Sequence record: NC_073085.1
DNA from: Escherichia phage vB_EcoS_011D5
Strand: one strand, 5' to 3'
Length of the DNA stretch: 45,204 bases
In this document: positions 1-45,204 of the stretch, piece by piece
How positions within the stretch are numbered: position 1 is the stretch's first letter
How the letters are laid out: each line of letters starts with the position of its first letter
Notes under the pieces: model-generated
The model's input: only the letters and a program-made list of their open reading frames with translations
Databases searched by the model: none
What the model was told of the DNA's origin: nothing
Made by a program: the position numbers and the translations under genes

Positions 1-115
1 ACCCATCGCTACGCCGTGCGGGAATTTCTTCTTGAGACGCGCCAGATCATGCTTGTACTGGTATGCGACGAGCAACGGCGCGCCGTTCAACTCCTCCACG
101 ATACTTTCCAGCGCG
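1..115. repeat. Terminal overlap: 1-115 identical to 45090-45204 (circular closure or terminal redundancy)
   Basis: Exact sequence identity of the window ends; helicase ORF is continuous across the junction. Confidence 0.9.
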
Positions 116-1083
116 TCCAGTTTAGCGTCGTGAATTTTCACCCATTCGTCGGTGCGCTCGCCGTCTTCGTCGACTTTATACACGGCCCCGGAAGCAAGCT
201 GAAGGCACTTAATAGTCTTCGACGCAGCGTTCGCCGCCTCCACAGTTCCGCTTTCCAGTTCCGCAAATAGCTCCGCTTCGAACTGGTCATAAATCTTGCG
301 GGCTTTCTTCGGCAGGTCCACTACAACCGGCGTATAGATTGGCTTGTCACATCCGAAGTATTCAGCCGCATCAACGGTGAGCGATACGTCAGACAGGCGT
401 TGTTGTATTTCTTTCTCGGAGTTCTTGAGCGGGGCGTGCTGCATAGTGAAGCTGCCAGGCTTAACAGGCTTGCTAATAAACCAGCGATCCGTAAATGCCT
501 TATAGCTACTGCCGAGGCGTTCGCCACCATCGACAAACCACGTCTGACCCCATAGATCTTTCAGTCCGTTTGGTGCGGGTGTTCCGGTTAGGTTAATCCA
601 GCGCTTGACGTGCTTATGTGCGATCGCCGCCAGCGCACGGGCGCGCTTACTTCCCTGCTTGCTTCGATAGCCTTTCAGCTTAGTCGATTCATCGGCAACC
701 ACGACCGTAAAGGGCCACTCGTCGCCGCAATACTCGACAAGCCACTCGACCACATCATAGTTAACACAAACCACGTTAGCGTCGCTCTCAAGCGCAGCGA
801 TGCGGTCCTTCTCTGGCCCGGTGCCGTCTACTACCAGCAAGGCTGGGAAGCGCCATTTCTCCTGTTCTGGGGGCCATGTACCGGACGCAACGCGCAGCGG
901 GGCCAGCACCAGTACGCGGTCCTCCTGGTTGGACAGGATACCGGTCTGGAACATTTTATTCAGTGCCCACATGGTCGCGCCGGTTTTACCCGACCCCATT
1001 GTCGCCCATATATTGCATCGCTTATGCTTGAGGATGAACGCGGTTATCAACTTCTGATATTCGCGGCGTCGGAATCGTGCCAT
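1..1083 (-). CDS. SNF2/DEAD-like helicase, N-terminal part (gene crosses the linearisation point, continues at 45089 down to 44748; ~474 aa in total)
   Basis: Minus-strand frame open from ATG ~1083 to window edge; Walker A ...ATMGSGKTGAT... (~970-1011); DExx-like box VVVADESTKLKGY (~700-780); frame matches C-terminal ORF 44748-45188. Confidence 0.8.
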   Translation of the reverse strand, partial: MARFRRREYQKLITAFILKHKRCNIWATMGSGKTGATMWALNKMFQTGILSNQEDRVLVLAPLRVASGTWPPEQEKWRFPALLVVDGTGPEKDRIAALESDANVVCVNYDVVEWLVEYCGDEWPFTVVVADESTKLKGYRSKQGSKRARALAAIAHKHVKRWINLTGTPAPNGLKDLWGQTWFVDGGERLGSSYKAFTDRWFISKPVKPGSFTMQHAPLKNSEKEIQQRLSDVSLTVDAAEYFGCDKPIYTPVVVDLPKKARKIYDQFEAELFAELESGTVEAANAASKTIKCLQLASGAVYKVDEDGERTDEWVKIHDAKLDALESIVEELNGAPLLVAYQYKHDLARLKKKFPHGVAMG

Positions 1084-1087
1084 ATCT

Positions 1088-1312
1088 CTATTCCGCCTTT
1101 TTCCAGACTTCGGTTTCACTGTTCCAGTTCTTCTTTTTGGCATCATGGTTGGTGTGGTGTCCTACGTGCACGCCGGTCGCCCGGAATCTCTTAAATTTTT
1201 GCCAGCACACCGTCAACGGCAGCGGGTAGTTCATGCCCGCGATAAACCATACGCGATCGCCCGGTTTGCATTCGCCCAGCTTGGTGAGTCGGTAATGTTC
1301 TTTCATCGTCAT
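1088..1312 (-). CDS. Hypothetical protein (~74 aa)
   Basis: ORF-track 1088..1321, ATG at index 3; 4 nt downstream of helicase start. Confidence 0.45.
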   Translation of the reverse strand: MTMKEHYRLTKLGECKPGDRVWFIAGMNYPLPLTVCWQKFKRFRATGVHVGHHTNHDAKKKNWNSETEVWKKAE

Positions 1313-1349
1313 GTCTCCCAAAAATGGCGGGACAAGCCCGCCGTATTAA

Positions 1350-1523
1350 TTATTCTTGCGCTGCGCGGTAACGGCGCTGCCGTTCACGCTCTTTCTTATT
1401 GCGGCATGATTTGCACTCGGCCCGATACCCGTCCGGGCTGCGCGCAGTCTTGCCGGTGTATTTGTGGAACTGGGATAGCGGTTTAACGCAGCCGCAATTA
1501 CTGCAGCGTTTTTCTTCAATCAT
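1350..1523 (-). CDS. Small zinc-ribbon protein (CxxC...CxxC, basic C-terminus)
   Basis: MIEEKRCSNCGCVKPLSQFHKY...AECKSCRNKKERERQRRYRAAQE; start chosen at internal ATG. Confidence 0.5.
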   Translation of the reverse strand: MIEEKRCSNCGCVKPLSQFHKYTGKTARSPDGYRAECKSCRNKKERERQRRYRAAQE

Positions 1524-1563
1524 TTCTAAAATCCTCGTTAGTGCTAACCTGCTCACTATACTG

Positions 1564-1842
1564 TTAAGCGACCAATTCAGCAACCAATAAATTGCAGTCG
1601 GCTATGTTGTCGATAACGCGAACGTCCGCACCGCGGCGGGCCATTCGCTCATGTTCTCGTACCTGGTGCGGCTTAGGTTTGCCGCCTGGGCGCTTCACTT
1701 CGACGAACACTATCTTGCCGTTGATGATGATTATCAGGTCGGGCGCACCTGCGCGCCCCTCCCATGCCACTTTACGGCAGAATCCGCCGACGGCTTTAAC
1801 CAACTTCATAAGGTGACTTTGAATCTTGCCTTCTGGTGTCAT
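1564..1842 (-). CDS. VRR-NUC domain nuclease
   Basis: GAPDLIIIINGKIVFVEVKRPGGKPKPHQ matches the VRR-NUC PD-(D/E)xK signature. Confidence 0.8.
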   Translation of the reverse strand: MTPEGKIQSHLMKLVKAVGGFCRKVAWEGRAGAPDLIIIINGKIVFVEVKRPGGKPKPHQVREHERMARRGADVRVIDNIADCNLLVAELVA

Positions 1843-2030
1843 TTGGTTTGCAATTCCACGTTACGCAGGCGGAGGTCTACCGGCACATCCGATCGACCGG
1901 TTAGCGCCAGCGCCAGGTTTTCAGGAGTAACAAGTGCCGTAATGGTCTTGCCACGTTCCAGTCTAATGACGATTCGAATCTCGTCATTGTCCGTCGCGCC
2001 CGCGCGCATTATGCTCATTTCTGCTTTCAT
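1839..2030 (-). CDS. Small hypothetical protein
   Basis: ORF-track 1839..2075 trimmed to internal ATG so it does not overlap the polymerase stop. Confidence 0.35.
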   Translation of the reverse strand: MKAEMSIMRAGATDNDEIRIVIRLERGKTITALVTPENLALALTGRSDVPVDLRLRNVELQTK

Positions 2031-2034
2031 AATA

Positions 2035-4326
2035 TTATTTCCTGTACCTGTACATAATGTCGCCTTCCGCGGCAAGCGGGAAGCCTTTCGCCCAAATAGG
2101 CAGGTCGCACATCAGCGCGCATAGCTCCTCGGTCGTGTAATCGTCAGTATCCGGCACTTCGGTGATCAGTTCATCGTGTACGGACAGTACGATCTCATAT
2201 CCCGCAGCTTCAACGCCCGGCATGGACCATGCGAGGATATCGCGACACAGCGCCTGCACGATGTTTTCCGTGAGTTTTCCGCCGTAGGTGTACTGGGATC
2301 CCCACTGGCGCGTCGTCTGATTCTCACCCTGATATTTAATGCGGGTGCTGGTGCGTTTCTTGCCGGTATCTTCGTCGATCTCGGTCGTCACTGACAGCGC
2401 AATGCCTGGATAACTCATAATACGCCCCGACGGCAACTCAATTTTCAACCACCACCCCGCGGCGTTCGGGTCGTCGCGTTCCTCGTCGAAGGTTGGGTCA
2501 TGCTTCGCCTTCGTGCGGACTATCTTGAGCGCTTTCTTACCATCCGGGCGAACGTTCGCGCCAGCCCAGTACGCTTTGCCAGGATTGCGGATTGCACACA
2601 ACACCGCGTCCTCAAGCTCGGCCCAAAAGGCTACCGTCTTCGGGTGAGCCTCGCGCCACATGCGTTTAATCGCATCACACGTAAGCCATACGTTTTTCGG
2701 CAGTATGTAAGTCGGGCGCTCGTCCTTCTTGCCCGGCTTCGGCGGTCGCTTCGCTTCGTTAATGCGGGCATATTCATAACCACGTTTCGCCGCCGCCCAA
2801 ATGTGATCGGGGAATGTGCCCTTCATCACGTCAGCCATCGCATAAAGGTCGAGGCCCAGGTTTTTAGCGAACTGCAAGAACGCAGCCACGCCGCCGCCGT
2901 AGCCCAGGCCCAACTCACACGCCTTACCAATCTGGCGTAAGTCCTTGCGGTTGGCTTTAATGTATTCCGGGTCAAGGCCAAACATCTTACCGGCAGTTTC
3001 ACAATAAATATCGCGACCGGCCCTAAACACCATGAGCGCTGTTTTCTCGCCAGCGATCCAGGCAAGGCCGCGCCCTTCCACGTTGGAGTAGTCCGCAACG
3101 ACAAACTTCTTGCCCTTCGCCGGAATAATGCACCCGCGAACGGTCGAGGCCGTTAGCTTCGATATGTCATACGCCCAGTGTGCGGTCCCGCGTAACAGGG
3201 AGTTGATGCCGTTGGTGAGCATGTGCGACCGCACCCAAAAAGATATATCGCTCTCGCCCTCGCGGCGCTTAATCTTCCCTTCGTGGTCGTCGCTATACTC
3301 GCCACGCGCCAGGTTTTGCGGCTGGAAGCCTTTACCGGCCCAGCGTAGCGTGCGCTTTGCCCCACCATACTGAAGACAACCACGGCGGCGACCATCGGCG
3401 GACAGGCCATTTACGAGCGGATTGTACTTAGTCGATGCCGTTGATGACGCTCCGAGGCGCATCTCGATAAGCACTTTGCCTTCATCGGGGAAGTCTGGAT
3501 CTTCCAGCAGGTCGTTAAGCGTGGATTTCTGCGCGTTGTGGATTGTGAACGCAGGCGCGAGGTCACGCAGCGCTGGCAGGAAGTCATTGCCGGTCAGCTT
3601 ACCGCCGAAGCGCTCCCATGCTTCTTCCTTCAATTCTTCCTTATGCGCCTGTACCGCTTTGATCGCAGCGCGCGCCAGGTCGACGTCTACATAGAAGCCG
3701 CGGTCATTAATCAACTGGTCAATAAGCAGGATTTCGTCTTCCTTCGGCGTGTTACCCCAGTCCGGTATGCGCCAATAGACTTCACGCATCGCGACAATAT
3801 CCAGCGCAGCATAGCGCAGGAATTTAGCCCACTCCTCTGGGTGCGTCTCGCGCGTGTAGCGTCGGATTTTGTAGGTCCTAGGGGTAGGCTTACAGAATCG
3901 TTTAATCAGCGCCTTGCCTGCCTTATCCTTCGCGTGCTCTGCATCAACGCCCAGCACCTGGCACTGCATATCGAGGCTACCAGGCAACGCGTGTCGGAAG
4001 GCCATAACCATGGTGTCTTCGATCTGGCACACTGGCAAGTCAATACCCCACTTTTCGCGAATAACCAGGCGGTCAAACAGGAGGCCGTTAGCCATCACGA
4101 TTTTTGCTTTCTTGCGGGATACCTGGCGGAGCGCCTTGCGCAGTTCACGCGGCATTGTAGGGGATTCGGTGCAATCCCATGTCTGTACGCGGCCCTCGTC
4201 GATGGCGTAGGTGCAGATCATAATCTCGGTTGTCGGGTGCTCCGCGTAGGCGTATGCGCCCACTTTCTTCAGGTCTACCCCGCTAAATGTCTCGGTATCG
4301 AGAAACAGGCGTTCGAAGTCTTTCAT
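2035..4326 (-). CDS. Family A DNA polymerase with N-terminal 3'-5' exonuclease domain (T7 gp5-like)
   Basis: Exo I FLDTETFS; motif A VVADYSNVEGRGLAWIAGE; motif B RKDLRQIGKACELGLGYGGG; motif C VLSVHDELITEVP; start set at MKDFERLF (ATGA overlap with upstream small ORF). Confidence 0.9.
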   Translation of the reverse strand: MKDFERLFLDTETFSGVDLKKVGAYAYAEHPTTEIMICTYAIDEGRVQTWDCTESPTMPRELRKALRQVSRKKAKIVMANGLLFDRLVIREKWGIDLPVCQIEDTMVMAFRHALPGSLDMQCQVLGVDAEHAKDKAGKALIKRFCKPTPRTYKIRRYTRETHPEEWAKFLRYAALDIVAMREVYWRIPDWGNTPKEDEILLIDQLINDRGFYVDVDLARAAIKAVQAHKEELKEEAWERFGGKLTGNDFLPALRDLAPAFTIHNAQKSTLNDLLEDPDFPDEGKVLIEMRLGASSTASTKYNPLVNGLSADGRRRGCLQYGGAKRTLRWAGKGFQPQNLARGEYSDDHEGKIKRREGESDISFWVRSHMLTNGINSLLRGTAHWAYDISKLTASTVRGCIIPAKGKKFVVADYSNVEGRGLAWIAGEKTALMVFRAGRDIYCETAGKMFGLDPEYIKANRKDLRQIGKACELGLGYGGGVAAFLQFAKNLGLDLYAMADVMKGTFPDHIWAAAKRGYEYARINEAKRPPKPGKKDERPTYILPKNVWLTCDAIKRMWREAHPKTVAFWAELEDAVLCAIRNPGKAYWAGANVRPDGKKALKIVRTKAKHDPTFDEERDDPNAAGWWLKIELPSGRIMSYPGIALSVTTEIDEDTGKKRTSTRIKYQGENQTTRQWGSQYTYGGKLTENIVQALCRDILAWSMPGVEAAGYEIVLSVHDELITEVPDTDDYTTEELCALMCDLPIWAKGFPLAAEGDIMYRYRK

Positions 4327-4493
4327 TGCTGAATCCTCACTACGGCGTCGGCGCTGCCGATCATGGAGAAGATACCGTCGGAAAGGGTAATCTCCCCGCC
4401 GTTGTTGCGAATCTCGGCAACGATGAAATACTCGCCCAGCATTTTGGACCATACTCGCATTCCGACTTTTACTTCGCTGGCTTTAATACGCAT
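4323..4493 (-). CDS. Small hypothetical protein (~56 aa), translationally coupled to the polymerase
   Basis: Read by eye: MRIKASEVKVGMRVWSK...; RBS AGGA upstream; stop overlaps polymerase ATG. Coordinates approximate. Confidence 0.4.
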   Translation of the reverse strand: MRIKASEVKVGMRVWSKMLGEYFIVAEIRNNGGEITLSDGIFSMIGSADAVVRIQQ

Positions 4494-4507
4494 TTTTCAT
4501 TGTCCTA

Positions 4508-4533
4508 TTAAAAAGCCCGCATTAAGCGGGCTT
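4508..4533 (-). terminator. Intrinsic terminator/attenuator after SSB-like gene
   Basis: Hairpin AGCCCGC-atta-GCGGGCT followed by a T-run on the minus strand. Confidence 0.5.
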
Positions 4534-4551
4534 GAATAGTGGGCTTTGCCC

Positions 4552-5337
4552 TTAACGGCGGCGACGTTTACGTGGTGCTTCGTCTTCGTCGTCTTCGTCC
4601 TCATCTTCGTCATCGCGTGGCTTACGACGTTTACGAGGTTTCTCATCTTCGTCGTCTTCGTCGTCATCGCGGCGCTTGGACTTTTTGGACTTGCGCGGCT
4701 TGTCGTCTTCGTCATCGTCATCACGACGTTTTGACTTTTTGGACTTGCGCGGGCTTTCATCTTCGTCATCATCGCCCAGGTCTTCGTCGGAGCAAGAAGA
4801 ACCGCCACCGCCGAAGGATTCACCATCATCGCGGAAGCGAAGACCCAGCAATCCCGCACCGAGGCCTTTACCGTTGGTATTATTCCACGCCCAAATATCC
4901 AGGGACACGTTGCAATAACAACCGGAGTAGATCTCCTGGCCTTCGATCTCGTCGCCTTCTATGGTCAGACCTTGTTCCGTCTGCTTCTCGCCGAGTGACG
5001 TTTGAATGATCGGCTGTTTGAACGATTTGGCGTTGATGTACAACATGCCTTCGAATTCTTCGGTTACTTCGTCGCGCTCGTCACCGTCGCGAACTGCGCA
5101 TTCCTTAGAATCCTGAGCGTAGTGACGGTCCATCCACTTATCAGCATTCTTCTCGGATTTCAGCTTGTCGGTGAGCACTGCGCGCGCTGCCGCTTCCACT
5201 TTGTCCACCTGCGGATCTTCTTTATCAAGAAGAATCACTGCACGGTATGCCGGTTTTTGTCCATCCTGTTTAGGGGTATCACGTTCCCAGATTTTCAGGA
5301 AACATACGCGCACATTTTTCAGGTTGACTTTAGCCAT
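4552..5337 (-). CDS. Putative single-stranded DNA-binding protein with mixed-charge repetitive C-terminal tail
   Basis: N-terminus MAKVNLKNVRV...YRAVILLDKEDP resembles phage SSB N-termini; C-terminal tandem repeats DDDEDE..PRKSKKSKRR; RBS GAGGA. Confidence 0.5.
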   Translation of the reverse strand: MAKVNLKNVRVCFLKIWERDTPKQDGQKPAYRAVILLDKEDPQVDKVEAAARAVLTDKLKSEKNADKWMDRHYAQDSKECAVRDGDERDEVTEEFEGMLYINAKSFKQPIIQTSLGEKQTEQGLTIEGDEIEGQEIYSGCYCNVSLDIWAWNNTNGKGLGAGLLGLRFRDDGESFGGGGSSCSDEDLGDDDEDESPRKSKKSKRRDDDDEDDKPRKSKKSKRRDDDEDDEDEKPRKRRKPRDDEDEDEDDEDEAPRKRRRR

Positions 5338-5427
5338 TTTCCAATTCCTCATTTTCACATGTATCGGGGTTATTATGAGCCACCCCGTTCGGCTTGGTTG
5401 CTAATCTACTTGGTTGCACCTAAGCGG

Positions 5428-5670
5428 TCAAGCACTTTTATTAAAAAGATTTCTGGTCACGTAGTTGGTAGCGTTCTCGACCCAGCTTAACGGCGGTCGG
5501 TCGATGTTCTTCTCCACCCAGTCGACGGCAGCGTCACTATATCCGTCGTCAAGCCAGCGGGTCGGATGGCGAATCATCCACGCCACCATTAACACGCCCT
5601 GCACGCAATGCAGGATAAAGCCCAGCGCGCCGAGCAAAAACATCAATAAGATCGCAAATACTTTACTCAT
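5428..5670 (-). CDS. Small membrane protein (one TM helix)
   Basis: Hydrophobic stretch FAILLMFLLGALGFIL; start overlaps exonuclease stop. Confidence 0.5.
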   Translation of the reverse strand: MSKVFAILLMFLLGALGFILHCVQGVLMVAWMIRHPTRWLDDGYSDAAVDWVEKNIDRPPLSWVENATNYVTRNLFNKSA

Positions 5671-7093
5671 TGCTTAAGTCCTCGTCAGTGGCCTCCGACC
5701 ACGCAGGGCGCGGGTCGTCGATGGGTGCTAATACCGGTTTAGCCGGTGCGCGAGTGATTTTAGCACACAGCTTCGCCCACACTTTCGGTTTTTCGTCCTT
5801 CAGTACCTTCTCGGCATCGGTAGGGCTGAGCAATGTTTCTTTGTACATCACATCGCGCTTGATCCGGGCCTTCGTGAATATTTCAATCACTTCGCTCTCG
5901 TCCGCCCACTTCCGGATCCCTTCCTTACCGGCAACCATCTTGAGGCCCAGCGATTCGCCATCCCCCGCCATTACCGCTTTGAATACCGCGGACTCGATAG
6001 CTTTGATGTGCTGGCGCATTGCGTCCAGACCTTCATACGCCTTGCGCAGTTCCGCCGCGCTCATAGCGCCGGGGGCCGATTCCTTATTGCCACGCTTCGC
6101 ACGTCGGGCTGCCTTCCGGGCTTCGCGGGCCATATTGCGGTCGTGGTTGGCGCATTCTTCCTCTGTCGCAATACTCACGTCATCGCCCAGGTCTTCGTCG
6201 GTTGCCGTCGGTGGGGTCATCGTGTCGATTGCGGCCTTAGCGCGGGCACTACACTGATCCGCAAATCTGCACCACTGGCACGCATCGACGCTGGGCCGGA
6301 AGTCCGCGCGGGTGAGTCCCTTCTTGCCTCGGGAATACGCTTCCAGTGCGGCGATAGCGCGCTTGGATGCAAACTTCGCGAATATCTCCAGGGCTTCTAC
6401 CGAAATATCCCACTCCGACGCCCCACCGCAATACGGCTGGAAGATAACCAGGCGAACGGTCGTAATGTCGTACATGGTTTGCAGCTTGCGCAGCAGGCCT
6501 AGCGCGTACAACATAAGCTGTTTGTTTTCTTTTGCCTCGACCTTATGTCGCCCGGTCTTCAGGTCGCCAACAATCAGCATGTACGTGCCGTCGGTCTTCT
6601 TCATGACCATGACCATATCAGCAGTGCCGAACGTCTTAACCTTGTTGCCGTCGATCTCGAAGCCCGAGTGAAGGACACGGGTAAGATCGGCGCGCATCTC
6701 AAGCTGGACAAACTCCGCCACTTCGAGGAGCGGTCGCCAGTGGTCGATGTATGCATCGCACTGTTTCACCATATCATCATTGACCAGTACGCCGCCTTTC
6801 GGCGCTTTCGGGTGTGCCTTTACTGGCCCCTTTCCTTCGTTCTCGACGTAGCACCCTTTATACGTCTTCGCGGTTATTTTCTTCTCACCGGCGATAATGC
6901 GGTTTAGCAACACTTCAGATACGGTGTGCATACTCGTACCGTTAATCGCGGCTTGCCCGGATTCGTTCGGGATATCTTTTTCCACCACCAGGGCGGCAGG
7001 GCAACCCATCCATTTTTTAGCACCGGACGGTCCGAGTAATGAGTGTTCCGTATTACTACCGGATTGCGTTTTACGTTTTGGTTTAATCGCCAT
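5663..7093 (-). CDS. RecB/Cas4-family PD-(D/E)xK exonuclease with C-terminal Cys cluster
   Basis: N-terminal GPSGAKKWMGCPA; IVGDLKTG...QLMLYALGL (D/ExK and QxxxY); C-terminal CQWCRFADQC. Confidence 0.75.
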   Translation of the reverse strand: MAIKPKRKTQSGSNTEHSLLGPSGAKKWMGCPAALVVEKDIPNESGQAAINGTSMHTVSEVLLNRIIAGEKKITAKTYKGCYVENEGKGPVKAHPKAPKGGVLVNDDMVKQCDAYIDHWRPLLEVAEFVQLEMRADLTRVLHSGFEIDGNKVKTFGTADMVMVMKKTDGTYMLIVGDLKTGRHKVEAKENKQLMLYALGLLRKLQTMYDITTVRLVIFQPYCGGASEWDISVEALEIFAKFASKRAIAALEAYSRGKKGLTRADFRPSVDACQWCRFADQCSARAKAAIDTMTPPTATDEDLGDDVSIATEEECANHDRNMAREARKAARRAKRGNKESAPGAMSAAELRKAYEGLDAMRQHIKAIESAVFKAVMAGDGESLGLKMVAGKEGIRKWADESEVIEIFTKARIKRDVMYKETLLSPTDAEKVLKDEKPKVWAKLCAKITRAPAKPVLAPIDDPRPAWSEATDEDLSNE

Positions 7094-7281
7094 TATTCCA
7101 CCCTTGAAAACTGAGCAATGTAATATTCATGTTTAACACCGGCCCGCTTCGCGGCTTCGTTCATGGTAGCCGCCAAACCTCTGGCTTGAGTCCAGCAGCA
7201 ATTCCAGTTCTGATTCATAACGATTTCGGGTTGCTCATCGCCGGTAATACGGCAGCGAAATAAAACGAAAAATATAGCCAT
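7093..7281 (-). CDS. Hypothetical protein (62 aa)
   Basis: ORF with ATG; start directly follows stop of upstream gene (TAAATG). Confidence 0.4.
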   Translation of the reverse strand: MAIFFVLFRCRITGDEQPEIVMNQNWNCCWTQARGLAATMNEAAKRAGVKHEYYIAQFSRVE

Positions 7282-7533
7282 TTATTTTGTCTCCCAGCGG
7301 TCAATTGTTTTTGCTTCGGATGCAACGGCGAAGCGAACAAATTCCAGATTGGAATCCGCCCAAATATAAAAGTCGGGGTTAGTAAAAGTGGTGCGCTTAA
7401 TTTGCGCGGGTGTGTTGCGGCGTTTGTCTATTACGGCAACGCGGGACTGAAAATTGCCGATGCGTTCGAATAGCCAATAATATGGGCGCTGGTCGCGGGA
7501 GTCCACCGCCTCGATTAGCGTGAAACGTGCCAT
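7282..7533 (-). CDS. Hypothetical protein (83 aa)
   Basis: ORF-track, ATG start, operon context. Confidence 0.45.
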   Translation of the reverse strand: MARFTLIEAVDSRDQRPYYWLFERIGNFQSRVAVIDKRRNTPAQIKRTTFTNPDFYIWADSNLEFVRFAVASEAKTIDRWETK

Positions 7534-7544
7534 TGTCTCGTCCT

Positions 7545-7573
7545 CTAAAAAGAGGCCCGCAGATTAGCGGGCC
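7545..7573 (-). terminator. Intrinsic terminator-like hairpin
   Basis: GGCCCGC-agatta-GCGGGCC followed by a T-run on the minus strand. Confidence 0.45.
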
Positions 7574-7581
7574 GGATAATA

Positions 7582-7707
7582 TTAGTCTTCTCCGCCGAGT
7601 TGTTTATAAACTTCGTCCGGGTCGTCGCCTCTTTCTTCGCAGAAGGCGGTGAATGCCGCCCAGTTTTCTGCTATGAAATCGAGCGTGATTCTCATTTCAT
7701 AGTCCAT
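7582..7707 (-). CDS. Small acidic hypothetical protein (~41 aa)
   Basis: Read by eye: MDYEMRITLDFIAENWAAFTAFCEERGDDPDEVYKQLGGED; not in ORF track (<60 aa). Confidence 0.35.
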   Translation of the reverse strand: MDYEMRITLDFIAENWAAFTAFCEERGDDPDEVYKQLGGED

Positions 7708-7711
7708 GATA

Positions 7712-8221
7712 TTAGTCTTCCAGTTCGAAATAGGTTTCGACGATTTCTTTCAGATCTTTGTGGAAATCTTCCACGTCGTCATCTTCCAGCTTGGCGATTG
7801 ATTTGATCTCGAACGCTTCCAGCAGGTCGTCAAATTCGTCGTTCGCATCGTCATCATCACCGCCTGCGATAATCGCGGCATACTGTTTGATTTCGTCGCG
7901 CATCTCTGCCAGCGGGTCGGCATCTTTCTTACCTTTGCCTTTCGCTGGTGCTTTTTTACCCTTCGCCGGTTTTTCGTCTTCGGCTTCATCGTCGTCATCT
8001 TCTACGACTTCTTTTTTGGCCTTACCTTTCGCCGTGGCTTTTTTACCTTTCGCCGGTGCTTCGTCTTCAGCGTCGTCATCTTCTACGACTTCTTTTTTGG
8101 CCTTAGCTGGCTTTTTATCTTCCTGCTTACCAACGGCAGCGCCCACGGTTTCATAATGTTTTGCGATGATTTCCAGTGCTACTACGCCGCGAGTGATCAG
8201 GTTTACGATTTGCTCAAACAT
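7712..8221 (-). CDS. Acidic early protein with tandem KKEVVEDDD-AEDE-PAKGKKA-AKGK repeats; first gene of the leftward operon
   Basis: ORF-track 7712..8449 trimmed to MFEQIVNL; RBS GGAGA; ~84 bp tandem DNA repeat at ~7970-8140; acidic C-terminus DEFDDLLEAF...EDDDVEDF. Confidence 0.6.
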   Translation of the reverse strand: MFEQIVNLITRGVVALEIIAKHYETVGAAVGKQEDKKPAKAKKEVVEDDDAEDEAPAKGKKATAKGKAKKEVVEDDDDEAEDEKPAKGKKAPAKGKGKKDADPLAEMRDEIKQYAAIIAGGDDDDANDEFDDLLEAFEIKSIAKLEDDDVEDFHKDLKEIVETYFELED

Positions 8222-8456
8222 GGTGTATCTCCGATTGGTTAAGTTTAGGTGTCGACCATTAACTTCGTCGGTGGCCTTAACATAGTGCCCGGTTGCGCGT
8301 TCTCCCTTTCGGGTAGTGGACCGGGTTATATAATCACGGTTGGGAATCCTGACACTTCGATCCGGCCCCTGCGTTGCCCCTCTCCAGTTTGCTTCCTGCA
8401 TCCTGTCGACGAGGTGAATATTAGATTGGTTGCAGAAGGGAGTCAACAACTAATTT

Positions 8457-8491
8457 AAAAAAAAAGCGCCGAAGCAAAATGCGACGGCGCT
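8457..8491 (-). terminator. Intrinsic terminator-like hairpin in the divergent early control region
   Basis: AGCGCCG...CGGCGCT hairpin followed by a T9 run on the minus strand. Confidence 0.5.
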
Positions 8492-8561
8492 AACCAATAA
8501 GAGACAATGAGACGGGAATTATTATTACACGCGTGCGCGCCCGTTTCAATATCCAAAGGAT

Positions 8562-8590
8562 TTGACACCGTGCAGTTTTGGGTGTAGTTT
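8562..8590 (+). promoter_or_regulatory. Sigma70-like rightward early promoter
   Basis: TTGACA - 17 nt - TAGTTT, ~30 nt upstream of the 8622 gene. Confidence 0.5.
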
Positions 8591-8621
8591 CGTTGGTCAT
8601 TAGCCAACAGGAGACTGAATT

Positions 8622-8951
8622 ATGAATATCAAAGAAGCAATTGAAGTGTTATCTAATGCAATCCGCGGCGAAGCGGGTAAATCCTGGTATTACACAAATG
8701 CGGTGGATACTCTGTTATTTGAAGTGTCCAGATTATCGCGTGCTGAGAAGGAGCTTACCGCGAAGCTGGAATTACTCAACGGCACGGCAGCAAGCAAGCT
8801 GCAAAAGCACAATGAAGAAATGGAAGAATACAAAAAACAGGTTATCCGTTTGCGCGCCGAGGGCAAATCCTGGGCAATGATCGCTGAGTTGACAGGAATT
8901 AATCAGAGCACCGTGCGCTCCTGGGTACGCAATAATAAAACTTCGAAGTAA
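8622..8951 (+). CDS. HTH DNA-binding protein (putative early transcriptional regulator)
   Basis: C-terminal HTH-like SWAMIAELTGINQSTVRSWV; first gene of the rightward operon. Confidence 0.6.
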   Translation: MNIKEAIEVLSNAIRGEAGKSWYYTNAVDTLLFEVSRLSRAEKELTAKLELLNGTAASKLQKHNEEMEEYKKQVIRLRAEGKSWAMIAELTGINQSTVRSWVRNNKTSK

Positions 8952-8961
8952 GGCAACGGCA

Positions 8962-11226
8962 ATGAGCTTAATTAAATTCGCGGTAACACGACCCGCTAAA
9001 AAAGGCGAAAAAGCCAGGGCGGAAAACTTCCAGATGACCACCGATGAATTTTTCGAATTTATCAATGACGCGAAAGAAATCTCCTCGGTGCATATCAACA
9101 AGACGGAAGATAAAGCCGAGTATGCGCGCCGCAAGCGTAAGGCCGATGGCATCGTAGCTTATACCAGTGACGGCCTGCGCCGCAAGACCAGTGCGGTGGA
9201 CCGCTCGATCCTGTTCTTCGATATTGACCGCACCGACACTCGCACCCTACGCCGCTGCCGTAAGGCTTTCATCGACGCGGGGCTGGAGCACGTATTCCAC
9301 ACAACCACCGGCGACCGCCACCCGCTGAAAGGCGGCACGCGTTGCGCCCGTTTCCTGGTACTCACTGACAAGCCTGTACCGGCGGAAGACCTGGGCCGTG
9401 TCCAGTATGCGCTATTACACCAACTTGGCCTGTCAGATGTGGACTTCGACGATTGCACGAAAGACACAAACCGCCTGATGTACCTGCCGCACCAGCAGTC
9501 TGTCATTAAGTGTCACTACGGCAAACGTGCCCGCGTCCGTCGTCTGCTCCGCCTGGCGGATACGCTTGGCGTGGAGAAGGAAGAAGTACGCCGCGAGCTT
9601 ACCCAGGGCGACGACGCAGTGGCAGACGGCATTCTGGACTGGTGCTTCCAGGCAGGATTCGAGGAGTTATCTTCCGGTCGCGGTTATGAAGTGCCGTGCC
9701 CGAACGAACATCTGCACAGCGGCGAAGGGTCGACGGCTATCATGGTCAAGGATGGCGAGATCCGTTTCAAGTGTATGCACACCGGAAACGAGTGTTGCTC
9801 GGAGCTAAATAGACACCAGCACCTGGCGCTACGTCTTATCGGGATACCGGACCACCTGAACGTCGAGCCGCACAACATGTCACGTAAGCAAATCGCCGCC
9901 ATCCTCCCAGGGCTGGACGACGAGGAAGTCGAATCCTTATATGAACATATTGTTGATGCGGTTGGCGACGGCGAAGAATACGGCGTGTGCACCGATGCGG
10001 ATCTGGATAACGAGCCGGTCGCACTATTCAGTAAGCACGACCCGATCATCGAAGGGCTGATTAACTTTAAATCGACCTGGTATATGGCGGGCGAGTCGAA
10101 TATAGGTAAGTCCTTCTACGTGCTGGGGCAGATGGGCGCGGTTGCCGCGGGTATCCCGTTTGGCGGTGCGAAGGTCGTCCAGTCTCATTGCTTCTATTTC
10201 GACGCGGAAGGTGGCGAAGCCTCCAACCAGCGTAAAGAAGCATTGCAGATTAAATATGAGCACGACCTGGACAAGCTGCACATTATAGACCTGCAGTCCC
10301 GCGGCTGGGATATCACCAGCAAGTCCGGTTTGCGCGAAGTTATCAGTTTTATCAACCGCACCGCTAACGGCGAACCGGTTGGCCTGGTGGCGTTCGACTC
10401 ACTCAACCAGACTGTTGCGCTGCGGTCCGCCGATGCTAAACCGTTTGACGAGAACAACGCCAGCGATATGGGTGAAGTGGTCAAAGCGCTGAAAGCCATT
10501 GCGGAAAACACAGGTGGCAGTGCGGGCGTCATCCACCACCCGGCGAAGGGTGCAAACGGCAGCAGATCTCCCCGTGGGTCCGGCGCACTGCATGGCGCTG
10601 TCGATTCTGCGTTCTTCCTGGAACAGCCGGACGACAACCAGCCGGGACAACTCAACCTGTATCACGAAAAATCACGTAACGGCATCAAGCAAGCGCCGCG
10701 TGGCTTCGTCCTGCTCAAGTGCAAGGTGAAGGTGGATCTCCGCAAGTCAGAAGCGTTCGCGTCGCACCAGTCCACCAGCACCGGGCCAGACTTCGGCGAC
10801 GTTGTTGCCGGTTGGGACGTCAAACCAATTGCATCCACGCCACGCGATGAGACTCTGTACCTCGTACCGGTCGCCCTGGCACCGTTCGCTATAGAACAGG
10901 CGAAGGCGGCGGGCAAAGCCGCAGTTAAGGAAGAGAACACCGCCGGTCCGCGCAACGAAAAAGAGAAAGTGCTTTATGCGGCCCTGGAAAAACTGATGGA
11001 AGATAACCCGAGCCACACTGGATTCAGTAAATCGGCAATTGTCCGCCAGGCGGGACTCGCGAAGGGAGGCACTTCGACGAAGGCAATCGACGATATGGTC
11101 GAGCGCGGCGTGATTGGTTTTTATACAGACCCGCACACCGGGGCCATCTATGGGTCGTCGAATTTGGTCATCAAATCGGATATTCCCATAACGCTTTCGG
11201 CGACCGATGATGACCTGAAAGATTAA
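8962..11226 (+). CDS. Bifunctional primase/helicase (AEP-type prim-pol N-domain, zinc-binding linker, RecA/DnaB-like ATPase)
   Basis: ILFFDIDR...FHTTTGDRH (AEP motifs); CPNEHLHS...CMHTGNECC; Walker A GESNIGKS; Walker B VAFDSLNQ. Confidence 0.8.
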   Translation: MSLIKFAVTRPAKKGEKARAENFQMTTDEFFEFINDAKEISSVHINKTEDKAEYARRKRKADGIVAYTSDGLRRKTSAVDRSILFFDIDRTDTRTLRRCRKAFIDAGLEHVFHTTTGDRHPLKGGTRCARFLVLTDKPVPAEDLGRVQYALLHQLGLSDVDFDDCTKDTNRLMYLPHQQSVIKCHYGKRARVRRLLRLADTLGVEKEEVRRELTQGDDAVADGILDWCFQAGFEELSSGRGYEVPCPNEHLHSGEGSTAIMVKDGEIRFKCMHTGNECCSELNRHQHLALRLIGIPDHLNVEPHNMSRKQIAAILPGLDDEEVESLYEHIVDAVGDGEEYGVCTDADLDNEPVALFSKHDPIIEGLINFKSTWYMAGESNIGKSFYVLGQMGAVAAGIPFGGAKVVQSHCFYFDAEGGEASNQRKEALQIKYEHDLDKLHIIDLQSRGWDITSKSGLREVISFINRTANGEPVGLVAFDSLNQTVALRSADAKPFDENNASDMGEVVKALKAIAENTGGSAGVIHHPAKGANGSRSPRGSGALHGAVDSAFFLEQPDDNQPGQLNLYHEKSRNGIKQAPRGFVLLKCKVKVDLRKSEAFASHQSTSTGPDFGDVVAGWDVKPIASTPRDETLYLVPVALAPFAIEQAKAAGKAAVKEENTAGPRNEKEKVLYAALEKLMEDNPSHTGFSKSAIVRQAGLAKGGTSTKAIDDMVERGVIGFYTDPHTGAIYGSSNLVIKSDIPITLSATDDDLKD

Positions 11227-11319
11227 ATTTTGCGCGCATTGGTTGCCATTTTGAGTGTTTTTAGCTGGTCGCATTGGTTGCCGTGTGGTGTAAATATAGT
11301 GAATAGTTATGCAATAAAA

Positions 11320-11490
11320 CTGCATAAAGTAAGCGGGACAAAAAGCGGGACAGACCAGGGGCGGGACAAAGCGGGACAGCACCCCTGTCCCACCCCGGAT
11401 GACGCGGCCTGGCGGGGAGCGGGACAGGCGGGACAAACCCCAGTCTTTCAGACTAGACGGGGGTCAGTTGGCCCCCTCGTCTGAGACTGC
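11320..11490 (+). repeat. Composite repeat element copy A: 6 direct GCGGGACA(R) units, an inverted TGTCCC and a conserved GC hairpin block
   Basis: Direct reading; ~85-90 percent identical to 28560-28730. Confidence 0.85.
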
Positions 11491-11705
11491 ATAAAATCCG
11501 GGATTGCATAATACACGGCAGCATATTGGAAATCGCGGTCGTCGCTGAACTAGGCAACCAATGCGAGTTGCAGAATGGTGGGTGGGGAATGCAGTTTGCA
11601 GTTACAGCAGATAGCGATCAACTTTTTCATGCGCATGATTAATATTGGTTGCATTCGTGCCAGCACCCTGCTAGATTGGTTGCACACCAACAAGAGGACT
11701 GAACA

Positions 11706-12032
11706 ATGAAAAAATTAATCTGGAATTACGCAATGGCTATGGCGAAGGCACAAGAAGCGGCGGAGTTCGCCGGTGAGGGGGTGGAAGCAGTAGAAAGACT
11801 ATCGGCAGCGTGGGCCGTTGTGCGGGTGATGCGGCGGGCCATCGCCGTTATGCTTGAGCGCCGCTTCGACACGATGGAAGAGATCCAGCCACTGGCGAAC
11901 GCCATCCAGGACTACGCGCTTGCATTCTCCCGTGAGCGCCTGGCGTATCGCTTCGGGATCGGTGAGACGGCAGTGACAAACGTCGCCCGGATTAAAGCAC
12001 AGCGCGAACTATTTGCCCAGCTTGCGAAATAA
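11706..12032 (+). CDS. Hypothetical protein (108 aa)
   Basis: ATG with RBS AGAGGA; TTGGTTGCA motifs upstream. Confidence 0.55.
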   Translation: MKKLIWNYAMAMAKAQEAAEFAGEGVEAVERLSAAWAVVRVMRRAIAVMLERRFDTMEEIQPLANAIQDYALAFSRERLAYRFGIGETAVTNVARIKAQRELFAQLAK

Positions 12033-12040
12033 GGGCCAAA

Positions 12041-12310
12041 ATGGTCCGCAGACGAGCTAAACAGCTTTCGTGGCATATTCCACTGCATTGTATACGCATA
12101 TGGGCTAAGAATGCGACTGAGGGCGATTCTGTGTTCTGGAGCTATCGCGACGATGTGAAGCCGTTGACGCAGACACGCTACTTGCACCAGTTCGCAGCAA
12201 AACACGATTTCAGGGTGCGGACCTCCTTGCAACCAATGGGAATCCGTATTACATTACGCCGGAAGCCCGCCGTTGAGCGGGTAGGCAAACACTGGAGACT
12301 AAGCAAATGA
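12041..12310 (+). CDS. Hypothetical protein (89 aa)
   Basis: ORF-track; operon context. Confidence 0.45.
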   Translation: MVRRRAKQLSWHIPLHCIRIWAKNATEGDSVFWSYRDDVKPLTQTRYLHQFAAKHDFRVRTSLQPMGIRITLRRKPAVERVGKHWRLSK

Positions 12311-12459
12311 CCAAAGTCGAGAGTAAGGCCACCGGTCTGATCTATCTTGTGGTGTGGGAGGGGAACGGGTGTGTTACGCTCATGTACCCAAAAACAAAAG
12401 AGCGCCACACTATCAGCCAATTTACCCTGAACAAAAACTACAGGAGACTGAGCAAATGA
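12307..12459 (+). CDS. Small hypothetical protein (~50 aa)
   Basis: Read by eye: MTKVESKATGLIYLVVWEGNG...; ATGA overlaps on both sides. Confidence 0.35.
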   Translation: MTKVESKATGLIYLVVWEGNGCVTLMYPKTKERHTISQFTLNKNYRRLSK

Positions 12460-13073
12460 AATTACTATTCCGCCGCAAATCGGACGGCAAAATACTTAGA
12501 CCAATACAGACCCTTTCCGCCTACGTGCGCCTACACCACGCCGCAAGCGATCGTGTCTGGTGGGCAACAAAAGCTAAACTTCCGGAGAAATACGATATTG
12601 TCACGCATGATATTGAGCGCGGCGATGTGCTGCGTGATATTCGCGACGGCAGTATGTGGATCGTCGAGTATGTCGGGCTTCATGGCCTGCGTATGCAAAA
12701 CCGCAAGGATGGCGTCGCCGGTATGACTTACTTCGGCCTTGTCAACTACGAGCGAGTAGGCCGCAAATACTGCATTCGTGACCGCCAGCCGCATGAGCGA
12801 TCGAGCGCCATAGCGGACGCAGTTAACCGCGTAACGCATGACGTGGCGCAGAAGACGCGTGTGGAGTTCCGCAAGTCGCAGCCCGCCTACGCGACCTACG
12901 ACTCCCACCAGGTGCAAGCGAAGATGGGCAACGCAGTACGCCAAATCGTCAATCGCTTTGATGCCGTGACGAACGCACAGCGCCATGCGCAGGAGTATGG
13001 CGTTGGATTCATCCGGGTGGAACGAGACGGCAGCGTGAAAGCCATCGACCCGCGCTCGGTGATTCTGAAATGA
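12456..13073 (+). CDS. Hypothetical protein (~206 aa)
   Basis: ORF-track 12354..13073 trimmed to MKLLFRRK with RBS CAGGAGA. Confidence 0.55.
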   Translation: MKLLFRRKSDGKILRPIQTLSAYVRLHHAASDRVWWATKAKLPEKYDIVTHDIERGDVLRDIRDGSMWIVEYVGLHGLRMQNRKDGVAGMTYFGLVNYERVGRKYCIRDRQPHERSSAIADAVNRVTHDVAQKTRVEFRKSQPAYATYDSHQVQAKMGNAVRQIVNRFDAVTNAQRHAQEYGVGFIRVERDGSVKAIDPRSVILK

Positions 13074-13210
13074 GTGCGACTATCCGTGATATGCTTCAGC
13101 ATAACCGCTTCGAGATAGGCGGTCGGGTATTTCGCAATTACTTCGTGGCGCGTGCATGGGCGCGCCATATTGGCAAACCGGAAGGGGCAATTCGATGCTA
13201 CACGACGTGA
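13070..13210 (+). CDS. Small hypothetical protein (~46 aa)
   Basis: ATGA overlap with upstream stop; read by eye. Confidence 0.3.
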   Translation: MSATIRDMLQHNRFEIGGRVFRNYFVARAWARHIGKPEGAIRCYTT

Positions 13211-13482
13211 TTTATTGGTTTGGTTTGATCTGCGGGATGTGCCTGCTTACCGCGGTGCTGTTGGGTGTCCTGATGTTCGTAGTATGGCCTGCAGTGGAAG
13301 CCGCCAGCATTACCCGCATGACGTTCGAGATCTACAAGCGCCGTGGAATCACGGAGCACCCGACCAGGTTGCGCATGTGGTGGCTGTGGTATCGGGATAT
13401 GATAGGCGGTCGAACATTCGAAGCCGTCCGCTCATCCGGGTGGGAGTGGAAAGGCGTCGGCAAGTGGTCCGTTTTCGATTAA
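13195..13482 (+). CDS. Small membrane protein
   Basis: MLHDVIYWFGLICGMCLLTAVLLGVLMFVVW; RBS GAAGGGG. Confidence 0.5.
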   Translation: MLHDVIYWFGLICGMCLLTAVLLGVLMFVVWPAVEAASITRMTFEIYKRRGITEHPTRLRMWWLWYRDMIGGRTFEAVRSSGWEWKGVGKWSVFD

Positions 13483-13498
13483 TTATGCAAGCGTGATA

Positions 13499-13536
13499 TA
13501 GTCCCAGTGAGATAAAACTTACTGGGACTTTTTTTA
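13499..13536 (+). terminator. Hairpin plus T-run abutting the start of the lysis cassette
   Basis: AGTCCCAGT...ACTGGGACT followed by TTTTTTT directly before the ATG at 13536. Confidence 0.55.
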
Positions 13537-13826
13537 TGGATAAGCTAAACGAGTGGCTATTCGCCCTGGCATGTCTGGCGGGTGGCTTCGTAGGCGCACG
13601 CATTCATGGCGAGGCTACGAAGGGGCCGCTAAACTTCGTTTTGTATGTCGTAGTTGGCTTCCTGTGTGCCATATTTGGCGCACCGGCTATTGCCGAGTGG
13701 GCTGGTTTGTCGGGGGAGCGCACTGTCGCCGGTTTGGGCTTCGTGACCGCAATTTTCTGGATGCCAATCGCCGACCGGATCAGGGAGACTATTGCGTCGT
13801 TCCGACTTCCGGGGGGTGCAAAATGA
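13536..13826 (+). CDS. Holin-like membrane protein (2-3 TM segments)
   Basis: Hydrophobic segments LFALACLAGGFVGA, FVLYVVVGFLCAIFGAPAI, GLGFVTAIFWMPI; immediately upstream of endolysin. Confidence 0.6.
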   Translation: MDKLNEWLFALACLAGGFVGARIHGEATKGPLNFVLYVVVGFLCAIFGAPAIAEWAGLSGERTVAGLGFVTAIFWMPIADRIRETIASFRLPGGAK

Positions 13827-14068
13827 TTATCTCCGTCCTGTTGTTTGTTATCATCGGGGCTTCGTCCCTGTTTAACGTGTATGCGCCGTCCGTCCAGGAT
13901 GGCATTTTCGGTCGGGTGCTGTATCTGTTAACGGCAATGGTCTGTATTATCGGACTGTTGCAAACAGGAGACGTATCTGATACCACCTGGACCGCGTTAA
14001 TATGGCTGTTTGCATTGCGCACACTGCGTAATGCTGTTTTGAATGGGGTAAAACATGCGATTCAGTGA
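13823..14068 (+). CDS. Second holin/antiholin-like membrane protein
   Basis: MIISVLLFVIIGASSLF...VLYLLTAMVCIIGLL...ALIWLFAL; overlaps neighbours. Confidence 0.55.
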   Translation: MIISVLLFVIIGASSLFNVYAPSVQDGIFGRVLYLLTAMVCIIGLLQTGDVSDTTWTALIWLFALRTLRNAVLNGVKHAIQ

Positions 14069-14546
14069 CAACGGTCTAAGATTTACGGCAGCATGGGAGG
14101 CTTTCAGCCCGGTGCCGTATTTCGCGACCAAGAAAGAGCAGGCCCGCGGCCTGTACACCTGGGGTTATGGTCATACCGGCACTAATCCGCCTCGAAGCAT
14201 TACCCGAGAAGAAGCGCTGGCACTGCTCAAGCGCGATGTGGCGTATGCCGAGGATTGGGTGAACAAATACGCTCATAAGAGCATTAACCAGGCGCAATTT
14301 GACGCGCTGGTGGACCTGGTAATCAATGCCGGTCCGGGTCCGATCGTACCGGATGACGTCGCGAATGATTTCGATGACGCTGTGCGGTTGGGCGACTGGG
14401 CGAAGGTCCGTGCTACGCTGCCGCTGTTCCGCAAGCAAGGCGGGGAAGTGCTTAAGGGTCTGGTACGCCGTGCAATCGGCAGACAGGCGTTGTTTGATGG
14501 TAAGCAGTGGGACGTTGCCGAGCGAATCGGTCGTAACGCAGCATAA
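14055..14546 (+). CDS. Endolysin, GH24/T4-lysozyme-like
   Basis: Catalytic-region pattern AAWEAF...YTWGYGHTG; 163 aa; follows holin-like genes. Confidence 0.8.
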   Translation: MRFSDNGLRFTAAWEAFSPVPYFATKKEQARGLYTWGYGHTGTNPPRSITREEALALLKRDVAYAEDWVNKYAHKSINQAQFDALVDLVINAGPGPIVPDDVANDFDDAVRLGDWAKVRATLPLFRKQGGEVLKGLVRRAIGRQALFDGKQWDVAERIGRNAA

Positions 14547-14562
14547 TACGAGGGGACACGAT

Positions 14563-14964
14563 ATGTTAGATTCGATCTTGCGACGTAAAGAACGCATTAT
14601 CAAGACACTGCCCGCAGTGCAGAACCCAGAAGCGCGCCGCATCCTGGCGGGCGATATGAATATTTCAGGAGTCTTTGACAAGGCGGTGCCTGAAGGGACG
14701 CCGGTGGCGAGCGCTACCGTTACCATCACGCCAGCTACCGCCGCAGTTGGTGAGACAGCCGCCGCGACTGTTGCCATCCTGCCATCCGGCGCTACCAACA
14801 AGGCCGGGTCGTGGGTGTCTGCTAACCCTAACCGCGCCTCAATCAATCCGACTACCGGCGAAATCACCGCGAAAGCTGCGGGTAACGTCCGCATCGTTTG
14901 GGTGGCGTCAGACGGTAGCGGGGTGCAGGCTGACGCAGGCTTCACAGTAACGGCAGCAGAGTAA
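14563..14964 (+). CDS. Bacterial Ig-like (Big_2-like) domain protein
   Basis: C-terminal Ala/Thr-rich beta-sandwich-like ATVTITPATAAVGE...NVRIVWVASDGSGVQADAGFTVTA. Confidence 0.5.
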   Translation: MLDSILRRKERIIKTLPAVQNPEARRILAGDMNISGVFDKAVPEGTPVASATVTITPATAAVGETAAATVAILPSGATNKAGSWVSANPNRASINPTTGEITAKAAGNVRIVWVASDGSGVQADAGFTVTAAE

Positions 14965-14970
14965 ACCAAC

Positions 14971-14996
14971 AAGCCCGGTTAATTCCGGGCTTTTTA
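14971..14996 (+). terminator. Intrinsic terminator
   Basis: AGCCCGG-ttaatt-CCGGGCT followed by TTTTT. Confidence 0.7.
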
Positions 14997-15059
14997 TTGC
15001 TTGACTTGCAACCAACATAGACGCCATACTGCGACCAATCAACGAGAGGAGTAATCACG

Positions 15060-15140
15060 ATGGCACGTAAAGATATTTGGGTATTAGCGATCTGGACCAC
15101 CGCGGCTTTTATCGGCATGGTTATTTGCGAATTGATATAG
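15060..15140 (+). CDS. Small hydrophobic peptide (26 aa)
   Basis: RBS GAGAGGA 9 nt upstream; MARKDIWVLAIWTTAAFIGMVICELI. Confidence 0.3.
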   Translation: MARKDIWVLAIWTTAAFIGMVICELI

Positions 15141-15201
15141 CCCGCCGCCATACGGACCGTGGTATATTGTCCACGGTCCACTAATCAGGAATTAATTAAA
15201 T

Positions 15202-16344
15202 ATGCACCCGCAAACTAAAATTACCGATGAGCAATTGATCGCAGAAATTCAGGCAGGGACTACGGTTAGAGAGATCGCGAAGAAATACGGCATTGCACTT
15301 CGAAACGTCTACATGCGCAAAGCCCGCCTATCGAAAAAGGGGATTGGTCACGGCAATGATGCCGTAATCCGTAAGCGCGTTGCCGATGGCTTTGGGGTTA
15401 AGCGCGTATCGGCCCTGGTGCGCGGCAATGGCGAAGAGGTCATGTCGTGGGTCATCACTGAGCAGGACAAGGAGCGCCAACTCGAAGCTATGCGCGCTGT
15501 TGTCGAGGGTATGAACAGCGAAATCACACCGGCAGCGCCAGTAAACGCCCCGCCAGTCCCTACCCAGGCGCTCGACTTGCTAAACCTGTACACGGTGTCG
15601 GACTTCCACCTGGGTATGCTGGCATGGGGTGAGGAGACTGGCGAAGACTGGGATATGGCTATTGCGGAAGACCTGTTCTACCGCTGGTTTGTCGAAGCCT
15701 TCGCCCGCGCGCCGGACGCAGGCACTGCCGTCATCAATATCCTCGGTGATATGGCACACTTTGATAGCCTTGATGCCGTCACCCCCGCCAGCGGGCACGT
15801 ACTGGATGCAGACACTCGATACCAGAAGTTGGTCCGCTATATGATACGCATGGTGCGCAACGTCGTAGACCTGGCGCTGCAAAAACACCATAAAGTAAAA
15901 CTGCTAATCGTCCAGGGTAATCATGACGAATCGGGTATGATTTGGCTTGCTGAGATGTTCAGCACCCTGTATGAGAACGAGCCGCGCGTCGATGTGGATA
16001 CGTCCCCGGACGTCTACAAAATGGTGCAGCACGGTAAGACCACGCTGTTTTTCCACCACGGGCACAAAGCGCGATTCGATGCTATCGAGCAGGTTATGAT
16101 CGCCAAATTCAGACAGGCGTTCGGGTCGAGCGAATACAGCTACGCGCACGTAGGTCATTTGCACCACCAGAAGATTGTCGAGTCTCGCAACATGATTGTT
16201 GAACAGCACCGGACGCTCGCAGCGAAAGACGCCTACGCCAGCCGCGGCGGCTGGATGAGCGGTCGCAGTGCCAACGTCATTACCTACAGCGCCAACTACG
16301 GCGAAGTAGCGCGCTTAACCATTAGCCCGGAAATGTTGAAATGA
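15202..16344 (+). CDS. HTH domain fused to a calcineurin-like metallophosphoesterase
   Basis: N-terminal HTH TTVREIAKKYGIALRNVYMRKARL; phosphoesterase motifs SDFHLG, ILGDMAHFD, VQGNHDE, FFHHGH, VGHLHH. Confidence 0.7.
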   Translation: MHPQTKITDEQLIAEIQAGTTVREIAKKYGIALRNVYMRKARLSKKGIGHGNDAVIRKRVADGFGVKRVSALVRGNGEEVMSWVITEQDKERQLEAMRAVVEGMNSEITPAAPVNAPPVPTQALDLLNLYTVSDFHLGMLAWGEETGEDWDMAIAEDLFYRWFVEAFARAPDAGTAVINILGDMAHFDSLDAVTPASGHVLDADTRYQKLVRYMIRMVRNVVDLALQKHHKVKLLIVQGNHDESGMIWLAEMFSTLYENEPRVDVDTSPDVYKMVQHGKTTLFFHHGHKARFDAIEQVMIAKFRQAFGSSEYSYAHVGHLHHQKIVESRNMIVEQHRTLAAKDAYASRGGWMSGRSANVITYSANYGEVARLTISPEMLK

Positions 16345-16553
16345 TCAGACAAGTATTCATGAGCACGCAGGCCGCACGCCTGAAAGAACTACGCAAACAA
16401 CTGGAAGGATTGCGCCGATTCGAACGAACGGCAGCGGCAGTCGGTATGTCGATGGATGAGCGAATCGAGATACTGTCGCAAATACGCTACACAGAGGGCG
16501 CTATACGCGAAGTACAAAGCATGTTAACCCGATACTACGGGCGCGACGTTTAA
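16341..16553 (+). CDS. Small coiled-coil hypothetical protein
   Basis: ATGA overlap with upstream gene; 70 aa. Confidence 0.45.
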   Translation: MIRQVFMSTQAARLKELRKQLEGLRRFERTAAAVGMSMDERIEILSQIRYTEGAIREVQSMLTRYYGRDV

Positions 16554-16649
16554 ACCGCATAGCCTGCCGATTTGGTGGGCTTTTTTGTGCCTGTTATAAT
16601 CCCCCTTAGATGGCAGGGCCGTCTCCTATGTTGCCGATGGTCGGCGCAT

Positions 16650-17222
16650 ATGAACAAAAGGGCTTATATCATGGCAGAAATCAAAGTTAAGGGCCGACGC
16701 GCCAAACTGGACGGACGAGTAGCAGTAACCCCGCGCCGTAAACCAGGCGAGCAAACCGAGCACACCAATCTCGGACCTGAAATAGAGTACGGAAAGCGCC
16801 GTAAAGGCGGCAAATGTGGACGCCCTACTGACTACAGATCCGTCTACTGCGACCAGCTTCGCCGCTATTTTGCCGACGCCGACGCCTGGCAGGTCAACTA
16901 CTCAGATAAAGGCGCTGCGCAAGTAATCCCCCGCAACAAAATGCCAACCTTCGGGCGATTTGCCGCGGAAATAGGCGTGGGTGTAGCTTGCCTGTATCGC
17001 TGGGCGCGTGCGCATGAGGAGTTCGCCGAGGCGATGGCTGACGCTATGGAGTTGCAGAAAACCTTCCTGATGGAAGCTGGCGGTGTGACCATCGCGGCGG
17101 GCTTCGCTACATTCCTGCTTAAAGCAAACCACGGCGTCCGCGACGATGTGCCGCTGGATGACGACGAAGATGATAACGGCGACGTCGTTGTGGAACCTAC
17201 CGGCAAAGGCCAGGGCGAATAA
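16650..17222 (+). CDS. Terminase small subunit
   Basis: HTH-like MPTFGRFAAEIGVGVACLYRWARAHEEFAEAM typical of TerS; directly upstream of TerL; acidic C-terminus. Confidence 0.7.
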   Translation: MNKRAYIMAEIKVKGRRAKLDGRVAVTPRRKPGEQTEHTNLGPEIEYGKRRKGGKCGRPTDYRSVYCDQLRRYFADADAWQVNYSDKGAAQVIPRNKMPTFGRFAAEIGVGVACLYRWARAHEEFAEAMADAMELQKTFLMEAGGVTIAAGFATFLLKANHGVRDDVPLDDDEDDNGDVVVEPTGKGQGE

Positions 17223-18607
17223 TGCGTAACTATGCGGCAGAACACCGCGCACTGGAGCGCGCGATCGCAAAGCGCAACCGACCGCCACGCCCGACACGCG
17301 TTGCGCAGGCCGTCCGCCTTTACCAGCCTGATTGCTTGCCGCACCAGGTTGAACTACTGCGCGACACGAAGACTAAAATCCTCGGCCTGTGTTCCGGCTT
17401 CGGTGGCGGAAAGTCGTGGGTCGCTGCGCGTAAGGTCATCCAGCTTTTAACCCTGAACCCCGGTCATGACGGCATCGTTACAGAACCGACTATTCCCCTC
17501 CTGGTTAAAATCATGTACCCGGAATTGGAAAAGGCGTTTGATGAGGCTGGATTCCGGTGGAAGTTCAATAAGCAGGACAAGATCTATAACGTGCTGGTGA
17601 AAGGGAAATGGACCCGCGTTATCTGTGAATCAATGGAGAACTATACCCGCTTGATCGGGGTTAACGCCGCGTGGATTGTTGCCGATGAATTCGACACTAC
17701 TAAGCAAGACGTCGCGCTGGCGGCATATCACAAATTGCTCGGTCGTCTGCGTGCTGGCTTCGTCCGCCAGTTCGTCATCGTGTCAACGCCTGAAGGCTAC
17801 CGGGCGATGTATCAAATTTTCGAGGTGGAGAAAGACAACCAGAAACGCTTGATCCGGGCGAAGACCACGGACAACCACCATTTACCGGCAGACTTTATCG
17901 ACACGCTGCGTAGTCAGTACCCAGCTAACCTGATCGACGCGTACCTGAACGGCCTGTTTGTTAACCTTACGTCGGGCGCGGTGTACAAGATGTTCAACCG
18001 CGAGGAGAACGCCAGCACCGAAGAAGTGCAGCCGGACGACACGCTGATTATCGGTATGGACTTTAACGTTACGAAGATGGCGGCGGTTGTGTACGTCAGA
18101 CGGCAGCGAGTCACCGAGAACAAGGAGTTCCGAGACGAGATTCACGCGGTGGATGAATTTGTGGACCTGTTTGATACCCCGGCTATGATTGAGGCGATCG
18201 AGGAGCGCTACCCGGATCATTGTGCTGCCGGTCGTGTTGTCGTTTACCCGGATAGCAGCGGCAAATCACGCAAGACGGTCAACGCGTCGTCGTCCGATAT
18301 CGCGCAACTGGAAGACGCAGGCTTTGATGTGGAGTATGACAGCGTTAACCCGCCTGTTAAAGACCGATTGATCGCGATGAATACGATGATGTGCAACTCG
18401 AAGGGCGTGCGCCAGTATTTTGTCAACCTGGATAAATGCCCTACACTAGCGAAATGTCTGGAACAGCAGGTGTACGACCTGAAGAAAGGCGAACCGGATA
18501 AAACTGCCGGTGTGGACCACATGAATGACGCGGCGGGCTACCCTATTGCGCACTTGTTCCCTGTGATTCGTCCGATCGCCGTTGTTCCAGCCGTAGACTT
18601 CTACTAA
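17222..18607 (+). CDS. Terminase large subunit
   Basis: Walker A LGLCSGFGGGKSW; Walker B WIVADEFDT; 461 aa; precedes portal. Confidence 0.85.
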   Translation: MRNYAAEHRALERAIAKRNRPPRPTRVAQAVRLYQPDCLPHQVELLRDTKTKILGLCSGFGGGKSWVAARKVIQLLTLNPGHDGIVTEPTIPLLVKIMYPELEKAFDEAGFRWKFNKQDKIYNVLVKGKWTRVICESMENYTRLIGVNAAWIVADEFDTTKQDVALAAYHKLLGRLRAGFVRQFVIVSTPEGYRAMYQIFEVEKDNQKRLIRAKTTDNHHLPADFIDTLRSQYPANLIDAYLNGLFVNLTSGAVYKMFNREENASTEEVQPDDTLIIGMDFNVTKMAAVVYVRRQRVTENKEFRDEIHAVDEFVDLFDTPAMIEAIEERYPDHCAAGRVVVYPDSSGKSRKTVNASSSDIAQLEDAGFDVEYDSVNPPVKDRLIAMNTMMCNSKGVRQYFVNLDKCPTLAKCLEQQVYDLKKGEPDKTAGVDHMNDAAGYPIAHLFPVIRPIAVVPAVDFY

Positions 18608-18618
18608 GGAAACCGACC

Positions 18619-20139
18619 ATGACCGTTAACGTTGACAACCAGCACCCGCTCTATGCGCGCATCGCGCCAGAGTGGAAAATGATCCGTGATTGTGTAGCAG
18701 GGGAGCGCGCCGTGAAGGCGTGCGGCCCCTTGTACCTGCCACACCCCGCCAGCGGCGACACCACCGACCCGAAATCACGGGCACGCTATAAGGCATATAA
18801 GCAACGCGCTGTCTTCCTGAACGCCACCGCACGCACACTGAATGCACTGTTAGGCGTGGCCTTCGCCAAGCCGGTGAGCATGGACCTTTCCGGGGCAATG
18901 GCTGACCTGATTGATGACGTAGACGGCAGCGGGATGCCACTGGCGCAACTCCTGCGCGGCGCTATGTCGGAAGTGCTGCAATCAGGCCGCGCTGGCTTTA
19001 TGGTGGACTACGACCGCCAGGCTAACTTTGATGAACTGGGTAACGTAGTGCCGCAGACAGCCGCTGAAATGGCGACACATCGCCCGCTTATCCGCCTGTA
19101 TACGGCTGAGCAGATCATTAACTGGCGGCAGACCCACGGGGTCGACACGCTAATCGTGCTGAAGGAGACGGATGAAATCAGCACCGAAGACCCTGACGAC
19201 TTCGCAAACCACGAAGTAACGATCTGGACTGAGCTTCGCATGATTAACGGTGTTGCGCATGGTCGCCGCTGGTTTTACAACGCGGACACGTCCGAAGTGC
19301 AAATGGACTTGCCGCGTGGCTTCACCCGCACCGACCTTGTGCCGCTGGTGGATGCCGACGGTAATGCGCTTACTCAACTGCCATTTTGCTGGTGTGGTGC
19401 TGTGGACAACAACGCGACGCCGGACGCCGCACCGCTGGCGGATATTGCATCCATCAACATTAAGCACTATAACGCCGAAGCAGACGTCGCCGAGATTGCG
19501 CACATTGTGGGACAGCCTACTCTTATCGCGACTGGGCTAACCCAATCATGGGCGGATAAAAACCTGAAGGGCGGCATCGCGCTCGGGGCAACTAAGGGCG
19601 TTATCCTGGGCCAGAACATGGACGCTAAACTGCTTCAGGCCGAAGAACGAAACCTATCGGTCGCACTGTGTGAGCGCCGAGAATTGCAAATGGCTAAACT
19701 AGGCGCGGCCCTGGTCGAAAAGGGGACCGCACCTAAGACGGCAACTGAAGCGGCCTACGATGCGCAGACTGATAACAGTATCCTGTCACTGATTGCCGGT
19801 AACGTTGAGAAGGCTTTCAACCGTGCGCTGCAAATCGTCAAGCTGTTCACGGGAGACACCGCAGATCAACGTGTAACGCTGAATAAGTTCTACACCGAGA
19901 TCACGGTTGACGCACAGCTTATGACCGCGATGATGGCTGGTGTGCAGACCGGTACGGTCCGTCTGGCGGACTTTATCAAGTGGATGATGGCCCAGGGCGT
20001 CATTGATGACTCGCAAACCGTTGAGCAGGTGGAAGACGAATTGCGAAATCAGAATCCATTGCCTCAAATGTCCCCGGATGCGGTAGAATCTACCGAAGAA
20101 GACCCGGACAAGGTAGCGGACAATGGCGAAGACAATTAA
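18619..20139 (+). CDS. Portal protein
   Basis: 506 aa directly after TerL; acidic C-terminus; synteny. Confidence 0.7.
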   Translation: MTVNVDNQHPLYARIAPEWKMIRDCVAGERAVKACGPLYLPHPASGDTTDPKSRARYKAYKQRAVFLNATARTLNALLGVAFAKPVSMDLSGAMADLIDDVDGSGMPLAQLLRGAMSEVLQSGRAGFMVDYDRQANFDELGNVVPQTAAEMATHRPLIRLYTAEQIINWRQTHGVDTLIVLKETDEISTEDPDDFANHEVTIWTELRMINGVAHGRRWFYNADTSEVQMDLPRGFTRTDLVPLVDADGNALTQLPFCWCGAVDNNATPDAAPLADIASINIKHYNAEADVAEIAHIVGQPTLIATGLTQSWADKNLKGGIALGATKGVILGQNMDAKLLQAEERNLSVALCERRELQMAKLGAALVEKGTAPKTATEAAYDAQTDNSILSLIAGNVEKAFNRALQIVKLFTGDTADQRVTLNKFYTEITVDAQLMTAMMAGVQTGTVRLADFIKWMMAQGVIDDSQTVEQVEDELRNQNPLPQMSPDAVESTEEDPDKVADNGEDN

Positions 20140-21226
20140 TCAATATATGGCGGATCGAATGATTCGCCGACACATTTTCACCCAGCGCCTGAGTAATGAC
20201 CAGGCGCGAAGGGTGCTGTCCATGTGGGAGAAGTTCCGGCCTACATTACTGGGGAAGCTGACCGAGTTGCTTGATGGCAAATCGTCAATGAATAACCGGG
20301 CACTTTCCACCCTGCTAACGCAAATCGACAAGACCGTAAAAACGGAACTGCGCACCGAGTTTAAGGCGTTGGCTGAAAGCCTTCAGGAGTTTGCAGACAC
20401 GGAGGCTGATTATCTCGCCGACACATTAACGGCAGCGATCCAGCCGGTGGTCGCAGTACCTGCGATCGAGGTGGTGGGTGTAGTGACCGGTGCGCAGATC
20501 GCAGCGACTGCGATGAAAAACCCGTTCCAGGGAAATACCATGATGCAATGGCCTGACTCACTTTCTGAGTGGACCAGGACGCAGATCGGTAATCAGGTGC
20601 GAGCGGGATTCATCCAGGGCAAGCCGACGATGGAAATTATCGCGGACGTGAGGCGCGCGCTAGGTGGTCGTAGTGCGCAAGCTATCTCGAGCGTTGTTAA
20701 GTCCGCAGTCAATCACTATGCGGCTACCGCCCGAGAACTAATGGTAAAAGCAAATGACGATATTCTCGAAGGTCGCCAATGGTTATCTACATTGGACACG
20801 CATACTTCTCCCATGTGCCAGCTACGCGATCGCCTGTTTTATCCGGTTGATGTTACTCCCGACACCAAAGGAAAGCGCGGCGGGAAAATGGTGGCTGGGT
20901 CACAATATGGCGCTGGTCCGGGCAAGTTGCATTATTGTTGCCGGTCTACGGAGACGTGGAAGGTTAAAGGCATGGAAGATTGGCCCAGTGGTAAGCGTCC
21001 GGCGCTGAAGGCTGACGCGGGTCGATTGCTGAGTGAGCAGGTCGACGCGCAGACTGATTTCTTCTCATGGGTGCGGCGCCAGCCGCGCCATATCCTGGAA
21101 GAATTATACGGAGTGCAACGCGCCGACCAGATTATGCGCGGCGTGAAAGTGCCGAAGATGTTTACCGATTCTGGCGAACTGATGACTATCGCACAGCTTA
21201 AAAACCGGGGGTTATGGCGTGATTAA
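20123..21226 (+). CDS. Head morphogenesis / minor capsid protein (Mu F / SPP1 gp7-like position)
   Basis: 367 aa following portal with slight overlap; synteny. Confidence 0.6.
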   Translation: MAKTINQYMADRMIRRHIFTQRLSNDQARRVLSMWEKFRPTLLGKLTELLDGKSSMNNRALSTLLTQIDKTVKTELRTEFKALAESLQEFADTEADYLADTLTAAIQPVVAVPAIEVVGVVTGAQIAATAMKNPFQGNTMMQWPDSLSEWTRTQIGNQVRAGFIQGKPTMEIIADVRRALGGRSAQAISSVVKSAVNHYAATARELMVKANDDILEGRQWLSTLDTHTSPMCQLRDRLFYPVDVTPDTKGKRGGKMVAGSQYGAGPGKLHYCCRSTETWKVKGMEDWPSGKRPALKADAGRLLSEQVDAQTDFFSWVRRQPRHILEELYGVQRADQIMRGVKVPKMFTDSGELMTIAQLKNRGLWRD

Positions 21227-21548
21227 ATATGCAGCGATTGGACTGGTTATCGGTCTGGCGGTAGGATTCTGGCTAGGTGACTCCTATCGCGCTGGCGTAG
21301 TGGCGGAGGCGGCGCAAGAAGCGCAAGCCAAAGCCCAACGGCAGCAAACTAAAGTTGTGGAGCGCTCCGTGCAGGCCGAACAGGCCCGCGACGTGGAATA
21401 CCGGACTATCACGAAAGAGGTTGTTAAATATGTTACGCGCCCTAACCGCCCTGATTGTAGTTTTGATGCTGAGCGCGTGCGGATCAAGCAACGCGCCGTT
21501 GATGCCGCTAACGGAGTCGGCACTGCGACCGCCGTGCAAGTTCGATAG
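21219..21548 (+). CDS. i-spanin (Rz-like): N-terminal TM helix plus coiled coil
   Basis: MIKYAAIGLVIGLAVGFWLG then charged helical region; GTG start. Confidence 0.6.
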   Translation: MIKYAAIGLVIGLAVGFWLGDSYRAGVVAEAAQEAQAKAQRQQTKVVERSVQAEQARDVEYRTITKEVVKYVTRPNRPDCSFDAERVRIKQRAVDAANGVGTATAVQVR

Positions 21549-21660
21549 CCCGTCCGCAGACCCCGACGAGGATTTGATGATTGACGTGAAAAATATGGAA
21601 TGCGGGGCGAAGCTAAGGGCGCAGGTGCTGGAGTTGCAGCAAATAATTAAGGGGCCGTAA
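21430..21660 (+). CDS. o-spanin (Rz1-like) lipoprotein, +1 frame overlapping the i-spanin 3' end
   Basis: MLRALTALIVVLMLSAC lipobox LSAC; Pro-rich mature region; overlapping-gene architecture. Confidence 0.6.
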   Translation: MLRALTALIVVLMLSACGSSNAPLMPLTESALRPPCKFDSPSADPDEDLMIDVKNMECGAKLRAQVLELQQIIKGP

Positions 21661-21672
21661 TGGCCCCTTTTT
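21650..21672 (+). terminator. Intrinsic terminator between convergent genes
   Basis: GGGGCC-gtaa-GGCCCC followed by TTTTT. Confidence 0.65.
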
Positions 21673-21674
21673 CG

Positions 21675-22439
21675 TTAGCGCGGAATACCGCAAATCTCGT
21701 TGAGAGTTTTCACATCCAGCGCCACCGCCGTGGATTTTGGCTTATCCGGGTAAGGGATGAATTGCTCAACTTCAGGCCATGCCTTAATCAGCTTCTTATC
21801 GGTATTGTGCATGTCCAGCACACCGGTAACGGTAAACTTGAATGCGTCATACTTAGCACGCAACTCACGGCGGGCCTTGTCGTTACGGTCAAGGCGCTTG
21901 CAGAAGTCATGATCTGCCGGGAAATCCGCACGGCAGCGTGGCTTATAGATCGGCAGCGATTTTCCGTCCTCGTCCACTTCACACACTGAAGCCAACATAA
22001 CTGTCTCGAACCCCGGAACGATATCTCCGAGATCAGGCGAGAGCGTATTCATATATTTCTCTTCCCAGTATCCGCGATGTACGCGGTATTGGCGACCGTC
22101 ACCGCTCAAGGACAAGATGCGAACATTGCCGCCTGCGTTGATTTCAAAGGTGGCGTCGTAAACGCTGCCGATACCCTTCGGGCGATCTGTGTCATAGCGA
22201 TATGTTGCCTTGTTGGTGTATACGCTGACGTTGTACATCTGCGACTGGTCGTCGCGGATTGCCTTGATATGCTCGCGGAGCGCTGCGAACGTGCGAATGC
22301 CTTCCGGCATACAGTCCAGCGTGATTGCGTACGCCAGGTCGCGAGAGTCCATCATGATTGTTTTGGCTTCGGTAGCGATTTCGTGGTCGCGCAGGATGTT
22401 AGCCAGGATCTGATTTTTAATGTCTTTCGTCAGTCTCAT
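21675..22439 (-). CDS. Hypothetical protein (254 aa) in a minus-strand cassette inside the head module
   Basis: ATG start, opposite strand to flanking structural genes; no motif recognised. Confidence 0.6.
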   Translation of the reverse strand: MRLTKDIKNQILANILRDHEIATEAKTIMMDSRDLAYAITLDCMPEGIRTFAALREHIKAIRDDQSQMYNVSVYTNKATYRYDTDRPKGIGSVYDATFEINAGGNVRILSLSGDGRQYRVHRGYWEEKYMNTLSPDLGDIVPGFETVMLASVCEVDEDGKSLPIYKPRCRADFPADHDFCKRLDRNDKARRELRAKYDAFKFTVTGVLDMHNTDKKLIKAWPEVEQFIPYPDKPKSTAVALDVKTLNEICGIPR

Positions 22440-22478
22440 TTTTATGTCCTCATTTTAGGGGCTTTCGCCACGATTGGT

Positions 22479-22793
22479 TTAGTTGAATTTGATGTTGCCA
22501 CCGGTGGAAGTTAAGCGGGCACATACAGCTTCAACGGCATCGACGCACATGAAATCGTTAAAGGCTTCGACCAGGGCGTTTATGAAAGATGCCGGAACCA
22601 GGCCGCAAGCCGGATTATCGAATATCGCGGAGTTGATCGCCGCTTTTGCCGCTTCAGAAGCATTCATGCTCTGGCACAGATTCAGCGCTTCCGCGTTACG
22701 CATTGCGTGAAAGGTAAAGGTATTAGCTACGGTAGCTTTATTGAAACGGGCCATTGCGGCGTCTACTGGAGTTGCTACGGTCATGTTAGTCAT
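22479..22793 (-). CDS. Hypothetical protein (~104 aa), first gene of the minus-strand cassette
   Basis: RBS AAGGAAG 7 nt upstream of ATG; preceded by two TTGGTTGCA motifs. Confidence 0.5.
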   Translation of the reverse strand: MTNMTVATPVDAAMARFNKATVANTFTFHAMRNAEALNLCQSMNASEAAKAAINSAIFDNPACGLVPASFINALVEAFNDFMCVDAVEAVCARLTSTGGNIKFN

Positions 22794-22947
22794 TTTGTCT
22801 TCCTTCATATCTCTGTTGGTGTGCAACCAATATACTGCAACCAACATTCGCAATGCAAGCGAATTTTGCGATTATTTTTATCGCTGATAATATTAAGGCG
22901 TGAAGTCAAGCGGGTGGCCCGCTTTGCCACAATCCCAGGGGGATAGC

Positions 22948-23649
22948 ATGAAACTTACTAAAGCAGAATATGACGCGTTGCCGGAAGGCATGAAGGCGCT
23001 TTTTGTTGCCGATGGTGACGGGTATAAATCCACGTTCATGACCGCCGAAGAAGTACAGGCGGAGATCAAGGGTCTGAAAGACAACAACGCGAAGCTGGTT
23101 AGCGAAAAGAAAGCAGAAGCCGAACGCCGCGCCGAAGCCGAGCGCCTTGCGAAAGAGAAAGAGGAAGCCGCCGCGCGCAAAAATGGCGACCTCGAAGCGA
23201 TCGACAAGTCCTGGAAAGATAAGTTTGCGAAACACGAAGCAGACACATCGGGAAAAATCGAAGCCTACCGCAAGCAGATCCACGATCTAACCATCGGCAG
23301 CGCTGCCAAAGACCTGGCGTCGAAGCTATTCGGTAAGAATGCCGGGATCATGCAACGCCACGTTATGGACCGCCTGACGCTGGAAGACGGCGAAGACGGC
23401 AGCTTGAAAGTGCGTGTCTTGCAGGATGGCAAACCGTCCGCGCTGACTATGGAAGAGCTTGAAAAAGAGTTCCGTAATAACGCCGATTTTGCATCCGTCC
23501 TGGCTGGCACGCCAGCCGGTGGTGCGCCGAGCAAACCGACGCATGTTGTCGAAGATGTGAAGTCGAAAATCTCTATGGGCCACAGCTTCGGCATCACCGA
23601 TCTGACGAAACAGGCTGGTGAAATCATCGCTAAAATGGGCGACGAGTAA
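22948..23649 (+). CDS. Scaffolding protein
   Basis: Helical charged protein (AEAERRAEAERLAKEKEEAAARK) immediately upstream of the major capsid gene. Confidence 0.65.
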   Translation: MKLTKAEYDALPEGMKALFVADGDGYKSTFMTAEEVQAEIKGLKDNNAKLVSEKKAEAERRAEAERLAKEKEEAAARKNGDLEAIDKSWKDKFAKHEADTSGKIEAYRKQIHDLTIGSAAKDLASKLFGKNAGIMQRHVMDRLTLEDGEDGSLKVRVLQDGKPSALTMEELEKEFRNNADFASVLAGTPAGGAPSKPTHVVEDVKSKISMGHSFGITDLTKQAGEIIAKMGDE

Positions 23650-23653
23650 GCAC

Positions 23654-23680
23654 ATTGCCCGCGAAAGCGGGCAATTTTGC
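23654..23680 (+). terminator. Weak terminator/attenuator hairpin
   Basis: TTGCCCGC-gaaa-GCGGGCAA followed by TTTT. Confidence 0.35.
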
Positions 23681-23746
23681 GAGCGCGTAAATCTAAGGTA
23701 ACATTAACGGTACTGGGCGAATGCTCACAACTCAAAGGATTTCGAT

Positions 23747-24841
23747 ATGTCTTTAACAGTGTTCCAGCGTAAACTCGTCACCGCGGTTACGCAAATGATC
23801 CCCGATAACCTGAACGTGTTCAACGCTGCCGCTAACGGTGCTGTTGTTCTCGGCACGGGTGAAGTGCTGAAGGACGTTGTGGAAAAAATGTCCGTAGGCT
23901 TGATCGCTAACCTCGTTACCGATCGTAACGCCTATGCCCCTGTCGGTACTCCGGCGACCGCAAAAGTGCTGGCGCGTATGCTGACCAACTCCGTTAACCT
24001 GTCCGCGAAAGTGGGTCCGGTAGCAATCACTAAGGCCATGATGGCTAAGATCGAAACCAACGTTAACAGCGTTGCGGCTGAGATTGCGGCACAGGCTACT
24101 CAAGCGATTATGCTGCATTACCTGAAAGCAGGTATCGGCGCAAGTAAAGCGGCGATCGAGAGCAACGCAGCGGCAAAATACACCCAACCGGCGCGCGTTG
24201 ACGGCGTTGGCGGTCGAACCTTCCCGACCCTCGCAGACTTCCCGCTGGCGGCGTCCAAGTTCGGCGATCAGGCGTCTTTAATTAAATCCTGGTTTATGGA
24301 CGGCGTTACCTGGGCAAACTTCATTGCATACCAGGCGCTCCCGTCTGCCGAGCAGGTATTCGCGATCGGCGACCTGCAGGTAATGGGCGATGGCTTGGGC
24401 CGTCGTTTCATTATTTCCGATGCCGCTGCCGATGCTATGGGTGCTGGCACGATGCTTGGTCTTGTCCCTGGCGCGGTTGCAGTTACGACCAATGGCCTCG
24501 ATATGCTGGCGCAGGAAAAAGGCGGCAACGAGAACATTGAGCGCTGGTGGCAGGGCGAGTTCGACTTCAACGTGGCTGTTAAAGGCTATCGACTGAAGGC
24601 GTCCGCACGTACTCCGGTCGAAGGTGTTCGCTCGTTCAAACTGTCCGACATCACCACTTCCGATAACTGGGAACTGGACCAGGGCCAGGTAGACAACGCA
24701 CCGGCAACCGTGCAGGACGTTGGAGGCGATAGCGATACTAAAGGCCGCCGCCGTACGCAGACCGCGCAGGCAGTGCCGACCCGTCACATCAAGGAAACGG
24801 CTGGCGTACTGGTTACGCTGACTGCGACTACCGCGTCTTAA
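23747..24841 (+). CDS. Major capsid protein
   Basis: 364 aa after scaffold; RBS AAGGA; followed by a strong terminator. Confidence 0.7.
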   Translation: MSLTVFQRKLVTAVTQMIPDNLNVFNAAANGAVVLGTGEVLKDVVEKMSVGLIANLVTDRNAYAPVGTPATAKVLARMLTNSVNLSAKVGPVAITKAMMAKIETNVNSVAAEIAAQATQAIMLHYLKAGIGASKAAIESNAAAKYTQPARVDGVGGRTFPTLADFPLAASKFGDQASLIKSWFMDGVTWANFIAYQALPSAEQVFAIGDLQVMGDGLGRRFIISDAAADAMGAGTMLGLVPGAVAVTTNGLDMLAQEKGGNENIERWWQGEFDFNVAVKGYRLKASARTPVEGVRSFKLSDITTSDNWELDQGQVDNAPATVQDVGGDSDTKGRRRTQTAQAVPTRHIKETAGVLVTLTATTAS

Positions 24842-24857
24842 CAGGCGCAAATCCCAA

Positions 24858-24886
24858 AGGGGCGGGCTTATGCCCGCCTTTTTTTA
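24858..24886 (+). terminator. Intrinsic terminator after the major capsid gene
   Basis: GGCGGGC-ttat-GCCCGCC followed by T7. Confidence 0.8.
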
Positions 24887-24900
24887 TAGGAGTGAATGAA

Positions 24901-25401
24901 ATGTATGGCGACCCGCAAACATTTGTCGATTATGCCGCGGCGCGAGGCGTTGAAGTCACGCTGAGCGATGCAACGCGACACCTTACCGTAGTTAATGACT
25001 TCCTTAACGGCATCAACTGGATCGGAGAACCCGCAGACCAGACAGGCATCGACGCATGGCCCCGCATAAATTACCCATCGGACGGTAAGCCGGTGCGCGA
25101 CACGCTCACTGAAGTTGTGGCCGTAGTGCCTGCAGGGCAGATCGTAGATTTTGCATCAATCCCCATTGCCGTCGAGCAAGCCGTTTACAGGTTAGCGATG
25201 TTGGTGGCGGACGAGGTCGATATTTCTCCTGTTGGCAGTGGTAAGGAGACTATCCGCGAAACTGTTGGCCCGATCACGATGGAATATGACCCTGCGACGA
25301 TTGGTAGCGGTGTCTCGTTCCCGTGGTGGGATGGCTTGCTGGGCCACTGGATTGACTCCGACGGCAACGCAGCGGGTAATTTTGACGTATTCCGGGGGTG
25401 A
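24901..25401 (+). CDS. Putative head-tail connector/adaptor protein
   Basis: Position between capsid and tail genes; RBS AGGAG. Confidence 0.45.
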   Translation: MYGDPQTFVDYAAARGVEVTLSDATRHLTVVNDFLNGINWIGEPADQTGIDAWPRINYPSDGKPVRDTLTEVVAVVPAGQIVDFASIPIAVEQAVYRLAMLVADEVDISPVGSGKETIRETVGPITMEYDPATIGSGVSFPWWDGLLGHWIDSDGNAAGNFDVFRG

Positions 25402-25505
25402 TATGAATCCTGCATTACTGGCGGCTATTATCGCCGCAAATACTAAACGCCAACCGGAACAGGAACCAGCGCCAGAACCGGAACCACCGGTACAGGAGGA
25501 TGAAA

Positions 25506-25859
25506 ATGGCGGGATTTAATTACACGGGCTTAAAGCGGAAAGTCAATCCGCTGATTAAAAAGTTTGGCATTACGGCTACTGTGACGCGTCCTGGCACCGT
25601 AGACCGCATAGACGGCGACGAAGTGATCATCCCTGCGACCTCGTTTGACGTCATCGGGCTTCGCGAGGAGTACAAGCCGAGCGAGATCGACGGGACGCGT
25701 ATCGTTGCCGGGGATGTGAAGTTTTTGTGCCAGGCCGTCAAGCAGGTAAAGGTCGGTGATTTGGTTAGCCTGAACAATACAGACTACCGGGTTATCAATC
25801 CCAACCCCCTGCAACCAGCGGGCCAGACCATGCTGTTTCAACTACAGCTAAGGGGCTAA
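25506..25859 (+). CDS. Putative head closure / neck protein
   Basis: Synteny; RBS GGAGGA. Confidence 0.45.
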   Translation: MAGFNYTGLKRKVNPLIKKFGITATVTRPGTVDRIDGDEVIIPATSFDVIGLREEYKPSEIDGTRIVAGDVKFLCQAVKQVKVGDLVSLNNTDYRVINPNPLQPAGQTMLFQLQLRG

Positions 25860-25860
25860 C

Positions 25861-26454
25861 GTGGCTGAAGTCTACTCATTCGCCGCCACTATTGCTACGT
25901 GGGTGGATAAGACGAAGGAGAACAACGATAAGGCGGTGCGGGCGTACGGGATGCAAATACTCGGACGCCTTATTGAGATCTCACCGGTGGGCGACCCTCG
26001 CCGGTGGAAAATTAACAGGGCTTACGCGCTGGCCCGCCAGCACGCGAACAATGTGAACGCCGCGCAGCGTCGCAAGAATGGCGGCAAACTGAAGCGCGGG
26101 CAGAAAAAGCACGCCAGCGTGCTGGTGTCATTCAAGACTAAAAACGGCAACGTCACGTTCCGCCAGCGTGGCTGGGCTGCGAAGAATTACACCGGCGGAC
26201 GCTTCCGGGGAAACTGGCAGGTGACGTTCGACCGCCCGGCTGTTGGCGCTATTGACCGCGTGGACAAGGCCGGAACGGCAACATTAGCCGCTGGGCGTGA
26301 AGTGTTGGCGCACTATGATTCGAGTGAATACGGGTCGATCTGGTTTACTAACAACGTGCCATACGCGCAGCGACTTGAGTATGGCTGGAGTAAACAAGCG
26401 CCAGCGGGGATTGTTCGCGTCGTAGCGGCAGAAATTAATTCGAAGGTGAAATAA
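25861..26454 (+). CDS. Putative neck / tail completion protein
   Basis: Synteny; GTG start with RBS AAGGGG. Confidence 0.45.
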   Translation: MAEVYSFAATIATWVDKTKENNDKAVRAYGMQILGRLIEISPVGDPRRWKINRAYALARQHANNVNAAQRRKNGGKLKRGQKKHASVLVSFKTKNGNVTFRQRGWAAKNYTGGRFRGNWQVTFDRPAVGAIDRVDKAGTATLAAGREVLAHYDSSEYGSIWFTNNVPYAQRLEYGWSKQAPAGIVRVVAAEINSKVK

Positions 26455-26876
26455 TGAGCAATACCGCAATCCGCAAAGCGCTTAACAGCGTGGTTGAAGA
26501 GTTATCGGCAAGCCTGAGCACAAGCCAGCGTCCGATTAGGGTTAACTGGGAGAACGTGAGCGGCGACCACGCAAACGGCAGCGGTGTCTACCTGGAGCCG
26601 TACCTGCTACCGGCCCCGACCCAGTTTGTGGGCTTACAGCAGAAGGGTCGGATCTATGCTGGCGTATATCAGGTTGCCGTGGTGTTTCCCGCAGGAACTG
26701 GAACACAGTACGCGAGCGAACTGGCGGACGCCATCGCTACGTCTGATAAGTGGCTGGCGGTGAAGATTTCCGGTGCGTCATTTCAGCTTCAGGACGCGCC
26801 ATACACCAGTTCAGTGATTGAAGACGTTGATCGCGCCCGCATCGTGGTTACAGTACCCTACACCTGTTGCGCCTGA
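26454..26876 (+). CDS. Putative tail terminator protein
   Basis: Synteny immediately upstream of the major tail protein gene. Confidence 0.45.
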   Translation: MSNTAIRKALNSVVEELSASLSTSQRPIRVNWENVSGDHANGSGVYLEPYLLPAPTQFVGLQQKGRIYAGVYQVAVVFPAGTGTQYASELADAIATSDKWLAVKISGASFQLQDAPYTSSVIEDVDRARIVVTVPYTCCA

Positions 26877-26937
26877 TTTGGCGCTATTCTGCGCGTGCTG
26901 TATCATTAAACCGTATATCTAAACAGGAGCGTTCATT

Positions 26938-27663
26938 ATGGGTTATCAACTTCCTAACGGGTCTAGCGTCCAGATTGGGTCCGTACTGGGCAACGGTATC
27001 GCTGTTACGGCAGCTACCAACGCCGCCGCGTCGATCTCTGATCTTACGAAAGGTTGCGTTATCACCTGCGCGGCTTCTCATGGCCTGCAAGTTGGTGACG
27101 TGGTTATGTTCACTAAAACCCCGTGGGTACGTGCGCTGAACCGCGCGTTTATCGTGGGTAAAGTGGCGACTAACGACGTTACACTGGCGCGCTTCGACAC
27201 CTCGGACGTTACCAAATATCCTACCGGTGCTTTCGGCGTAGGCACACCAGGCGAGGTGGTGAAGGTGTCGAGCTTTATCGACTTCCCGTTTATCACTAAC
27301 GTCGCCGTGTCTGGTGGCGACCAGCAGACTACTACCTTCCAGCCGTTGCAGGTGAATACCGCGATCAGTCTGAACACCACGAAAAACCCGTTGGTCCAGA
27401 CCTACACTTTCACCCACGACGAAGAAGACCCGATCCGCCCGATTCTGGAAGACCTGGACGACACACAGAAAACCACTGTGATTAAGTTCACCAACCCGGC
27501 AGCGGCAAGCGGCAAAGGTGAGATCCGCATTTACCCGGCTAAGGTGTCTTTCCAGAAGATTCCATCTGCTGAAGTAAACAACGTGGAGACGGTGGAGTCC
27601 ACCCTCACTATGCAGTCCGATATGGTTATTTACCGTAAGGATTTGGTCGAGGCGCTGTCGTAA
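26938..27663 (+). CDS. Major tail (tube) protein
   Basis: 241 aa; RBS CAGGAG; followed by strong terminator and G/T chaperone genes. Confidence 0.7.
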   Translation: MGYQLPNGSSVQIGSVLGNGIAVTAATNAAASISDLTKGCVITCAASHGLQVGDVVMFTKTPWVRALNRAFIVGKVATNDVTLARFDTSDVTKYPTGAFGVGTPGEVVKVSSFIDFPFITNVAVSGGDQQTTTFQPLQVNTAISLNTTKNPLVQTYTFTHDEEDPIRPILEDLDDTQKTTVIKFTNPAAASGKGEIRIYPAKVSFQKIPSAEVNNVETVESTLTMQSDMVIYRKDLVEALS

Positions 27664-27691
27664 TTTGGTCGCTTAAATAGCGGGTGTTAAT

Positions 27692-27717
27692 ATGGGGCCA
27701 GTACGGCCCCTTTTTTA
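27692..27717 (+). terminator. Intrinsic terminator after the major tail gene
   Basis: GGGGCC-agta-CGGCCCC followed by T6. Confidence 0.75.
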
Positions 27718-27732
27718 TTGGAGAATTACATA

Positions 27733-28095
27733 ATGGCTAAATCACCACTCTTCACACTTGACCCTAAACCGACCTTTAAGCTGCCGATTGAGATCCCGCG
27801 CCCTGGTGAGAACGAACCGGGCAAAATGACGTTTACCGTGCGCCACCGCCCTATCGACGAATTTTCGCAGACCATGCAGGACACTGAGCGCAAATTGTCG
27901 GAGTATGACGACAATGACCCGGAAGGATTTAACGTTATGGTCGAGGCCATCATGCACGTCGCTGAAGGCTGGAATTTGCCGGACGAATTTAATGCTGCCA
28001 ACGTCCGCCGCCTGGTAGTCAACTACCCGCGCGCGTTCGGCGTGTTCCATACGTCATACTACCTCGAATTGATGGGGTTGCGTGAAAAAAACTAA
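27733..28095 (+). CDS. Tail assembly chaperone (gpG-like)
   Basis: Acidic ~120 aa protein between major tail and tape measure genes; ends at slippery run. Confidence 0.7.
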   Translation: MAKSPLFTLDPKPTFKLPIEIPRPGENEPGKMTFTVRHRPIDEFSQTMQDTERKLSEYDDNDPEGFNVMVEAIMHVAEGWNLPDEFNAANVRRLVVNYPRAFGVFHTSYYLELMGLREKN

Positions 28096-28409
28096 TTGAG
28101 GCGGCGCGGCGCTTTTATGGCCCGCCGCCACCCTCCGAAGATTTAGCCGCAAGTTTATGGGGCGCGACACCTGAAGACGTGTGTCCACCCGTTGCGCTGT
28201 GGCCCGACAACGCGAAGGTAGTCGCAGTCTTCACAGATTGCTCCACGCAATGGCGTACCGGATTTGGTGGCGCATACGGCATCGACTACGGCGTACTGGA
28301 ATGGTTATTTAAGATGCACGGCATCGAAAACGCGCAACGTGCGTTTAAAGATATCAAGCTAATGGAACGCGTTGCGCTGGATGAGATGGCGCGGCAGAAC
28401 CCCGCATAA
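27733..28409 (+). CDS. Tail assembly chaperone frameshift fusion (gpGT-like), joined by -1 shift at ~28086-28092
   Basis: Downstream ORF 28179..28409 lies in the -1 frame of the G-like gene and has no start or RBS of its own. Confidence 0.6.
28086..28092 (+). other. Candidate -1 programmed frameshift slippery heptamer A_AAA_AAC
   Basis: Heptamer 3 nt before the G-like stop; -1 frame open from 28086 to 28409. Confidence 0.65.
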
Positions 28410-28730
28410 CGAAGCGGGACAGGCGGGACGTCCCGTTTTGTCCCGCCACCATTAAACCGCATATATACTCACTTTCATTGCATAAACTAAAAGCGGGACA
28501 GGGGTGCTGTCCCGATCTGTCCCGCCCCTCAAAAGTGAATGGCTATGCGGTTTTTCTGCATAAAACAAACGGGACAGAAAGCGGGACAGAATGAGGCGGG
28601 ACAAAGCGGGACAGCACCCCTGTCCCAGTCAGTGCTGCCGCTGGTTTTAGCCGATCGGGACAGGCGGGACAAAGCCCAGTCTTTCAGACTAGACGGGGGT
28701 CAATGGCCCCCCTCGTCTGAGACTGAATAA
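28410..28730 (+). repeat. Composite repeat region copy B: ~12 GCGGGACA/TGTCCCGC units in both orientations, GGGACGTCCC palindrome, conserved hairpin block
   Basis: Direct reading; 28560-28730 is ~85-90 percent identical to 11320-11490. Confidence 0.85.
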
Positions 28731-28793
28731 GGTTTGTTTTAAATTCGCTGATACAATGACCGACGGCAACTGCATAAAAAGGGGGACTGCATA

Positions 28794-31436
28794 ATGGCAG
28801 ATCAGGCAGCGGGCATCACGCTCAAGGCGGACGTCGCGCAAATTAAAACGGCTAATACTGTGCTGGACACATTCGCGCAGAAATCCGAGAACACAGAACA
28901 GAAAGTAAAGAAATTAAACGACACACTCGGCAAGTCGAAAAAGGTTACTGGCGACGCCGCGGGCGGAATGGAAAAGTTAGCGACTGAATCGCAGCGCGCC
29001 GCCGACGGCATGACGAAACAGGAGCGACTAGCCAGCCGATTAGGCATGTCGACCAAAAACCTGGGATTTGCTTCACGGAACGCGGCATTCCAGTTACAGG
29101 ATATTGCGGTAACGCTTGAGATGGGTATGCCGGTGCACCGCGTCATGCTTCAGCAGTTACCACAGCTAACCGGCGCATTCGGCGGATTAGGTAACACGCT
29201 GCGTTATGTTGCGGGCTTCCTCGGCCCAGTAGGGATCGGACTTGCGGCAGTAACGGCGACATTAGGCGTGGGCGTGGCAATCACGTCACGGGCAGAGAAC
29301 CAGGTAGCCGCGCTTAATAAGACGCTGGCGCTGTCCGGTAATATTTCAGGCCTCACAGCTAACCAGATCCTTGTGCTGTCCGAGAACGCTGAGCGCATGG
29401 GCGGGTCATTTCGCAAGACGCGTGACACAATCCAGGCGCTGGCGGCGGCGGGTGTGAAAGCGGGTGGTGACTTCGGCGCATTGGCTAAGGTAGTTAATGA
29501 CTTTGCGAAGGTGTCCAGCCAGCCGATCGAGGATGTGGTGGCGGCGGTGGCGAAGCTGTCAACCGACCCCGTTGGCGGACTGCGTGCGCTGGCGGATAAG
29601 TATCACGTCGTAAACGAAGCGCAGATCCAGCAGGTACAGTCGCTCGTTGATGCGGGTCGTGAGACAGACGCAGTTGCGTTGGCTAACAAAACAGCCGCTG
29701 CGTCGTTCACCAGTATGACCAATGAGATCAAGGCGAACATGGGTACGCTTGAGCGATCTATGAACGTCGTCACATCGGCAGCCAAATCAATGTGGGATGC
29801 CATCCTGGATGTGGGCCGCGCGCAGTCCTCCAATGAGTCCGAGATGAAAGCGCGCGAATCACTACAGCGCATGACCACGGCTTACTATGCCGAGATGAAA
29901 GCGGTAAACGCTGCCGGTGGGGTAATGACTGAAGCGCAGAAAGCACGTATTAACATGCTTTACAGCGAACTGGTCGCCCAGGAAAAAGTGGTGGCGTCGC
30001 TCACCCTGCGTAACCGTGCTGAGCGAGACAACGCCCGCGCCGCAGACGAATCCGCAAAGGCGAACGAGGAGGCCAACCGCACTGCCCGTGACCGCGCCGC
30101 GTTCGAGAAGGAATACGCCACCAACGCTAAGAAGCGCGCCGACGAGATCGCCCGCCTCAATTTGCTGAATAAGCGCGGCGTTATTGATGAGAAAGAACTA
30201 GCCGAGGCGGTGAAGCAGGTAAACGAGCGGTACAAAGACCCAGCCCCGAAAAAGGCCGCGGCTGTTCGCGTGGATGCCGGTATGAAAATGCTGGAAGTCG
30301 CACGGAGCGAACTGGCCCAGCTTCGAGAATCCGGCAAGCAGATCGAAGCCAACGCGTCTACGCAGACCCGCACGCAACGCGCTCAAGCGGCCTTAAACAA
30401 GCTGATCGCCGACAATGAGCAGTTAATCGCTGCGAGCAAAGAAAGAGCGCTAACGGCAGCAGAAAAGCAGCAATTAGTCGAGTTCGGGCGCGTGAAGGAA
30501 GTCCGCGAGCAGATCGTCGAAGAAGCCAAATTGCTGGATGCGAAAGAGCAGCAGGTTAAGGCGCACGCGCAGATCGATGCCTTCGTTAAGAACCAGAACG
30601 CCGAACTAAAAGCCACCGCCGCGGGGTATGCGCTTTCCACTCGCGAAGCGGCAAACCTGCGCGAAGAATTGCAGCTAATTGACCGCCTGAAGCGGGTTGG
30701 CGCTAACGATACCGATATTGACAAGGCGGTGTCTAAGCTGCGAGAAGTGCAGGAAGCACAGACCGGCGCTAACGCCTCGTTATGGGATGGATTCAGTCGC
30801 GGGCTTAAGGATAGCGTGGATGAAATGGGTAACGGATATACGCAGATGGCGTCGCTCACGAAATTTACATTCAGCGCTATGCAGGACACGATGAACGAGT
30901 TTTTCGAGACTGGTAAGCTGAACGCAAAGGATATGGTTAAGTCCATCCTGAGCGAATTAATCAAGCTGGCTACCTCGCAGGCGTTCAAGTCCATCGTTAG
31001 CGCTTTCGGTGGTGACGGCGGCAAAAACGGATTGTTCGGCGCTATCTTCTCTGGCCTCACTAAGAATGCGGACGGCGGAGCGTACACAGGCGGCAATCTC
31101 GCGGCCTATTCGGGGAAAGTGGTAAGCCAGCCTACCTTTTTCAGTTATGGCGTCCAGGCGTTCGCTAAGGGCGCTGGGTTGATGGGTGAGGCTGGACCCG
31201 AGGCCATCATGCCACTGAAGCGCGGGCCGGACGGGAAACTGGGCGTTGCCGCGTCTGGCGCAGGCGGTGGTATGGTCGTGACGACTAACGTTTACACGGG
31301 GACCGGTAAGACGGACACCAGTGTTAGCGGGCCAGACCCACGTACCGCGCAGGCGTTCGGCAAGCAAATCACCGAGGCGGTGAAGTCCGAGATCGTGAAA
31401 GCGACTAAACCAGGTGGTGTACTTTACAAACGATGA
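28794..31436 (+). CDS. Tail tape measure protein
   Basis: 880 aa Ala/Gln-rich helical protein downstream of G/GT; Gly-rich segments. Confidence 0.85.
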   Translation: MADQAAGITLKADVAQIKTANTVLDTFAQKSENTEQKVKKLNDTLGKSKKVTGDAAGGMEKLATESQRAADGMTKQERLASRLGMSTKNLGFASRNAAFQLQDIAVTLEMGMPVHRVMLQQLPQLTGAFGGLGNTLRYVAGFLGPVGIGLAAVTATLGVGVAITSRAENQVAALNKTLALSGNISGLTANQILVLSENAERMGGSFRKTRDTIQALAAAGVKAGGDFGALAKVVNDFAKVSSQPIEDVVAAVAKLSTDPVGGLRALADKYHVVNEAQIQQVQSLVDAGRETDAVALANKTAAASFTSMTNEIKANMGTLERSMNVVTSAAKSMWDAILDVGRAQSSNESEMKARESLQRMTTAYYAEMKAVNAAGGVMTEAQKARINMLYSELVAQEKVVASLTLRNRAERDNARAADESAKANEEANRTARDRAAFEKEYATNAKKRADEIARLNLLNKRGVIDEKELAEAVKQVNERYKDPAPKKAAAVRVDAGMKMLEVARSELAQLRESGKQIEANASTQTRTQRAQAALNKLIADNEQLIAASKERALTAAEKQQLVEFGRVKEVREQIVEEAKLLDAKEQQVKAHAQIDAFVKNQNAELKATAAGYALSTREAANLREELQLIDRLKRVGANDTDIDKAVSKLREVQEAQTGANASLWDGFSRGLKDSVDEMGNGYTQMASLTKFTFSAMQDTMNEFFETGKLNAKDMVKSILSELIKLATSQAFKSIVSAFGGDGGKNGLFGAIFSGLTKNADGGAYTGGNLAAYSGKVVSQPTFFSYGVQAFAKGAGLMGEAGPEAIMPLKRGPDGKLGVAASGAGGGMVVTTNVYTGTGKTDTSVSGPDPRTAQAFGKQITEAVKSEIVKATKPGGVLYKR

Positions 31437-31443
31437 TAAAATG

Positions 31444-31473
31444 GCCCTCACAACCATCGTGGGGGTTTTTTTT
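31444..31473 (+). terminator. Terminator-like hairpin with T8 run after the tape measure gene
   Basis: CCCTCAC...GTGGGGG followed by TTTTTTTT. Confidence 0.4.
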
Positions 31474-32073
31474 ATGTCACAAGGTACAATCACACTAACG
31501 AAAGGAAGTAAGACCGTCACGGGCGCGGGAACGGCGTTCTTGAGCGGGGTCGGGAAGGTACGCGTATTCGCCCGCATCGAAGGCAACGACTACACCGGAA
31601 AAATTGCGGCATTCAACTCTAACACCGTCATCACCCTGGCGGATAACTGGGCCGGTCCAACGAAATCCGGTGCGGTGTATGAGCTAATCGAAGCACACGA
31701 CCCGCGATCAAACGAATGGCCCTATTACTGGCACATGCAATTGCAAGGAGGCGGCGACGTGCAGTTAGCTTTCCGGTCGGAGGAATTGCAATTCGGTAAT
31801 GGCTACGGTCAGAACATCGCGGACGGCCCGAACGCCGAAACGAAACAGTTCCCCGTGCAATTCGTCGGGCTGACTACTGACAAATGGTGCGACCCTAAGC
31901 TGGTTTACAACTTCCTTCGCGGGCACTTTGTAAAACCGTTCATCGTCACCGCGCCGGATGGCGAGACAGGTTTATTCGTGGTCGAGCGTTCGAGCTTGTC
32001 GTACACTGACAACGGGCACTACACGGCAACGGTATCCGCCACCCTTAAAACAGCTATTGGATTCGTAAGATGA
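31474..32073 (+). CDS. Minor tail protein (gpM-like position)
   Basis: Synteny after tape measure; ORF-track 31414..32073 trimmed to MSQGTITL. Confidence 0.55.
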   Translation: MSQGTITLTKGSKTVTGAGTAFLSGVGKVRVFARIEGNDYTGKIAAFNSNTVITLADNWAGPTKSGAVYELIEAHDPRSNEWPYYWHMQLQGGGDVQLAFRSEELQFGNGYGQNIADGPNAETKQFPVQFVGLTTDKWCDPKLVYNFLRGHFVKPFIVTAPDGETGLFVVERSSLSYTDNGHYTATVSATLKTAIGFVR

Positions 32074-32858
32074 ATAAACTCTATCGTGAAGCAACGCGCT
32101 TTGACCCATCGGGCCGCGTTCGCCTGATTCACATTGACGCGCAGGACGTGGAACCCGGCGACGGCGCGATCGGCGCGGGGCACCACTATTTTCACTACTG
32201 CTTTATTCCGCACACTGCCGAGGATATTGCTGCCGCTGGGGGTGACGAAGATAAGCTAAAACCTAAATCAATCTTCTTCGGCGGGCAGGAGTTCGAATTT
32301 TGGCCCTTCGATTTGTCCGGCCTCAACTTCTCCACATCAACGGCAGCAGAACCGCGGCTGACCATTGTCGATATTGGCGGAATTATCACCCGGCTGTCGC
32401 TGAACCACGACCAGCTACTGGGGGCGAAGGTTGAGATCATTGATACGTTCGCGAAGTTCCTGGATAACGGGACAGACCCAGACCCGACGCAGAAACGAGT
32501 TCAGGAGTATTACATCGACTCGCAGGTCGGGCGCAATCCGGGCAAGCAAATCACCTTCGCACTATCCTCACCTGCGGATATGGAAGGGCAGGTCGTTCCA
32601 CGTCGCCAAATCATGAACATGTGCGAATGGGCGCTCAACGGGAAGTACGCCAGCGGGGACGGTTGCACTTGGAACCTTGCGCAGCCAGGCATCAAGTATT
32701 ACGACGAACGCGGAAACGAAGTCATCGCAATGAATATGGACCGATGCGGCGGCTGTTTGTCTGATTGTTATCTTCGTTTCGGGCAAGGGCTTGCGGACCC
32801 TAAAGCTGCGGTGCTGGACTTCGGTGGTTTTCCTGGGTCCAAATTAATCAAGGGGTAG
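32070..32858 (+). CDS. Minor tail protein L-like with C-terminal Cys cluster
   Basis: CEWALNGKYASGDGC...DRCGGCLSDC as in gpL-like proteins; synteny. Confidence 0.65.
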   Translation: MNKLYREATRFDPSGRVRLIHIDAQDVEPGDGAIGAGHHYFHYCFIPHTAEDIAAAGGDEDKLKPKSIFFGGQEFEFWPFDLSGLNFSTSTAAEPRLTIVDIGGIITRLSLNHDQLLGAKVEIIDTFAKFLDNGTDPDPTQKRVQEYYIDSQVGRNPGKQITFALSSPADMEGQVVPRRQIMNMCEWALNGKYASGDGCTWNLAQPGIKYYDERGNEVIAMNMDRCGGCLSDCYLRFGQGLADPKAAVLDFGGFPGSKLIKG

Positions 32859-32860
32859 CC

Positions 32861-33601
32861 ATGTTAACGCAAAAGGTTAAAAGCGATATCGCCGCGCACG
32901 TTGCGGCATGTCTGCCTGAAGAAGCCTGTGGGCTGGTCGTCATGGTAGGCCGCAAACAAGTATTCGTCCCATGTCTGAACGTATTCGAAGACCCGACCGG
33001 CGTGCGCTCACGCAAAGACGCGTTCACGATTAGTGATATGGCCTGGATGGATGCGGAGGATATGGGCGACGTCGTGCGCGTAGTCCACTCTCATCCGGGC
33101 CAGCGCGAGCTTACCCCATCACTGGGCGACGTTAATGGATGCAACGGCAGCGGCGTAGTCTGGACCATCACTAACGAATATGGCGACTTTATCGAGATCG
33201 ACCCTGAAGACCCGCCGCTGGTAGGGCGTCGATTTGTTCTCGGAATTACGGATTGTTACGGCCTCGTCATGGACTGGCACAAAAAGCAGGGAGTAAACCT
33301 GCCAGACTTCCGCGTGCCATATAACTGGTGGGAGACAGGCGAAAATCTGTATATGGATAATTGGTACGGCGCGGGCTTCAGGGAGTGTGAGGAAAATACG
33401 CCGGGGGCGATGGTCATCATGCAGATTAGCGCGCCAGTGCCTAACCATGCCGGAATCTACCTTCCGGGCAACCAACTACTACACCACATCTACGGCAGCC
33501 TGTCGAGCGTGGTCCCCTTCCGGGCAGGATTTTTCCGGGACAATGTGGTTAAATGGGTACGTCATAAAGACCTACCGGGGAATATCACAGAATGGCAATG
33601 A
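32861..33601 (+). CDS. Tail assembly protein K-like (MPN/JAMM plus NlpC/P60)
   Basis: VVHSHPG JAMM-like motif; DCYGLVMDWH Cys-His; synteny. Confidence 0.7.
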   Translation: MLTQKVKSDIAAHVAACLPEEACGLVVMVGRKQVFVPCLNVFEDPTGVRSRKDAFTISDMAWMDAEDMGDVVRVVHSHPGQRELTPSLGDVNGCNGSGVVWTITNEYGDFIEIDPEDPPLVGRRFVLGITDCYGLVMDWHKKQGVNLPDFRVPYNWWETGENLYMDNWYGAGFRECEENTPGAMVIMQISAPVPNHAGIYLPGNQLLHHIYGSLSSVVPFRAGFFRDNVVKWVRHKDLPGNITEWQ

Positions 33602-34209
33602 CAACGTTTAAATTGTACGGCGTCTTGGGGCGTCGATTCGGTAAAGTGCATAAGCTGGACTGCTTCACTCCGGGCGAGGGTATCACCGGCCTGTGTGTGA
33701 AGTTACCCGGCTTACAGGACTTTCTAATGTCGGCCCACCTGGACAATATGATGTTCAAAGTGCGCAAGGGCAACCACACAATGACCGGTTATGATGAGCT
33801 TGGAGAGTTCCACGGCAACCGCGTAGTTACCATCGCTCCGGTTATGACTGGCGCAAAAAGAGGATTGGGCCAATTGCTGGCGGGTGTCGCGATCGTAGTG
33901 GCGTCGTTCTATACGGGCGGACTTGCTACTGCCGCTTTCGGGGCTTCGGCGGCAACCGCTGCCGCTATCGGTACGGCTACATTTTCGTTCGGCATGTCAC
34001 TTGCGCTGGGCGGTGCTATGCAATTGCTGTCCCCACAGCCGAAAGGATTGCAGACACGGCAGGACGTGGATAACAAAGCGTCGTATGCGTTCGGCGGGCC
34101 GGTAAACACGACCGCGCAAGGTACGGCACTTGGTGTATTATGGGGTGAGCGTGAGATCGGCGGCGCTATTATTTCAGCCGGAATCGTAACCGAGGATTTG
34201 AACGAATGA
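33592..34209 (+). CDS. Tail assembly protein I-like
   Basis: Gly/Ala-rich hydrophobic C-terminal half; between K-like and J-like genes. Confidence 0.6.
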   Translation: MAMTTFKLYGVLGRRFGKVHKLDCFTPGEGITGLCVKLPGLQDFLMSAHLDNMMFKVRKGNHTMTGYDELGEFHGNRVVTIAPVMTGAKRGLGQLLAGVAIVVASFYTGGLATAAFGASAATAAAIGTATFSFGMSLALGGAMQLLSPQPKGLQTRQDVDNKASYAFGGPVNTTAQGTALGVLWGEREIGGAIISAGIVTEDLNE

Positions 34210-37200
34210 CGATTGTCTATGACGTCACAGGCCATAAAGGCGGCGGTGGCAAACAGCACACCCCACAGGAGACACCCGATAGCCTGCATTCGCTGGCTAA
34301 AATCCGCATCTTGCTCGCGCTGGGAGAAGGTGAGTTCGAAGGTATTCCAGACCCTAACGAATTACGGCGGCGCGTATATCTGGACGGAACACCGATCCAG
34401 AATGCAGACCTGTCTGAAAACTTCCCTGGGGCGCGTGTGGAGTTCCGCCCCGGAACACAGCACCAGGATGTGATCCACGGATTTTCAGCGGTGGAAAGTG
34501 AGCAATCTGTCGGTGTAAAACTGGAAAACGGTACGCCGTGGGTGCGCCAGATTAACGATACCAGTCTGGACGCCGTGCGCATTCGTATCGGTATTCCGGC
34601 CCTGTACACTAACGAAGATAATGGCGACCTGGTGGGTGGGCGCATCGACTATAAGTTCGTTGTGTATACGGATAACGCCGACCCGCGTGAGTTTACCTTC
34701 GCTGCCGTTGGTAAAACAATGTCTCTATACGAGCGCGATCACCGCATCGAGCTACCGCCGAACGTTAACACCGGCTGGCGCGTGGAGGTGCACCGCATAA
34801 CGGCGAACTCCACATCGGCAAAAGTGGTTAACGATATCCAGGTGCAATCTATTACTGAGATTATCGACGCCCGTCTTCGCTACCCGCTAACCGCGCTGTT
34901 GTTCGTGGAGTTCGACGCTAAAGCGTTCCAGAACATCCCGCGCGTGTCCATCAAGTGCAAAGGCCGCAAAGTTCTAATACCGAACAACTATGACCCGATT
35001 AATCATACCTATTCGGGGGACTGGGACGGCACGTTTAAACGCGCATGGACGGATAACCCTGCGTGGCACTGGTACGATATTTGTATTACGGAACGCTTCG
35101 GCCTCGGTCGCCGGATCAAACCGCAAATGCTGAACCGGTACGCGCTCTACCAGATTGCGCAGCGCTGCGATCAACTGGTCAGCGACGGCAACGGTGGTCG
35201 AGAAATCCGCTTTAAGAATGATATGTACATTCAGTCACAGACGGATGCCTGGACCGTGCTTAAGGATTTGGCTGCCATCTTCGCCGGAATGACCTGGTGG
35301 GGTAACCAGATGTTGAATATCGTCAGTGACCAACCGGTAGCCGCGGTGTCACACACTATCACCAACGCATCTGTTATTGATGGGCGATTCGACTACGCAT
35401 CTGGAAGCCAGAAAACGCGGTATTCCACTTTCGCGGTAGCCTACGGCAACCCGAAAAACCACTATGATGATGCCATCGCAACGGGCCAACGTGTCGAACT
35501 GGTACGCCGCCATAAGATTAACCGTCTTGATATCACGGCGATCGGCTGTACGCGCGAGTCAGAAGCGCAACGCCGGGGGCACTGGGCGCTAATATCCAAC
35601 CAGCTTGACCAGCAGGTCAGCTTCAAGGTTGGCATGGAAGGTCTATTCTTTATTCCGGGTAGCGTAGTCGCGATCGCAGATACTAATATTTCTGGCGGAT
35701 TCGAGACTCGCGGCGGTCGCCTGTTGTCAGACCCTGGCACGCGTACCGTGCTTAACACAGACAGCGAAATCACATTCCGCCCTGGTGATAAGTTCCTGGT
35801 ACGCACCGATAGCGGAAATGTGGAGACTCGCGAGATCGCCAGCGTCAACGGCAACAAGGTCACTCTAAAAACCGCACTGGATGCCGACCCGATTCCAGAC
35901 CAACCGTTTTGCGTTGATGGCGATGATATCCAGTTGCAGAAATTCCGCATCACCGATCTGGAATATGACGACTCTACCAGCACTTTCTCGGTGCGCGGGA
36001 TTGAATACAACGATAGCAAGTATGATGCCGTTGATAATGGCGCTCGCCTTGATCCTGGTATCTTCACGCAAGTGCCTGATGGTGTAATGAAGGGGCCGGA
36101 ATCCGTGACCATCACCACGTCGCAGATTTCATCGCAAGGACAGCTAATCACCAACGTGGATATTGTTTTCCCGCCGGTGAAAGATGCCGTGGTGTATGAA
36201 ATCCAGTGGAGGCGTACTAGCCTGCAGAATATGGCGATCCAGTGGGGTAACGACTGGGTGAATATCCCACGCACGGCGTCGAATGGGGCACACATCCCTA
36301 ACGTGTTCTCCGGTAACTATCAGGCACGCGTCCGCGCAATTGGCATGGGCGAGATATCATCCCCGTGGGTGTCTTCCGCGATCACGCCGGTGGAAGGTCG
36401 CCTCGGCGGGCTTAACGCACCAATCATCACCAGCGCGATTTCGGGTCTGCATCAAATTCTATGGAAGTGGAACCACAACAACGCCGCTACGGATATCTCA
36501 TACACCGAGCTTGAAGTGCGCAAGACGGGTGAGGCAGAATGGAAATTCTTAACAAACGTCCCATACCCTGGCGCGGAGTATGCGCAAACGTCGCTGGAGT
36601 TCGGAATTTACCAGCAGTTGCGCGCCCGTGTAGCGGATAAAATCGGCAACCTGTCGGACTGGTCGGCCCCGTTTGAAGGGCAGGTGAGCGACAAAGTTGA
36701 CGAGTACATGAAGGGGCTTGATGACGAGTTCTTGACTTCCGAGGATGGTAAACACTTCCAGGAAGCAATCGACACCATTCCTCAAGGCATTTATGAGTCT
36801 ATGCTAACGGACGCACAGCAATTGATTAACGCCCGCTCCGAGTATCAAGGGATTTATGCGGAAATCAAGGTGGCGTATAACGTTGCCACGGACGCCCACA
36901 AGGCAGTAGCGCAACTGGAAACGTTGATCGGCACACGACTTGATGATGCGGAGGCGTCAATCCACACGTTGCAGACAGCGCAAAGCACGCACGAACAAGC
37001 GTTCGCCCAGTACCAACAAACTGTCGCCGCTAAGTTTGGGGAACAGGAAGCCGCCATCCAGCAGGTACAAACGGCAACGGCAGACGTAGCTGGCGCACTG
37101 GCGGAGTACAAGACCCAGGTCGCGGCACAGTTCGGTCAGCAGTCTGCCGCTATCGAGCAGAAGATGACGTCTTCGTTTAACCATGCTGGTGGCAGCGCCA

Positions 37201-37652
37201 CATATAGCCTTAAGGCTGGCGTGACGTATAACGGGGCTTACTACGATGCCGGTATGCAGCTTTCAGTTGTTGCGGAAGGTGGCGCGGTTAAATCCCGCAT
37301 CGCGTTCAAGGCGGACCAGTTCTACATCATGCACCCATCTAATGGGTCGCTTTCGTCCGCGTTTATCGTTGACGGCGGTCAGGTGTACATTGACACCGCA
37401 CGCATCAAGAACGCGTCTATCAACTTCGCGCAGATCACGGACACGCTGCAGTCGAATAACTGGAATCCAGGCAACAGTGGCTGGCGTATCGCGAAGGATG
37501 GCGGGGCGGAGTTCAACAACGTAACGGTACGAGGCAACTTGTTCGCTACTACTGGTAACTTCGGATTCTCTGGAGGGTCGGTACAGATCGACGCCACCGG
37601 CATTAACGTGCCATTGCCTGGCGGGGGTAGGGTGAAAGTGGGGACGTGGTAA
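34206..37652 (+). CDS. Central tail fibre / host specificity protein (gpJ-like)
   Basis: 1148 aa after I-like gene; canonical lambda-like order M-L-K-I-J. Confidence 0.8.
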   Translation: MTIVYDVTGHKGGGGKQHTPQETPDSLHSLAKIRILLALGEGEFEGIPDPNELRRRVYLDGTPIQNADLSENFPGARVEFRPGTQHQDVIHGFSAVESEQSVGVKLENGTPWVRQINDTSLDAVRIRIGIPALYTNEDNGDLVGGRIDYKFVVYTDNADPREFTFAAVGKTMSLYERDHRIELPPNVNTGWRVEVHRITANSTSAKVVNDIQVQSITEIIDARLRYPLTALLFVEFDAKAFQNIPRVSIKCKGRKVLIPNNYDPINHTYSGDWDGTFKRAWTDNPAWHWYDICITERFGLGRRIKPQMLNRYALYQIAQRCDQLVSDGNGGREIRFKNDMYIQSQTDAWTVLKDLAAIFAGMTWWGNQMLNIVSDQPVAAVSHTITNASVIDGRFDYASGSQKTRYSTFAVAYGNPKNHYDDAIATGQRVELVRRHKINRLDITAIGCTRESEAQRRGHWALISNQLDQQVSFKVGMEGLFFIPGSVVAIADTNISGGFETRGGRLLSDPGTRTVLNTDSEITFRPGDKFLVRTDSGNVETREIASVNGNKVTLKTALDADPIPDQPFCVDGDDIQLQKFRITDLEYDDSTSTFSVRGIEYNDSKYDAVDNGARLDPGIFTQVPDGVMKGPESVTITTSQISSQGQLITNVDIVFPPVKDAVVYEIQWRRTSLQNMAIQWGNDWVNIPRTASNGAHIPNVFSGNYQARVRAIGMGEISSPWVSSAITPVEGRLGGLNAPIITSAISGLHQILWKWNHNNAATDISYTELEVRKTGEAEWKFLTNVPYPGAEYAQTSLEFGIYQQLRARVADKIGNLSDWSAPFEGQVSDKVDEYMKGLDDEFLTSEDGKHFQEAIDTIPQGIYESMLTDAQQLINARSEYQGIYAEIKVAYNVATDAHKAVAQLETLIGTRLDDAEASIHTLQTAQSTHEQAFAQYQQTVAAKFGEQEAAIQQVQTATADVAGALAEYKTQVAAQFGQQSAAIEQKMTSSFNHAGGSATYSLKAGVTYNGAYYDAGMQLSVVAEGGAVKSRIAFKADQFYIMHPSNGSLSSAFIVDGGQVYIDTARIKNASINFAQITDTLQSNNWNPGNSGWRIAKDGGAEFNNVTVRGNLFATTGNFGFSGGSVQIDATGINVPLPGGGRVKVGTW

Positions 37653-37657
37653 AGGAG

Positions 37658-37682
37658 AAGGGGCCGGATGGCCCCTTTTTAA
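37658..37682 (+). terminator. Intrinsic terminator between convergent genes
   Basis: GGGGCC-ggat-GGCCCC followed by TTTTT. Confidence 0.7.
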
Positions 37683-38644
37683 TAGATGTTAGGAATTACG
37701 AGTAACGGGGTGGGTACTGCAATGTTTTTACCCGGCATTTGGAATTGCTGCCGTGAATAGTTGCCGATTACCCGGTTTTTGGCGATGCGCACATTACCGC
37801 CTGCCATTCGAATCCCGTTCATTCGAACGTGATTGTAGCCGCCGTTGTTCTCAATGAGCGCGCCGGTATACGAAAGCTGGACCAGGCTATTGCCTATGTA
37901 CTGATCGCCGCCGCCGATATAGATAAGGCGGTCATAAACAAATGGCTTATTCACTGTTGAGAACGTGACCTGACCCTGGTTGTTTGTCATGGTGATGCCG
38001 TTTCCGGGGGTGGGTGGCGTATTGTTGAATATAACCAGGTCCATTTCAACGGCAGCGCCTACGTCGTCAATCCCACCATAGGACGCATTACGGACGATAA
38101 TACTTCCGCCATCGAAGCCGACCGACACGTTTCCGTCGTCCCAGCGCGCGAATGGGACACCGCCTACAGGTAACGGCATACTTCCGTTCACCCACACGCG
38201 CTGCGCATATTGGCAGGTCATTAGCCTGGATACATTTGATATGGCGGTAAAGTCCGTCGAGTTCGCCACCAGTAACCCTGCGTTGCGCGAACCCACCGGC
38301 AACACTTCCATGATCACCCCGCCCCATGTTGGAAGCCCGCTATATGCGCCATATGCGTCTTCACCTCGCAAGGTGATTCCGCCATCCCCGTTACGTTGTA
38401 CTGAGGTGACGTAGAAAGGGTCGGGCAAGACCAGTGTCTGGTCGAATACTTCTATAACTTCAACGGGGCTTGTGAGCGCGACGACCAGATCTGACCCTGG
38501 CGTTAGCTGAGTGTTAATAGTAAGCGTCTTATCAGACTGGCAGCGCTGATAGAATGAGGTACAGAATGACGGAGCGCGAAGTCCGGCTGTTATCTCCATC
38601 ACCGGCCTTCCGTCGTTGTAGTCTATAAGTATTCCAGCGCCCAT
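37679..38644 (-). CDS. Hypothetical Gly/Asn-rich protein (possible beta-solenoid), co-transcribed with the lipoprotein
   Basis: Repetitive G/N/V-rich motifs (GGGDQYIGN, NNGGYNH, GGNVRIAKN); start coupled to lipoprotein stop. Confidence 0.55.
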   Translation of the reverse strand: MGAGILIDYNDGRPVMEITAGLRAPSFCTSFYQRCQSDKTLTINTQLTPGSDLVVALTSPVEVIEVFDQTLVLPDPFYVTSVQRNGDGGITLRGEDAYGAYSGLPTWGGVIMEVLPVGSRNAGLLVANSTDFTAISNVSRLMTCQYAQRVWVNGSMPLPVGGVPFARWDDGNVSVGFDGGSIIVRNASYGGIDDVGAAVEMDLVIFNNTPPTPGNGITMTNNQGQVTFSTVNKPFVYDRLIYIGGGDQYIGNSLVQLSYTGALIENNGGYNHVRMNGIRMAGGNVRIAKNRVIGNYSRQQFQMPGKNIAVPTPLLVIPNIY

Positions 38645-38646
38645 AA

Positions 38647-38868
38647 TTACCACTCCCGAGATTTAACTGATACCGTACCAGAGAAGTTGCCGTCACTATC
38701 CGCGGACAGGCCGGTGAAGCGCATGTCGACCTCCCCGGCAGGGACTTTTTGCCCGTCAACGTAGCGCAACATGCAGCTTCCGTAAGCTACCGTAATGCAA
38801 TCGCCGTTGTTACGCTCTACCGCGCAGCCGGACAGAAGAACCGCACAAATCACAATTAATGTTTTCAT
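38647..38868 (-). CDS. Small lipoprotein (73 aa precursor), Llp/Cor-like superinfection-exclusion candidate
   Basis: Signal peptide MKTLIVICAVLLSGC with lipobox LSGC; RBS AGGGGA; next to receptor-binding genes. Confidence 0.6.
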   Translation of the reverse strand: MKTLIVICAVLLSGCAVERNNGDCITVAYGSCMLRYVDGQKVPAGEVDMRFTGLSADSDGNFSGTVSVKSREW

Positions 38869-38948
38869 GGTATCATCCCCTATATTTGGTTGAGTTTTAG
38901 TATTGCACCGCTCAACCAAGAATGCAACCAATTTATGAGGATTCAGCT

Positions 38949-40589
38949 ATGGCAGCGGGTACACTATCCGTAACGAATAACAGCAAGGCGGTTGTCGGGG
39001 TAGGCACGACGTTTACCACGTTTACCGCTGGCGACTTCTTAACTCTGGTGGTGGGGCAAGTGCCTTACACTGTTGCTATCGCGTCCGTCGAAAGCGACAC
39101 CGCGATTACGCTTGTGCTTCCGTTCGACGGCCCCACGGCAACCGGCCTCGCGTGGGATGGCGTTAAGCGCGATACCATGTCGCTGGCAACGATGGGCGTA
39201 ACAGTACAGGCACAGAAAGCGTTGCGCTTGATGATCGCTGACGAAAACAACTGGCGTGCAATCTTCGGAGACGAAGAAGAAGTCACGGTAACGCTGCCGA
39301 ACGGGCAAGTTATGCAAGGTATGTCCTGGGGCTACCTGTCACAATTGATGAATCAGATCGACCCCGTTGAAATGCGCAACCTGCAACAACAAGCCGCGGC
39401 ATCTGAAGCAGCAGCGCAAGGATTTCGCAATGAGGCCGAAGGCTTCAAGACTGAGACGGCGGGGATCCGCGACGCCACCAACCAGATTAAGGCGGATACG
39501 CAGGCTATCCACGACGCCACCAATACCATCAAGACGCAGACGGCCCAGATTAAGACTGACACGCAGGCCATCAAGGGCCAGACGGACCAGATTAAGACAG
39601 ACACCGGCGTTATTCGCGATGAGGCCAATGCCGCGAAGGCTGAAGCGCAAGCCGCCAGCACTGCCGCGCTTGGATATCGGAACGAGGCCGAACAATTCAA
39701 GAATGAGATTGACCCGTCTAACTTTCTGGCAAAGGGTGGCAACCTGGCTGGGTTAACTGACTTGCCCGAGTCGCGGGATAACTTGGGTTTAGGAGCGTTG
39801 GCGACTAAAGATTCGGCGGCGCTAAACTCCACAGATACGACCGGTATTCTGCCCTTAGATAAGGGCGGTTTAGGCGCTGGTACCATCCCTGGCGCACGGG
39901 AGACGATGCATATTTATGGTCATGACGCTACGTTCGGGACCATAAATAATATCCTCACATACTTCAACAATATTGCGGGTAACGGCGGACTCTTCTCGTT
40001 TCGAGATGGTGCCGTTGACGCCACGAACACCTACAAATTCGGCTCAGCAATACTGTTTCGCACAGCCGACACCTACGGACTGTTAAGTGTTGACCACAAC
40101 AGCGGAAACGTTAGAGCATCCGGTGGTACAGTTTCTGGTGGGATCGCGGCCACAGCATACATCAACAACCTGTGGGGTACGCGTAACACCACCGTAGACG
40201 GTAACGGGTTTATTAAAACCGCGTCGCCCATCGTCAAGATCTTCAGTGACGGTGCCGCGGAGACTAACGACGAGGCCGAAGGCGTTACGGTGACTCGCAT
40301 ATCTGCGGGGGTGTATGTTGTGGAGGGGTGTCTAGGCCTCAACTCAGACCCATCCTGGGGCGGGCCTGACGGCGGGATTGAGATTCCGACGGACGTGAAC
40401 AAGCAGCCTCGTTTATGGGTTGATTATAAAGTGCGCGCTGACGGCTCTGTGGAGGTACGCACATACCACCGAACACACCCACACGCTCCAGCATTCGCAA
40501 GAAATGAGATAGAAGGTGTGGCGGAAGGGGACCCGGTTGATATACCGCGTGGCACGTTCATATCTGTTCGGGTTAATATGCCTGAGTAA
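38949..40589 (+). CDS. Tail fibre protein with 11-residue periodic helical repeats
   Basis: RBS GAGGA; repeats IKADTQAIHDA / TNTIKTQTAQ / IKTDTQAIKGQ / TDQIKTDTGV (33 nt periodicity ~39460-39620). Confidence 0.7.
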   Translation: MAAGTLSVTNNSKAVVGVGTTFTTFTAGDFLTLVVGQVPYTVAIASVESDTAITLVLPFDGPTATGLAWDGVKRDTMSLATMGVTVQAQKALRLMIADENNWRAIFGDEEEVTVTLPNGQVMQGMSWGYLSQLMNQIDPVEMRNLQQQAAASEAAAQGFRNEAEGFKTETAGIRDATNQIKADTQAIHDATNTIKTQTAQIKTDTQAIKGQTDQIKTDTGVIRDEANAAKAEAQAASTAALGYRNEAEQFKNEIDPSNFLAKGGNLAGLTDLPESRDNLGLGALATKDSAALNSTDTTGILPLDKGGLGAGTIPGARETMHIYGHDATFGTINNILTYFNNIAGNGGLFSFRDGAVDATNTYKFGSAILFRTADTYGLLSVDHNSGNVRASGGTVSGGIAATAYINNLWGTRNTTVDGNGFIKTASPIVKIFSDGAAETNDEAEGVTVTRISAGVYVVEGCLGLNSDPSWGGPDGGIEIPTDVNKQPRLWVDYKVRADGSVEVRTYHRTHPHAPAFARNEIEGVAEGDPVDIPRGTFISVRVNMPE

Positions 40590-40599
40590 AGCATAATGC

Positions 40600-40625
40600 G
40601 AAGGGGCCATTCGGCCCCTTTTTAA
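40600..40625 (+). terminator. Intrinsic terminator after the tail fibre gene
   Basis: GGGGCC-attc-GGCCCC followed by TTTTT. Confidence 0.7.
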
Positions 40626-41197
40626 TTTGAGTTTTCCCAGTCCATTTTGCGCCGCACAAGCGGGCTTTCGTAGTATTCCTTACCTTCCACTTCCACTAAA
40701 TGCCAGTCATTCACAATCACGTATGGCTCTGCTATATCCTCAATCACGCCGTGCGCGCTATGCTGCCCGAACGACACGCCAACCAGAATAACACCGGCAA
40801 CCCGACGGGAAAGATACTCGCGGGCACAACGGGCCTCAACCAGACCGCGACGGATGCCGCTGGTGGCTTTGACCTCATATGTCCAGACGGCATCAATCAT
40901 GTGCTCTTTGTAGTCAGGACCGGATTTTACCTTGCGCTTGCCGACCATGATAATATCGCCTCGGTCGATAGTGTTAGCGCTAAACAGGCCGGTACGCATT
41001 AGCAAACCTTGCGGGATACAGCTACGCCCGCCCGCCTGCCCTTCGAGGTACATTCCCGCAAACATCTCACCCAGCACACCGACAAGGCGGCTTTGCTTGC
41101 ACGCGTCAGACTTTAAGCGCCACTGTTCAAATTCGATGCTGGCTAACATTGCCGCCAGGTGGAATTGTTTACCGGTTATTTCATATTCGCCGTACAT
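40622..41197 (-). CDS. Hypothetical protein, possible PD-(D/E)xK nuclease
   Basis: GDIIMVG ... IDAVWTYEVKAT is compatible with a D...ExK motif; weak. Confidence 0.4.
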   Translation of the reverse strand: MYGEYEITGKQFHLAAMLASIEFEQWRLKSDACKQSRLVGVLGEMFAGMYLEGQAGGRSCIPQGLLMRTGLFSANTIDRGDIIMVGKRKVKSGPDYKEHMIDAVWTYEVKATSGIRRGLVEARCAREYLSRRVAGVILVGVSFGQHSAHGVIEDIAEPYVIVNDWHLVEVEGKEYYESPLVRRKMDWENSN

Positions 41198-41238
41198 TGT
41201 GCATCCCTCATTGATGCGGGCCGAAGCCCGCGATTAAA

Positions 41239-41730
41239 TTATTTAAGTGCGCTGCGTACCAATTTCTTTTCCATGTTACGGAAATCTTCCTGCGTCATGC
41301 AGATTTTCGATCCGTCCTCGCCAGTTAGCAGGACCATAGGCTGCACATCTTGCGCTACAACCCCAAAATCGCGGGCATTCACCGTCTTGCCCGCGGAAGA
41401 ATGCCCGCCTTTTAGGCTGTCGAATTGTGCTGCCGTTGTATCGATCTGAATCTCGTCATGCACGGTCATGTAAGACTCGCCCAGCAGGGCGGCATACGCC
41501 ACCAGATCCACGATGTTATCTTCCTGGTGCTTACGGTGCTGGCGCACCAGCTTCAGGCAGATCAGGAAGGTCCAGGCTTCTTGCTCGGTAAGGTCGCGCC
41601 CGGTAAGCGCGTTAAACACGGCGGCGACCTGTTTAGCGCTGCGTTCTTCTTTCGCGTTGTCATAGCCGTTTTCTTTCCCGCGCTGTTCCATAGTGGTGGC
41701 GGCGTTTTTGCAGTATTCGTATGCTTTCAC
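41239..41730 (-). CDS. Hypothetical protein (163 aa)
   Basis: ORF-track with GTG start; RBS-like AAAAGGG upstream. Confidence 0.4.
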   Translation of the reverse strand: MKAYEYCKNAATTMEQRGKENGYDNAKEERSAKQVAAVFNALTGRDLTEQEAWTFLICLKLVRQHRKHQEDNIVDLVAYAALLGESYMTVHDEIQIDTTAAQFDSLKGGHSSAGKTVNARDFGVVAQDVQPMVLLTGEDGSKICMTQEDFRNMEKKLVRSALK

Positions 41731-41794
41731 AGTATTACCCTTTTTAGTGAGGGGGCTTTATTGCCCCCGACACGTTTAATATAGTGCAACCAAC

Positions 41795-42265
41795 CTATTG
41801 GTTGCAAGTGAATTTTGCAACGTTTATTGCGTAAATTTTCGGGACCAAATCACCACACGCCCGACGAATTGCCGCGATGTTCTTCTCGCAATCTTCAATG
41901 ATGACCAGTTCCGACACGTCCGCATAGCAGACCATTTTGAACACGGCGCACGCCTTAAACTCTGGCGGCGGGGTGTCGTCCAGCATGTGGCGCATAAACA
42001 ACCGGCCTACCGGGAAGACCTCCAATTGCTCGGCGGTGGTGTCCCAGCATTCTCGCTGCCGGTTGGTCAGATACGCGATCTCGAAGCCTCGCTCTTTGTA
42101 CATGCGCAGCAACGGCAGCATATCCATATTCAGGTCTTCGCGTACGTGCGCCTTGTGCCACTTCGCCCAAAAGGTGGATTTAGTTTTTATACCAGGCACC
42201 AGGTCGGCGCGCGCATCGCTTGAACCGTTAATAACTCCATCCAAATCGCAAATCAGTAATTTCAT
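41795..42265 (-). CDS. HAD-superfamily phosphatase / nucleotidase-like
   Basis: Motif I LICDLDGVI; motif II YLTNR; C-terminal acidic motif IIEDCEKN. Confidence 0.7.
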   Translation of the reverse strand: MKLLICDLDGVINGSSDARADLVPGIKTKSTFWAKWHKAHVREDLNMDMLPLLRMYKERGFEIAYLTNRQRECWDTTAEQLEVFPVGRLFMRHMLDDTPPPEFKACAVFKMVCYADVSELVIIEDCEKNIAAIRRACGDLVPKIYAINVAKFTCNQ

Positions 42266-42486
42266 TTTAGGCTCTCAATAAGGGTGGCTCGGGCGCTACG
42301 CGCGGTGTAAGAGTTGCACACGAAATGACAACGTCGGGTCATGACAAGCCAACCGGTGAGGTCAAGGCCCAGGATGTATTCGGGGCGAGACGCGCGCACC
42401 ACACGATCGCGGCGTGGGTCGATGTTATAGTCTTTTTGCATTTGGTCTACGACCGCGTGGTCGCGGTCAACGATTAAGATATTCAC
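42262..42486 (-). CDS. Small hypothetical protein
   Basis: ORF-track; GTG start overlapping the 3' end of the Dam-like gene. Confidence 0.3.
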   Translation of the reverse strand: MNILIVDRDHAVVDQMQKDYNIDPRRDRVVRASRPEYILGLDLTGWLVMTRRCHFVCNSYTARSARATLIESLK

Positions 42487-42952
42487 GTAGTTCTCCTTCG
42501 CTCATTATTTCAATTTGTGCGCTGCCGATGGGCGGCGCTTCGTCAAAGATTATCAATTGCTGGCACTTGTTATTGCTCGGCCCGACTTCACCGGTTACAG
42601 CATGTATGAATCGGATCCGCCAGTCCAGAAGAATTATCAGGTTTGCAGTCTTCCGGGCCAGCTTCGCCCACTTAGTCGACGTGTCCTGATTCAGTAGCAT
42701 GACGGTCCGGCGTCCGTGCGCTGCGCACTCGACCCACGGCAGCGGATCGGAATACGGCGGATTGCACCACTTCCACCCTTTCAACTCCGACCAGTCCGCA
42801 TCGAGCGCGCTGTGCTCTGCCGTGAAGTAACGCGGCAGCAGGTGGTTTGCGTCGCTCGCCGCCATATCGTAACGGAATCGGTACTTCCGGCGCAGTGGTT
42901 TAAATAAAGCTGGCGGTGTGCGCCAGCTATCTTTTTGCTCATTCTCCGTCAT
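42467..42952 (-). CDS. Phage Dam-type DNA N6-adenine methyltransferase
   Basis: WRTPP...FRYDMAASDANHL...WCNPPYS (NPPY catalytic motif). Confidence 0.8.
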   Translation of the reverse strand: MTENEQKDSWRTPPALFKPLRRKYRFRYDMAASDANHLLPRYFTAEHSALDADWSELKGWKWCNPPYSDPLPWVECAAHGRRTVMLLNQDTSTKWAKLARKTANLIILLDWRIRFIHAVTGEVGPSNNKCQQLIIFDEAPPIGSAQIEIMSEGELREYLNR

Positions 42953-43397
42953 AGTCTGGATCTATCGCATACAGGGCGGTTTTCTTGCCGCTAGACAGCA
43001 CACGTTGGACTCGGGATATCTCCGCCCTACTGAGCGGTCTGCTATCGGAATAGTAGCTGCCGTTTGCACGCCACGCTATACGCACCAGTCCTTCCCGCGG
43101 GATCGAAGACTGGCGGCCTTTGGGGCGCACGTACTCCTCCGCGCGTTTACAATGCTCCCGCAGACCGTCGGCAGTGATGCGGTTTAGCGCCACGCTGGTT
43201 GTGTATCCGGTGCGCTGCATAATACCCATCAACTCATACAGCAGATCGAAGCGCTCCTCTAATTCCTTGCGCGCCTTCTCCTCGCCTTCATAGCTCGCCA
43301 GGTAGGTGTCCGCCAGCGCGTTCGCGCGTTCGGCCTGTTCGCGGGCTTCGAGGCATTGCGCGGCCCAGTAATTTTTTTCTTCTTGTAAAATTTTCAT
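42939..43397 (-). CDS. Coiled-coil hypothetical protein
   Basis: ORF-track, ATG start; helical charged sequence. Confidence 0.45.
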   Translation of the reverse strand: MKILQEEKNYWAAQCLEAREQAERANALADTYLASYEGEEKARKELEERFDLLYELMGIMQRTGYTTSVALNRITADGLREHCKRAEEYVRPKGRQSSIPREGLVRIAWRANGSYYSDSRPLSRAEISRVQRVLSSGKKTALYAIDPDYDGE

Positions 43398-43640
43398 CTA
43401 TTTAGTCTCCGTAGTGCGGATTTCATCGCGTGGAATAAATTTGCCGTCCATCTCCACCCAGCAGACTCCGTATCGCCATTGGGTGTTACGGCCTGTTTGC
43501 TCGGCATACACGGTCTTGCATTCGTAGCGTTCCGTGTAGTAAATAGCCGTCGAAGGTATGCCAATACAACCGGCAATCATGAGGGTGAGTAGCACCCAAA
43601 ATCGAAGGTCGCCGTCGTAGTCGAAAAATAATGATTTCAT
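43398..43640 (-). CDS. Small membrane protein (possible lipoprotein)
   Basis: MKSLFFDYDGDLRFWVLLTLMIAGCIGI; RBS GGAGA; two TTGGTTGCA motifs upstream. Confidence 0.45.
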   Translation of the reverse strand: MKSLFFDYDGDLRFWVLLTLMIAGCIGIPSTAIYYTERYECKTVYAEQTGRNTQWRYGVCWVEMDGKFIPRDEIRTTETK

Positions 43641-43720
43641 CGTGTTGTCTCCGGGTATTAAAAAGGGCGTCCAACCGGACACCCTTAAGATAATGCAACC
43701 AATATGATTATGCAACCAAT

Positions 43721-44044
43721 TTACGAATAAAAATTTGGGTCGCGCGCTACGTCTACCAGATACAGATTGCTCATGCGGTTGCCGTAGTGCCCTGGTGTGC
43801 GCTGGCGGCACACAACGGCGAAGCCTGGGGGAATTGTATTGCCCGTCTCGATAATCCACGCCACGCGTGCGCCAGACAGCGTCTTGCCGTTGTATTCGAT
43901 GCGCGTGCCACCATCGGCAGTGTTAAGGTTGCCAATCTTACAGCCTGTGGACTTCAGGCGAATGACACCGGTCTTGCTGTCGTAGGAAAAAAGCTGATTG
44001 GTCATTGCCACTGAAAAGTCGATTGCGTCGAATGCAGTATTCAT
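43721..44044 (-). CDS. HNH-endonuclease-like protein with substituted catalytic residues
   Basis: Scaffold YDSKTGVIRLKS...GTRIEYNGKTLSGARVAWIIETG resembles phage HNH homing endonucleases, but the usual HRVAW / VDHING positions read ARVAW / VVCRQR. Confidence 0.5.
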   Translation of the reverse strand: MNTAFDAIDFSVAMTNQLFSYDSKTGVIRLKSTGCKIGNLNTADGGTRIEYNGKTLSGARVAWIIETGNTIPPGFAVVCRQRTPGHYGNRMSNLYLVDVARDPNFYS

Positions 44045-44751
44045 TTTAAATTTTCCTCGTTAACCGCTATCGCGAAGCCGCGCGGGGTGAGTGAGCGGAT
44101 TAATTTTGTACGAGCGGATTTACCACCGAGGCGACTATACTGCTTCGAGTACCCATTTTCAACGAAAACAGGTTTCTTCTCTGGCATACGGAAGCCGTTG
44201 CCGGTCCATAAGCAGGTCAGCTTCGGATATGAATCGCGGGCGTTGATGTATTCCGGGAATAACGGGTGCACGTCATCCTCCGGCAGATATCCACCATACT
44301 CCCACGGGTTAAACGAGTGGTCCGGCTTGCGCCATTGGGTCGATAGCACGCTGCGCGGATTCTCAATCATATATGGCACTTCGAAGAAGTCCCCCAGGTA
44401 AGCGGCGATCTTCGCGGTGCGCACCGCCTTAAGCTGAAAGGCCGGGTCTTTGGCCCGCTTGCGCGGGAAAGCTGGCGCACCGCTAACTGCCAGATCCGTA
44501 CACAGCGGGAACGCATATATGATATCCGGCGTACCGAAATCGCCATTCATCGCGCGGTCTACAAAGTCCAGATCGATAAACTCATTGCGATATCGGATCC
44601 CGCGACCATAAATCCGGTAGTCTAGGTACGACCCGTGGTCGGCTTCGGAGTAGTTGAAGCAATAACACTTATGCCCCATCTCGGCAGCACGCTCAATCAT
44701 CAAGCCGCTGCCGTCAAACAATGACCAGATTGTCATTTTAGCAATAGTCAT
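44041..44751 (-). CDS. DNA cytosine-C5 methyltransferase-like protein (short, divergent)
   Basis: Motif I-like LFDGSGLM; motif IV-like AFPLCTDLAVSG (PLC instead of PCQ); motif VI-like MIENPRS; LTPRGF near C-terminus; ATGA coupling to helicase stop. Confidence 0.65.
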   Translation of the reverse strand: MTIAKMTIWSLFDGSGLMIERAAEMGHKCYCFNYSEADHGSYLDYRIYGRGIRYRNEFIDLDFVDRAMNGDFGTPDIIYAFPLCTDLAVSGAPAFPRKRAKDPAFQLKAVRTAKIAAYLGDFFEVPYMIENPRSVLSTQWRKPDHSFNPWEYGGYLPEDDVHPLFPEYINARDSYPKLTCLWTGNGFRMPEKKPVFVENGYSKQYSRLGGKSARTKLIRSLTPRGFAIAVNEENLK

Positions 44752-45204
44752 TTGCGCGCCTTTTTAGCTTTCATGTATTCCATCAAGTCGTCCTGAATAT
44801 CTCGCTTACTGTCGCGACGTTCGGCGACCAGTTCATCCAGTGTCCCGCGCGCCTGGATAATGTAGACGAATACCGGACGAGGGTGTCCGGCTTGCATCTG
44901 GCGAACCGGCCCTATACGCTCCACAATCTGCGAAAAGTGCTCATAGTTCCAGGTGTCTGAGAAGATAGCAAGGTGGTGCCCCCCATCCTGCAGGTTAAGT
45001 CCGTGACCCGCTGACGCTGGGTGTGCAAACATGATGGGGATCTCGCCCCTGTTCCACGCTTCCATATCCTTATTTCCTTGCTTACCCTTACCCATCGCTA
45101 CGCCGTGCGGGAATTTCTTCTTGAGACGCGCCAGATCATGCTTGTACTGGTATGCGACGAGCAACGGCGCGCCGTTCAACTCCTCCACGATACTTTCCAG
45201 CGCG
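44748..45204 (-). CDS. SNF2/DEAD-like helicase, C-terminal part (helicase motif VI-like HPASAGHGLNLQ)
   Basis: ORF-track 44748..45188 has no true start (GTG in-frame) and continues upstream into the duplicated end. Confidence 0.8.
   Translation of the reverse strand, partial: ALESIVEELNGAPLLVAYQYKHDLARLKKKFPHGVAMGKGKQGNKDMEAWNRGEIPIMFAHPASAGHGLNLQDGGHHLAIFSDTWNYEHFSQIVERIGPVRQMQAGHPRPVFVYIIQARGTLDELVAERRDSKRDIQDDLMEYMKAKKARK

What the first reader, a model, noticed from the sequence alone, without database searches (positions are those of the whole stretch)
4552..5337. SSB-like protein with a repetitive alternating acidic/basic C-terminal tail
The N-terminal ~190 residues resemble a phage SSB/recombinase-partner fold. 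The C-terminal ~80 residues are not the purely acidic tail expected of SSBs but three tandem units alternating acidic runs with basic PRKSKKSKRR / PRKRRKPR segments, encoded by a ~60 nt tandem repeat at ~4560-4800. The SSB assignment itself is only moderately supported.
Basis: partly seen in the sequence, partly recalled or inferred. Interest (0 to 1): 0.45.

Follow-up and report, generated by a model that had tools for sequence, protein, structure and literature searches.

The report
Phage SSB with alternating-charge repeat tail

Summary
Window 4552-5337 (minus strand) encodes a 261-aa protein. Residues 1-178 are a T7 gp2.5 / Enc34 ORF6-type OB-fold SSB (Pfam PF10991 E=6e-31; the model matches PDB 5odl, 4klk and 1je5). 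The SSB assignment is therefore strong, not moderate. The window is a complete Dhillonvirus genome, and orthologues in SECphi4/SECphi18 are published SSBs that trigger Retron-Eco8.

The tail (residues 185-261) has four units, not three. Each unit is an acidic run, then x-Pro, then a basic run, and the tail ends in RRRR. The charge segregation is far from chance. Variable sites sit mostly at third codon positions, so the tail is translated and under selection. Copy number ranges from 2 to 4 units among Dhillonviruses through in-frame indels.

Only about 8% of family representatives have basic blocks in the tail. The architecture nevertheless recurs in several lineages, with 1 to more than 10 units.

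A new point is that the peptide [ST]-D-[DE]-D-L at the start of the tail also ends the helicase-primase and the DUF2800 exonuclease. Such peptides co-vary with the SSB tail across genomes. A neighbouring small protein carries similar charge repeats.

What the tail does (electrostatic regulation, or bridging around a docking motif) is inferred. I found no published description of it. It is a new variant of a known kind.

The parts
4552..5337 (-). Complete SSB gene (261 codons plus stop). An in-frame ATG at 5352 would add 5 residues.
   Evidence: ORF list and sequence. Same coordinates annotated in NC_073086.1. Pfam PF10991 E=6e-31 and PHROG 112 E=4e-52.
5346..5350 (-). Shine-Dalgarno-like GAGGA, 8 nt before the ATG at 5337.
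   Evidence: Read directly from the sequence.
4804..5337 (-). OB-fold ssDNA-binding domain, residues 1-178 (T7 gp2.5 / Enc34 ORF6 type).
   Evidence: AF2 block-mean pLDDT above 90 for residues 1-170. Foldseek hits 4klk, 5odl, 5odj, 4jg2 and 1je5 with E of 1e-12 to 5e-06. W149, K104 and F13 align with the Enc34 DNA contacts Trp150, Arg112 and Tyr30.
4768..4791 (-). Proximal tail peptide S-D-E-D-L-G-D-D (residues 183-190). It is acidic-hydrophobic and docking-like, and corresponds to the conserved D-x-F-D-D-L of the family.
   Evidence: Family consensus. AF2 short helix at 184-187. The same peptide occurs in the exonuclease and the helicase-primase.
4723..4785 (-). Charge unit 1, residues 185-205: EDLGDDDEDES-P-RKSKKSKRR.
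   Evidence: Present in all 12 Dhillonvirus-type sequences compared.
4669..4722 (-). Charge unit 2, residues 206-223: DDDDEDD-KP-RKSKKSKRR. With unit 3 it forms the variable middle, which loses about one unit in HK578, JL1 and L005 and about two in EP23.
   Evidence: 54-nt DNA repeat with unit 1, 81% identity.
4615..4668 (-). Charge unit 3, residues 224-241: DDDEDDEDE-KP-RKRRKPR. Missing or fused in JL1, EP23, SECphi4 and L005.
4555..4614 (-). Charge unit 4 and basic C-terminus, residues 242-261: DDEDEDEDDEDE-AP-RKRRRR*.
   Evidence: The APRKRRRR end is invariant in the Dhillonvirus-type sequences. A single equivalent unit (EDEAPRRERRRR*) ends the SSBs of Jerseyvirus and Kagunavirus.
4510..4533 (-). 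Terminator-like hairpin AAGCCCGC-TTAAT-GCGGGCTT followed by TTT, 19 nt after the stop codon.
   Evidence: The 57-nt stretch folds at -24.6 kcal/mol, z=-4.9 against shuffles. The consensus scan did not call it because the T-run is short. A terminator is annotated at the same place in Salmonella phage Shemara.
5663..7093 (-). DUF2800 / PD-(D/E)XK exonuclease, the upstream neighbour. It carries two copies of the SSB peptide: ATDEDLGDD (6179-6205) and the C-terminal ATDEDLSNE* (5666-5692).
   Evidence: Pfam PF10926 E=2e-66. Motifs.
11200..11223 (+). C-terminal peptide ATDDDLKD* of the replicative helicase-primase (gene 8962-11226).
   Evidence: Translation. PHROG 3228 helicase-primase and Pfam AAA_25. 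Motif enrichment.
7712..8221 (-). Small 169-aa protein of unknown function (phrog_3127) in the same operon. It has its own acidic/x-Pro/Lys-rich repeats and a DEFDDLL peptide.
   Evidence: Translation. PHROG hit. Copy-number variation among homologues. AF2 model.
2035..4326 (-). Family-A DNA polymerase, the downstream neighbour. It is the candidate receptor of the shared peptides, by analogy with T7 only.
   Evidence: Pfam PF00476 and PHROG 17. Annotation in NC_073086.1. No direct evidence for binding.

Best explanation
The gene encodes the replication/recombination SSB of a Dhillonvirus. It is a T7 gp2.5 / Enc34 ORF6-type OB-fold protein that coats ssDNA and works with the neighbouring exonuclease, helicase-primase and polymerase.

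Its C-terminal region has two parts.
1. A short acidic-hydrophobic peptide (SDEDLGDD, residues 183-190). The helicase-primase and the exonuclease of the same phage carry the same peptide at their C-termini. I infer that it is a docking motif for a common receptor: either the DNA polymerase, as in T7, or the concave sheet of a neighbouring SSB, as in the Enc34 crystals.
2. A disordered, net-acidic extension of four units, each an acidic run, then x-Pro, then a basic run, ending in RRRR. It arose by unit duplication. It is translated and under purifying selection, and it changes copy number by in-frame unit gain and loss.

I infer that the acidic blocks keep the usual tail role, as a DNA mimic that gates the OB cleft and enforces ssDNA over dsDNA preference. 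I infer that the basic blocks add contacts with DNA or with acidic blocks of other molecules. That would promote SSB-SSB or SSB-partner association, and possibly strand annealing.

Shown here: identity, fold, translation, selection, copy-number variation, distribution in the family, and motif sharing and co-variation. Inferred: what the motif binds and what the charge blocks do.
For: **Identity and fold**
- establish the family and the fold. DNA-contact residues are partly conserved.
- The genomic module is primase-helicase, small protein, DUF2800, SSB, PolA, SNF2. It is found in the window and in eight divergent metagenomic loci.
- Orthologues in SECphi4/18 are Retron-Eco8 triggers, and the escape mutations read here map to the OB domain (T21P, F95L, F106V, N152H).

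**Tail is real and selected**
- Charge segregation is 10 sd above shuffles.
- Variable sites by codon position are 7/3/46 in the tail and 13/7/107 in the OB domain.
- In 50 of 51 Dhillonvirus records the matched CDS length is a multiple of 3, ranging 723-798 nt.
- There are 2 to 4 units, changed by in-frame indels of about one or two units, and the first and last units are always kept.

**Recurrence in the family**
- Only 12 of 144 unbiased representatives have a basic block.
- The same grammar recurs in Eiauvirus, Guernseyvirinae and a Loktanella phage, and in many metagenomic clades at 25-35% OB identity, with a median unit of 17 aa. In 50 non-redundant charge-repeat tails, Pro lies between the last acidic and the first basic residue at 85 of 207 acidic-to-basic junctions, against 8 of 200 basic-to-acidic junctions, and 98% are net negative.

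**Shared peptide**
- [ST]D[DE]DL occurs 4 times in the phage proteome against 0.06 expected, in 0 of 2000 shuffles, and only in the SSB, the exonuclease (twice) and the helicase-primase.
- Partner C-termini match the SSB tail of their own genome better than foreign tails: exonuclease P=0.002, small protein P=0.009, helicase P=0.05. Examples: in L029 three of the four proteins end in DDLLG and the exonuclease in DDLLS; in L028 the ends are NEDNGI and EQDNGI; in L025 they are ASDEDLE, ATDEDLE and ATDDDLE.

**Precedents**
- The T7 gp4 C-terminal peptide and the gp2.5 tail are placed on the same basic patch of gp5 (PMC12339929).
- The proximal tails of Enc34 ORF6, two DUF2815 proteins and gp2.5 pack into a neighbour's beta-sheet groove in crystals. 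Removing the Enc34 tail allows dsDNA binding (PMC5686142).
Against: - There is no biochemical or structural evidence for any function of the charge units or for the receptor of the shared peptide.
- Viable phages carry 2, 3 or 4 units, so the exact number is not critical.
- Three database entries (Ioannina, vB_EcoS-22664B1, P0009) have frameshifted tails. In Ioannina the original frame and stop are still intact downstream, which points to a sequencing error or a very recent change.
- The co-variation test rests on only 8-9 loci. Acid-rich C-termini are common, so part of the signal could be compositional.
- The SSB ends in RRRR rather than an acidic or aromatic tip, so the T7-style tip-in-pocket contact cannot be copied literally.
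- For T7, the tail is dispensable for Retron-Eco8 activation, so the known defence phenotype says nothing about the tail.
Confidence: 0.6

Rival explanations
1. The charge repeats are a functionally neutral low-complexity appendage. Slippage or unequal recombination in a GA-rich coding tract made them, and they are tolerated because SSB tails are disordered. Only the OB domain and perhaps the proximal peptide matter.
For: - Copy number varies from 2 to 4 among viable phages, and there are DNA-level direct repeats of 81-86% identity.
- Three records have frameshifted tails.
- All defence-escape mutations read here lie in the OB domain.
Against: - The third-codon-position bias is as strong as in the OB domain: 46 of 56 variable sites, with 40 synonymous codon variants against 11 amino-acid variants.
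- The first and last units are invariant across the Dhillonvirus-type sequences compared.
- The same acidic / x-Pro / basic grammar is kept in lineages with only 25-35% OB identity and different unit sequences.
- 98% of the non-redundant charge-repeat tails stay net negative.
- The Ioannina frameshift looks like an error.
Confidence: 0.15
2. The tail is mainly a scaffold for a replication compartment. Blocks of opposite charge in the SSB and in the neighbouring small protein (7712-8221) drive multivalent electrostatic self-association (complex coacervation) with ssDNA. This concentrates the helicase-primase, exonuclease and polymerase through the shared peptide.
For: - Charge segregation is very strong.
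- A second protein of the same operon has the same kind of repeats, also with variable copy number.
- Its counterparts sit at the same position in divergent modules, and several resemble the SSB units of their own genome. An example is L024, with KRSRDDDD in both proteins.
- Partner proteins share the SSB peptide.
Against: - No experiment supports this and no sequence-based test for condensation is available here.
- The small-protein family has K/E-rich linkers even where the SSB tail is ordinary (L029, L030), so the two features are not strictly coupled.
- Two units suffice in EP23.
Confidence: 0.15
3. The basic blocks are an extra nucleic-acid-binding module, like histone H1 tails or arginine-rich peptides. 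They would give the protein dsDNA or RNA binding or strand-annealing activity, making it primarily the annealase partner of the DUF2800 exonuclease rather than a replication SSB.
For: - PHROG 112 is annotated as SSB and annealing protein.
- The gene lies next to a PD-(D/E)XK exonuclease.
- Some relatives have H1-like K/A/P-rich or RG-rich blocks.
- Enc34 ORF6 gains dsDNA binding when its acidic tail is removed.
Against: - Each basic block is flanked and outnumbered by acidic residues (net -8), which should mask DNA binding in cis.
- The same exonuclease-SSB pairing occurs with ordinary acidic tails, so the pairing does not need the basic blocks.
Confidence: 0.1

Closest known systems
Enterobacter/Hafnia phage Enc34 ORF6 (Pfam PF10991, formerly DUF2815; PDB 5odj, 5odk, 5odl)
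   Same: - Same Pfam family and the same fold (Foldseek E=2e-12, target TM-score 0.77).
- The Enc34-like Proteus phage P16-2532 has the same neighbours, a Cas4-like exonuclease upstream and a family-A polymerase downstream.
- Disordered, net-acidic C-terminal region.
- Trp150 and Arg112 are conserved as W149 and K104.
   Different: - The Enc34 tail is about 29 residues and purely acidic (16 D/E). From the published cloning primer I read its end as ...WDEDEDEV.
- The tail here is 77 residues with four basic blocks and ends in RRRR.
- Only about 22% sequence identity.
- Tyr156, Tyr37 and Lys46 of Enc34 are not matched in the pairwise alignment.
Bacteriophage T7 gp2.5 (PDB 1je5) together with the gp4 helicase-primase C-terminal tail
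   Same: - OB-fold SSB with annealing activity, and a structural match (E=5e-07).
- An acidic tail that regulates DNA binding and contacts the polymerase.
- In T7 the helicase-primase C-terminus and the SSB tail use the same basic patch on the polymerase. This parallels the shared [ST]D[DE]DL peptide found here.
- Like gp2.5, the Dhillonvirus orthologue triggers Retron-Eco8.
   Different: - About 10-13% identity.
- The gp2.5 tail has no basic blocks and ends in an essential aromatic residue (…EDGDF).
- Here the shared peptide is internal in the SSB and the C-terminus is basic.
- Here the exonuclease carries the peptide as well.
- The polymerase is too divergent to map the T7 basic patch.
E. 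coli SSB: OB domain, intrinsically disordered linker and acidic tip (DDDIPF)
   Same: A three-part logic of OB core, repetitive disordered linker and short acidic-hydrophobic interaction peptide. In other PF10991 clades (L023, L024, L026, L027, L028) the charge repeats sit exactly where a linker would, between the OB domain and a retained acidic-hydrophobic tip. Some family members even end in DDIPF-like tips. The linker's role in cooperativity and condensation is from my own knowledge of the E. coli SSB literature.
   Different: - Different OB family (PF00436), and E. coli SSB is a homotetramer.
- Its linker is Gly/Gln/Pro-rich and nearly uncharged.
- In the window protein the order is reversed: peptide first, repeats after.
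Eukaryotic nucleolar proteins with alternating acidic tracts and lysine blocks (Nopp140, nucleolin, NPM1 partners). Comparison from my own knowledge, not tested.
   Same: Alternating blocks of opposite charge in a disordered region of a nucleic-acid-associated protein. In those systems such blocks drive multivalent electrostatic assembly.
   Different: No homology. A bacterial virus has no nucleolus. The units here are shorter, with an invariant Pro just before the basic run in all four units (x-Pro-Arg-Lys). Function is untested.

Membership tests
Pfam PF10991 (Enc34_ssDNA-bd / DUF2815), T7-type SSBs | Sequence matches the family HMM above the curated threshold. | tested here: met
   107.9 bits against a cut-off of 26, E=6e-31, residues 3-193 covering profile positions 2-172 of 176. 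PHROG 112 E=4e-52.
Pfam PF10991 (Enc34_ssDNA-bd / DUF2815), T7-type SSBs | A single OB-fold domain with the gp2.5/Enc34 elaborations (extended beta-sheet, capping helices). | tested here: met
   AF2 block-mean pLDDT above 90 for residues 1-170. The best PDB matches are only 4klk, 5odl/5odj/5odk, 4jg2 and 1je5 (E of 2e-12 to 5e-06). The next hits have E above 0.2.
Pfam PF10991 (Enc34_ssDNA-bd / DUF2815), T7-type SSBs | Conserved ssDNA-contacting residues (Enc34 Trp150, Tyr156, Tyr37, Tyr30, Arg112, Lys46). | tested here: inconclusive
   In the phmmer alignment W149 aligns with Trp150, K104 with Arg112 and F13 with Tyr30. Tyr156, Tyr37 and Lys46 align with N155, T21 and A30, with W151, W17 and K28 nearby. 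Escape mutations in orthologues (T21P, F106V, N152H) fall at or next to these positions.
Pfam PF10991 (Enc34_ssDNA-bd / DUF2815), T7-type SSBs | A short, purely acidic C-terminal tail ending in a hydrophobic or aromatic residue. | tested here: not met
   The tail is 77 aa and net -8 but has 28 K/R in four blocks and ends in RKRRRR. 132 of 144 representatives have no basic block, and the median tail is 24 aa. An acidic-hydrophobic peptide (SDEDL) exists, but it is internal.
Pfam PF10991 (Enc34_ssDNA-bd / DUF2815), T7-type SSBs | Preferential binding to ssDNA. | not testable with these tools
   Indirect evidence only. The SECphi4 orthologue is sufficient to trigger Retron-Eco8, as T7 gp2.5 is.
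Pfam PF10991 (Enc34_ssDNA-bd / DUF2815), T7-type SSBs | Location in a phage replication module next to a DUF2800 nuclease and a family-A polymerase. | tested here: met
   Window genes 5663-7093 (PF10926), 4552-5337 and 2035-4326 (PF00476). The same order occurs in 8 metagenomic loci and in cultured relatives.
Replisome proteins sharing an SSB-like C-terminal docking peptide (T7 gp4/gp2.5 paradigm) | The same short acidic-hydrophobic peptide on the SSB and on other replisome proteins of the same genome. | tested here: met
   [ST]D[DE]DL occurs 4 times against 0.06 expected, only in the SSB, the exonuclease and the helicase-primase. Same-genome against cross-genome permutation tests give P=0.002, 0.009 and 0.05.
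Replisome proteins sharing an SSB-like C-terminal docking peptide (T7 gp4/gp2.5 paradigm) | The peptides bind one common receptor site (in T7, the front basic patch of the polymerase). | not testable with these tools
   The polymerase is too divergent from T7 gp5 for residue mapping. No complex prediction tool was available.

The most novel reading that the evidence does not exclude
A whole family of phage replication modules (primase-helicase, small phrog_3127-like protein, DUF2800 exonuclease, PF10991 SSB) may be wired together by a genome-specific electrostatic code. One part of the code is a co-evolving acidic-hydrophobic C-terminal peptide carried by up to four proteins. The other is alternating-charge disordered repeats of variable copy number in the SSB and the small protein. 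Together they would assemble a condensate-like replication/recombination hub on ssDNA. The Dhillonvirus SSB would be the extreme case, with the peptide internalised and the tail ending in a basic block.
Probability: 0.2. Interest if true: 0.65.

Novelty: new variant of a known kind. Interest (0 to 1): 0.45.

Why it matters
SSB tails are the hubs through which replication, recombination and repair proteins are recruited, and all textbook cases are acidic. Here a large, easily cultured group of coliphages and Salmonella phages (Dhillonvirus, Guernseyvirinae, Eiauvirus) uses a tail that ends in a basic block, or alternates acidic and basic blocks. Copy number varies naturally from one to more than ten units.

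This offers a natural series for testing how charge patterning in a disordered tail tunes DNA binding, cooperativity, annealing and partner recruitment.

The shared, co-varying C-terminal peptides suggest a simple, testable wiring diagram for a replication module whose parts (DUF2800, DUF2815, phrog_3127) are mostly uncharacterised.

The same SSB is a trigger of Retron-Eco8, and escape mutations read here from what appears to be the ShosTA part of the published mutant table also fall in it, so tail-dependent assembly could bear on how such defences sense it.

The gene's identity itself is ordinary and already annotated.

Tried and rejected
- **Tail-only protein search.** Searching the 5.8-billion-protein database with residues 183-261 gave no hit. 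HMMER's composition correction removes such sequences, so I could not ask which other protein families carry this tail.
- **Genome-collection scan.** The host range of prophage copies was therefore not surveyed.
- **Viral-contig scan.** It returned only 8 loci, six of them Dhillonvirus-type.
- **Literature.** Full-text searches for SSB with 'alternating' and 'acidic and basic', and for polyampholyte with SSB and phage, found nothing relevant. The 22 papers that mention DUF2815 were screened by title and abstract only, apart from the Enc34 paper, and none appears to deal with such a tail.
- **Overlapping ORFs in the tail region** (4497-4859 minus; 4539-5009, 4546-4734 and 4676-4918 plus). Rejected as by-products of GAN/AAR codon runs, because substitutions follow the SSB frame.
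- **An RNA element in the region.** No Rfam match.
- **Frameshifted tails as evidence that the tail is dispensable.** In Ioannina the original frame and stop are intact after the shift, so this is more likely an error.
- **Mapping a T7-like basic patch on the window's polymerase.** It aligns with solved family-A polymerases over only about 85-110 residues, and T7 gp5 is not among the hits.
- **Identifying the small phrog_3127 protein by fold.** Its C-terminal three-helix bundle has no PDB match with E below 0.001.
- **The NJ tree of OB domains.** It gives about 20 gains or losses of the charge-repeat tail against about 80 at random. It is too weak at 25-35% identity to say how many origins there were.
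Full report
**What is there**

Window 4552-5337 (minus strand) is a 261-codon gene. Its ATG at 5337 is preceded by GAGGA, and a strong hairpin (4510-4533) follows the stop.

The window is a complete 45.2-kb Dhillonvirus genome. The SSB region is 96.6% identical to Escherichia phage vB_EcoS_Sponge, and 159 phage records match it. The window has the same length and gene coordinates as NC_073086.1 (vB_EcoS_L-h 1M), from which it differs by substitutions only in the 6.8-kb stretch compared. A neighbouring protein is 100% identical to one from phage vB_EcoS_011D5 on a contig of 45,204 bases.

**The N-terminal domain**

Residues 3-193 match Pfam PF10991 (Enc34 ssDNA-binding protein, formerly DUF2815) at E=6e-31. 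The whole protein matches PHROG 112, 'Gp2.5-like ssDNA binding protein and ssDNA annealing protein', at E=4e-52. Sequence search of the PDB finds the two DUF2815 structures and Enc34 ORF6.

An AlphaFold model built on 75 homologues has block-mean pLDDT above 90 for residues 1-170 and about 50 for the tail. Its only significant PDB matches are 4klk, 5odl/5odj/5odk, 4jg2 and T7 gp2.5 1je5.

Three of the six DNA-contacting residues described for Enc34 ORF6 align with like residues: Trp150 with W149, Arg112 with K104, and Tyr30 with F13. The other three have aromatic or basic residues within two to four positions.

The gene lies between a DUF2800 PD-(D/E)XK exonuclease and a family-A polymerase. 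In the sister phages SECphi4, SECphi6 and SECphi18 the orthologue was identified as the SSB. It triggers Retron-Eco8 when expressed alone. The escape mutations I read in the supplementary table all map to the OB domain, although which defence system's block that part belongs to was not confirmed.

**The tail**

Residues 185-261 contain 36 acidic and 28 basic residues, a net charge of -8, with 83% of residues charged. They form four units:
- EDLGDDDEDES-P-RKSKKSKRR
- DDDDEDD-KP-RKSKKSKRR
- DDDEDDEDE-KP-RKRRKPR
- DDEDEDEDDEDE-AP-RKRRRR

The charge sign changes 7 times, the minimum possible for 8 blocks, against 31.5 in shuffles. The segregation statistic is 10 sd above shuffles, reached in 0 of 5000. 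The DNA shows the corresponding repeats.

The tail is translated in this frame and is under purifying selection. Among 12 Dhillonvirus-type sequences, variable sites fall 7/3/46 on codon positions 1/2/3 in the tail and 13/7/107 in the OB domain. In 50 of 51 records that cover the whole gene, the matched length is a multiple of three, from 723 to 798 nt.

Copy number varies through in-frame indels of about one or two units. EP23 has two basic blocks; HK578, JL1 and SECphi4 have three; the window, SECphi18 and Kente have four. The first unit and the terminal APRKRRRR are always kept.

Three database entries have frameshifted tails. In Ioannina the original frame and stop remain intact downstream, so an error or a very recent change is likely.

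**How unusual it is**

I searched with the OB domain alone against 1.84 billion cluster representatives, so the tail could not bias the result. This found 1910 relatives at E up to 0.001. Of the 144 best with a complete domain, 132 have no basic block in the tail. The median tail is 24 aa, typically acidic and ending in F, A, I, L or V. Enc34 ORF6 itself has a purely acidic tail.

Yet the charge-repeat architecture is not unique to this phage. In cultured phages it appears as follows:
- Jerseyvirus and Kagunavirus: one unit (…DDEDEAPRRERRRR*).
- Cornellvirus: two units.
- Klebsiella phage 37P2: three units.
- Eiauvirus: three to four units.
- Loktanella phage pCB2051-A: a long series of EPRGRGRGRDEDEDE units.

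It also appears in many metagenomic proteins at 25-35% OB identity, with up to 14 blocks. Across 50 non-redundant charge-repeat tails the median unit is 17 aa. Pro lies between the last acidic and the first basic residue at 85 of 207 acidic-to-basic junctions, against 8 of 200 basic-to-acidic junctions. This count misses K-P-R junctions such as units 2 and 3 here. 98% of these tails stay net negative.

A rough tree shows the trait strongly clustered, with about 20 changes against about 80 at random. It cannot resolve how many origins there were.

I found no paper describing such tails.

**A shared peptide**

The tail begins with SDEDLGDD, and AlphaFold places a short helix at residues 184-187. 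The same peptide occurs inside the exonuclease (ATDEDLGDD) and at its C-terminus (ATDEDLSNE*). It also ends the helicase-primase (ATDDDLKD*). In the phage's proteome [ST]D[DE]DL occurs four times against 0.06 expected (0 of 2000 shuffles), and only in these three proteins.

The pattern holds and co-varies in other genomes:
- **L025:** helicase ASDEDLE*, exonuclease ATDEDLE*, SSB ATDDDLE.
- **L029:** helicase, small protein and SSB end in DDLLG, and the exonuclease ends in DDLLS.
- **L028:** SSB …NEDNGI* and small protein …EQDNGI*.
- **L023:** SSB …DDDDVV* and small protein …EEDDVV*.
- **SE2, K1G, eiAU, 37P2:** the exonuclease ends in …DDLEA*, …EDLE*, …DDDLVD* and …DEDLS* respectively, each matching its own SSB.

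Permutation tests of own-genome against foreign-genome matches give P=0.002 for the exonuclease, 0.009 for the small protein and 0.05 for the helicase, on 8-9 loci.

Two architectures follow. In the Dhillonvirus/Guernseyvirinae/Eiauvirus clade the repeats and a basic end were added after the peptide. In other clades the repeats sit between the OB domain and a retained acidic-hydrophobic tip, like a linker.

**How it most likely works**

The following is established for relatives:
- In T7 the acidic tail of gp2.5 competes with ssDNA for the OB cleft and contacts the polymerase's front basic patch. In the cited study, a peptide mimicking the gp4 C-terminus served as the template for placing the gp2.5 tail on that patch.
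- In Enc34 ORF6, removing the tail lets the protein bind dsDNA. In crystals, the proximal tails of four T7-type SSBs lie in a neighbour's concave sheet.

By inference, the SDEDL peptide is the docking element shared with the helicase-primase and the exonuclease. Its receptor would be the polymerase or the SSB core. The acidic blocks keep the gating role. The basic blocks add contacts with DNA or with acidic blocks of other molecules, which would favour assembly on ssDNA and perhaps annealing. None of these steps has been tested.

**Rivals**

- A neutral slippage product. This is disfavoured by selection and by recurrence in distant lineages.
- A condensate scaffold acting together with the neighbouring small protein. 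This is possible and is the most novel reading.
- A mainly nucleic-acid-binding or annealing module.

**The neighbouring small protein**

Gene 7712-8221 (169 aa, phrog_3127, unannotated everywhere) has an N-terminal helix and a disordered middle made of EDEAPAKGKK… units. The copy number of these units varies among Dhillonviruses, giving proteins of 115-179 aa. A confidently modelled C-terminal three-helix bundle contains DEFDDLL. It has no structural match.

Small proteins with the same layout sit at the same position in the divergent modules. Whether they are homologous was not tested. Several echo the SSB's units or tip.

**Verdict**

The gene is an already-annotated kind of protein, with a real, selected and apparently undescribed tail variant. 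It also carries a testable hint of peptide-based wiring of the replication module. Interest is moderate.

Noticed in passing
window 7712-8221 (minus strand): A 169-aa protein of unknown function (phrog_3127) in the same operon has its own acidic / x-Pro / Lys-rich repeats (EDEAPAKGKKATAKGKAKKEVVEDDDDEAEDEKPAKGKKAPAKGKGKKD). Their copy number varies among Dhillonviruses, giving proteins of 115-179 aa. It also has a conserved C-terminal three-helix bundle containing DEFDDLL. Small proteins with the same layout sit upstream of DUF2800 in divergent modules. There is no PDB fold match.
   Followed up: partly
window 5666-5692, 6179-6205 (minus strand) and 11200-11223 (plus strand); loci L023-L030: The exonuclease and the helicase-primase end in the same [AS]TD[DE]DL peptide that opens the SSB tail. 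In other genomes up to four module proteins share a genome-specific C-terminal tip, for example DDLLG/S in L029 and DNGI in L028.
   Followed up: partly
window 4323-4493 (minus strand): A 56-aa ORF (phrog_10102) lies between the SSB and the polymerase and overlaps the polymerase start. [quoted passage not shown] I did not establish which defence system it relates to.
   Followed up: no
whole window compared with NC_073086.1 (locus L001): The window has exactly the length (45,204) and gene coordinates of vB_EcoS_L-h 1M. In the 6.8-kb stretch compared there are no indels. About 1.2 kb is identical (roughly window 7141-8337), and all 263 substitutions fall in the rest, from about 7140 downward. 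This looks like a recombinant mosaic between sibling phages. One protein is 100% identical to phage vB_EcoS_011D5.
   Followed up: partly
proteins P0188, P0197, P0198, P0214, P0233, P0249, P0250, P0260: Several PF10991 SSBs end in DDIPF, DDVPF, DNDIPF or DDLPF, essentially the bacterial SSB C-terminal tip (DDDIPF). This suggests that these phage SSBs plug into the host's SSB-interaction network.
   Followed up: no
locus L022 (Loktanella phage pCB2051-A) and L028 (P0112): The tails are built of many EP(K)RGRGRGRD-DEDE units. The basic block is RG-rich, like eukaryotic RGG boxes, rather than K/R-rich.
   Followed up: no
window 4510-4533 (minus strand): A strong hairpin with a short T-run sits 19 nt after the SSB stop (the 57-nt stretch folds at -24.6 kcal/mol, z=-4.9). 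It is a possible attenuating terminator between the SSB and the polymerase genes. It was missed by the consensus scan but is annotated at the same place in phage Shemara.
   Followed up: partly
Erwinia jumbo phages pEa_SNUABM_16, _22 and _28: 34-38 nt of the tail-coding DNA match hypothetical genes of 265-kb Erwinia phages at 95-97% identity. This is probably just another acidic-run coding tract.
   Followed up: no

What the first reader, a model, noticed from the sequence alone, without database searches (positions are those of the whole stretch)
8223..8621. 400 bp divergent early control region with a promoter, a minus-strand terminator and a TTGGTTGCA site
This region separates the leftward and rightward early operons. 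It contains a sigma70-like promoter (TTGACA-17-TAGTTT at 8562-8590), a strong minus-strand hairpin plus T9 (8457-8491) located upstream of the first leftward gene, and a TTGGTTGCA motif at ~8426. A terminator upstream of the first leftward gene hints at attenuation of leftward transcription or a short antisense or leader RNA.
Basis: seen in the sequence. Interest (0 to 1): 0.4.

Follow-up and report, generated by a model that had tools for sequence, protein, structure and literature searches.

The report
New structured leader RNA in coliphages
The 400-bp stretch is a real divergent early promoter region of a Dhillonvirus coliphage, and 40% of it encodes a conserved, intricately folded 160-nt RNA at the start of the leftward early transcript that matches no catalogued RNA family and whose function is unknown.

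Summary
The window is a Dhillonvirus (HK578-like) coliphage genome. They are conserved across the genus, and relatives' GenBank records already annotate the promoters and the terminator. TTGGTTGCA is one of 13 exact copies in the genome (0.38 expected).

The layout is fuller than described. P_R points rightward. P_L1 and the T9 terminator define a ~55-nt RNA. A second leftward promoter, P_L2, carries the motif in its spacer.

Window 8410..8251, minus strand, is a ~160-nt leader RNA with eight helices and two three-way junctions. On a hand-built alignment of 33 distinct sequences, 90% of cells pair (31-41% in slid controls) and 23 pairs change on both sides.

The RNA occurs in about 170 phage records: Dhillonvirus, several Drexlerviridae genera, Jilinvirus, Sortsnevirus and Murrayvirus. 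It is always intergenic and co-oriented with its neighbours, and starts at the predicted transcription start. The genes downstream are unrelated. Some close relatives lack it.

There is no Rfam 15 match and no copy in E. coli genomes or plasmids. I read it as a cis-acting, mobile 5' leader module of unknown effector. A trans-acting decoy RNA or an antiterminator remain possible.

The parts
8562..8590 (+). P_R: rightward sigma70-type promoter, TTGACA (8562-8567), 17-nt spacer, TAGTTT (8585-8590). Predicted start about 8597.
   Evidence: Sequence. Hexamers are conserved and the spacer varies in 16 Dhillonvirus variants. Annotated as a promoter in the HK578 record. The -10 is only 3 of 6, and there is no TSS data.
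8592..8608 (.). Inverted repeat GTTGG-N7-CCAAC over the predicted +1 of P_R. Operator-like, with half-sites related to the AACCAA core of the genome-wide motif.
   Evidence: Sequence. RTTGGYTR is enriched in the window, 26 against 10.5 expected. The operator function is inferred.
8610..8624 (+). SD GGAGA (8610-8614) and ATG (8622) of the first rightward gene, a 109-aa protein with a C-terminal HTH.
   Evidence: Pfam HTH_23, Sigma70_r4_2 and HTH_28 all above cut-off.
8521..8549 (-). P_L1: leftward promoter, TTGAAA (8549..8544), 17-nt spacer, AATAAT (8526..8521), with TG at 8529..8528. Predicted start about 8513.
   Evidence: Best promoter match in the region, 10 of 12 with an upstream TG. Nearly invariant in 16 variants. 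Annotated in HK578.
8459..8513 (-). Predicted ~55-nt RNA: a 22-nt single-stranded 5' part, GUCUCAUUGUCUCUUAUUGGUUA, followed by the terminator hairpin.
   Evidence: Promoter plus terminator geometry. The 5' part is invariant across Dhillonvirus. It is complementary to both flanking translation-initiation regions, though not uniquely. Expression is untested.
8457..8490 (-). Intrinsic terminator: stem 8490..8485 with 8471..8466, inner GC pairs, then U9 (8465..8457).
   Evidence: Fold -16.2 kcal/mol, z -3.75. Conserved, with a U-run of 9-14. Annotated as a terminator in CS16 and WF5505.
8418..8446 (-). P_L2: leftward promoter, TTGACT (8446..8441), 17-nt spacer, TAATAT (8423..8418). Predicted start 8411/8410.
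   Evidence: 9 of 12. Conserved. Annotated in HK578.
8426..8434 (-). One of 13 exact genomic copies; presumed binding site of a phage regulator.
   Evidence: 13 copies against 0.38 expected. Contexts are mostly intergenic, several directly 5' of a -10-like hexamer, some paired or palindromic. The binding protein is unknown.
8251..8410 (-). Structured 5' leader RNA, about 160 nt. Helices:
- P1 8410-8405 with 8256-8251
- P2 hairpin 8404-8386 (GGA loop 8396-8394)
- P3 8380-8376 with 8275-8270
- P8 8374-8372 with 8338-8336
- P4 hairpin 8369-8342
- P7 8331-8327 with 8284-8280
- P5 8325-8320 with 8293-8288
- P6 hairpin 8316-8302

Invariant joiners: GGAGA 8385-8381, AACGC 8301-8297, GACGAAG 8269-8263.
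   Evidence: Coordinates. Covariation. CM R1 hit 8416..8245, 161.5 bits, E 2e-39, and the only hit in the window. Homologues in several other phage genera and families.
8219..8250 (-). A/C-rich unstructured linker ACCUAAACUUAACCAAUC (8250..8233), SD GGAGA (8232..8228) and ATG (8221..8219) of the first leftward gene (169 aa, phrog_3127, function unknown).
   Evidence: Similar AC-rich linkers containing UUAAC follow the RNA in other lineages.

Best explanation
Window 8222-8621 is the divergent early control region of a Dhillonvirus.

**Layout**
- Rightward: P_R (8562-8590) drives a small HTH protein and the helicase-primase operon.
- Leftward, first unit: P_L1 (8549..8521) runs into an intrinsic terminator (8490..8457) and should give a ~55-nt RNA.
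- Leftward, second unit: P_L2 (8446..8418) carries the genome-wide TGCAACCAA site in its spacer and starts the early leftward mRNA at about 8411/8410.

**The leader RNA**
- The first ~160 nt of that mRNA (8410..8251) fold into a conserved RNA. P1 closes the 5' end. P2 is a hairpin with a GGA loop. P3 encloses a second three-way junction that carries P8-P4 and P7-P5-P6.
- An unstructured A/C-rich linker, the Shine-Dalgarno sequence and the start codon follow.

**How I think it works (inferred)**
- It is a cis-acting, self-contained 5' leader module. It sits between resident early promoters and unrelated first genes.
- It acts at the RNA level on the transcript it heads, as an aptamer-like platform for a conserved host factor or small ligand that sets the stability, translation or regulation of that transcript.

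**Shown:** the fold, the strand, the conservation, the 5'-terminal position relative to predicted promoters, and the horizontal distribution with presence/absence polymorphism.

**Inferred:** transcription start sites, cis action, and the nature of the partner.
For: **Structure**
- On hand-built alignment A3 (33 distinct sequences, 47 pairs), 90.4% of cells pair, against 31-41% when partners are slid. 23 pairs change on both sides, against 5-8 slid. The covariation score is 0.368 against 0.02-0.07 slid, and 0 of 500 shuffles reach it.
- P5 has 3-5 pair types at most positions and is 96% paired. P6, P7, P3 and P1 also covary.
- P5 also shows compensatory changes within the genus: CCCGG/CCGGG, CCAGG/CCTGG and CCTGG/CCAGG.

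**Strand**
- Invariant or frequent G-U pairs exist only on the minus strand (53-74, 55-70 and 59-66).
- All sampled contexts have flanking genes co-oriented with it.

**5'-terminal position**
- A -10 hexamer ends 5-9 nt (mode 7) before the P1 region in 33 of 35 distinct upstream contexts.

**Cis coupling**
- A start codon follows about 28-35 nt after P1 in most lineages, by hand count on the sequences.
- Similar AC-rich linkers lie in between.

**Independence from the downstream gene**
- The first genes in 10 contexts hit seven different PHROGs or none. The next genes also differ.

**Accessory and mobile character**
- WF5505 has the same promoter and the same first gene without the RNA.
- Tonnikala has the same promoter as XY3 but only a P1-like 5' hairpin.

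**Single copy and restricted distribution**
- CM R1 finds exactly one hit per phage locus at 139-162 bits, and none in WF5505 or in the chance pattern matches.
- No copy in 5,426 E. coli genomes or 72,556 plasmids.

**Not coding**
- Motto has stops in all six frames. XY3 and PHB17 have stops in all three sense frames.
Against: - There is no experimental TSS, 3' end or expression data.
- Thermodynamic folding alone does not single out the structure. The window z-score is -0.8, and the consensus fold lies 10-20 kcal/mol above the nearest-neighbour MFE.
- Alignment A3 was built by hand, and the registers of P1 and P5 were chosen to maximise pairing. That inflates the paired fraction somewhat.
- P8 and much of P4 never vary, so covariation says nothing about them.
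- The family has only about 6-8 independent lineages.
- No expression platform is visible: no terminator/antiterminator pair and no helix sequestering the SD. That argues against a classical riboswitch.
- Element-less relatives carry the same promoter directly upstream of the same gene, so any cis role is dispensable.
- A 5'-terminal RNA with its own promoter could equally be cut off and act in trans.
Confidence: 0.5

Rival explanations
1. The ~160-nt domain is a trans-acting stable ncRNA. It is made from P_L2, released from the mRNA by cleavage in the AU/AC-rich linker, and acts as a decoy or inhibitor of a host factor. Candidates are an anti-phage defence component, or CsrA through the P2 hairpin loop.
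For: - Accessory presence/absence pattern in two genera.
- Horizontal spread among unrelated lytic phages, in early regions full of small unknown genes.
- No tie to any downstream gene family.
- About 60 invariant nucleotides, which suggests a conserved host partner.
- The P2 loop reads CAGGA(U/C/A)G in the Dhillon and Arya-type lineages. That is the CsrB repeat consensus as I recall it; this was not tested.
Against: - No terminator or other defined 3' end follows the element in most lineages.
- It is always directly upstream of, and co-oriented with, an ORF at a fairly constant distance. A free-standing RNA gene would not need that.
- Only one GGA lies in a hairpin loop.
- There is no evidence of processing.
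Confidence: 0.25
2. The leader is an RNA-only processive antiterminator, working like HK022 put or the Bacillus EAR element. It would modify the RNA polymerase that transcribes it, so that the long early operon reads through internal terminators.
For: - Promoter-proximal, orientation-fixed and gene-independent, at the head of early operons.
- The window has a strong intrinsic terminator inside the leftward operon at 7573..7554, with 7 GC pairs and a T-run.
Against: - No comparable minus-strand terminators within about 2.5 kb downstream in Arya or XY3.
- WF5505 lacks the RNA but keeps the internal terminator.
- The size and fold are unlike put, which as I recall has two stem-loops and is about 70 nt.
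- No sequence match to EAR in Rfam.
Confidence: 0.1
3. One reading: leftward expression is governed mainly by attenuation at the 8490..8457 terminator, or by the short RNA it defines. The rest of the gap would be spacer.
For: - P_L1 is the best promoter match in the region, and the terminator is strong and conserved.
- The 5' part of the ~55-nt RNA is invariant.
- It is complementary to both flanking initiation regions. The rightward one ranks 4th and the leftward one 6th of 65 genes. Shuffle p is about 0.02 for each. The inverted repeat is 14 nt at 86%.
Against: - P_L2 lies downstream of the terminator and is conserved, so leftward genes do not depend on read-through.
- The complementarity is not unique. 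The seed is anti-SD-like and pairs with many SDs.
- The shared AACCAAT core can equally be a set of DNA operators of the genome-wide motif.
- The rest of the gap is demonstrably a conserved RNA, not spacer.
Confidence: 0.12
4. The conserved block is not an RNA. It would be a small protein-coding gene or an N-terminal extension of the leftward gene, a DNA-level element such as an origin or operators, or a MITE-like insertion.
For: - In the Dhillon lineage the frame in phase with the leftward gene is open through the block. ORF 7712..8449 is 245 aa, and that frame has zero stops.
- Several GenBank records place hypothetical ORFs there.
- P1 looks like terminal inverted repeats.
Against: - Stops in all sense frames in XY3, PHB17 and Motto, and in all six frames in Motto.
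- Indels of 1-2 nt occur between lineages.
- Substitutions are compensatory for pairing rather than synonymous.
- G-U pairs are strand-specific.
- There is one copy per genome, always in one orientation. The flanking 19-nt direct repeat is also present in element-less WF5505, so it is not a target-site duplication.
Confidence: 0.03

Closest known systems
HK022 putL/putR antiterminator RNAs (own knowledge: King, Sen, Weisberg and colleagues)
   Same: A cis-acting RNA element just downstream of phage early promoters. It is independent of the identity of the downstream genes, needs a fixed orientation, and is found in coliphages.
   Different: put is about 70 nt with two stem-loops. This RNA is about 160 nt with eight helices and two three-way junctions. 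There is no sequence similarity: blastn found only the ~170-190 records listed, and HK022 is not among them. Downstream terminators are not a consistent feature. Function is untested.
Riboswitch aptamers and orphan riboswitch candidates (Rfam)
   Same: A complex, covariation-supported fold with highly conserved junction nucleotides in a 5' UTR. It starts at the transcription start and is followed by the SD and AUG.
   Different: No Rfam 15 family matches at E<=10 in three lineages. No expression platform is visible. Downstream genes are functionally unrelated small phage ORFs. It occurs only in lytic phages, never in bacterial chromosomes.
5'-terminal stabiliser stem-loops such as the ompA 5' UTR (own knowledge: Emory, Bouvet and Belasco 1992)
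   Same: P1 closes the RNA within about 0-3 nt of the predicted 5' end. Element-less tonnikala keeps a simple 5' hairpin at the same place.
   Different: A stabiliser needs only a terminal hairpin. It does not explain about 60 invariant nucleotides and six further helices.
CsrB/CsrC-type CsrA-binding hairpins (own knowledge: repeat CAGGA(U/C/A)G in hairpin loops)
   Same: The P2 loop is CAGGAUG, CAGGACG or CAGGAAG in the Dhillon and Arya-type lineages, and AAGGAU in the others. GGA is invariant.
   Different: There is only one such hairpin, against 13-22 in CsrC and CsrB. The rest of the fold is unrelated. Binding was not tested.
Phage antisense or immunity RNAs (P1/P7 C4, lambda OOP, P22 sar), for the ~55-nt RNA (own knowledge)
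   Same: A short RNA with its own promoter and intrinsic terminator in the control region. It has a single-stranded seed complementary to ribosome-binding regions of adjacent genes.
   Different: No Rfam match beyond chance: the best are STnc480 at 22 bits against a threshold of 72, and ncS54 at 18 against 43. Complementarity is not unique, and the same core may be a DNA operator.

Membership tests
Intrinsic (Rho-independent) terminator | G+C-rich hairpin immediately followed by a U-tract on the transcribed strand | tested here: met
   6 G-C pairs plus inner pairs, then U9. -16.2 kcal/mol, z -3.75.
Intrinsic (Rho-independent) terminator | Lies downstream of a co-oriented promoter or gene, and is conserved | tested here: met
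   P_L1 lies about 22 nt upstream. Conserved in 16 variants with a U-run of 9-14. Actual termination is not testable here.
Sigma70-type promoter (P_R, P_L1, P_L2) | -35 and -10 hexamers spaced 16-18 nt apart | tested here: met
   P_R 9 of 12 (6 + 3) by direct reading. P_L1 10 of 12 with TG, and P_L2 9 of 12. As raw matches these are not above chance (5 against 2.8 expected).
Sigma70-type promoter (P_R, P_L1, P_L2) | Hexamers conserved while the spacer drifts; a mapped transcription start | tested here: inconclusive
   The conservation pattern fits. Start sites cannot be mapped with these tools.
Riboswitch | Conserved aptamer fold supported by covariation, located in a 5' UTR | tested here: met
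Riboswitch | Expression platform: a terminator/antiterminator pair or SD-sequestering alternative pairing | tested here: not met
   No hairpin with a U-run between P1 and the AUG in any lineage, and no segment complementary to the SD, by inspection of the sequences. The only alternative pairing is extended P1 against lower P2, which does not touch the SD.
Riboswitch | Association with functionally coherent genes | tested here: not met
   Ten different downstream proteins hit seven different PHROGs or none, all of unknown function.
Riboswitch | Specific ligand binding | not testable with these tools
   Needs in-line probing or ITC.
Any Rfam 15 family | Covariance-model match | tested here: not met
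   No hit at E<=10 over the element in the window, Arya or XY3 with the most permissive filters.
put/EAR-type processive antiterminator RNA | Promoter-proximal cis element in the operon it controls | tested here: met
put/EAR-type processive antiterminator RNA | Terminators downstream that must be read through | tested here: inconclusive
   Present in the window (7573..7554). Absent within about 2.5 kb in Arya and XY3. The terminator is kept in element-less WF5505.
put/EAR-type processive antiterminator RNA | The family's own fold or sequence | tested here: not met
   No EAR match in Rfam. The architecture differs from the two-stem put (own knowledge).
CsrA-binding RNA | GGA in hairpin loops, A(N)GGA or CAGGA(U/C/A)G | tested here: met
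   In the P2 loop, GGA and the preceding A are invariant in 33 sequences.
CsrA-binding RNA | Several such sites, or a second site at the SD within bridging distance; actual CsrA binding | tested here: inconclusive
   Two more GGA motifs (J2/3 and the P4 stem) are not in loops. The SD lies about 150 nt away in sequence. Binding is not testable here.
Trans- or cis-antisense sRNA (the ~55-nt RNA) | Own promoter plus terminator; single-stranded seed complementary to a target initiation region | tested here: inconclusive
   The geometry fits. Targets rank 4th and 6th of 65, p about 0.02 each, but the pairing is not unique and no covariation is available because the seed is invariant.
Protein-coding gene | Open frame conserved across homologues | tested here: not met
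   Stops in all sense frames in three lineages.
MITE-like mobile element | Multiple copies, either orientation, target-site duplication | tested here: not met
   One copy per genome and a fixed orientation. The flanking direct repeat is also present without the element.

The most novel reading that the evidence does not exclude
The leader is a new class of ligand- or factor-sensing RNA, or a ribozyme, carried by lytic coliphages as a portable 5' cassette. It would let early accessory genes respond to a host state or an immune signal such as a nucleotide second messenger. In the trans reading it would be an RNA anti-defence decoy. Either would be a new functional RNA class, directly testable in E. 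coli K-12 with phages of the BASEL collection that carry it (for example Oekolampad, KarlBarth, JohannBuxtorf_Bas84, HeidiAbel_Bas97), using natural relatives that lack it, such as WF5505 and tonnikala, as comparators.
Probability: 0.2. Interest if true: 0.9.

Novelty: new variant of a known kind. Interest (0 to 1): 0.6.

Why it matters
**Why the RNA is worth following**
- Complex, covariation-supported RNAs with dozens of invariant junction nucleotides are rare. In the past they have repeatedly turned out to be riboswitches, ribozymes or protein-sequestering RNAs.
- This one sits in well-used model coliphages. These include Dhillonvirus and T1-like phages, among them BASEL collection members and the SECphi phages.
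- It has natural deletion variants in otherwise near-identical genomes.
- It occupies a defined position at the 5' end of an early sigma70 transcript. Its function can therefore be tested directly with reporters, phage recombineering and RNA probing.

**Practical consequences for annotation**
- Several GenBank records place hypothetical ORFs over this RNA.
- The neighbouring HTH gene is annotated as a Gam-like nuclease inhibitor, which Pfam does not support.

The promoter, terminator and motif observation itself is ordinary and already annotated in relatives.

Tried and rejected
**Known RNA families and literature**
- Rfam at E<=10 on three lineages found nothing over the element. Only weak chance hits fell on the terminator.
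- ARAGORN found no tRNA or tmRNA in the window.
- Literature searches by topic and by literal sequence strings found no description. The single ACCGACGAAG hit was an unrelated umuDC spacer.
- The first 200 of 408 supplementary files of the human-microbiome structured-RNA catalogue had no match.

**Structure prediction without manual alignment**
- RNAalifold on the raw MAFFT alignment recovered P3, P4, P6 and P8 but missed P1, P2, P5 and P7. It also proposed a spurious 28-156 pair, because variable stems were misaligned. I replaced it with an anchored manual alignment.
- Single-sequence folding gave z = -0.8 and is not informative.

**Searches for more distant members**
- Degenerate patterns on viral, genome and metagenome collections returned the same lineages plus chance hits (L037, L039, L040, L042, L045, L061, L064 and others). 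These lack the other blocks or are rejected by the CM.
- No copies in E. coli genomes or plasmids.

**Alternative identities**
- Coding potential, including an N-terminal extension from the in-frame AUG at 8401: rejected. That AUG has no SD upstream and lies 10 nt from the start.
- MITE with target-site duplication: rejected.
- Association with a particular protein family downstream: none.
- Kissing interaction between the terminator loop and P2 (repeat I4): rejected. The two variable positions do not covary across variants.

**Left unresolved**
- The sRNA-to-initiation-region pairing is kept only as a lead, because the seed pairs with many SDs.
- boxA-like reading of the linker (own knowledge of the boxA consensus): the GCUCUU part is missing, so it is not pursued.
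- The extended-P1 alternative pairs as well as lower P2.
Full report
**What the window is.**
The window has the length and gene coordinates of Escherichia phage vB_EcoS_L-h 1M, OM262540.1 (genus Dhillonvirus, HK578-like siphophages). The stored copy of that record differs from the window by scattered substitutions and Ns. Over the finding, the window is closest to phage SD276 at 99.5%.

The gap 8222-8621 separates two operons:
- A leftward operon begins with CDS 7712-8221. Its product is 169 aa, phrog_3127, of unknown function.
- A rightward operon begins with CDS 8622-8951, followed by the helicase-primase gene.

**Checking the observation.**

- *P_R.* TTGACA-17-TAGTTT lies at 8562-8590. Its -10 is only 3 of 6, so the consensus scan did not list it, and promoter-like matches in the area are not above chance (5 against 2.8). 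Across 16 distinct Dhillonvirus variants the -35 is invariant, the -10 changes only in HK578 (to TAGTAT), and the spacer drifts. The HK578 record annotates a promoter there.
- *Hairpin.* The stem 8466-8471/8485-8490 plus A9 (8457-8465) gives a minus-strand hairpin with U9. It folds at -16.2 kcal/mol, z = -3.75. It is annotated as a terminator in the CS16 and WF5505 records.
- *Motif.* TTGGTTGCA (8426-8434) is one of 13 exact copies in the genome against 0.38 expected. Most copies are intergenic. Several lie directly 5' of a -10-like hexamer, and some are tandem or palindromic. The motif is genuine and genome-wide, presumably a regulator's binding site.

**Fuller layout of the control region.**
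Two conserved minus-strand promoters exist, and both are annotated in HK578.

- P_L1 is TTGAAA 8549..8544, a 17-nt spacer, then AATAAT 8526..8521, with TG at 8529..8528.
- P_L2 is TTGACT 8446..8441, a 17-nt spacer, then TAATAT 8423..8418.
- P_L1 is back-to-back with P_R and lies upstream of the terminator, so it should give a ~55-nt RNA (8513..~8459). That RNA has a 22-nt single-stranded 5' part and the terminator hairpin. The stretch is the most conserved part of the whole gap, with no substitution in the 5' part in 16 variants.
- P_L2 lies downstream of the terminator and carries TGCAACCAA in its spacer. The leftward genes therefore do not depend on read-through of the terminator.

**The main content: a structured leader RNA.**
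blastn with the gap showed that the sub-segment ~8239-8399 has homologues in other phage groups:
- Warwickvirus, Hanrivervirus, Changchunvirus and other Drexlerviridae;
- Jilinvirus, Sortsnevirus and Murrayvirus;
- several unclassified phages.

This comes to about 170 records. In every context sampled the element lies in a gap of roughly 200-270 nt between genes, apart from a few small or overlapping annotated ORFs. It lies inside a gene cluster that is co-oriented with the window's minus strand.

A -10 hexamer ends 5-9 nt (mode 7) before the first helix in 33 of 35 distinct upstream contexts. The RNA therefore begins essentially at the predicted transcription start.

About 28-35 nt after the last helix comes the start codon of the next gene, by hand count. 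An A/C-rich linker precedes it and often contains UUAAC.

The downstream genes are unrelated. Ten proteins hit seven different PHROGs or none, all of unknown function. The following genes also differ.

**Structure.**
MAFFT plus RNAalifold found only part of the fold, because variable stems were misaligned. I rebuilt the alignment by anchoring on invariant blocks. It went in as alignment A3, with 33 distinct rows and N standing for gaps. MAFFT kept all 177 columns.

The model has eight helices:
- P1 joins the two ends.
- P2 is a hairpin with an invariant GGA loop.
- P3 (GGRGC with GCY-A-CC) closes a second three-way junction.
- That junction carries P8-P4 (a long, nearly invariant hairpin) and P7-P5-P6.

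Results on A3:
- 90.4% of cells pair, against 31-41% when partners are slid by 1-3 columns.
- 23 pairs change on both sides, against 5-8 slid.
- The covariation score is 0.368, against 0.02-0.07 slid. No shuffle out of 500 reaches it.
- P5 has 3-5 pair types at most positions. P6, P7 (inner 3 bp), P3 and P1 covary.
- P8 and much of P4 never vary, so covariation neither supports nor contradicts them.

Compensatory changes in P5 occur even within Dhillonvirus.

Frequent G-U pairs (53-74, 55-70, 59-66) fix the minus strand as the functional one and point to RNA rather than DNA.

A covariance model built from A3 finds exactly one hit per phage locus (139-162 bits). The window hit is 8416..8245, at 161.5 bits and E 2e-39. 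It finds nothing in element-less WF5505 or in the chance pattern matches.

The block is not coding. Motto has stops in all six frames, and XY3 and PHB17 have stops in all sense frames.

Caveats:
- The registers of P1 and P5 were chosen to maximise pairing.
- Only about 6-8 independent lineages exist.
- The consensus fold lies 10-20 kcal/mol above the nearest-neighbour MFE, and the single-sequence z-score is -0.8.
- An extension of P1 by three pairs competes with the lower part of P2 and pairs about as well. This is unresolved.

**Presence/absence polymorphism.**
- WF5505, a Dhillonvirus, has the same P_L2, linker, SD and first gene, but about 135 nt of the leader are replaced by a short unstructured stretch.
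- In Warwickvirus, tonnikala is identical to XY3 up to the -10 box. It then has only a 7-bp 5' hairpin whose arms and linker resemble the ends of the Arya-type element, followed by the gene that is second in XY3. XY3 thus carries an extra cassette of RNA plus a 60-aa gene.

The exchanged unit is therefore the transcribed leader, not the promoter. The RNA is dispensable for having the operon at all.

**Is it known?**
- No Rfam 15 family matches at E<=10 in three lineages.
- No tRNA or tmRNA is present.
- No copy exists in 5,426 complete E. coli genomes or 72,556 plasmids.
- In one genome per species of GTDB, the only true match is a phage contig labelled as a MAG.
- Topic and literal-sequence searches of the paper library found no description.

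Within the limits of these resources the RNA is undescribed.

**How it most likely works.**
*Shown:* a conserved complex fold; a 5'-terminal position behind sigma70-type promoters of early operons; fixed orientation and near-constant spacing to the next start codon; independence from the identity of that gene; an accessory, horizontally exchanged distribution restricted to lytic enterobacterial siphophages.

*Inferred:* it is a portable cis-acting leader module. Its conserved junctions bind a conserved host factor or small ligand, and that sets the fate of the transcript it heads.

I put this at about 0.5. The spacing and orientation argue for cis action. The absence of any expression platform, together with dispensability, argues against a classical riboswitch.

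Rivals:
- A trans-acting decoy released from the mRNA, about 0.25. The accessory pattern and the many invariant nucleotides support it. The P2 loop equals the CsrB repeat CAGGA(U/C/A)G, from my own knowledge.
- A put/EAR-like antiterminator, about 0.1. The window has an internal terminator at 7573..7554, but Arya and XY3 show none within 2.5 kb, and WF5505 keeps the terminator without the RNA.
- A non-RNA explanation, about 0.03.

**The ~55-nt RNA and the AACCAAT copies.**
The RNA's seed GUCUCUUAUUGGUUAGC is complementary to both flanking initiation regions:
- leftward, UUAACCAAUCGGAGAU;
- rightward, UUAGCCAACAGGAGAC.

Supporting numbers: the inverted repeat is 14 nt at 86%. The rightward and leftward regions rank 4th and 6th of 65 genes. 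Shuffle p is about 0.02 for each.

The pairing is not unique, and the seed never varies, so covariation cannot test it. The same AACCAA core belongs to the genome-wide TGCAACCAA motif, so these copies may be DNA operators instead. I keep this as a lead.

**Verdict.**

Noticed in passing
window, 13 sites: 5410, 8426, 11645, 11676, 12228, 15007, 22822, 22836, 38923, 41785, 41798, 43694, 43711: TGCAACCAA/TTGGTTGCA is a genome-wide motif with 13 exact copies against 0.38 expected. Most copies are intergenic. Several lie directly 5' of a -10-like hexamer (TGCAACCAA-TATACT, -TATGAT, g-TAGATT, tc-TAATAT). It also occurs in tandem pairs and as a perfect palindrome at 41785-41806. It looks like the operator or promoter element of a phage regulator.
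   Followed up: partly
window 8622-8951 (+): The gene annotated 'DNA recombination nuclease inhibitor (gamma)' in many records, and 'resolvase' or 'transposase' in others, matches only HTH families: HTH_23, Sigma70_r4_2 and HTH_28 over residues 65-105. It is more likely the early transcription regulator, and a candidate binder of the TGCAACCAA sites.
   Followed up: partly
window 8459-8513 (-) against 8228-8245 (-) and 8600-8616 (+): The single-stranded 5' part of the predicted ~55-nt RNA is complementary to the ribosome-binding regions of both divergent first genes. The + strand at 8490-8505 looks like a degenerate copy of the rightward initiation region. The pairing is suggestive but not unique.
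   Followed up: partly
window 8222-8240 and 8413-8431: A 19-nt direct repeat, 79% identical, brackets the leader: AACCAATC-GGAGAT-ACACC at the leftward gene start and AACCAATC-TAATAT-TCACC at the P_L2 core. Both copies are also present in element-less WF5505, so it is not a target-site duplication.
   Followed up: yes
window 7554-7573 (-): A strong intrinsic terminator-like hairpin with 7 G-C pairs and a T-run lies inside the leftward operon after its second gene. It is also annotated in WF5505.
   Followed up: partly
window 7991-8008 and 8072-8089, within CDS 7712-8221: An 81-bp-spaced internal repeat occurs in the first leftward gene. Its product has repeated KKPAKGKK... and EVVEDDD... blocks and is very acidic and lysine-rich. 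It has no Pfam hit and falls in phrog_3127.
   Followed up: no
window 4100-12750 against L001 (OM262540.1): The stored GenBank copy with identical coordinates differs from the window at 501 of 8651 positions, including Ns. The differences include the P_L2 hexamers: the record has TTGACA and TATCAT, the window TTGACT and TAATAT. The window is therefore not literally that record.
   Followed up: partly
L066 (phage tonnikala) about 380-480, against L003 (XY3): Tonnikala has the same promoter as XY3 but only a 7-bp 5' hairpin. Its arms and linker resemble the ends of the Arya-type element, as if the interior had been deleted. XY3 carries RNA plus an extra 60-aa gene as a cassette.
   Followed up: yes
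L005, L006, L032-L034 (upstream of the RNA); L003, L010, L031, L035: The promoters in front of the RNA carry lineage-specific palindromes. Jilinvirus-type phages have TTTAC-N4-GTAAA between the -35 and -10 positions. Drexlerviridae and Murrayvirus have TAGCAC-N5-TG(C/T)TA about 30 nt upstream of the -10. The RNA therefore sits behind differently regulated resident promoters.
   Followed up: no
L005, L032 and L033, just 3' of the RNA: HeidiAbel, PT1 and MQ-4 have an extra G+C-rich hairpin between the RNA and the next start codon, with no U-run. In HeidiAbel and PT1, two mutually exclusive hairpins are possible, one of which would cover the SD (GGUGA).
   Followed up: no
records MG065648 (Campylobacter phage A144), OQ221563 (Acinetobacter phage NJ01), ON843697 (Pseudomonas phage Motto); L038 (contig QFQS01000013.1, 'Cereibacter sphaeroides' MAG): The first three records carry Dhillonvirus- or Drexlerviridae-type sequence under unexpected host labels. 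The MAG contig carries an IME279 (Sortsnevirus)-type copy of the RNA. These are probably contaminant or mislabelled entries.
   Followed up: no
GenBank records SD276, Oekolampad, KarlBarth, SO-1 (gp46), PT1 (CDS 2474-2680 of L032), HeidiAbel (Bas97_0052): Hypothetical ORFs are annotated over the RNA element, on either strand depending on the record. They are inconsistent between lineages and likely spurious.
   Followed up: partly

What the first reader, a model, noticed from the sequence alone, without database searches (positions are those of the whole stretch)
11320..11490. Duplicated ~170 bp composite element of tandem GCGGGACA(R) units plus a conserved GC hairpin, present twice in the genome
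Copy A (11320-11490) and copy B (28560-28730) share the same architecture in the same orientation: TGCATAA, then four direct GCGGGACA(G/A) units spaced 10-16 bp, an inverted CCTGTCCC, two more direct units, then a conserved block CCCAGTCTTTCAGACTAGACGGGGGTCA..GGCCCCCTCGTCTGAGACTG containing a GC-rich hairpin with no T-run. Stretches of 28-33 nt are identical between copies. Both copies are noncoding and upstream of plus-strand genes: A between the primase-helicase and the 11706 operon, B directly before the tape measure start codon. Tandem direct repeats with one inverted unit are the classic layout of iterons or multimeric regulator-binding arrays. High conservation between two distant noncoding sites implies function or recent duplication, possibly a mobile miniature element.
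Basis: seen in the sequence. Interest (0 to 1): 0.8.

Follow-up and report, generated by a model that had tools for sequence, protein, structure and literature searches.

The report
Duplicated iteron-like array, probable phage origin
A coliphage carries two copies of a conserved non-coding module, made of short repeated protein-binding-type sites plus a DNA hairpin, that most likely serves as the site where its own primase-helicase starts DNA replication, though this has not been tested.

Summary
The window is a complete Dhillonvirus genome, nearly identical to Escherichia phage vB_EcoS_L-h 1M. GCGGGACA occurs 16 times against 2.1 expected, and 14 copies lie in two non-coding regions, 11227-11705 and 28410-28793. 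About 197 nt are shared between the regions.

Both copies sit at the same two loci in all 157 related phage records. They are absent from E. coli genomes and plasmids, so this is neither an artefact nor a currently mobile element. The Sodalis phage SO-1 GenBank record already flags both regions as repeat regions. I found no functional study.

Across genomes the CGGGACA units, their spacing (11-12, 15-16, 9-10, 46-49, 9-10 nt) and the hairpin stems are near invariant, while spacers and the loop drift.

Distant relatives have equivalent arrays immediately after the homologous helicase-primase gene, each with a lineage-specific unit. The unit classes track the recognition helix of a winged-helix domain that I found at that protein's C-terminus. 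The protein combines an archaeo-eukaryotic-type primase, a RepA-like helicase and this winged helix.

Best reading (about 0.5): iteron-type origin or replisome-loading sites, duplicated as in phage P4 ori/crr, with the hairpin as a possible priming signal. The main rival is a transcriptional or RNA boundary element.

The parts
8962..11226 (+). Helicase-primase gene (754 aa), the candidate initiator. It has an N-terminal archaeo-eukaryotic-type (AEP) primase domain, an AAA_25 / RepA-like helicase core (aa 357-531), and a C-terminal winged helix (aa ~665-740, nt ~10954-11181).
8622..8951 (+). Small HTH protein (109 aa; HTH_23 / sigma-70 region-4-like), the alternative candidate binder.
   Evidence: It is not homologous to the Cro-like HTH_3 proteins at the same position in eiAU, SP-031 and loci L038, L039, L097 and L099.
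11227..11705 (.). Non-coding region A, between the helicase-primase gene and the next plus-strand gene cluster. It corresponds to 'region B' of the SO-1 GenBank record.
11285..11332 (+). AT-rich tract (73% AT against 45.5% for the genome). It holds AGTGAATAGTTATGCA and the inverted repeat TTATGCA-N7-TGCATAA (11307-11313 / 11321-11327).
   Evidence: GTGAATAGTTATGCA is also present before the array of Salmonella phage FSL SP-031.
11333..11378 (+). Copy A, four direct (G)CGGGACA units. Core starts at 11334, 11346, 11362 and 11372; spacing 12, 16, 10.
   Evidence: At least 90% conserved in 33 copies from 18 genomes.
11384..11391 (-). Copy A, inverted unit (CCTGTCCC). It forms a 7-bp hairpin or palindrome with unit 4.
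   Evidence: It is degenerate across genomes (GTCCC / GCCCC / GGGACGTCCC palindrome).
11419..11435 (+). Copy A, two abutting direct units with spacing 9.
11441..11489 (+). Copy A, conserved imperfect hairpin CAGTCTTTCAGACTAGACGGGGG-loop-CCCCCTCGTCTGAGACTG.
   Evidence: As plus-strand RNA, -28.4 kcal/mol, z -4.2; minus strand -25.1, z -2.9; as DNA, -12.4 on both strands. Stems are invariant and the loop varies across 16 variants, with 0 compensatory pairs. There is no T-run.
11488..11522 (+). TGCATAA-N10-TGCATAA direct repeat, followed by one copy of the dispersed ACGGCAGC octamer (11515-11522).
28410..28793 (.). Non-coding region B, between the tail-assembly chaperone gene and the tape-measure gene. 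It corresponds to 'region A' of the SO-1 record.
28412..28447 (.). Palindromic unit cluster b1: two direct and two inverted units. HK578 annotates the equivalent sequence as a rho-independent terminator.
   Evidence: (D18, I3, I4). In SO-1 it is a perfect 34-bp palindrome.
28479..28526 (.). TGCATAA plus unit cluster b2. It is an inverted copy (94%) of the cluster at 28595-28626.
   Evidence: I2. Folding 28488-28632 gives -77.8 kcal/mol, z -9.2. The long inverted repeat is not conserved as such in other genomes, only unit-made inverted repeats are.
28534..28730 (+). Copy B of the shared module: AGTGAAT..TGCATAAA, four direct units (starts 28570, 28582, 28597, 28607), an inverted unit (28619-28626), two units (28656, 28665), and the hairpin (28677-28725).
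28749..28794 (+). TGATACAAT (extended -10-like, 28749-28757), then TGCATAA-N10-TGCATAA (28771-28777, 28788-28794). The second TGCATAA repeat overlaps the ribosome-binding site and ATG of the tape-measure gene.
   Evidence: Read from the sequence; motif positions. The consensus promoter scan did not call it.

Best explanation
The two elements are cis-acting DNA sites of the phage replication machinery. Each is an iteron-type origin or replisome-loading region, and the module is present twice.

Proposed mechanism.
1. Each module offers six direct CGGGACA heptamers at fixed spacing, plus one or more inverted ones, next to an AT-rich tract. (Shown.)
2. A phage-encoded sequence-specific domain binds these heptamers. 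The most likely binder is the winged helix at the C-terminus of the AEP-primase / RepA-like-helicase fusion, whose gene ends immediately upstream of copy A. (Inferred.)
3. Binding concentrates and loads the presumably hexameric helicase-primase at the AT-rich tract. (Inferred.)
4. Once the DNA is unwound, the conserved GC hairpin forms on single-stranded DNA and serves as a structured start signal for the primase domain, as the ssi hairpins of RSF1010 do for RepB'. (Inferred; the weakest step.)
5. Copy A is the ancestral position, because relatives have an array only there. (Inferred from comparison.)
6. Copy B, in the tail operon, is a second origin or a P4-crr-like helper site. It arose by an old duplication shared at least in plan with Eiauvirus. 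It carries its own promoter-like sequence for the tape-measure gene. (Inferred.)

Shown here: the anatomy, its conservation, its linkage to the gene, the domain architecture of the protein, and the group-level co-variation between unit class and recognition helix.
For: 1. Enrichment and clustering of the unit.

2. Selection acts on units and spacing, not on spacer sequence.
- In 33 copies from 18 genomes, TGCATAAA, every CGGGACA and the hairpin stems are at least 90% conserved, while spacers are 50-70%.
- Spacing is 11-12, 15-16, 9-10, 46-49, 9-10 in both copies of three genomes and in the single available copy of a relative at 68% protein identity.
- Paralogue identity is 0.91 in the array and 0.93 in the hairpin, but 0.62 in the spacer.

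3. Synteny with the initiator-type gene across genera. A 300-900 bp non-coding gap follows directly after the homologous helicase-primase gene (43-48% identity), with direct plus inverted arrays of a lineage-specific unit, an AT-rich tract and a roughly 50-nt hairpin.
- FSL SP-031: GGGGAGA, 6 direct + 1 inverted, the same count as here, with spacing that includes 11 and 17.
- eiAU: CGCCCCG.
- L038 and L099: GGGGATC.
- L098: AGGGAT.
- L039 and L097: (AC)TCGCAA.

5. The N-terminus of the recognition helix falls into classes that follow the unit class.
- CGGGACA: KGGT(S/N)T(K/T).
- TCGCAA: TS(G/A)(N/H)Y(K/G)K.
- GGGAT(C): GG(K/G)RRP.
- GGGGAGA: GGDRYK.
- CGCCCCG: HGDRKK.
These classes do not follow the second, promoter-associated TTGGnnGC motif class.

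6. The small upstream HTH is non-homologous between Dhillonvirus and the others, although the array layout is kept.

7. Precedent in the literature. In pRN1 the only indispensable non-coding region lies downstream of the gene for ORF904, a prim/pol-helicase-winged-helix protein. P4 alpha has a C-terminal winged-helix origin-binding domain (PMC2777425).

8. Two-locus sharing also occurs in eiAU: a 40-nt block at 90% identity lies both after the helicase-primase gene and before the tape-measure gene.
Against: - No experiment links either site to replication.
- GC skew only mirrors transcription direction and marks neither site.
- The co-variation between winged helix and unit is at the level of five clades. 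It is therefore confounded with phylogeny.
- Winged helices also serve protein-protein contacts.
- A second origin inside a late tail operon is odd. FSL SP-031 manages with one copy. Kagunavirus and Jerseyvirus relatives (32% identity) have no array after the gene.
- The hairpin stems show no compensatory change within the genus.
- The hairpin folds better as plus-strand RNA than as the minus strand.
- In both Dhillonvirus and eiAU a related hairpin lies 60-110 nt before the tape-measure start, which fits an RNA or expression role.
- Each module has one hairpin orientation, unlike the paired ssiA/ssiB of RSF1010 (own knowledge).
- AT-richness next to copy B is modest (63%).
Confidence: 0.5

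Rival explanations
1. Transcription or RNA boundary element. The arrays are operators or enhancer-like sites for a phage regulator, for example the small HTH protein. The hairpin acts in the transcript as an attenuator, a processing site or a stabiliser. Together they would separate early replication genes from the next cluster (copy A) and set the dose of tape-measure and distal tail proteins (copy B).
For: - Both copies lie in the plus-strand transcription direction at operon junctions.
- Promoter-like sequences follow them: TTGCAT-17-TAGATT at 11649-11677, and TGATACAAT at 28749-28757 (read).
- The hairpin is more stable as plus-strand RNA (-28.4 kcal/mol, z -4.2) than as the minus strand (-25.1).
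- eiAU has a related hairpin just before its tape-measure gene.
- HK578 annotators called the first unit palindrome a terminator.
- Region B as RNA would form a 32-bp duplex, a potential RNase III substrate.
Against: - There is no U-tract after the hairpin, and the consensus scan calls no plus-strand terminator in either region (its only two calls, in region B, are on the minus strand and no more than the shuffles give).
- The phage otherwise uses canonical GGGGCC..GGCCCCTTTTT terminators (D5).
- There is no Rfam match.
- The long duplex of region B is not conserved in Ioannina, SO-1 or HK578.
- Fixed unit spacing with free spacer sequence points to a DNA-protein complex.
- The array is tied to the helicase-primase gene in genera where no copy precedes the tape-measure gene.
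- The small HTH is not homologous across lineages that keep the same array layout.
Confidence: 0.25
2. A different DNA-level cis site bound by a phage protein. Candidates are a packaging or concatemer-processing signal, a genome-condensation or pairing site that brings two distant loci together, or an injection-stop signal of the T5 type (own knowledge).
For: - There are two distant copies in the same orientation.
- Palindromes and direct repeats are mixed, as in such sites.
- Binding-site-like conservation.
Against: - The ancestral position is next to the replication gene, not next to the terminase genes at 16572-18607.
- No partition or ParB-type gene was seen in the annotations read.
- There is no evidence of two-step injection in this group.
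Confidence: 0.1
3. A non-coding RNA gene or RNA sponge. The GGGACA repeats would be presented in a transcript to titrate an RNA-binding protein, or would form a put-like antitermination RNA present in two copies.
For: - Strong predicted folding.
- Two copies lie upstream of long operons, as with putL/putR of HK022 (own knowledge).
- GGA-containing units occur in three lineages.
Against: - Unit sequences in eiAU (CGCCCCG) and in L039/L097 (TCGCAA) have no GGA.
- Most units are predicted to be paired or are not presented in loops.
- There are no compensatory changes.
- There is no Rfam hit.
- No promoter is evident immediately upstream of either module.
Confidence: 0.07
4. Selfish miniature mobile element, recent duplication or assembly artefact, without function for the phage.
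For: - CTGCATAA occurs on both sides of copy A, which resembles a target-site duplication.
- Sub-block variants are shared between copies in a mosaic way, suggesting exchange between them.
Against: - The same two loci are occupied in 157 records.
- There are no copies elsewhere in these genomes, in E. coli, in plasmids or in other IMG/VR contigs.
- There are no terminal inverted repeats.
- TGCATAA is itself a conserved internal motif.
- Strong purifying selection acts on units and stems while the spacers diverged between the copies.
Confidence: 0.02

Closest known systems
Satellite phage P4 ori and crr, bound by the alpha protein (primase-helicase with a C-terminal winged-helix origin-binding domain)
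   Same: - Two separated non-coding regions of one genome share arrays of a short repeat of 7-8 nt.
- The candidate binder is a single polypeptide with the order primase, then helicase, then C-terminal winged helix.
- One of the two regions lies close to that gene.
(P4 facts: the domain order and the winged helix are from PMC2777425. The ori/crr octamer iterons are from my own knowledge of Ziegelin et al. 1993 and Flensburg & Calendar 1987, not re-read here.)
   Different: - The domains are not homologous. P4 alpha has a DnaG-type primase and an SF3 helicase. This protein has an AEP primase fold and an AAA_25 / RepA-like core.
- The unit sequence is unrelated.
- The spacing between the two sites is 17 kb, and one site lies inside a tail operon.
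- Whether both sites are required is unknown.
oriV of plasmid RSF1010, with RepC (iteron binding), RepA (helicase) and RepB' (AEP-type primase acting on ssiA/ssiB hairpins)
   Same: - The layout is an iteron array, then a GC-rich and an AT-rich segment, then a conserved hairpin.
- Its helicase core is AAA_25, with a weak profile hit to RepA 1g8y.
- In effect the three RSF1010 functions appear fused in one protein.
   Different: - There is no sequence similarity of the element to any plasmid.
- The units are 7-8 nt rather than about 20 bp.
- There is one hairpin orientation per module rather than two opposed ssi sites (RSF1010 details are from my own knowledge).
- The hairpin's role is purely inferred.
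pRN1 ORF904 (prim/pol + SF3 helicase + winged helix) and its downstream essential non-coding region
   Same: - A self-contained initiator with a C-terminal winged helix.
- The only indispensable non-coding region lies directly downstream of its gene (PMC2777425).
   Different: - It is an archaeal plasmid with an SF3 helicase.
- No iteron array has been described for it, and its cognate site was not identified.
'Region A' and 'region B' repeat_region features of the Sodalis phage SO-1 GenBank record (GQ502199)
   Same: These are the very same two elements in a congeneric phage. They are described as 'direct, inverted and palindromic repeat sequences; sequence similarity with region A/B; possible ...'.
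   Different: It is an annotation note only, and the tool truncated it. I found no unit definition, comparative analysis, binder or function in the papers searched.

Membership tests
Iteron-type replication origin (plasmid or phage) | Several direct repeats of one short sequence in non-coding DNA | tested here: met
   Six direct CGGGACA units per module, 16 against 2.06 expected genome-wide.
Iteron-type replication origin (plasmid or phage) | Adjacent AT-rich, easily unwound segment | tested here: inconclusive
   73% AT over 48 nt beside copy A, but only 63% over 43 nt beside copy B, against a genome value of 45.5%. No unwinding calculation or assay was done.
Iteron-type replication origin (plasmid or phage) | Genetic linkage to the gene of the initiator | tested here: met
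   Copy A starts about 60 nt after the stop codon of the helicase-primase gene. The same linkage holds in seven relatives from four or more lineages.
Iteron-type replication origin (plasmid or phage) | Sequence-specific binding of the initiator to the repeats | not testable with these tools
   Only indirect evidence: a predicted winged helix, and clade-level co-variation of its recognition helix with the unit.
Iteron-type replication origin (plasmid or phage) | Replication starts at, or depends on, the site | not testable with these tools
   GC skew is uninformative because it follows transcription.
P4 ori/crr system | Two separate cis regions sharing the same short iteron | tested here: met
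   Regions A and B lie 17.2 kb apart and share the same units and spacing.
P4 ori/crr system | Initiator homologous to P4 alpha (DnaG-type primase + SF3 / D5-type helicase) | tested here: not met
   The protein has AAA_25 and an AEP fold, and no D5 or Toprim families were found. It is an analogue, not a member.
RSF1010-type ssi (single-strand initiation) hairpin | Hairpin specifically recognised and primed by an AEP-type primase; two sites on opposite strands | tested here: inconclusive
   A stable hairpin and a RepB'-like primase fold are present. However, there is a single orientation per module, no similarity to plasmids, and priming cannot be tested.
Intrinsic (rho-independent) terminator | GC-rich stem-loop directly followed by a U/T run | tested here: not met
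   No T-run follows the 11441-11489 or 28677-28725 hairpins, and the scan finds none on the plus strand. The b1 palindrome has an internal TTTT only.
Miniature inverted-repeat or other mobile element | Terminal inverted repeats, target-site duplication, and variable insertion sites among genomes | tested here: not met
   No terminal inverted repeats. The same two loci are occupied in 157 records. The element is absent from the host, plasmids and other viral contigs.
Described RNA families (Rfam 15) | Match to a covariance model | tested here: not met
   No hit at gathering threshold. With the E-value threshold the only hits are spurious miRNA-precursor matches caused by the inverted repeat.

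The most novel reading that the evidence does not exclude
The helicase-primase is a one-protein initiator, in effect RepB' + RepA + RepC in a single chain. Its six winged helices read the six phased CGGGACA heptamers of a module. The inverted unit clusters of region B direct head-to-head loading. The invariant hairpin is a single-strand priming signal. The two modules cooperate over 17 kb like P4 ori and crr, so that replication firing inside the tail operon is coupled to tape-measure gene expression. This would define a previously uncharacterised origin class, shared with lineage-specific units by Dhillonvirus, Eiauvirus, Cornellvirus and uncultured relatives.
Probability: 0.2. Interest if true: 0.65.

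Novelty: new member of a known kind. Interest (0 to 1): 0.45.

Why it matters
Dhillonviruses are common, therapeutically used coliphages and are part of model collections such as BASEL and the SECphi phages. Their origin of replication and the way their fused primase-helicase is targeted to DNA are unknown.

If the arrays are the origin, three things follow.
- They give a defined, portable cis element and a cognate DNA-binding domain with natural specificity variants (CGGGACA, GGGGAGA, GGGGATC, TCGCAA, CGCCCCG). These would be useful for phage engineering, phage-dependent plasmid amplification and studies of helicase loading by AEP-RepA fusions.
- They would explain two large non-coding gaps that automatic annotation fills with spurious 'hypothetical proteins'.
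- They would also explain a mis-called terminator.

If instead the rival holds, the element is a new type of operon-boundary signal.

Tried and rejected
- Rfam at gathering and permissive thresholds, and tRNA/tmRNA scans: nothing real.
- Consensus promoter and terminator scans: one marginal promoter overlapping the hairpin loop, and no plus-strand terminator.
- GC-skew origin mapping: confounded by transcription direction.
- Covariation in the hairpin within the genus: 0 compensatory pairs because the stems are invariant. Only between-genus changes (eiAU; L038/L099 against L098) suggest pairing.
- Concerted evolution of the two copies: same-genome paralogue identity is barely above different-genome identity (0.753 against 0.740). 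Gene conversion is therefore at most local.
- IMG/VR scan for a loose version of the hairpin core: 82 loci, but apart from Dhillonvirus and eiAU they are chance GC-rich hairpins or tRNA arms.
- Host-derived or plasmid-derived element: no BLAST match.
- Literature: no paper in the library discusses these regions. A search for GCGGGACA returned only unrelated primer hits. The P4 primary paper is not held.
- A DnaA-box reading of (A/T)GTGAATAG: 1-3 mismatches to the consensus, too weak to claim.
- A CsrA-sponge reading of the GGA-containing units: not consistent across lineages.
- Kagunavirus and Jerseyvirus relatives (32% identity): no array after the gene; a reverse-strand Cro-like gene lies there instead.
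Full report
**What the window is.** The first and last 115 bases are identical (D4), so the window is a complete phage genome. It is 99-100% identical to Escherichia phage vB_EcoS_L-h 1M (OM262540, 45,204 bp), a member of Dhillonvirus, the HK578 / SO-1-like siphophages. Genes from about 2.0 to 8.4 kb are on the minus strand: DNA polymerase, SSB and a nuclease. From 8.6 to 37.6 kb they run on the plus strand: a helix-turn-helix (HTH) protein, the helicase-primase, small genes, lysis genes, terminase, head and tail.

**Check of the observation.**
- The sequence is as described.
- GCGGGACA occurs 16 times against 2.06 expected (0 of 100 shuffles reach 16). Fourteen copies lie in two non-coding regions, 11227-11705 and 28410-28793.
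- The two singles are a hairpin stem at 1327 and a site inside an ORF at 44841.
- The two modules align from AGTGAAT (11298 / 28534) to the end of the hairpin block (11494 / 28730). This includes a 33-nt identical stretch and a 78-nt stretch at 92%.
- Region B has two more unit clusters, at 28412-28447 and 28491-28526. They are palindromic or inverted versions of the 32-nt cluster that sits inside the module (I2-I4, D18).
- One-nucleotide indels between copies and between orthologues exclude coding.

**Distribution.**
- Both regions are found in all 157 Dhillonvirus-like records of the phage collection, always at least twice per genome and always in the same two places.
- The hairpin core occurs in IMG/VR only in 16 Dhillonvirus contigs, 13 of them with two matches.
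- A looser hairpin pattern adds only Edwardsiella phage eiAU; the other hits are chance.
- There is no match in 5,426 complete E. coli genomes or 72,556 plasmids.
- The element is therefore not an artefact, not host-derived and not currently mobile.
- The GenBank record of Sodalis phage SO-1 already marks both regions as repeat_region features: 'direct, inverted and palindromic repeat sequences; sequence similarity with region A/B; possible ...' (note truncated).
- The HK578 record calls the first unit palindrome a rho-independent terminator.
- I found no paper that analyses these regions.

**What is under selection.**
- In an alignment of 33 copies from 18 genomes, TGCATAAA, each CGGGACA unit and the hairpin stems are at least 90% conserved. 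The spacers and the hairpin loop vary.
- Unit spacing is fixed at 11-12, 15-16, 9-10, 46-49 and 9-10 nt. This holds in both copies of the window and of phage Ioannina, and in the single available copy of a metagenomic relative whose helicase-primase is only 68% identical.
- Between the two copies, identity is 0.91 in the array and 0.93 in the hairpin. It is 0.62 in the spacer and 0.65 in the inverted-unit block, where orthologues keep 0.74-0.91.
- The duplication is therefore old, and units, phasing and hairpin are held by purifying selection.
- Same-genome paralogues are hardly more alike than paralogues from different genomes (0.753 against 0.740). However, some sub-block variants are shared between loci in a mosaic way, so local exchange may occur.
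- Conserved phasing combined with free spacer sequence is what a multi-protein complex on duplex DNA predicts. An RNA function predicts it less well.

**The hairpin.**
- CAGTCTTTCAGACTAGACGGGGG-loop-CCCCCTCGTCTGAGACTG folds to -28.4 kcal/mol as plus-strand RNA (z -4.2) and -25.1 as the minus strand. As DNA it gives -12.4 on either strand.
- It has no T-run and no Rfam match.
- Across 16 sequence variants the stems never change and the loop changes freely in sequence and length, so there are 0 compensatory pairs.
- Variable loop length argues against a duplex inverted-repeat site for a dimer. It favours a folded single strand whose stem sequence is itself read.
- eiAU has the same inner sequence, GACGGGGG..CCCCTCGTC, with a different outer stem that still pairs.

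**Comparative anatomy, the key result.** Homologues of the helicase-primase at 43-48% identity are each followed by a 300-900 bp non-coding gap built to the same plan but from different units.

| Phage or locus | Unit | Further features |
|---|---|---|
| Salmonella phage FSL SP-031 | GGGGAGA | 6 direct + 1 inverted, the same count as here; spacing includes 11 and 17; preceded by GTGAATAGTTATGCA, a 15-mer shared with the window; followed by a G/C hairpin |
| eiAU | CGCCCCG | see the two-locus note below |
| L038 and L099 | GGGGATC | hairpin after the array |
| L098 | AGGGAT | hairpin after the array |
| L039 and L097 | (AC)TCGCAA | hairpin after the array |

- Each lineage also has a roughly 50-nt hairpin after the array. 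Its outer stem changes compensatorily between L038/L099 and L098.
- SP-031 has no copy before its tape-measure gene. The position after the helicase-primase gene is therefore the ancestral one.
- eiAU, like Dhillonvirus, shares a block between the two positions (40 nt, 90%).
- More distant relatives, Kagunavirus and Jerseyvirus at 32% identity, lack the array.

**The candidate binder.**
- The 754-aa protein has an AAA_25 / RepA-like core and a weak profile hit to RSF1010 RepA.
- The start of its recognition helix falls into five classes that follow the five unit classes. The classes stay constant within a class across substantial divergence.
- A second, genome-wide motif, ATTGGTTGC(A) and its variants TTGGCAGC, TTGGCCGC and TTGGCTGC, varies independently. 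Dhillonvirus, eiAU and L097 share TTGGTTGC but differ in unit and in winged-helix class. L097 and L039 share unit and class but differ in that motif.
- The small HTH upstream is a Cro-like HTH_3 protein in six relatives. In Dhillonvirus it is an unrelated HTH_23 protein, yet the array layout is kept.
- All of this is clade-level correlation and is confounded with phylogeny. It is a lead, not proof.

**Interpretation.** The best-supported reading, at about 0.5, is an iteron-type origin or replisome-loading site for a self-contained initiator, present twice. It works like P4 ori/crr and like RSF1010 oriV. P4 has two distant iteron regions read by the winged helix of a primase-helicase; the domain facts come from PMC2777425 and the iteron details from my own knowledge. 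RSF1010 oriV has iterons plus hairpins primed by the AEP-type RepB', with the RepA helicase. The element is a member of neither family: the P4 domains are not homologous and there is no sequence similarity to plasmids. pRN1, whose essential non-coding region lies just downstream of its prim/pol-helicase-winged-helix gene, is a further parallel.

**Main rival, at about 0.25.** The element could be an operon-boundary element acting through a regulator and an RNA hairpin. Four points favour this.
- Both copies lie upstream of promoter-like sequences.
- The hairpin is somewhat more stable as plus-strand RNA.
- A related hairpin lies just before the tape-measure gene in eiAU.
- Region B would form a 32-bp RNA duplex (z -9.2), although that duplex is not conserved in other genomes.

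Other DNA-level roles, an RNA gene and a selfish element are less likely.

**Novelty and value.** The raw observation is already recorded in one GenBank annotation. The following appear to be undescribed in the sources I could search:
- the unit definition;
- the conserved phasing;
- the cross-genus series of lineage-specific arrays;
- the AEP-RepA-winged-helix architecture of the linked protein;
- the correlation between unit class and recognition helix.

If the element is confirmed, it is a new member of a known kind, an iteron origin with a fused initiator. It has one unusual feature, a second copy inside the tail operon. Interest is moderate.

Noticed in passing
window, whole genome (e.g. 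1216, 5525, 7249, 8133, 11515, 13027 ... 33492): The octamer ACGGCAGC, extended (A)ACGGCAGC(G/A), occurs 33 times against 2.6 expected. Twenty-six copies are on the plus strand. Between 1 and 34 kb, 25 of 27 are on the plus strand regardless of gene orientation. After 34.7 kb the count is 3 plus and 5 minus. The octamer is also enriched in FSL SP-031 (18 copies) and L039 (21 copies). The window and Ioannina carry one copy in the non-coding region after the array (11515; L005 40404), and L037, L038, L039 and SP-031 have this octamer or a one-base variant there. The distribution is polar, resembling Chi or KOPS sites; its function is unknown.
   Followed up: partly
window 1568/1580, 5393/5409, 8425, 11238/11273, 11554, 11644/11675, 12229, 15008/15031, 22823/22837, 38924, 41786/41797, 43695/43712: A second dispersed motif, ATTGGTTGC(A), has 13 exact copies, mostly in pairs at the starts of gene clusters. 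At 11644-11683 it overlaps the -35 box and the start region of a promoter-like TTGCAT-17-TAGATT. Lineage-specific variants exist (TTGGCAGC, TTGGCCGC, TTGGCTGC). Dense arrays of it fill both large non-coding gaps of eiAU (23 copies). It is probably an operator or promoter element of an unidentified regulator.
   Followed up: partly
window 11307-11327, 11488-11511, 28479, 28557, 28771-28794, 43216: TGCATAA occurs 13 times against 5.9 expected. It is invariant at the left edge of each module and forms the inverted repeat TTATGCA-N7-TGCATAA in copy A. It also forms a direct pair, TGCATAA-N10-TGCATAA, after each module. In region B that pair overlaps the Shine-Dalgarno sequence and start codon of the tape-measure gene, which suggests a translational or transcriptional operator.
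   Followed up: no
window 1-115 and 45090-45204: The two ends are identical over 115 bp. This is either a short direct terminal repeat or an overlap left by circular assembly. Other Dhillonvirus records are opened at different points.
   Followed up: no
window 21652, 24864, 27695, 37660, 40603: A family of canonical intrinsic terminators, GGGGCC-N4-GGCCCCTTTTT, follows major structural genes. This shows the phage uses ordinary terminators elsewhere, unlike the T-less hairpin of the element.
   Followed up: no
window 4552-5358 (-) and 7712-8449 (-): Two minus-strand ORFs contain long internal repeats that encode alternating acidic (D/E) and basic (K/A/G/P) tracts (D1-D3, D6, D8, D10). The first belongs to the SSB region. 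The second is PHROG 3127, of unknown function. They may be nucleic-acid-binding low-complexity tails.
   Followed up: no
phage collection hits OQ221563.1, PQ843332.1: A record named 'Acinetobacter phage NJ01' is about 94% identical to these coliphages over both regions, and one 'Campylobacter' record also matches. The host labels look doubtful. Record P-GXEC-L2P5 is 88,607 bp with 7-8 matching places, which suggests a concatenated or double-genome assembly.
   Followed up: no
L095 about 4745-4940 (Raoultella phage RP180) and L096 about 5151-5369 (SETP7): In Kagunavirus and Jerseyvirus the space after the helicase-primase gene holds a reverse-strand Cro/CI-like HTH gene instead of a unit array. 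The gene is unannotated in RP180. TGAATAGT-containing promoter-like sequences lie next to it.
   Followed up: partly
L036 (Edwardsiella phage eiAU-183) 42123-43017 + 1-221 and 9425-9543: The gap of about 1.1 kb before the eiAU tape-measure gene also contains a reverse-strand ORF (gp54) of unknown function. Separately, a tail gene carries three perfect 39-bp tandem repeats.
   Followed up: no

What the first reader, a model, noticed from the sequence alone, without database searches (positions are those of the whole stretch)
15202..16344. HTH domain fused to a calcineurin-like metallophosphoesterase, sitting between the lysis cassette and the terminase genes
The 380 aa protein has an N-terminal helix-turn-helix and a complete metallophosphoesterase motif set (D-x-H, GD-x-x-HFD, GNHDE, HHGH, GHLHH). 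The GHxH motif is characteristic of class III cyclic-nucleotide phosphodiesterases and Mre11/SbcD-type nucleases. It is not the small terminase, which is the separate gene at 16650-17222. Candidate roles are a DNA-targeted nuclease or phosphatase, or a phosphodiesterase degrading host cyclic-nucleotide immune signals; the second is purely speculative.
Basis: partly seen in the sequence, partly recalled or inferred. Interest (0 to 1): 0.6.

Follow-up and report, generated by a model that had tools for sequence, protein, structure and literature searches.

The report
HTH-tethered metallophosphoesterase, probable phage DNA nuclease
This is a real, strongly conserved phage gene for a DNA-binding domain fused to an intact two-metal phosphoesterase that most resembles DNA nucleases; it belongs to a large, already catalogued but never experimentally studied phage family, so it is an ordinary gene whose function is still unknown.

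Summary
ORF 15202-16344 (+) encodes 380 aa with an N-terminal helix-turn-helix, a small beta-hairpin/helix module, a Pro-rich linker and a complete metallophosphoesterase (MPE) domain. The window is a Dhillonvirus colinear with OM262540.1, where this CDS is already annotated 'putative phosphoesterase'. The protein matches PHROG 704 ('DNA repair exonuclease') end to end (E 4e-162). Relatives occur in 2058 phage records and 4682 50%-identity clusters. Metal ligands are kept in 96-99% of 150 cluster representatives, and 89% keep the HTH.

Adjacency to terminase is not a family trait. Elsewhere the gene lies at the end of replication operons, beside lysis genes, or next to a 3'-phosphatase/kinase pair.

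Best reading: a Rad50-independent, HTH-tethered DNA nuclease of phage DNA metabolism. Nothing supports the cyclic-nucleotide idea, but it is not excluded. Low to moderate interest.

The parts
14971..14992 (+). Intrinsic-terminator-like hairpin plus T-run that closes the lysis/Ig-domain genes upstream
   Evidence: 8 pairs, 6 GC, TTTTATTG tail; identical in OM262540.1.
15001..15030 (+). Sigma-70-like promoter candidate (TTGACT, 18 nt, CATACT)
   Evidence: This is a consensus match only (9 of 12), and 4 sites were found in the region against 3.5 expected, so the evidence is weak. The sequence is identical in OM262540.1.
15060..15140 (+). Unannotated 26-aa hydrophobic ORF (MARKDIWVLAIWTTAAFIGMVICELI) with an RBS, first gene of the small unit
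   Evidence: Against OM262540.1 it is conserved with two residue changes, alongside several synonymous differences.
15154..15179 (+). Perfect 9-bp stem, 8-nt loop hairpin just upstream of the RBS of the MPE gene
   Evidence: Unique in the window; RNA fold -21 kcal/mol, z -2.6. Function unknown. No equivalent was found upstream of homologues in other lineages.
15202..16344 (+). Whole gene: HTH, beta-hairpin/helix module, linker and metallophosphoesterase (380 aa); member of PHROG 704
15202..15357 (+). Residues 1-52: tri-helical HTH of the sigma-70 region 4 / LuxR-GerE type
   Evidence: Helices 9-17, 22-29 and 33-45 in the AF2 model. Pfam/NCBIfam hits across members; GerE in PDB. Retained in 134 of 151 sequences.
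15373..15516 (+). Residues 58-105: conserved long beta-hairpin plus helix module (G77 and W83 nearly invariant), no known fold relative
15517..15567 (+). Residues 106-122: Pro/Ala-rich linker of lower model confidence
15568..16341 (+). Residues 123-380: binuclear metallophosphoesterase domain. Ligands are D134, H136, D183, N240, H286, H319 and H321; the general-acid candidate is H241; H186 is at the position that is nuclease-specific in PdeM. The family-specific loop is T194-P-x-S-G-H-x-L-D202-A-D-x-R206.
16341..16553 (+). 70-aa helical ORF (phrog_20931, unknown function) whose start overlaps the MPE stop (ATGA). It is probably co-translated but is not a conserved partner in other lineages.
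16561..16581 (+). Terminator-like hairpin plus T-run between this small unit and the terminase genes

Best explanation
The gene encodes an active binuclear-metal phosphodiesterase that acts on DNA. It is a stand-alone nuclease, independent of Rad50/SbcC, from the Mre11/SbcD/DP1/PdeM side of the metallophosphoesterase superfamily.

Proposed mechanism:
- Two metal ions (probably Mn2+) are held by D134, H136, D183, N240, H286, H319 and H321 and activate a bridging water.
- H241 protonates the leaving group.
- H186 contacts the scissile or a neighbouring phosphate.
- The N-terminal sigma-r4/LuxR-like HTH and the beta-hairpin/helix module, joined by a flexible Pro-rich linker, hold the catalytic domain on duplex DNA or on a DNA-bound partner. 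The enzyme then cuts nearby single-stranded, end, hairpin or branched DNA.

In the phage it serves DNA metabolism. The likeliest roles are breakdown of host DNA for nucleotide supply or processing of replication/recombination intermediates, not terminase function. In this window it is transcribed in a small unit of its own (26-aa ORF, MPE, 70-aa ORF) bracketed by terminators.

What is shown: the architecture, ligand conservation, fold class, family size and gene contexts. What is inferred: DNA as substrate, the catalytic roles of individual residues, the tethering role of the HTH and the in vivo role.
For: Intact enzyme:
- All five motifs are present.
- Ligands are invariant in 52 and in 71 diverse members and kept in 137-149 of 150 50%-cluster representatives.
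- Purifying selection is strong.

Nuclease-like:
- AF2 model pLDDT is 85.
- NCBIfam PdeM is hit by 19 of 52 members (best E 1.6e-5) and the PolD small subunit by 3.
- Motif II is GD-x-x-H, as in PdeM. In P. putida MPE, H81 at that position and H113 in N-H are essential for DNA cleavage but not for bis-pNPP hydrolysis (PMC7826289). Here H186 is kept in 144 of 150 and H241 in 148 of 150.
- PHROG 704 and 284 carry exonuclease labels.

DNA targeting: the HTH is retained in 89% of representatives.

DNA-metabolism context:
- It is inside the replication module of mEp021.
- It is at the end of the helicase/VRR-NUC/methylase operon in T1-like phages.
- It is a persistent gene in 508 of 522 Drexlerviridae (PMC13164509).
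- It is followed by a HAD_PNKP 3'-phosphatase and a P-loop kinase in Kagunavirus and Webervirus.
- It lies next to DNA ligase in Campylobacter phage F368.

Precedent: the stand-alone MPE gp48 of a mycobacteriophage degrades DNA in vitro and host DNA in vivo (PMC12287305).
Against: - There is no biochemical or genetic datum for any member of this family.
- Matches to PdeM are far below its curated cut-off (10.7 bits against 150 for the query).
- The protein lacks the Mre11/SbcD capping domain, and no Rad50/SbcC gene is in the window.
- The mycobacteriophage enzyme belongs to a different family (phrog_221; hhalign probability 5%), so that precedent is by analogy only.
- The gene often lies beside lysis genes or just after late regulators. 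That position is also typical of accessory genes, and it would be late for a host-DNA-degrading enzyme.
- How the phage's own DNA would be spared is unexplained.
Confidence: 0.5

Rival explanations
1. Counter-defence small-molecule phosphodiesterase. The MPE domain would hydrolyse host immune second messengers (cyclic mono-, di- or trinucleotides, cADPR-type signals, Ap4A-like alarmones), and the HTH would serve only for autoregulation or localisation.
Against: There is no CpdA/Icc-type profile hit in Pfam or NCBIfam and no PADLOC hit. The nuclease-type GD-x-x-H histidine is conserved. A DNA-binding HTH is retained in 89% of members. The gene is persistent in 508 of 522 Drexlerviridae and lies inside replication modules, whereas counter-defence genes are usually patchy. 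The known anti-CBASS and anti-Pycsar enzymes (Acb1, Apyc1) have other folds; this last point is from my own knowledge.
Confidence: 0.1
2. Nucleic-acid end-healing enzyme. The MPE would act as a 2',3'-cyclic phosphodiesterase/3'-phosphatase or an end-cleaning esterase, working with a polynucleotide kinase/phosphatase and a ligase to repair phage DNA, or tRNA cut by host nucleases.
For: HAD_PNKP phosphatase and P-loop kinase genes lie immediately downstream in Kagunavirus (overlapping stop/start) and Webervirus. Ligase is adjacent in phage F368. Bacterial Pnkp uses an MPE-fold phosphatase (CthPnkp appears). PdeM belongs to a ligase-associated repair operon (PMC7826289).
Confidence: 0.12
3. Packaging-associated nuclease. 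The protein would be an accessory to terminase that helps cut or trim concatemers at pac/cos, as the HNH proteins of HK97-like phages do.
For: In this window and in the metagenomic phage L010 the gene lies directly upstream of TerS and TerL, with two unrelated terminase types (phrog_3064/TerL here; Nu1-like/GpA in L010). In L010 it is downstream of a late activator.
Against: In T1-like phages, Webervirus, Jerseyvirus, Kagunavirus, mEp021, 16-3, the Vibrio phage and the Campylobacter phage the gene is not adjacent to the terminase genes; in several it lies in a different module. A terminator separates it from TerS here. It is linked to terminases with different cutting mechanisms, so a terminase-specific partnership is unlikely.
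Confidence: 0.07
4. Primarily a regulator or protein-directed enzyme. The sigma-r4/LuxR-like HTH would bind promoter DNA or RNA polymerase to control late transcription, with the MPE domain acting as a protein phosphatase or sensor. Alternatively the protein has a non-catalytic moonlighting role, like Bxb1 gp47.
For: Some members match Sigma70_r4_2 and sigma70-ECF profiles at E down to 1.5e-9. The gene recurs at the early/late boundary, after a NusG-like or late-activator gene and before holin genes. From my own knowledge, Bxb1 gp47 (an MPE) acts as a recombination directionality factor independently of catalysis.
Confidence: 0.06

Closest known systems
PHROG 704 ('DNA repair exonuclease'), the catalogued phage family that includes the deposited CDS UNY42291.1 'putative phosphoesterase' of phage vB_EcoS_L-h 1M
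   Same: Full-length profile match (residues 5-380 to profile positions 2-390 of 390, E 3.8e-162). The CDS has the same coordinates in OM262540.1 and is 97% identical. Homologues from T1-like phages, Webervirus, Jerseyvirus, Kagunavirus, mEp021, 16-3, Vibrio phages and Campylobacter phages all fall in this PHROG.
   Different: Nothing: it is a member. The family's label comes from remote homology and has not been tested. I found no paper on its function in 10 literature searches.
PdeM / Pseudomonas putida MPE (TIGR04123; PDB 6NVO), Mn-dependent ssDNA endonuclease of the ligase-associated repair operon
   Different: Scores are far below the family cut-off. The phage protein carries about 120 extra N-terminal residues (HTH plus hairpin module) and a roughly 20-residue conserved insert after motif II. 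There is no Lhr/ligase/exonuclease operon in the window.
Mre11 / SbcD and the T4 gp47 type
   Different: There is no capping domain, no Rad50/SbcC/gp46 ATPase gene in the window and no SbcD/Mre11 profile hit. It has an added HTH.
Archaeal PolD small subunit DP1 (3'-5' proofreading exonuclease) and eukaryotic polymerase B subunits
   Different: No OB-fold domain was detected and there is no DP2 partner. The phage polymerase is a family A enzyme.
Cluster A mycobacteriophage MPE (A10ZJ24 gp48, Bxb1 gp47; phrog_221)
   Same: It is a stand-alone phage MPE located among replication genes. It has been shown to be a DNase that degrades host DNA (PMC12287305). This is the nearest experimental precedent in a phage.
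   Different: It is a different family (hhalign probability 5%, only motifs III-V align), has no HTH and is about 255 aa.
Class III cyclic-nucleotide phosphodiesterases (CpdA/Icc, Rv0805)
   Different: There is no family-level profile hit. From the known sequences of these enzymes, motif II does not match their type. No HTH is known in these enzymes.

Membership tests
Calcineurin-like metallophosphoesterase superfamily | Five motifs: DxH, GD, GNH(D/E), H, GHxH | tested here: met
   D134/H136, G182/D183, G239-N-H-D242, H286 and G318-H-L-H321. They are invariant or nearly so in 52, 71 and 150 relatives.
Calcineurin-like metallophosphoesterase superfamily | Beta-sandwich MPE fold | tested here: met
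Calcineurin-like metallophosphoesterase superfamily | Pfam Metallophos or Metallophos_2 at or above the gathering score | tested here: not met
   23.7 bits against 27, and 19.8 bits against 21.5. The family is divergent. I still place it in the superfamily on motifs plus fold.
Calcineurin-like metallophosphoesterase superfamily | Binds two metal ions and hydrolyses phosphoesters | not testable with these tools
   Needs purified protein.
PHROG 704 | Full-length profile match | tested here: met
   E 3.8e-162, 540.8 bits, residues 5-380 to positions 2-390 of 390.
Mre11/SbcD | Partner SMC-like ATPase (Rad50/SbcC/gp46) encoded with it | tested here: not met
   PHROG scan of 20 further ORFs of the window, chosen as its unannotated, replication and DNA-metabolism genes, finds none. 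The 64 other annotated features of the colinear record include none either.
Mre11/SbcD | C-terminal capping domain after the nuclease core | tested here: not met
Mre11/SbcD | Family-level sequence profile match | tested here: not met
   No SbcD/Mre11 model appears among the NCBIfam or Pfam hits for the query or among the 25 families listed for 52 relatives. In the PDB profile search SbcD and Mre11 appear only at E 1.5-3.5.
PdeM (TIGR04123) | Score at or above the curated cut-off (150 bits) | tested here: not met
   10.7 bits for the query; the best relative reaches E 1.6e-5.
PdeM (TIGR04123) | Nuclease-specific histidines (H81 in GD-x-x-H, H113 in N-H) | tested here: met
   H186 (144 of 150) and H241 (148 of 150) occupy these motif positions. 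Their roles in PdeM are from PMC7826289. Equivalence is by motif position: motif III is aligned, while motif II is inferred.
PdeM (TIGR04123) | Operon with Lhr-core helicase, ATP-dependent ligase and exonuclease | tested here: not met
   Not present around the gene in the window. Only the distant F368 homologue is next to a ligase.
Class III cNMP phosphodiesterase (CpdA/Icc) | Family-level profile match and cNMP hydrolysis | tested here: not met
PolD DP1 / polymerase B subunit | OB-fold domain preceding the PDE domain, and a cognate catalytic subunit | tested here: not met
   The preceding module is a beta-hairpin plus helix with no fold relative. The phage polymerase is Pol I-type.
Terminase small subunit | Profile match to TerS families | tested here: not met
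   The MPE protein has no TerS hit. TerS is the separate ORF 16650-17222 (phrog_3064, E 2.6e-73).
Mycobacteriophage MPE (phrog_221; Bxb1 gp47 / A10ZJ24 gp48) | Profile or sequence relatedness | tested here: not met
   Bxb1 gp47 falls in phrog_221, not 704. hhalign probability is 5%.

The most novel reading that the evidence does not exclude
PHROG 704 could be a distinct, mechanistically new class of HTH-guided, Rad50-independent Mre11-like nuclease that is a core function of more than 2000 siphophages. It might, for example, be the long-unidentified enzyme that destroys host DNA in T1-like phages and feeds nucleotide salvage through the adjacent phosphatase and kinase. Alternatively it could be a DNA-anchored enzyme that disarms a DNA- or nucleotide-based host defence.
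Probability: 0.2. Interest if true: 0.55.

Novelty: new member of a known kind. Interest (0 to 1): 0.3.

Why it matters
The family is one of the most widespread phage enzymes without a tested function. It occurs in 2058 of about 50,700 phage records. It is a persistent gene of Drexlerviridae and is also found in Dhillonvirus and Guernseyvirinae. These groups include many phages used for therapy and as models in defence-system research.

Knowing whether it is a host-DNA-degrading nuclease, a repair enzyme or a counter-defence enzyme would fill a gap in the basic biology of T1-like and related phages. It would also correct inconsistent annotations: relatives are currently named 'oxidoreductase', 'DNA polymerase small subunit', 'DNA binding protein', 'winged HTH protein' and 'DNA repair exonuclease'.

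For this window specifically, nothing unexpected is present.

Tried and rejected
- **PDB sequence search with the single protein.** It gave only spurious designed armadillo-repeat hits to residues 67-100.
- **afdb50 fold library.** Unavailable.
- **BFVD fold search.** It returned only uncharacterised or auto-named relatives.
- **A conserved downstream partner ORF.** The small ORFs after the gene in five lineages are unrelated.
- **HNH endonuclease as a partner.** It is present after the gene in Jerseyvirus, mEp021 and a Vibrio phage. These have the HNH motif followed by an AP2-like segment, which I read as homing-type; they are 23-43% identical to the Jerseyvirus protein. The corresponding ORFs in L017 and L018 are not HNH; the L018 ORF looks like an Rz-type spanin. 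This is more likely homing next to a conserved gene than a partnership.
- **A conserved operator or palindrome upstream of the gene across lineages.** None found.
- **Rfam on the locus.** Only sub-threshold terminator-like hits.
- **PADLOC.** No hits.
- **CRISPRi-ART fitness data for phage PTXU04 (PMC11879866).** That phage is an unrelated podovirus. No such gene is annotated in the 50 kb of its 61.6-kb genome that I looked at; I ran no sequence search on it.
- **The 'phosphatase' next to the Avs2 trigger Ksap1 in Dhillonvirus SECphi18 (PMC11564622).** It is the HAD-type gene at 41795-42265, not this MPE.
- **Literature searches for a tested function of this family.** None found.
Full report
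**Observation.** The ORF at 15202-16344 (+) is real and as described: ATG start, 380 codons plus stop. The translation contains D134-F-H136, G182-D183-M-A-H186-F-D188, G239-N-H-D-E243, H285-H-G-H288 and G318-H-L-H-H322.

The window is a Dhillonvirus. It is colinear with Escherichia phage vB_EcoS_L-h 1M (OM262540.1), which has the same length of 45204 bases. That record already annotates a CDS at 15202-16344 as 'putative phosphoesterase', and the two proteins are 97% identical. The two DNA copies differ at 128 of 1143 positions in the gene. Of these, 108 are at third codon positions, and only 3 residues change in the 258-residue catalytic domain. The + frame is therefore under strong purifying selection, and the antisense ORFs listed mechanically have no support.

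The flanks are as stated:
- two holins at 13536-14068;
- endolysin ending at 14546;
- an Ig-domain ORF at 14563-14964;
- TerS at 16650-17222;
- TerL at 17222-18607.

**Local anatomy.** A terminator-like hairpin (14971-14992) closes the upstream genes. A weak promoter-like site follows at 15001-15030, then an unannotated 26-aa hydrophobic ORF with a good RBS (15060-15140), then a perfect 9-bp-stem hairpin (15154-15179). Next come the MPE gene and a 70-aa helical ORF whose ATG overlaps the MPE stop (16341-16553). A second terminator-like hairpin lies at 16561-16581, before TerS. The gene therefore looks like part of a small unit of its own, insulated from both the lysis and the packaging genes. 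This is inferred from sequence signals.

**Family.** The protein matches PHROG 704 ('DNA repair exonuclease') end to end (E 3.8e-162). tblastn finds it in 2058 phage records. These include Dhillonvirus (95-99% identity), Kagunavirus and other Guernseyvirinae (72-81%), Jerseyvirus (about 50%), T1-like Drexlerviridae and Webervirus (42-48%), the temperate phages mEp021 and 16-3, and Vibrio and Campylobacter phages (30-33%). An exhaustive HMMER search finds 4682 50%-identity clusters at E of 1e-3 or better, and 1142 at 1e-30 or better.

In 150 cluster representatives the putative metal ligands are kept in 137-149 sequences. H186 is kept in 144 and H241 in 148. The N-terminal HTH and the middle module are each retained in 134 of 151 sequences.

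**Structure.** An AF2 model built on 71 diverse relatives has pLDDT 85. It shows:
- a three-helix HTH (residues 9-45);
- a long beta-hairpin plus helix (64-104);
- a Pro-rich linker;
- an MPE sandwich (123-380).

Two strongly conserved, family-specific loops have lower confidence. They are 186-206 (T194-P-x-S-G-H-x-L-D-A-D-x-R) and 338-356.

The HTH is of the sigma-70 region 4 / LuxR-GerE / LysR type across the family. The middle module has no detectable fold relative.

**Sequence-level affinity.** Pfam Metallophos models are only sub-threshold. Among NCBIfam models, the one MPE subfamily hit repeatedly by diverse members is PdeM, the ligase-associated ssDNA endonuclease (19 of 52 members, best E 1.6e-5). 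The PolD small subunit follows with 3 members.

In P. putida MPE (PdeM), H81 (three residues after the bridging Asp) and H113 (after the motif III Asn) are essential for DNA cleavage but dispensable for bis-pNPP hydrolysis (PMC7826289). The phage family keeps histidines at both positions. This is the most specific argument for a nucleic-acid substrate, and it is an inference from motif position.

**Partners and context.** The window contains no Rad50/SbcC-like ATPase. Its DNA-metabolism set is Pol I, a gp2.5-like SSB, a PD-(D/E)XK exonuclease (DUF2800), helicase-primase, VRR-NUC, methylases, a HAD-type PNKP-like phosphatase and a small 'ligase'-labelled ORF.

The position next to terminase is not a family trait:
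- It recurs only in metagenomic phage L010, with an unrelated Nu1/GpA terminase and downstream of a late activator.
- In T1-like phages and Webervirus the gene ends the helicase/VRR-NUC/methylase operon just before the lysis cassette. That arrangement was reported as persistent in 508 of 522 Drexlerviridae (PMC13164509).
- In mEp021 it lies between a replication protein/Zn-ribbon protein and DnaB.
- In Jerseyvirus and Kagunavirus it is in an island among tail genes.
- In other metagenomic phages it follows a NusG-like gene, lies between lysozyme and an Rz-like ORF, or precedes the lysis genes.

Immediate neighbours vary:
- HNH endonucleases that I read as homing-type, in three lineages;
- a HAD_PNKP 3'-phosphatase plus P-loop kinase in Kagunavirus and Webervirus;
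- DNA ligase in Campylobacter phage F368.

There is no conserved downstream partner and no conserved upstream operator. The common theme is nucleic-acid metabolism, often at the boundary of the replication and lysis/late modules.

**Literature.** I found no experimental work on this family in ten searches. The nearest phage precedent is the stand-alone MPE gp48 of mycobacteriophage A10ZJ24, a homologue of Bxb1 gp47. It has phosphodiesterase and DNase activity and degrades host DNA (PMC12287305). It belongs to a different PHROG (221) and is only distantly related (hhalign probability 5%).

**Interpretation.** The best-supported explanation (about 0.5) is an active, Rad50-independent binuclear-metal DNA nuclease, tethered to DNA by its HTH and serving phage DNA metabolism. 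Two in vivo roles fit the contexts:
- host-DNA breakdown feeding nucleotide salvage, which fits the adjacent phosphatase/kinase and the mycobacteriophage precedent;
- trimming of replication/recombination intermediates or damaged ends, which fits the PdeM-like features and the ligase/PNKP neighbours.

The rivals are a small-molecule counter-defence phosphodiesterase (0.10), an end-healing phosphatase (0.12), a terminase accessory (0.07) and a regulator or protein phosphatase (0.06). Each has specific counter-evidence, but none is excluded without biochemistry.

**Verdict.** The gene is a typical member of a very large, already catalogued phage family within the metallophosphoesterase superfamily. 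It is not a member of Mre11/SbcD, PdeM, DP1 or CpdA by their defining features, but it most resembles the nuclease members. Novelty is low for this window, since the CDS is already annotated. The family as a whole is a worthwhile, easily testable target because it is so widespread and untested. Interest 0.3.

Noticed in passing
window 15060-15140 (+): An unannotated 26-aa hydrophobic ORF (MARKDIWVLAIWTTAAFIGMVICELI) with RBS GAGAGGAG. Against OM262540.1 it is conserved with two residue changes, alongside several synonymous differences. It is probably a real small membrane protein gene.
   Followed up: partly
window 15154-15179: A perfect 9-bp stem, 8-nt loop hairpin (GGACCGTGG...CCACGGTCC) immediately upstream of the MPE RBS. 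It is unique in the window and has no T-run. Its function is unknown; it could be an RNA processing or stability element or a protein-binding site.
   Followed up: partly
window 14563-14964 (+): A 133-aa Ig-like (Big_2-type; phrog_215 'structural protein with Ig domain') ORF follows holin-holin-lysozyme where a spanin would be expected. I did not identify a spanin in this lysis cassette.
   Followed up: no
whole window against OM262540.1 (L001): The window has the same length and CDS coordinates as the deposited L-h 1M genome but differs at about 8% of positions. Within the MPE gene these fall mostly on third codon positions. Some 1-kb blocks have zero differences (2-4 kb, 29-31 kb), and an out-of-register stretch lies at 27-29 kb. 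The stored record also contains 78 N in its first 39 kb. The origin of this pattern is unclear.
   Followed up: partly
window 42262-42486 (-): A 74-aa ORF lies between a methyltransferase (42467-42952) and a HAD-type PNKP-like phosphatase (41795-42265). It fits the published description of Ksap1, the Dhillonvirus protein sensed by Klebsiella Avs2 (PMC11564622).
   Followed up: partly
L020 3995-6161 (Kagunavirus RP180); L008 4998-7226 (Webervirus): A three-gene cassette, MPE then HAD_PNKP 3'-phosphatase then P-loop kinase, recurs in two different phage families. In RP180 the MPE stop and the phosphatase start overlap. It may be a nuclease plus end-healing or nucleotide-salvage module.
   Followed up: partly
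L018 5308-7673: In one metagenomic phage the MPE gene lies between lysozyme and an ORF with an N-terminal TM segment and an Rz-like C-terminus. The gene is therefore inside the lysis cassette.
   Followed up: no
L013-L015, about 10565-10927 in L013: An Acb2/Tad1-hairpin family gene (a candidate sponge for immune signalling nucleotides) lies just after the lysozyme, three genes downstream of the MPE homologue, in a lambdoid metagenomic phage.
   Followed up: no
L003 6159-6659, L004 6115-6618, L006 7010-7519: Endonucleases with an HNH motif followed by an AP2-like segment, 23-43% identical to the Jerseyvirus protein, sit directly downstream of the MPE gene in Jerseyvirus, mEp021 and a Vibrio phage. 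This is probably homing next to a conserved gene.
   Followed up: partly

What the first reader, a model, noticed from the sequence alone, without database searches (positions are those of the whole stretch)
21219..21660. Overlapping spanin-like gene pair located 7 kb from the holin/endolysin cassette
A TM-anchored coiled-coil protein (21219-21548) and a +1-frame overlapping lipoprotein (21430-21660, lipobox LSAC) have classic Rz/Rz1 architecture. They sit at the end of the head-morphogenesis gene, far from the holin-like genes and endolysin at 13536-14546. Spanins are usually adjacent to the endolysin, so the lysis functions here are split across two transcription units.
Basis: partly seen in the sequence, partly recalled or inferred. 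Interest (0 to 1): 0.4.

Follow-up and report, generated by a model that had tools for sequence, protein, structure and literature searches.

The report
Known overlapped spanin pair of a Dhillonvirus
The two overlapping small genes are a real inner-membrane/outer-membrane spanin pair that completes host lysis in this E. coli phage, but the family and its position among the head genes, away from the holin and endolysin, are already catalogued, so the finding is correct and ordinary.

Summary
ORF 21219-21548 encodes 109 aa with an N-terminal transmembrane segment. ORF 21430-21660 lies in the +1 frame and encodes 76 aa with signal peptide and lipobox LSA|C. Both exist as described. They start 8 nt inside the end of the head-morphogenesis gene and lie 6.7 kb downstream of the holin-holin-endolysin genes.

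The window is a Dhillonvirus (HK578-like E. coli siphophage), near-identical to vB_EcoS_L-h 1M. The two proteins hit PHROG "Rz-like spanin" families (2536 at 4.5e-37; 5672 at 4e-26; 1267 at 7e-12). All 18 Dhillonvirus genomes compared keep the start codon, ribosome-binding site, lipobox and cysteines. Substitutions cluster at third codon positions of the o-spanin frame beyond the i-spanin stop, so that frame is translated.

Kongari et al. 2018 already list HK578, JL1 and other phages of this group in the overlapped "Jersey" spanin family. BASEL phage Bas15 annotates the same i-spanin/o-spanin pair. Kagunavirus K1G shows the same split layout, and Jerseyvirus SeF1 has the same PHROG gene set at distant gene numbers. 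More distant homologues sit in canonical holin-holin-endolysin-spanin cassettes.

"Two transcription units" is plausible from predicted hairpin terminators and one promoter-like motif, but it is untested. Practical yield: the closest GenBank records start the o-spanin too late and call it hypothetical. Novelty: already known. Interest: low.

The parts
21219..21548 (+). i-spanin gene. It encodes 109 aa from a GTG start, with an N-terminal transmembrane segment at about residues 4-20 and an 88-aa basic periplasmic domain with a single Cys80.
   Evidence: ORF. phrog_2536 'Rz-like spanin' at 4.5e-37. Hydropathy, pI and Cys. 42% identity to the K1G Rz-like spanin. Conserved in 18 genomes, with a tail of 102 or 109 aa.
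21430..21660 (+). o-spanin gene in the +1 frame. It encodes a 76-aa prolipoprotein with lipobox L-S-A-C (Cys17). The mature form is 60 aa, acidic and 12% Pro, with Cys36 and Cys58. Residue +2 is Gly, so there is no Asp inner-membrane retention signal.
   Evidence: ORF. phrog_5672 at 4e-26 and phrog_1267 at 7e-12. Composition. 48% identity to the K1G o-spanin. Conservation and codon-position pattern. Same start as the Bas15 o-spanin annotation.
21430..21548 (+). 119-nt doubly coding overlap. It encodes the i-spanin C-terminal part in frame 0 and the o-spanin signal peptide and N-terminal part in frame +1.
   Evidence: Nucleotide diversity is lower here (0.078) than in the singly coding flanks (0.104 and 0.116). 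In the last 21 nt the variation follows the o-spanin frame.
21415..21420 (+). Shine-Dalgarno-like AAGAGG, 9 nt upstream of the o-spanin ATG.
   Evidence: Read directly from the sequence. Columns 296-302 and the ATG are invariant in 18 genomes.
21649..21669 (.). Bidirectional intrinsic-terminator-like hairpin AAGGGGCC-GTAAT-GGCCCCTT followed by Us. The 5' arm encodes the last o-spanin residues and the loop holds the TAA stop. It closes the plus-strand block and faces the convergent minus-strand gene 21675-22439.
   Evidence: Scan. Fold: -15.5 kcal/mol (z -3.5) on the plus strand and -15.9 kcal/mol (z -3.8) on the minus strand. The stem is kept in all 18 genomes.
20123..21226 (+). Head-morphogenesis (minor capsid) gene. 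Its stop codon overlaps the i-spanin start, which suggests translational coupling.
   Evidence: phrog_241 at 5.5e-116. The GTGATTAA overlap is read.
13536..14068 (+). Two holin genes, 13536-13826 and 13823-14068.
   Evidence: phrog_2359 at 8.5e-32 and phrog_2508 at 2.1e-27. Hydrophobic sequences.
14055..14546 (+). Soluble lysozyme-type endolysin with no N-terminal signal-anchor-release (SAR) domain. GenBank places its start at 14112.
   Evidence: PF00959 at 1.7e-20. phrog_7. Sequence.
14971..14992 (+). Terminator-like hairpin after the holin-endolysin-Ig-domain genes.
   Evidence: Fold -15.0 kcal/mol, z -4.2.
16561..16600 (+). Terminator-like hairpin (16561-16581) followed by the extended -10-like motif TGtTATAAT (16592-16600), upstream of the small terminase gene. 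This is the predicted start of the terS-terL-portal-head morphogenesis-spanin unit.
   Evidence: -15.2 kcal/mol. Identical promoter-like motif in BMA1. Many Dhillonvirus records align at 97-99% only from position 16561 onward.

Best explanation
The two genes are the phage's two-component spanin. The 109-aa product is anchored in the inner membrane by its N-terminal helix and extends a mostly helical, basic domain into the periplasm. The 76-aa product is exported, lipidated on Cys17, cleaved by signal peptidase II and sorted to the outer membrane. The two periplasmic domains bind each other, and disulfide-linked homodimers span the periplasm through the murein mesh. After the holins release the soluble lysozyme and the murein is degraded, the complexes can move sideways and fuse the inner and outer membranes, which is the last step of lysis.

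Shown here: the ORFs, the targeting signals, the family matches, purifying selection on both frames, and conserved synteny. Inferred from the lambda Rz/Rz1 model: complex formation, disulfide bonding and membrane fusion.

The pair is expressed at the 3' end of the packaging and head-gene block. It is probably translationally coupled to the head-morphogenesis gene, and it is closed by a bidirectional terminator. It is not expressed with holin and endolysin. This layout is shared by Dhillonvirus and Kagunavirus K1G (Guernseyvirinae).
For: Family matches: phrog_2536, phrog_5672 and phrog_1267, all named 'Rz-like spanin'.

Anatomy: transmembrane segment, lipobox, Gly at +2, Pro-rich acidic mature lipoprotein and periplasmic cysteines.

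Conservation: all diagnostic features are kept in 18 genomes, and there is a third-codon-position excess in each frame where it codes alone.

Literature and annotation: Kongari et al. 2018 place HK578, JL1, SSL-2009a, EK99P-1, EP23 and SO-1 in the overlapped 'Jersey' i- and o-spanin families, and note the variable extreme C-terminus of the i-spanin (PMC6139136). Bas15 is annotated with i-spanin and o-spanin at the same position. K1G has the same layout, with 42% and 48% identity. Jerseyvirus SeF1 carries the same four PHROGs for spanins and holins (PMC9409062).

Context in distant relatives: the homologues L022 and L023 (38-39% identity, same PHROGs) lie directly after holin-holin-endolysin. 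In L025 the homologue follows an endolysin-like ORF and a small hydrophobic ORF, named by eye from the translations only, with an intervening reverse-strand ORF.

No competitor: no other spanin candidate exists in the window. The gene after the endolysin is an Ig-domain protein.
Against: No experiment on this family was found. Function rests on homology, anatomy and context. Pfam and NCBIfam give no hit. The structure model is low-confidence. The pair is not linked to holin and endolysin in this genome.
Confidence: 0.93

Rival explanations
1. The lipoprotein and the membrane protein are a superinfection-exclusion or receptor-masking pair (Cor/Llp-like) rather than lysis proteins.
For: Small phage lipoproteins can be exclusion factors. 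The pair is not next to holin and endolysin. The window does encode another small lipoprotein, with a weak Cor match.
Against: The strong matches are to spanin PHROGs, not to Cor or Llp. Homologues of both genes sit in canonical lysis cassettes. The overlapped TM-protein-plus-lipoprotein architecture and the conserved periplasmic cysteines are spanin hallmarks (PMC6139136). The Cor-like candidate lies elsewhere, near the tail genes.
Confidence: 0.03
2. Only the 109-aa membrane protein is real, and the +1-frame ORF is an untranslated by-product of the sequence.
For: Gene callers in the closest records either truncate it (start 21502) or call it hypothetical.
Against: The 112 nt beyond the i-spanin stop have no other reading frame, yet variable columns by codon position are 12/5/23 in the o-spanin frame. 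ATG, Shine-Dalgarno sequence, lipobox and three Cys are invariant in 18 genomes down to about 75% identity. The product is homologous to the o-spanins of K1G and L023.
Confidence: 0.02
3. The pair serves capsid assembly, as its position inside the head-gene block would suggest.
For: Its position lies between the head-morphogenesis and scaffold/major capsid genes, and its start overlaps the head-morphogenesis stop.
Against: Both products carry export or membrane signals that are incompatible with cytoplasmic capsid assembly. Neither protein matched a head or packaging PHROG; every named match of both proteins was to a spanin family.
Confidence: 0.02

Closest known systems
'Jersey' overlapped two-component spanin family of Kongari et al. 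2018 (shorter subfamily 'EP23 to SO-1', which includes HK578, JL1, SSL-2009a and EK99P-1); equals PHROG 2536 with 5672/1267
   Same: The genus and the genes are the same. The architecture is overlapped +1-frame, the periplasmic cysteines are conserved, and the extreme C-terminus of the i-spanin is variable. The Bas15 orthologues are annotated i-spanin and o-spanin at the same genome position.
   Different: Nothing of substance. This isolate's i-spanin starts with GTG, as in the 17 other Dhillonvirus sequences aligned, whereas its closest GenBank record has ATG there. The closest GenBank record leaves both genes 'hypothetical' and truncates the second.
Spanins of Guernseyvirinae (Kagunavirus K1G gp06/gp07; Jerseyvirus SeF1 Gp_009/Gp_010)
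   Same: In K1G the gene order is holin-holin-endolysin, then terminase, portal and head morphogenesis, then the spanin pair, then scaffold and major capsid. The holins and spanins fall in the same PHROGs in SeF1. Identity to K1G is 42% and 48%.
   Different: The K1G i-spanin is longer (128 aa). In K1G a Hoc-like gene and a gap separate it from the head-morphogenesis gene, so there is no start/stop overlap. Dhillonvirus has a minus-strand insert (Nmad5 gene and others) between the spanins and the scaffold gene.
Lambda Rz/Rz1 (prototype two-component spanin)
   Same: A type II inner-membrane protein with a helical periplasmic domain is paired with a small Pro-rich outer-membrane lipoprotein encoded in the +1 frame. 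Both have periplasmic cysteines. The presumed mechanism is the same.
   Different: In lambda Rz1 is fully embedded in Rz and lies in the lysis cassette. Here the o-spanin runs past the i-spanin stop and the pair lies 6.7 kb from the endolysin. No Pfam match to any family, including Rz-type spanins, was found. The i-spanin is shorter, at 109 aa.
T4 pseT.3/pseT.2
   Same: The spanin genes are unlinked from holin and endolysin (PMC6139136 Fig. 8 legend).
   Different: The T4 genes are separated, not overlapped, and belong to a different sequence family.

Membership tests
Two-component spanin (i-spanin/o-spanin) | The i-spanin has a single N-terminal transmembrane segment, with the rest of the protein periplasmic. 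| tested here: met
   Residues 1-17 have KD(17) of 1.95. No other hydrophobic segment is visible in the rest of the sequence, which is 31% charged.
Two-component spanin (i-spanin/o-spanin) | The periplasmic domain of the i-spanin is mainly alpha-helical, as two helices joined by a linker (coiled coil). | tested here: inconclusive
   The single-sequence AlphaFold2 model gives helices 5-72 and 84-97 with a break at PNRPDC, but mean pLDDT is only 58.6. This agrees with the description of the subfamily in PMC6139136. No coiled-coil predictor was run.
Two-component spanin (i-spanin/o-spanin) | The o-spanin has a signal peptidase II signal with a lipobox Cys, and no Asp at +2 (outer-membrane sorting). 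| tested here: met
   The sequence is MLRALTALIVVLMLSA|CGS. The h-region KD is 2.57, Arg is at position 3 and Gly is at +2. The lipobox [LM][ST]AC is kept in 18 of 18 sequences.
Two-component spanin (i-spanin/o-spanin) | There is at least one periplasmic Cys for homotypic intermolecular disulfides (PMC6139136). | tested here: met
   i-spanin Cys80 and o-spanin Cys36 and Cys58 are conserved in 18 of 18 sequences. Disulfide formation itself was not tested.
Two-component spanin (i-spanin/o-spanin) | The o-spanin gene is embedded in, overlapped with, or directly follows the i-spanin gene. | tested here: met
   The architecture is overlapped: +1 frame, 119-nt overlap.
Two-component spanin (i-spanin/o-spanin) | Both reading frames encode proteins under selection. 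| tested here: met
   Variable columns by codon position are 23/12/45 in the i-only segment and 12/5/23 in the o-only segment. Diversity is reduced in the overlap.
Two-component spanin (i-spanin/o-spanin) | The products form a periplasm-spanning complex, and loss blocks outer-membrane disruption (spherical cells with Mg2+). | not testable with these tools
   This needs genetics, microscopy or complementation of lambda Rz/Rz1 mutants.
'Jersey' spanin family (Kongari 2018) / PHROG 2536 + 5672/1267 | Sequence similarity to family members in both proteins. | tested here: met
   phrog_2536 at 4.5e-37, phrog_5672 at 4e-26 and phrog_1267 at 7e-12. BLASTP against the K1G pair gives 5e-16 and 8e-16. 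Phages of this group (HK578, JL1, EK99P-1 and others) are listed in the family, and several of them are near-identical to the window here.
Canonical lysis cassette (holin-endolysin-spanin contiguous) | The spanin genes lie adjacent to the endolysin. | tested here: not met
   The distance is 6.67 kb, with six annotated genes between the endolysin and the i-spanin. The gene after the endolysin is a Big_2 Ig-domain protein. Adjacency is not a defining feature of spanins, as T4 shows.

The most novel reading that the evidence does not exclude
The spanin pair may be deliberately wired into the packaging and head operon. That operon would be bounded by the 16561 hairpin with its extended -10 motif and by the 21649 bidirectional terminator, and the pair would be translationally coupled to the head-morphogenesis gene. 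Spanin supply would then track capsid production rather than holin and endolysin expression. Because the same two spanin families occur in canonical cassettes elsewhere (L022, L023), the pair would have been relocated as a unit in the common ancestor of Dhillonvirus and Guernseyvirinae. This would be a small point about how lysis-gene dosage is regulated, not a new kind of system.
Probability: 0.4. Interest if true: 0.2.

Novelty: already known. Interest (0 to 1): 0.08.

Why it matters
The main value is for annotation. The closest public record (OM262540.1), and many other Dhillonvirus records, call these two genes hypothetical and start the second one 72 nt too late, which removes its signal peptide. 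PHROG 5672 matched only residues 32-76 of the protein and has just 47 positions, which is consistent with a profile built from such truncated calls. Correct calls matter when such phages are assessed or engineered for therapy, because spanins are needed for efficient release. Biologically, the genome adds one more example that lysis genes need not be clustered. That was already established.

Tried and rejected
- Pfam and NCBIfam scans of both proteins gave nothing useful. Only PHROGs recognises the families.
- I checked whether a spanin lies in the usual place after the endolysin. ORF 14563-14964 is an Ig-like (Big_2) structural-type protein, not a spanin.
- I scanned all six frames for further lipoprotein or unimolecular-spanin candidates. 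The only other convincing signal is 38647-38868 on the minus strand, which looks like an exclusion lipoprotein. The hits at 20754 and 39353 are weak and lie inside other genes.
- The alternative TTG start at 21421 for the o-spanin is rejected. It abuts the Shine-Dalgarno sequence with no spacer, and the ATG is invariant.
- Single-sequence AlphaFold of the i-spanin gave a low-confidence model, used only for secondary structure.
- Most fetched loci did not appear in the script sandbox, so the comparative statistics were computed on the alignment files.
- I did not run the large protein database searches. Identity was already settled by PHROGs, the phage records and the literature.

Full report
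**Observation.**
- ORF 21219-21548 has a GTG start and encodes 109 aa beginning MIKYAAIGLVIGLAVGFWLG. The rest is 31% charged and basic (pI 9.8), with one cysteine at position 80.
- ORF 21430-21660 is in the +1 frame, has an ATG start and encodes 76 aa beginning MLRALTALIVVLMLSAC-GSS. This is a textbook lipoprotein signal: Arg3, a hydrophobic core, lipobox L-S-A-C, and Gly at +2.
- The mature 60-residue part is acidic and 12% proline, with two further cysteines.
- AAGAGG lies 9 nt before the ATG.
- The genes overlap by 119 nt, and the second continues 112 nt past the stop of the first. In the spanin nomenclature this is 'overlapped', not 'embedded'.
- The GTG of the first gene overlaps the TAA of the head-morphogenesis gene (phrog_241, 5.5e-116).
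- The holins (phrog_2359, phrog_2508) and a soluble lysozyme (PF00959) lie at 13536-14546, which is 6.67 kb upstream.

**Where the window comes from.** The region is 98.7% identical, at identical coordinates, to Escherichia phage vB_EcoS_L-h 1M (OM262540.1, Dhillonvirus). 156 phage records match it, and 135 of them cover at least 80% of the 2.4-kb query. In that closest record both genes are 'hypothetical protein', and the second is started at 21502, which removes the signal peptide.

**Is it more than chance?** Three lines of evidence say yes.
- A six-frame scan for lipoprotein signals found only one other convincing case in 45 kb.
- In an ungapped alignment of 18 Dhillonvirus sequences, reaching down to about 75% protein identity, all of the following are kept:
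  - the 76-codon frame, its ATG and the Shine-Dalgarno sequence;
  - the lipobox ([LM][ST]AC);
  - Cys17/36/58 of the o-spanin and Cys80 of the i-spanin.
- Codon-position statistics show selection on each frame where it codes alone:

| Segment | Variable columns by codon position (1/2/3) | Mean diversity |
|---|---|---|
| i-spanin only | 23/12/45 | 0.104 |
| Overlap | mixed pattern | 0.078 |
| o-spanin only (beyond the i-spanin stop) | 12/5/23 | 0.116 |

In the o-only segment, per-position diversity is 0.092, 0.027 and 0.225. The last seven i-spanin codons vary in the pattern of the o-spanin frame, and the i-spanin ends at 102 or 109 aa in different phages. This matches the published remark that the extreme C-terminus of this i-spanin family is variable (PMC6139136).

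**What it is.** PHROGs places the first protein in phrog_2536 (4.5e-37). It places the second in phrog_5672 (4e-26, residues 32-76 only) and phrog_1267 (7e-12, residues 4-74). All three are named 'Rz-like spanin'. Pfam and NCBIfam have no model that matches.

Kongari et al. 2018 list HK578, JL1, SSL-2009a, EK99P-1, EP23 and SO-1 in the overlapped 'Jersey' family for both i- and o-spanins. They describe a shorter subfamily with two helices and conserved cysteines. A single-sequence AlphaFold model agrees on secondary structure (helices 5-72 and 84-97, with a break at PNRPDC) but has low confidence (pLDDT 58.6).

**Context in relatives.**
- Kagunavirus K1G (Guernseyvirinae) has the order holin-holin-endolysin, then terminase, portal, head morphogenesis and a Hoc-like gene, then Rz-like spanin x2 (annotated 'overlapping gene'), then scaffold and major capsid. 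Its proteins are 42% and 48% identical to the window's.
- Jerseyvirus SeF1 is reported with spanins in phrog_2536/5672 and holins in phrog_2359/2508. These are the same four families as here, at gene numbers 9-10 and 63-64 (PMC9409062).
- The split arrangement is therefore shared by Dhillonvirus and Kagunavirus K1G, with the SeF1 gene numbers pointing the same way for Jerseyvirus. It is not a feature of this genome alone.
- More distant members of the same two PHROGs in IMG/VR contigs L022 and L023 (38-39% identity) lie directly after holin-holin-endolysin in a canonical cassette.
- In L025 the homologue follows an endolysin-like ORF and a small hydrophobic ORF, which I named by eye from the translations only, with an intervening reverse-strand ORF. 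This association supports a lysis role.

**Mechanism.** By analogy with lambda Rz/Rz1 (established knowledge; inferred here), the inner-membrane protein and the outer-membrane lipoprotein join through their periplasmic domains as disulfide-linked homodimers. Once the holins release the soluble lysozyme and the murein is degraded, the complexes fuse the two membranes. The targeting signals, cysteines and pairing are shown here. Complex formation and fusion are inferred.

**Transcription.** On the plus strand there are four stable hairpins followed by U-tracts:

| Hairpin | Free energy | Position relative to genes |
|---|---|---|
| 13500-13529 | -19.8 kcal/mol | just before the holin |
| 14971-14992 | -15.0 kcal/mol | after the Ig-domain gene that follows the endolysin |
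| 16561-16581 | -15.2 kcal/mol | before the small terminase gene |
| 21649-21669 | -15.5 / -15.9 kcal/mol on the two strands | overlaps the o-spanin stop |

Directly after the 16561 hairpin lies TGtTATAAT, an extended -10-like motif. It is identical in BMA1, and it lies in a stretch that many Dhillonvirus records share at 97-99% identity even when the sequence upstream differs. It is prediction only.

**Rivals.** Three alternatives were considered.
- An exclusion-type lipoprotein pair. The family matches and the cassette context of homologues argue against this.
- A chance +1 ORF. The codon-position data and invariant signals argue against this.
- A head-assembly role. Both products carry export signals, which argues against this.

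**Verdict.** The feature is a typical member of a catalogued spanin family in its usual genomic position for this phage group. Novelty: already known. The useful by-product is an annotation correction for the o-spanin start in many public records.

Noticed in passing
window 13493-13538: A 12-bp hairpin followed by seven Us (13500-13529; -19.8 kcal/mol, z -6.1) ends 6 nt before the first holin's ATG at 13536, so the holin has almost no leader. A TGaTATAGT extended -10-like motif lies at about 13493-13501, so a transcript started there would begin inside the 5' arm of the hairpin. This may gate holin expression: read-through from upstream would terminate, while local initiation would escape. The sequence is identical in BMA1 except for one fewer T in the run after the hairpin.
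   Followed up: partly
window 21502-21660; OM262540.1, BMA1 and other records: Public records start the o-spanin at an internal ATG (21502, 52 aa), which removes the signal peptide and lipobox. PHROG 5672 has only 47 positions and matched only residues 32-76, which is consistent with a profile built from such truncated calls.
   Followed up: yes
window 38647-38868 (-) and 37679-38653 (-): A second small lipoprotein (MKTLIVICAVLLSGC...; phrog_4281, with a weak Cor superinfection-exclusion match) overlaps by 7 nt a 324-aa 'membrane protein' (phrog_1265). Both lie on the minus strand among the tail genes. They are probably a superinfection-exclusion or receptor-masking pair, not a spanin.
   Followed up: partly
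window 21675-22439 (-): A 254-aa protein with a full-length Nmad5 domain (nucleotide modification associated domain 5; PF18757, 1.6e-60) converges on the spanin terminator. It is part of a minus-strand insert between the spanins and the scaffold gene that K1G lacks.
   Followed up: no
window 15001-15140: The promoter-like motif TTGACT-18-CATACT (15001-15030) is followed by an unannotated 26-codon hydrophobic ORF (15060-15140, MARKDIWVLAIWTTAAFIGMVICELI). Further on there is an inverted repeat, GGACCGTGG...CCACGGTCC (about 15156-15180). The first part of this intergenic region did not align with BMA1.
   Followed up: partly
window 19900-20370 compared with OM262540.1: The window has the same length and coordinates as OM262540.1 and is identical to it from about 20370 to 22500, except for A/G at 21219 (ATG there, GTG here). 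Over 19900-20370 (portal end and head-morphogenesis start) it is several per cent diverged from OM262540.1 and resembles BMA1 instead. This looks like a recombination patch or a different isolate.
   Followed up: partly
window 14563-14964 (+): The gene directly after the endolysin encodes a Big_2 Ig-like domain protein (phrog_215, 'structural protein with Ig domain'). It sits where a spanin would be expected. The open frame extends back to 14326, inside the endolysin gene.
   Followed up: partly
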